From a virus (Duplodnaviria > Heunggongvirae > Uroviricota > Caudoviricetes > Crassvirales): a stretch of 10,181 nt of DNA. Positions 1-10,181 of this stretch are shown here, piece by piece. Where the stretch lies: IMG/VR virus record IMGVR_UViG_2974789010_000001, positions 1 to 10,181 of that record; one strand, 5' to 3'. Both the position numbers and the translations under genes were made by a program. The notes beneath the pieces are model-generated. The model saw only the letters and a list, made by a program, of their open reading frames with translations, had not been told where the DNA came from and searched no databases. Every line of letters starts with the position of its first letter. The first letter of the stretch is position 1.

Positions 1-40
1 AAAAAAAAAGAGCTAGAGGTTAATCCCCCTAGCTCTTTTT
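1..40 (-). terminator. Rho-independent terminator, probably bidirectional
   Basis: The minus strand reads AAAAAGAGCTAG-GGG-GATTAA-CCT-CTAGCTCTTTTTTTTT. This is a perfect 12-bp inverted repeat (5-16 / 29-40) extended by one G-U and two G-C pairs, followed by a 9-U tract, a few nt after the tandem stops. The plus strand also has a TTTTTGTGTTTT tail after the stem. Confidence 0.9.
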
Positions 41-48
41 GTGTTTTA

Positions 49-3000
49 TTACTTGGTAAGATTAGCTCTACCATACTGATAACTCTGTGCTGCTTGATAT
101 GGATTTTGCATCATTAAGTAGCTTCTCCAATAGGGAAGCATTCTCTCAACTTTGTGTGCCCATTTCAAATCACCTTTCTCATAAGTACCTCCACTTGACT
201 TATACTCCTCTTGAGTAGCAAATAGTGTAACTATATTAACTAAGTCAGTAGCCAAACTAAAGCCAACTGGTGATATATTAGTAACTACTGGAGCCTCTTT
301 AACAAACCCCCAAGGAGTATTGAAAGCAGCTTGTTCACTATATAATCTACTAGCTGCATAATACAGGAAACCCATAGCTTGGTCAGGTTCTTCATCATCG
401 TCATCATCAGGCTTAGCACTTAGCATCTTAAGTAAAGTTAGTGCTACAATAACTGCCATATCTGCCCAGTTTCTTCTCATATTATAATACTGATTAGCTG
501 AGAAGCCAGCATCAAGCATCCTTTGCTGAGTAGTCTTAGATACTGGAGTTAGGATAGCTCTAGCTGTTAGACCAAATCCACCTTTATCAGTGAATGTAGA
601 TGCAATTACCTTAGCAAGAGTTCTCATAGAGCCTTCTGTTTCCCCACCTAAAGCTACACTATAAGTACTAACACCAAATCTTCTTTGTATCATACCTAAA
701 GCATACCCTCTCATGGCTAACAAAGCATTACCATAGACATTCTGTTGAATAGCTACTTTATCTGCATTGTTATAGATACCGTGCATTCTATTATTGATTT
801 CTCTAGCTCTATCCATGAATCTAGACTCATCATCTATACTCCATTCTCTTAGCTCACCAGTCTCAGTATCAATATACTTAACACCTTGCTTCATAGCTAA
901 AGTCTTACCTAATTCAGGTTTAGTTTCATCTATAGGAACTACTTGATAAGCATTGTATAATGAAATAGGATTACCATTTTCATCTACTAGCTTAGTCTTA
1001 TTAGCTAATGCTAAGAAGGCCATAGTCTGCATGTAGTGCTCACCACATTTATAAGGTAAGAATAGATTCTCACCAACAGGATTTAACTTAACCCATTTAG
1101 ATTTATTGGTGAAGTATTCTCTTTCTTTCTTCTTATTTTCATTAAGAGTATTGAACTGTCTAATGAATAAGCTTACCTTATCTTCCTTAACATCATCACC
1201 AGCATGTAACCAGTTAGATGGCAGTGACTTCCAATAGATTAGATTAGCTCTTTCCCAATCTTTTACACTAAAGAATTCACCTGCTAAAGCCTCTTTGAAT
1301 ATTTCAAGACTACCAGTACCAACATTAACTGCACCACCAAGAACATTACCACCTAAGAAGAACTTTGATGCAAGACCAGTAAAGAAGCCTACTATCTTAT
1401 TTAGCACAACTTTCTTACCAATCTTTATCTTGGTAGTATTAATGCCATACACTTGCTTGTCTAAGAACTTCTGGTATCTCTTATAGGCTCTGGATGTTTC
1501 ATCTCTCTCTGACTCAGGCTTAACCCCTCCTACAGCTCTCCTCTTCAAGACATCTTTACCAATCTCAAGAGTACCTGCTATACTAGAAATACCTGCATAA
1601 GTGTGAGCCATACCTGCATAAGCTAATGTAGATTGGAACAAGTCTGTACTAAGTTCTCCAGTATCTCTTAACTTATTGATACCATAGATAGGAACTCTGT
1701 TTAACTTCTCTTTTTCAAACTCAAGCTGATTAGAGAACATATCTTCCTCTATTGTATTATAGGTTTGGTCACTACCAAAGTCTCTATCTTCACTATCTTC
1801 AACAAAGGTATCAGCCATATTTCTTCTCAAAGTATAACTAATAGCTTTGCCAGTTCCCTCCGTCATTCTTCTATTCCTAATCTTATTCATAGTAGTGCCT
1901 TTGAATTGAGGCATTCTATAAACATTAGTACTACCATTAGGCAAGAAGCCATCAAGTTCTCTCTTAAGGTTCATGTATTTATTTAACCAACCCTCTCTCC
2001 TTGTTCCTGCTATAGTTCTAGCATATTGCTCACTTCTATAGTTATCATTAGGATACCATCTTTGCTCAATCATATGCCACTGGGAGTGTTGTTTATGCCA
2101 TGACTTAGCTTGAGGTTTGAAGAACTGGTCCCAAAGCAGACTCTTTTCAAAATCAGACTTACCATCAAGGTTATTGTTAGCATAGAAGTTATCTCTTGCT
2201 TCTTTCTTGAATGCAAGCCAATCATCTTCATAGTCTCCCCATACAAACTCTGATACAATGTTACCTGTTAATTTGCCTGTTCTTGGGCTAACTTCACAGA
2301 ATATATCAGTGTTCTTCTCACCAATATCATGCAAGTCTTTCTCCAATCCTCTAAGTCTATCTTGTGATTGAATAGTCATATCATCAGCATATTTATTAGC
2401 TAACTTAACTGCTCTATCTGCAAGCTGACCTATTACATCAGAGTTGTTAGACATTGATGCAAGGATTGATTCATGAATACTAATATCCTTTTCCATGTAT
2501 CTAAGTAAATCCTCAATAGGAACTCTTTCAGCATTAACCCACTTAAGTCCTCTTTGTCCTTTCTTCCAGTCAAAGATTACTCTTGAAGCTCTTTCTACAT
2601 AAGTAGAACCCATAGCATCTTCAAGGAATTTTAAATAAAACTCTCTCTGTTTGATTTCAAGATTACTTAGTAACCTATCATCACCATTAATAGCTTCATT
2701 CAAGTTTCTCCTAAGAGTCTTGAGTCTATTCATTGTATCTTCACTTACATTCTGTAACTTCAATCTAGAGTCTTCTGTAGTGGTTGCATCCTTTACAATC
2801 TTAATTAAAGCCTGTGCATTTGTGACAAATGTGCCTACTTCTCTTAATAAAGCTGCATTCTCTGGAGTAATATTGGCTACATTGAAATCAACTTTATTGA
2901 GCTTGTTAATCATCTCTGGTACAGTATCAACCATTAAGTCCATAGCTTCTGTTATACCATCTACTGCTATCAAGTCAGCAAATAGTGAAGGGCTATTACT

Positions 3001-4164
3001 TATTCTTCCTGCCTCAACTTGACCTGCTAATTGATTGTACTTGTTATAAAGAGACTTATCTATAGCCCTCATTTCTTCTGTTTGACTTCTTAAGATGTTC
3101 AATATAGACTTGAAGGTAGTTACATTAACAGAGTCTTTAGCACTGAATAGAGTTTCTTGAGTTTCAAGAGCATTTTCTACAGTTCCCTGGAAACCAGGTG
3201 ACATAAATCCTTGTGCAATTGCATCAGCAGTTCTTATAGCATCAAGTTTAGCATTAGCTATCTCATTACCAGTAATAGTATTGAATACTCTCTTAATTGT
3301 ATCTACAATTCTACCTATCAATGATTGCCATGAAGCTCTCTTATCAATTTCACCATTGATTGCTTTACCAACTAAATAGCCAGCAACCTCTCTTGCAGGA
3401 TTACTTCTATAGGCAATAGTGTCATACTCCTCACCCATAATAGCCTTCTGTACATCAGGTGTAAGCACTCTCTCAAGTCTCTGAACTAAAGGATTATTAC
3501 CTAATGCACCTACAGCAAAGTGACCTGCTTCCTCAGATAAGCTACTATCAACTTGTTCATTATTAGCTACTTTAATTAGCTGATATAAACTATCAGCAGT
3601 CCTAGTTGCATTAATAGTACTATATCTACCATTAACTCTATCACTTGCATCCATGAAGCTGTAGTCAACACCAGCTCTATTAAGATAGAATTTAATCCTT
3701 TCTTGCAGACTTCTATTAGCTATATTATCATTAAGTTGAGCAGTATTAGTGCTATTCTTATCAACTATACTTAACTCTACCTTACCATCTGGTCTACTAA
3801 TAATAGTAGCCATATACTTGTCATTGTATTGGCTAGCTCTATTAAAAGATTGAAGTTTAGGTACAGCCTCATTATAATCATATACCCCTGCACCAATATC
3901 TTTGTTAAGAGTTTGCTTTATCTTTTCATCACTTAACTTTAATTTAGTTAGTTGTCTCAAAGACTGAAAGGTTATCTCACCATTACTATCAAACTTAGCT
4001 TCATTAGCTACTCTACTTAAGAACTCAGGGCTTGTACCTACAGCATAATACTGCTTAGCTATTTCCCTATCATTGGTGTAATGTAGTAGTGAGCTAAAAA
4101 GCTCACTATCTACAAATTCACCTTGTTTGTTCTTTACTCTTGGAATTATACTACACTTATCCAT
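49..4164 (-). CDS. Large (1371 aa) putative virion cargo/ejection protein with N-terminal zincin-like (EExxH) domain and C-terminal membrane-interacting helices
   Basis: Uninterrupted 4.1-kb ORF with the same codon bias as the RNAP gene. ATG lies 1 nt after the RNAP stop and the gene ends TAA TAA (49-51, 46-48). Contains LSEEAGHFAV (aa 209-218), a downstream REVAG (E259), an amphipathic helix WQSLIGRIVDTIKRVFN, and hydrophobic segments at about aa 924-956, 1233-1250 and 1299-1316. The product call is inferred from these features and from adjacency to the vRNAP. Confidence 0.75.
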   Translation of the reverse strand: MDKCSIIPRVKNKQGEFVDSELFSSLLHYTNDREIAKQYYAVGTSPEFLSRVANEAKFDSNGEITFQSLRQLTKLKLSDEKIKQTLNKDIGAGVYDYNEAVPKLQSFNRASQYNDKYMATIISRPDGKVELSIVDKNSTNTAQLNDNIANRSLQERIKFYLNRAGVDYSFMDASDRVNGRYSTINATRTADSLYQLIKVANNEQVDSSLSEEAGHFAVGALGNNPLVQRLERVLTPDVQKAIMGEEYDTIAYRSNPAREVAGYLVGKAINGEIDKRASWQSLIGRIVDTIKRVFNTITGNEIANAKLDAIRTADAIAQGFMSPGFQGTVENALETQETLFSAKDSVNVTTFKSILNILRSQTEEMRAIDKSLYNKYNQLAGQVEAGRISNSPSLFADLIAVDGITEAMDLMVDTVPEMINKLNKVDFNVANITPENAALLREVGTFVTNAQALIKIVKDATTTEDSRLKLQNVSEDTMNRLKTLRRNLNEAINGDDRLLSNLEIKQREFYLKFLEDAMGSTYVERASRVIFDWKKGQRGLKWVNAERVPIEDLLRYMEKDISIHESILASMSNNSDVIGQLADRAVKLANKYADDMTIQSQDRLRGLEKDLHDIGEKNTDIFCEVSPRTGKLTGNIVSEFVWGDYEDDWLAFKKEARDNFYANNNLDGKSDFEKSLLWDQFFKPQAKSWHKQHSQWHMIEQRWYPNDNYRSEQYARTIAGTRREGWLNKYMNLKRELDGFLPNGSTNVYRMPQFKGTTMNKIRNRRMTEGTGKAISYTLRRNMADTFVEDSEDRDFGSDQTYNTIEEDMFSNQLEFEKEKLNRVPIYGINKLRDTGELSTDLFQSTLAYAGMAHTYAGISSIAGTLEIGKDVLKRRAVGGVKPESERDETSRAYKRYQKFLDKQVYGINTTKIKIGKKVVLNKIVGFFTGLASKFFLGGNVLGGAVNVGTGSLEIFKEALAGEFFSVKDWERANLIYWKSLPSNWLHAGDDVKEDKVSLFIRQFNTLNENKKKEREYFTNKSKWVKLNPVGENLFLPYKCGEHYMQTMAFLALANKTKLVDENGNPISLYNAYQVVPIDETKPELGKTLAMKQGVKYIDTETGELREWSIDDESRFMDRAREINNRMHGIYNNADKVAIQQNVYGNALLAMRGYALGMIQRRFGVSTYSVALGGETEGSMRTLAKVIASTFTDKGGFGLTARAILTPVSKTTQQRMLDAGFSANQYYNMRRNWADMAVIVALTLLKMLSAKPDDDDDEEPDQAMGFLYYAASRLYSEQAAFNTPWGFVKEAPVVTNISPVGFSLATDLVNIVTLFATQEEYKSSGGTYEKGDLKWAHKVERMLPYWRSYLMMQNPYQAAQSYQYGRANLTK
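3388..3534 (-). other. Zincin-like metallopeptidase-fold region with EExxH in place of HExxH
   Basis: S-E-E-A-G-H-F (E211-H215, nt 3520-3534) in a predicted helix, and a Glu 44 aa later (REVAG, E259, nt 3388-3390) where a gluzincin third ligand would be expected. The fold assignment is from motif pattern only. Confidence 0.55.
4082..4114. repeat. Inverted repeat, 14-bp stem with a 1-nt bulge and 4-nt loop
   Basis: TGTAG-TAGTGAGCT-AAAA-AGCTCACTA-(T)-CTACA. Perfect 9-bp arms at 4087-4095 / 4100-4108 plus 5 more pairs at 4082-4086 / 4110-4114. Confidence 0.6.
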
Positions 4165-4168
4165 ATTA
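4162..4168 (-). promoter_or_regulatory. Tight stop/start junction TAA-T-ATG (probable translational coupling), no canonical Shine-Dalgarno
   Basis: The minus strand reads ...AAGATTTGT TAA T ATG GAT..., with a 1-nt gap, A at -3 and an AT-rich upstream context. This fits SD-independent initiation in Bacteroidota. Confidence 0.55.
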
Positions 4169-7100
4169 ACAAATCTTATTACCTTCTTGGTCAGTTACAT
4201 TATTAGCTTGTGCTTTCAGAGAGTTAATCGTATCAATCAAGTCTTCTCTACTAGCTTTACTTAGCATCTCTACTACCATATCTCTTTGAAGAGTATTATC
4301 AGCTTTAAGAGCTAAGTCAGTAGCCTCTTTTATTAGTTCTTCTGTAGTTAAACTTGTATCTGGTGTACTAACTACCTCAGGTTCAACAGATGTATTACCA
4401 TTGTCTTGAACCTCAGTATCAGCTACCATACTTGTTGTAATTCCATTAGAACTGTATTGAAGAGATTTACCTGCATCACCTAAGGCATCTACTCTAAAGT
4501 AATCCATACTACCAGTAGTACTTTGATTAAATATATCTCCACCATTATTACACAAATATACTACATCATCTATAACAATCACTGGTCTGAATACATCTAT
4601 ACCTTTATCTTCACTAGGAAGTAAGAAAGGGTTTGCATCTTTACCTAGCTTCTTTGCATTTAGTGTGAAACTGTTAACAGCTACACCCTTTTCAAATGCT
4701 AAGTTACTGATAATTTTACCACTTCTTCCTTTAGGATGAAGTACCAGTCTAGTGTTATCTAAGTGATTAAGCAAATACTGTTTAGCAAACTCTTGACTAT
4801 TAACACCTATCCTACTCTTTTGCACTTCATTTAAGAAATCAACATAAGATTGAGGATTACCATTATAGTCATATCCTACTTGCACAGCTAACTTAACTTC
4901 TGTAGGAGCCAAGTTCATGAATGCCATAGGACTATAAGTAAAGCCTAACTTGTAATAGTTATATAAGAATAGAGATTGTGCTATCTCAGCAGTATTCTCA
5001 TTTCTCATTAAGTCACCCCAACTCTCTTTAAGCTCATCCTTCTGATAAGGTGCTAAACCACCTATATCTTGAATGTTCATACTTACTTTACCAGTCTTTT
5101 CATCAGTTTGAAACTGCATATACTGGAACATAGGCATGGACTTCATTGTAGGATTAGCCTCAAGAATATTGAATAACCCTTCTGGAAATACCTCTGTAAA
5201 GTATTCTCTAGCTGTTACAACTTCACCAGCAGCATTAATAGGCATGTTTCCATTAAACAAACTATTCTCTTGCTGACTTAACATAAATACCATTAAGTCA
5301 CTGTGTATGCTATTAATAGTCTCTGCATCAAGTAAGCCACTTCTAGTGAATCCTGCTAGCTCTTCTCTAGCTTCTTTATAAGCTTTAGTGTTATAAGGAT
5401 AGAACTTGTTGATTGCCTTCTCTGCTTTTCTATTCATATCATACATAGCTTGTTCATAGGCAAATGGATTTTCAAGTAAGCTTTCCATATACTCTTGGTC
5501 ATTCATAGCTAGTGTATTATCCTCATTATTAATAGGTGAGTAGATACCTTGTGCTACTTTCATCCCAACCTTAAGAGCATCAGCTTTCTTGAAAGACTTG
5601 ACATATGCAGCTACTTTCATCTGTTGTGCATAGGCATCACCAAAGGTAGAACCTACAGCATTAGATGCAGTAAACTTAGTGTTTCTAACAAACTGAGAAA
5701 CATCATTACTTGCCTCAAGTATCTTTCTGAATAAGTCAGCTACATGAATCTGTCTTTCAACAAACTCATCATCTCTCATTAGGTCTTTCTTATCTTCATT
5801 AGCACTTCTAACAATGTTGTATGCTAGCTGCTCTTTATCAAACTCCTCAGGTATAGCTTTATTTAATTCACCTTCAACCTCATAAGTATCTAATACATTA
5901 TCTATCACAGAGTTAATATCAGACATACCATTATTAAAGCTGTATTCACATATATCCTTAATAATAGGTTGATTAAATAACAAACCAATGTCCTCAGTTG
6001 TGAAACCAAGTCTTGCTAACATTGCACCAGCATCAGCAGTAATAGTATTTAGATTCAAGAAGTTAAGTACAGGGTCTTTAACAGCATCTACTGATGCAGC
6101 TAAGAACTCAGCAACATTCAAACTTGTATCTATCTCACTATTGTGTAATAAGTCTGCATAAGTCTTGCCTGCAAATGAGATAGCTTCTTTCAAATAGAAT
6201 TCTTCCATCAAAGATGCAAAAGCATGATTAGTATTCTGATTAGCAAATATACCAATCAGCTTACCTGCAACATTATTCTGCTGATTGTAAGTAACAATAG
6301 TCATAGGGTCACTAGGGTCATAGTTAGGTTCTGGGTCTTCCAGTTTACCTTCATCTATAGCTCTATTAATACTAGAAAGGTCAACAGTGCTAGAGCTATG
6401 GTCAGCAATTACATTACCAAACATTAATTCTCTCATCACTCTAGCTGCCTTTGAAGCATTACTAAATCCACCAGGGGTATATCTATCACCAAAGGTTTCA
6501 ACATCACTTAATCTCTGCTGAATTAGATGAATAAGCATGTTGTTTCTACTAGCCTTACTATTCTCTAATGGACTCTTACTAAAATCATACTCTTCAAATT
6601 TAATATAACCTCTATCAGCTACAAACTGATTAAAAGCTGCTTGATATGTATAAGGTAATCCAGCTTTCTCCCAATACTTATACAGCCTATCTAATGATTC
6701 AGTGTCCTCTTCTCTAGCTTCTTTAAGAACTGCCTTCAAATTAGGATATGTATCATAGAACTCTGACCATATATTCTTTACCTCCTCTGATATAAGTTGT
6801 CTTTGTTGATACTCATTTCTCATAAAGTACAACTTATCAATATCAAAGTCAAAACCTGCAATAGTAGTTCCCTGAGGTGGTACTTTAATAGTACCTCCAG
6901 CAGTCTTATGACTGAATCTTTTCACTCTCAGATTAATCATTGAGTAATCTCTTTCAGTTGGAATTCTATATGCAAGTAAACTAAGTATATTAGGATAGGT
7001 CTTTTCAAGTAATGTATTACCATCTGCATCAACCTTTAATGTACCATCTTCATTACAGTAGGTTCCAAAGTCAAGAGCATGTTCTTTACCAGCATTATCA

Positions 7101-10100
7101 GTATAGGTCAAATCCCAAGGAATCTCACACTCAGCATACAGTATGTTATTAGGATTATTAGGGTCTGTTACATATCTCAAACCTCCATCTTCTTCATAAC
7201 CAGTAATACCCATAGCAGATACTTGAACTGCACTACCACCTTTAATAGACTGTTTGTTTACCATCTTCTTGAAGAGACTAAAGAATAAAGCTGAGCTATC
7301 ATGCTCTAATCCTCCTTCAAATAAAGGTATAGTAAATTCACCTTTAGCATTAAGACTATAAGCCATAATGTTATCTTTAGACTCCCTGCTGTTGTTAGCT
7401 GTAGTCTGAATTAGTCTATTACTTATCTTACCAGCATCTGATACTGCATTCTCAAATAGATGATAAGAATCAATGATATTAGCAGTAATAAGAGAATTAT
7501 AGAACCTTACAAGATTACCTCCATTCAACTTAACATTACCATACTTACCACCAAGATTAACTCTCTTTCCACCTATATAGCTACTGTAGTCTTTGAACCT
7601 TTCTACCTTAGCCATAATCAGCTTTCTTACCTGAGTACCAAACAACTGAGAACTGTTAATATGCTCTGGAACATTAGTCTGAATTCTATAATCTTCATAA
7701 CTAAGTTGATGCACATAACCCTTAGATAATTGAGAAACAAGAGTATCTTTATCTGATACAGGAACAGCTAATTTAGTAAAATTAGGGTTCTTCTTCTGAT
7801 TTTCTAAAGTCATCTCTAATTCTTTACCATCTTTATCTATAGCAGGTATTACATTTCCTGTAGAATCTATATATAAATTATTTTCATTTATTTTATAATC
7901 TATAGGAGAAGAACCAAATCCACCTACCTTAACAATCTTAGTAGAACCAATCATATCTATAGGCTCACTCTTACCAGTTTCAGGATTAACGTGCTCTTCC
8001 ATCCAATATGCAATATCTCTTAATTTACTGCCAGCAGGCAGAAGTTCAGGTATAAGAACTGCCTCAGCATACTTATGCTGAACAGGTATCTTTAACATAT
8101 CTGCTCCATTGATACTATAGTTTTCAAAAGAGAATAAATAAGGCTTAATAGGTTGAAATATAACAGCTAAATCTGAGATAGACTTAATATCTTCCATTGA
8201 TGGATTCTCATCTTTACCTATCTTTGACCTAATAGATTGTATCTGATTATAAGCTGCTTCCATTCTTTCATCCCACTTACCAGCCATACCCATTACTTTC
8301 TTATAACTTTCAAGTGTTCTATAGCCTTGACCATCTGTTAGAGTATTCTTCTTATATGACTTATATACATTAGAGTTCTTACCAAAGTGATTAGCAATTG
8401 CTGCCATAAACTCTGGGTCAAACTTCTCAGCATTTACATCAATATCATCAAAATAAACTACTCTTTCAATACCATCAGTACTATATCTTTCACCTGTGAA
8501 TGGGTCAATAGCTTCTACACTTAATGCAGAACCTGGGGCATGAATCTCCTTATATCTCTTCTGTAAGTCCTTGGTTCCCTTATAGAAAGAAGGGTCAATA
8601 GTCATCATTTGCAACTGTTGAATAGTAGCAAACTTAGTATTCCAGTAATAGTCTGCTAGCACTTGGTCTATAGTTCTATCACCTTTAACTTCTTGACTTA
8701 GATATACATACTGATTACCTGCTTGTTCAAGTACTCCTAAGTTATTCAGTTGTTGCTTAAACTTAGTAACAGCATCATCCATATATGCTCTAATAGCTTG
8801 CTTAACTGATTGTTCAAGGTTTCCCTCTTTAATCATTCCAGCATACTTAGGTTCATTTAGGAAGGGGAGTAGGCTAAACTTATCTTCATTCTTTGAGAAG
8901 TTGTCAACGGCCTTTATACCTTCCTCCTGCATCTTTTTATTAGCAGCTTTAGTTAACTCCATCCTTCTCTTCTCTTGAACATAGACATTGTACAAACCAT
9001 CTAAGATTTCCTGACCACCATATCTCTTGGCTTTAATGAACTTAGCAACTCCACTATCACCAAGGATAAATACAGGATACCAAGCATATTGACTATTAGG
9101 ACTAATCTGCCTTTCAGAGAAATACTCATTGAGCATCTGTACTGCGTGTTGCTTACTAGTGAAATCATCAAATGTAAGCTTATCAGTACCTAAGAATCTC
9201 TTGAATGTGAAGTTAGCAGCAAAGTTATCTTCTTTACTTAAATCACTATTATAGAGTTCTTCTATCCATTTGTTAAGTATCTTACCATTATACTGGAAGT
9301 ATGAGGAATCAAGATAAGTAGTTTCAAGCATAGCTTGAAGTCCTCTCTTATCAGTAGCCTTTACAAAGCTAGCTATTCTATCAAATCTATCTCCCATGAA
9401 TGATGGAATGACATTACTAAAGAAAGTATTATCACCATATCTTACTCTACTTTCAAGCTTTAAGCCTTCCCTGCTCTTAGCTACAATAGCAAGTACTTTA
9501 GTAATCTTCTCTCTCAGTACACCTTTCTTTTCATTACTGGAAGCTCTCTTGATTAACTCCTCATAACTAACATCCTTCCTTCCCTCTTGCTCTTCCTTAG
9601 TAAGTGTTAAACCAAACTTAGCAGCATCAAGTAATTCCTTATTTAATGCTCTAACATCTTTGTTCTTACTCATTATTCTATCTAAAGTCTCACCATCTAT
9701 ATCAATACCCAGTGATTCTGTAGCATCAATTAAGAACTGCTTTCTTTCAACCTTGGACATTTGCCAGAACTTAGATTTCTCAGTTATTCTCTCTGGTTGT
9801 GTAAGAGTGTCAATTATCTTATTTCTAATTCTCTCTACTCTTACTGGCATAACCCTAGTACTAAGACCACTCTTTTCAAAGATACTTCTAGTAGGATTAA
9901 CTACCTTACCAAGTTTAACTGAGGTCAAGAATGAACTAAAAGGTTTATCACCTTTAATTCTATTAAGTAGAGCAGTCTTGTAAGTCTTAATTCTGCCATC
10001 TTGTTTCTCAGTCTGCATAGCATAAGGTTGGAAGTTCTTCTTGAAATCAGTATAGAACTGGGTTCTTACTAATGGATTCTCAAGCTCTTCCATGAATGGA

Positions 10101-10180
10101 GAAACCCACCCAGCAGTACTACTATACTCTCTAAGAGCATTCATCATTTCAGTTTCACTGCCAACACCTCTAAGTACATC
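4166..10180 (-). CDS. Virion-associated DNA-dependent RNA polymerase, single-chain two-barrel (beta/beta'-like) type of crAss-like phages; 5'-partial
   Basis: The ORF track gives 1993 aa from the ATG at 10147, but the frame stays open to the window edge (..DVLRGVGSETE-MMNAL..), so the true start is probably outside the window. Motifs, numbered from the 10147 ATG: TDGQG (aa 604, nt 8324-8338); RIP (aa 1061, nt 6959-6967); catalytic DFDID (aa 1100, nt 6836-6850); GKLIGIFAN (6239-6265); SVDAVKDP (aa 1352, nt 6071-6094). Their order and spacing match the crAss vRNAP / QDE-1-like two-barrel polymerase family. Stop is TAA at 4166-4168. Confidence 0.93.
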   Translation of the reverse strand, partial: DVLRGVGSETEMMNALREYSSTAGWVSPFMEELENPLVRTQFYTDFKKNFQPYAMQTEKQDGRIKTYKTALLNRIKGDKPFSSFLTSVKLGKVVNPTRSIFEKSGLSTRVMPVRVERIRNKIIDTLTQPERITEKSKFWQMSKVERKQFLIDATESLGIDIDGETLDRIMSKNKDVRALNKELLDAAKFGLTLTKEEQEGRKDVSYEELIKRASSNEKKGVLREKITKVLAIVAKSREGLKLESRVRYGDNTFFSNVIPSFMGDRFDRIASFVKATDKRGLQAMLETTYLDSSYFQYNGKILNKWIEELYNSDLSKEDNFAANFTFKRFLGTDKLTFDDFTSKQHAVQMLNEYFSERQISPNSQYAWYPVFILGDSGVAKFIKAKRYGGQEILDGLYNVYVQEKRRMELTKAANKKMQEEGIKAVDNFSKNEDKFSLLPFLNEPKYAGMIKEGNLEQSVKQAIRAYMDDAVTKFKQQLNNLGVLEQAGNQYVYLSQEVKGDRTIDQVLADYYWNTKFATIQQLQMMTIDPSFYKGTKDLQKRYKEIHAPGSALSVEAIDPFTGERYSTDGIERVVYFDDIDVNAEKFDPEFMAAIANHFGKNSNVYKSYKKNTLTDGQGYRTLESYKKVMGMAGKWDERMEAAYNQIQSIRSKIGKDENPSMEDIKSISDLAVIFQPIKPYLFSFENYSINGADMLKIPVQHKYAEAVLIPELLPAGSKLRDIAYWMEEHVNPETGKSEPIDMIGSTKIVKVGGFGSSPIDYKINENNLYIDSTGNVIPAIDKDGKELEMTLENQKKNPNFTKLAVPVSDKDTLVSQLSKGYVHQLSYEDYRIQTNVPEHINSSQLFGTQVRKLIMAKVERFKDYSSYIGGKRVNLGGKYGNVKLNGGNLVRFYNSLITANIIDSYHLFENAVSDAGKISNRLIQTTANNSRESKDNIMAYSLNAKGEFTIPLFEGGLEHDSSALFFSLFKKMVNKQSIKGGSAVQVSAMGITGYEEDGGLRYVTDPNNPNNILYAECEIPWDLTYTDNAGKEHALDFGTYCNEDGTLKVDADGNTLLEKTYPNILSLLAYRIPTERDYSMINLRVKRFSHKTAGGTIKVPPQGTTIAGFDFDIDKLYFMRNEYQQRQLISEEVKNIWSEFYDTYPNLKAVLKEAREEDTESLDRLYKYWEKAGLPYTYQAAFNQFVADRGYIKFEEYDFSKSPLENSKASRNNMLIHLIQQRLSDVETFGDRYTPGGFSNASKAARVMRELMFGNVIADHSSSTVDLSSINRAIDEGKLEDPEPNYDPSDPMTIVTYNQQNNVAGKLIGIFANQNTNHAFASLMEEFYLKEAISFAGKTYADLLHNSEIDTSLNVAEFLAASVDAVKDPVLNFLNLNTITADAGAMLARLGFTTEDIGLLFNQPIIKDICEYSFNNGMSDINSVIDNVLDTYEVEGELNKAIPEEFDKEQLAYNIVRSANEDKKDLMRDDEFVERQIHVADLFRKILEASNDVSQFVRNTKFTASNAVGSTFGDAYAQQMKVAAYVKSFKKADALKVGMKVAQGIYSPINNEDNTLAMNDQEYMESLLENPFAYEQAMYDMNRKAEKAINKFYPYNTKAYKEAREELAGFTRSGLLDAETINSIHSDLMVFMLSQQENSLFNGNMPINAAGEVVTAREYFTEVFPEGLFNILEANPTMKSMPMFQYMQFQTDEKTGKVSMNIQDIGGLAPYQKDELKESWGDLMRNENTAEIAQSLFLYNYYKLGFTYSPMAFMNLAPTEVKLAVQVGYDYNGNPQSYVDFLNEVQKSRIGVNSQEFAKQYLLNHLDNTRLVLHPKGRSGKIISNLAFEKGVAVNSFTLNAKKLGKDANPFLLPSEDKGIDVFRPVIVIDDVVYLCNNGGDIFNQSTTGSMDYFRVDALGDAGKSLQYSSNGITTSMVADTEVQDNGNTSVEPEVVSTPDTSLTTEELIKEATDLALKADNTLQRDMVVEMLSKASREDLIDTINSLKAQANNVTDQEGNKIC
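6836..6850 (-). other. RNAP catalytic Mg2+-binding aspartate triad DFDID (context AGFDFDIDKLYF)
   Basis: Direct translation. A DxDxD motif about 40 aa after an R-x-P motif, equivalent to NADFDGD of cellular beta' and DxDGD of RNAi RdRPs. The G-to-I form is the one known from crAss-like phage RNAPs such as phi14:2 gp66. Confidence 0.92.
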
Positions 10181-10181
10181 A

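Follow-up and report, generated by a model that had tools for sequence, protein, structure and literature searches.

CpG depletion in vertebrate genomes arises through CpG methylation. The T4 proteins EndoII/EndoIV and Alc act on cytosine-containing host DNA. A CpG-specific methyltransferase, M.MpeI, depletes CpG in Mycoplasma penetrans (cited in PMC11282364). Avoidance of restriction sites is a known strategy of virulent phages (Rusinov et al., 2018, PMC6286503), a survey which makes no mention of CpG or dinucleotides, while crAss-like phages have been reported to carry a PDDEXK domain in the large proteins of their transcription block (Yutin et al., 2021, PMC7886860). One recent survey of CpG content in phages includes only four Bacteroidota phages and leaves crAss phages unmentioned (10.1101/2025.05.15.652987), and no description of CpG depletion in crAss-like or Bacteroides phages was found in the open-access literature.

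The window analysed here is a stretch of 10,181 nt from a 100,314-bp genome which, judged by sequence identity, belongs to Kolpuevirus (Crassvirales, Steigviridae). Relative to Kolpuevirus hominis cr126_1, its major capsid protein shows 100% identity, its virion RNA polymerase (RNAP) 94% and most of its core genes 94-100%. The RNAP also has 84% identity to the 'putative RNA polymerase' of frurule, and equivalents of the 1,371-aa protein of the window are annotated 'RNA-polymerase subunit' in both frurule and cr126_1. The features are as follows.

1..10181, no strand: CG-purged DNA with 7 CG, rho 0.02 and no GATC, part of the 100,314-bp Kolpuevirus genome
1..48, no strand: probable two-way intrinsic terminator, a hairpin between A and T runs, spotted by eye
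49..4164, minus strand: giant 1,371-aa protein encoded in the transcription/cargo block, without CGN codons
399..400, no strand: surviving CG, codon junction GAC|GAT
780..781, no strand: surviving CG, codon junction CAC|GGT
1861..1862, no strand: surviving CG, ACG (Thr)
4166..10181, minus strand: 3' part of the virion RNA polymerase gene (2,279 aa; gene start at genome position 11005), without CGN codons
4229..4230, no strand: surviving CG, ACG (Thr)
6836..6850, minus strand: DFDID metal-binding motif of the crAss-type virion RNA polymerase, located in the sequence
7990..7991, no strand: surviving CG, codon junction CAC|GTT
8908..8909, no strand: surviving CG, codon junction GCC|GTT
9145..9146, no strand: surviving CG, codon junction CAC|GCA

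The function of the DFDID motif is presumably that established for two-barrel RNAPs. The terminator lies between the genes of the window and, on the other side of the circular junction, a 2,247-aa cargo gene that runs convergently (genome 93502-100245) and carries a candidate nuclease domain (aa ~1977-2080). An alternative genetic code was unnecessary, with code 11 covering 87% of the genome.

A recount of CG in the window returned the same seven positions as the initial annotation, and its estimate of about 300 expected, with an observed/expected ratio near 0.02, compares with a computed expectation of ~299 (C 21.5%, G 13.6%) and a rho of 0.02; the Poisson probability of such a shortfall is ~1e-116. 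The abundance of GC dinucleotides it described was also evident (rho 1.17-1.23 in the window). Two of the seven CG lie in ACG threonine codons and five at codon junctions, as claimed, and the reported lack of CGN codons holds throughout, all 158 arginines among 3,375 codons being AGA or AGG. That the depletion goes beyond codon preference is supported by synonymous-codon shuffling, which gives 101 +/- 7 junction CG in the window against the 5 seen.

The CG purge is a trait of the whole genome, of which the window is only one part. The genome has 135 CG (rho 0.045), with rho(CG) between 0.01 and 0.12 in every 5-kb bin; in this gut Bacteroides phage and its relatives about 95% of CG is gone. There are 60 CG at its C|G codon junctions against 839, and 1% of its arginine codons are CGN compared to 79-86% in Bacteroides. 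The loss extends to intergenic spacers and to tRNA stems, the tRNA genes having 8 CG outside their T-loops against 64 GC; codon or amino-acid bias was rejected as the cause since junctions, spacers and tRNAs are all depleted. Residual CG are Poisson-spread across 98 genes (chi2 106, df 97) and rho(CG) is 0.04 in each genome arm, on which grounds a purge confined to first-entering or early DNA was also rejected.

Only the adjacent CG is depleted genome-wide, with ratios of 0.87-1.07 for C(N)1-5G and 1.03 for GC. All 16 NCGN contexts are low, palindromic contexts are not lower than others (54 vs 61 expected), and the residual CG show no flanking preference except that CCGG = 0. Depletion limited to defined 4-8-bp sites does occur in this genome, not for CG but for GATC (3 vs ~280 genome-wide) and several 6-mers, with strong avoidance of CCWGG, ATGCAT, CTGCAG, GATATC, CTGAAG and CAGCTG as well. 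GATC is missing from the window (0 vs 35 expected), a feature overlooked in the initial annotation, and ATGCAT, CTGCAG, CAGCTG, GATATC and CTGAAG are also missing there. Such avoidance of ordinary sites, being strong here and a known phage strategy (PMC6286503), raises the explanation that the CG loss sums the avoidance of many ordinary CG-containing restriction sites across many host strains, a diffuse threat with which the weak per-site selection described below is in keeping. However, the context-free depletion already largely refutes it, as GC, which is also common in such sites, and the gapped C..G pairs are intact. In addition, acquired islands in L025 and L050 have many CG and no GATC, so the CG and GATC purges behave differently. 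The explanation is considered very unlikely.

Five Bacteroides genomes show no depletion (rho(CG) 0.99-1.14). Between phages recorded for one and the same host species, rho(CG) varies 10- to 70-fold, examples being ARB25 (1.39) and DAC17 (0.02), and jaberico (0.55) and frurule (0.055). On Bacteroides hosts, CG is retained by phages ARB25, B40-8, crAss002 and jaberico, whose junction ratios are 1.1-1.2. A generic host-lineage bias, which the initial annotation had raised against its own reading, is therefore not seen and was rejected. The purge is also found in the Flavobacterium psychrophilum phage Fpv1 (Fipvunavirus, rho 0.08) and in DAC23, an unrelated Bacteroides phage of 179 kb (rho 0.11, 23% GC). 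All sampled crAss-like phages are at least mildly CG-low, and rho(CG) is graded continuously among relatives (0.02-0.87).

The most extreme purges among the sampled phages are those of gut phages, while the 80 relatives of the marine phage phi14:2 have a median rho of 0.48 with none below 0.2, a distribution that would suit selection against mammalian TLR9 sensing, as once suggested for this DNA. Against this, Fpv1 is purged and the gut phages crAss002, jaberico, cr10_1, cr108_1, ARB25 and B40-8 are not; the purge is thus neither common to all gut phages (six unpurged gut Bacteroidota phages) nor limited to the mammalian gut, and the suggestion is scarcely credible.

Three models were compared using synonymous differences at CG-forming sites in seven close-relative pairs, one per clade. 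The 59 differences seen are matched by selection, which predicts 59.5 with no fitted parameter, while hypermutation predicts 150.9 and low gain 23.2; the lnL is -15.5 for selection and -49.7 for hypermutation. Calibration on a non-purged clade gave 63 vs 63 and 71 vs 72. The pair with cr126_1 speaks against the selection model, as it shares 41 CG and differs at 26, between the 13 predicted by selection and the 47 predicted by hypermutation. Per allele, CG is gained 8-15 times less than in the control, and differences between relatives are about four times as frequent for CG alleles as for control C alleles. From these comparisons, CG is very probably kept low by weak purifying selection, with a scaled strength of ~3.8 per site. 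The selection indicated by the sequences acts through synonymous change, whatever the flanking context and throughout the genome. New in this analysis are the controls on shared hosts, the comparison of the three models and the nuclease lead presented below.

CpG methylation followed by deamination, a mutational decay proposed in the initial annotation, could account for the greater variability of CG alleles and for a slight rise in TG/CA (1.09 in the genome, with AG/CT at 1.40), and C5-methyltransferases are present in Bacteroides genomes. This TG/CA value does not account for the lost CG, however, and hypermutation over-predicts the differences 2.5-fold. CGs persist between relatives and new ones are rare, rather than gain being normal with rapid turnover. 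Where C is missing from four-fold sites that precede G, A and not T alone has taken its place, and CGN cannot become AGR synonymously by deamination. Methyltransferases (PF00145, PF01555; C5, N4/N6) were sought in the phage genome and none was found, no C5-methyltransferase was present in 50 related records, and the host is not depleted. Decay of this kind is highly improbable. A base-modification system, also suggested earlier, gains no support from recognisable genes, none being present in the cr126_1 annotation or among the best 25 Pfam/PHROG families for 59 proteins, many small genes being unannotated.

A constraint of the phage machinery (virion RNAP, replication, packaging or ejection), or a repair bias dependent on context, that disfavours CG would agree with the mild CG deficit of all sampled crAss-like phages, the phi14:2 relatives included, and the trait goes with the replication block in recombinants. 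In trees built with FastTree, the structural genes of G039 and G042 nest among purged phages and their replication block lies outside, and these genomes have a rho of 0.37-0.47. Such a constraint is nevertheless improbable, as the low-gain model under-predicts the differences (23 vs 59) and close relatives of the same architecture span a rho of 0.02 to 0.5. PolA is found in purged and unpurged genomes alike, and polymerase type was rejected as the cause.

As the loss exceeds codon preference, does not reflect a bias of the host lineage and appears to be selected, a conflict-type cause, to which the initial annotation had pointed, is likely. Each CG step would carry a small cost to the phage, new CGs being mostly removed by purifying selection, and something acting on nucleic acid in infection would read the CG step itself. 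Less certainly, this reader may be phage-encoded and used for self/non-self discrimination, as a CG-preferring nuclease or binding protein that attacks or silences host DNA and largely spares phage DNA, without base modification. With ~48 CG per kb in the host and 1.3 in the phage, a CG-preferring phage protein would hit the former and largely spare the latter. The 135 residual CG, together with the CG islands tolerated in tail genes of relatives (~50 CG), suggest that the reader is not an all-or-none cutter.

That the reader is encoded by the phage, an option absent from the initial annotation and raised by the same-host contrasts, is put forward tentatively, at somewhat below an even chance. 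The CG-normal Bacteroides genomes, the 10- to 70-fold span among phages of the same species, and the CG-richer recombinants G039 and G042, with a replication block from outside the purged clade, argue for it. DAC23 argues against it, sharing no purge-specific gene; the genes that DAC23 does share are generic ones, for nucleotide metabolism and helicases only, and were rejected as candidates.

A CG-reading host defence of this kind is, to our knowledge, not known, and none was found in the literature searched. A Bacteroidota-wide defence that recognises CG, in plain or modified form, as phage DNA enters or replicates, with some phages exposed and others escaping via modification, lifestyle or inhibitors, is possible but on balance doubtful; a host defence was among the causes listed in the initial annotation. 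Such a defence would explain the convergent purges in mutually unrelated Bacteroidota phages (Steigviridae, Fpv1 and DAC23), which have no common purge-specific gene, it suits genomes that clearly avoid restriction-type sites, and continuous rho values among relatives are expected from host shifts. Such a host would need to leave the 48 CG per kb of its own DNA untouched, although it is not CG-depleted, and the four phages that keep CG on Bacteroides also stand against it.

For a phage-encoded reader, the best candidate is the domain of the 2,247-aa cargo protein, a protein presumably co-injected with the RNA polymerase. It possesses the PD-(D/E)XK motifs GTLD 2031, DMK 2048 and QVSMY 2067 (GxxD, DxK, QxxxY), its match to PF12705 is just under the cut-off (E 7e-4), and its model (pLDDT 83) has an AddA/AdnA/MGME1/Cas4-like fold, with a structure match to AddA (Z 9.3, rmsd 4.1, 152 aligned). 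By its motifs and modelled fold it is a predicted nuclease of the RecB/AddA/Cas4 type. The closest solved relatives (AddA, RecB, MGME1 and Exo5) are largely sequence-nonspecific ssDNA nucleases.

The motifs are intact in 31 of 32 purged Steigviridae, these being 16/16 of a first set and 15/16 of a second (n=16) chosen before the search, with the motifs not resolved in G087. The domain is missing from full-length cargo genes of G039, G040, G055 and G103 (rho 0.31-0.47) and is catalytically degenerate in G043 (rho 0.39). Counter-examples are G090, which is purged (0.06) with full-size cargo genes and no domain, and G042, G041, G083 and G085, in which the domain is present at rho 0.25-0.49; cr108_1, G050 and G052 have another subfamily (rho 0.29-0.51). 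The genomes compared are not phylogenetically independent, and the association is a correlation which a host change could also give. Though the best lead, this nuclease is rather unlikely to be the CG reader. The fuller proposal, in which phages inject a CG-preferring nuclease and have erased their own CG, a restriction in reverse where self is the absence of a dinucleotide, is likewise speculative and rather unlikely.

Other genes were rejected as the cause. A ubiquitin-like cassette (genome 28770-33934) was present in 15/16 purged genomes including Fpv1 and 1/7 others in the first comparison, but its carriers range in rho from 0.02 to 0.87 and IAS virus is without it. A 202-aa gene (genome 11343-11951; 13/16 purged vs 0/7 others) has an SH3 plus WYL/Sm-like barrel (best Z 7.3), with no nuclease fold among the matches listed. 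Genes of 125, 178 and 124 aa are also found in CG-richer genomes.

Selected, context-free CG loss in phages of a CG-normal host implies a CG-reading activity not known before. If of the host, the reader would be a new class of bacterial defence and, if of the phage, a new self/non-self system; in both cases the biology would be new and might yield a dinucleotide-specific tool enzyme. The trait is directly testable, as crAss001, DAC15/17 and frurule, which serve as cultured model crAss-like phages, belong to Steigviridae. That such abundant gut phages have a CG density per kb ~35-fold below that of their hosts bears on the extent of TLR9 stimulation.

Among known systems, the candidate cargo domain is the PDDEXK feature already described (PMC7886860), to which the correlation with the CG purge is added here, no CpG or dinucleotide bias being mentioned there. 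Restriction-site avoidance is alike in that a short palindromic word is lost by synonymous change under selection, and this genome also shows its textbook form for GATC and several 6-mers, as in the phages surveyed (PMC6286503). It differs in that the word here is a bare dinucleotide in any context, with normal frequency in the host, weak per-site selection and no cognate enzyme known. M.MpeI-type and vertebrate CpG depletion share the CG deficit across the genome; unlike them, this phage has no methyltransferase found, a weak TG/CA excess, persistent surviving CGs, suppressed CG gain, 1% CGN and a CG-normal host. CpG suppression in vertebrate viruses (ZAP, TLR9) is likewise a selection-driven CG loss independent of codons, but the host here is a CG-normal bacterium and those sensors are vertebrate-only (PMC11282364). 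The proposed logic is that of T4 EndoII/EndoIV and Alc, a phage enzyme targeting a host-DNA feature missing in the phage; T4 protects itself by base modification, whereas here protection from the putative activity would come from loss of the sequence itself.

The window is part of a complete phage genome of 100,314 bp with terminal repeats, which uses genetic code 11 and has 20 tRNA genes, its sole detected tRNA-Arg reading AGA. The capsid protein is 100% identical to that of cr126_1 (Kolpuevirus hominis, Steigviridae) and the RNA polymerase 94%, while the nearest cultured relative is frurule, a phage of Bacteroides cellulosilyticus. The RNA polymerase gene of cr126_1 (L092:5509-12717) is 123 codons longer and is annotated with DUF1768 (NADAR), a stretch absent in this genome, which suggests a swappable module. 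Two giant genes make up the window:

Minus strand: virion RNA polymerase gene, 3' part, with DFDID at 6836-6850
Minus strand: gene for the 1,371-aa partner of the RNA polymerase

The seven CG dinucleotides reported by the initial annotation were exact in number and position, with approximately 299 expected (observed/expected ratio, rho, 0.02; GC 1.2). Its absence of CGN codons also held, all 158 arginines being encoded by AGA or AGG, as did its view that depletion exceeds codon preference, with five CG at codon junctions against 101 ± 7 after synonymous shuffling. The whole genome has 135 CG (rho 0.045), with CGN accounting for 14 of 1,408 arginine codons and 60 CG at codon junctions (839 ± 20 expected), 21 in spacers (183) and 19 in tRNA genes (69). 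Eleven of these 19 lie in T-loops, and eight of the 20 T-loops have CA instead. Within the tRNA cluster (L003:2378-7095), stems are nearly CG-free and one tRNA-Gly has TTGGA. Depletion is limited to adjacent bases (C(N)1-5G 0.87-1.07; GC 1.03), is seen in all 16 flanking contexts, and leaves surviving CG randomly distributed across early and late genes.

Among 80 related loci, rho is mostly 0.01-0.09, and purged relatives include crAss001 (0.03), DAC17 (0.02), frurule (0.055) and IAS virus (0.09). CG is only mildly low in phi14:2 (0.46), cr108_1 (0.51) and cr10_1 (0.44); relatives of phi14:2 have a median of 0.48, with none of 80 below 0.2. The purge is thus a trait of a subclade. It is also found separately in Flavobacterium phage Fpv1 (0.08) and in the unrelated Bacteroides phage DAC23 (L687-L695; 179 kb, 23% GC; 0.11). 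The latter is a large B. thetaiotaomicron phage which avoids GATC as well. Five Bacteroides genomes, sampled at 80 kb each, have rho values of 0.99-1.14 and CGN at 79-86% of arginine codons, so that the lineage bias which might have accounted for the depletion was not found. Phages recorded on the same species differ sharply, namely ARB25 (1.39) and DAC17 (0.02) on B. thetaiotaomicron, and jaberico (0.55) and frurule (0.055) on B. cellulosilyticus; B40-8 has 1.17 and crAss002 0.70. Together these rule out both host bias and a gut-wide effect. The earlier suggestion of selection against TLR9 sensing is unneeded, as Fpv1 is purged while jaberico, crAss002, ARB25 and B40-8 keep CG. Genome-wide, context-free CG loss in phages of CG-normal hosts is real.

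Synonymous differences at CG-forming sites were counted between close relatives, with other synonymous sites as a block-by-block clock, and compared with three models without fitted parameters. In the first, CG decays fast but is gained at a normal rate (methylation-deamination); in the second, gain is reduced and loss is normal; the third is weak selection, its strength set from equilibrium odds (S approximately 3.8 in this genome). Against G002, a close relative, 31 differences were found (predicted 68.5, 9.5 and 27.3 respectively). Seven pairs, one per clade and picked for pooling after the table was seen, gave 59 (150.9, 23.2 and 59.5; lnL -49.7, -39.5 and -15.5) under the assumptions of equilibrium and neutral control sites; calibration on a non-purged clade gave 63 against 63. 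The closest pair (with cr126_1) has 26, between the predictions of selection (13) and hypermutation (47), which matches what transient polymorphism would give. Methylation followed by deamination, proposed initially, thus over-predicts change, and other lines of evidence point the same way: TG/CA is 1.09 against 1.40 for AG/CT, the missing C at four-fold sites before G turns up as A, CGN cannot become AGR by deamination, and searches of this genome and its relatives found no methyltransferase of the C5 or N4/N6 type. Ongoing weak selection is the best fitted model. CG-rich tail-gene islands occur in otherwise purged genomes (L025:3248-6407, L050:3476-6732, L064:4333-5485; rho 0.5-1.4). As such islands, two of them without any GATC, are tolerated with about 50 CG, the cost per CG is soft; rho could serve to date recent gene acquisitions in purged phages.

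We infer that a CG-reading activity acts during infection. A host defence could be that reader, and convergent purging in unrelated phages speaks for it; it would, however, need to spare the host's own 48 CG per kb as well as a number of phages that infect these hosts, making this reading slightly the less likely. For these reasons a reader encoded by the phage itself is slightly favoured, though tentatively.

One lead, no finding and on balance unlikely to be the reader, is a candidate nuclease domain in a 2,247-aa cargo gene which converges on the window across the circular junction. Its motifs are intact here, and in its predicted structure it is similar to the nuclease domains found in AddA, AdnA, MGME1 and Cas4. 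Such domains, of putative function, are known in transcription-block proteins of crAss-like phages (PMC7886860). In a first set, all 16 of the Steigviridae whose rho did not exceed 0.17 had the domain intact. G039, G040 and G055 have full-length cargo genes (when TAG is translated as Gln) that lack it, and in the 2,401-aa gene (L423) of G043 (rho 0.39) it is kept with degenerate motifs (ENVD, KIA, QLSAL). A second set was selected in advance to cover a spread of rho; here another 15 genomes, with values reaching about 0.2, had it (motifs not resolved in G087) and G103 (0.31) lacked it; a loose first-pass search did not detect it in ten phi14:2-like genomes. Counter-examples are G090, purged (0.06) without the domain, and G042, G041, G083 and G085, which have it at 0.25-0.49. 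By hand tally, presence to absence was 31:1 in purged genomes and 7:16 in others, but kin share states, so that Fisher P values overstate the association. In Fpv1 a relative of the domain occurs as a separate protein; none was found in DAC23.

Gene content was also compared across 26 genomes, bringing up the following features:

L006:3770-8934 (genome 28770-33934): ubiquitin-like cassette of five genes, adjacent to the primase (Ubl with L7/L12-like domain, E2-like, JAB, ThiF/E1, unknown)
L001:1346-1951 (genome 11343-11951): 202-aa conserved protein upstream of the RNA polymerase gene, with predicted SH3/Tudor and WYL/Sm-like barrel and helical hairpin

The cassette, which initially seemed linked to the purge, was rejected as its cause when 80 further carriers spanned rho 0.02-0.87. 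Relatives appear to fill the primase-UDG slot with other modules: by motifs read by eye, G039, cr108_1 and phi14:2 have a set of genes resembling peptide ligases there, and IAS virus has a pair resembling rIIA/rIIB. The 202-aa protein, found within the sample only in purged Steigviridae, is possibly a nucleic-acid binder. In trees of G039 and G042, structural genes nest among purged phages (support 0.98) and the replication block falls outside (1.0); both are CG-richer throughout their genomes, which suggests that CG returns upon change of part of the genome or of host. Together with G040 they appear to be recombinants of this kind (L384-L393, L404-L407), and late genes in all three need TAG as Gln, as in G055, G007, G012 and G036.

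No publication on this purge was found in the open-access literature. It is real and selected, and can be tested directly in cultured phages. Separately, GATC is absent from the window (35 expected) and occurs three times genome-wide (approximately 280 expected), and CCWGG, ATGCAT, CTGCAG, GATATC, CTGAAG and CAGCTG are also avoided, which is ordinary restriction-site avoidance (PMC6286503). As frurule and DAC17 retain ATGCAT and more GATC, the avoided sites vary between lineages, unlike the CG purge, which these phages share. The purge works like restriction-site avoidance, but the latter is defined by confinement to defined sites, and the loss of CG is not so confined.
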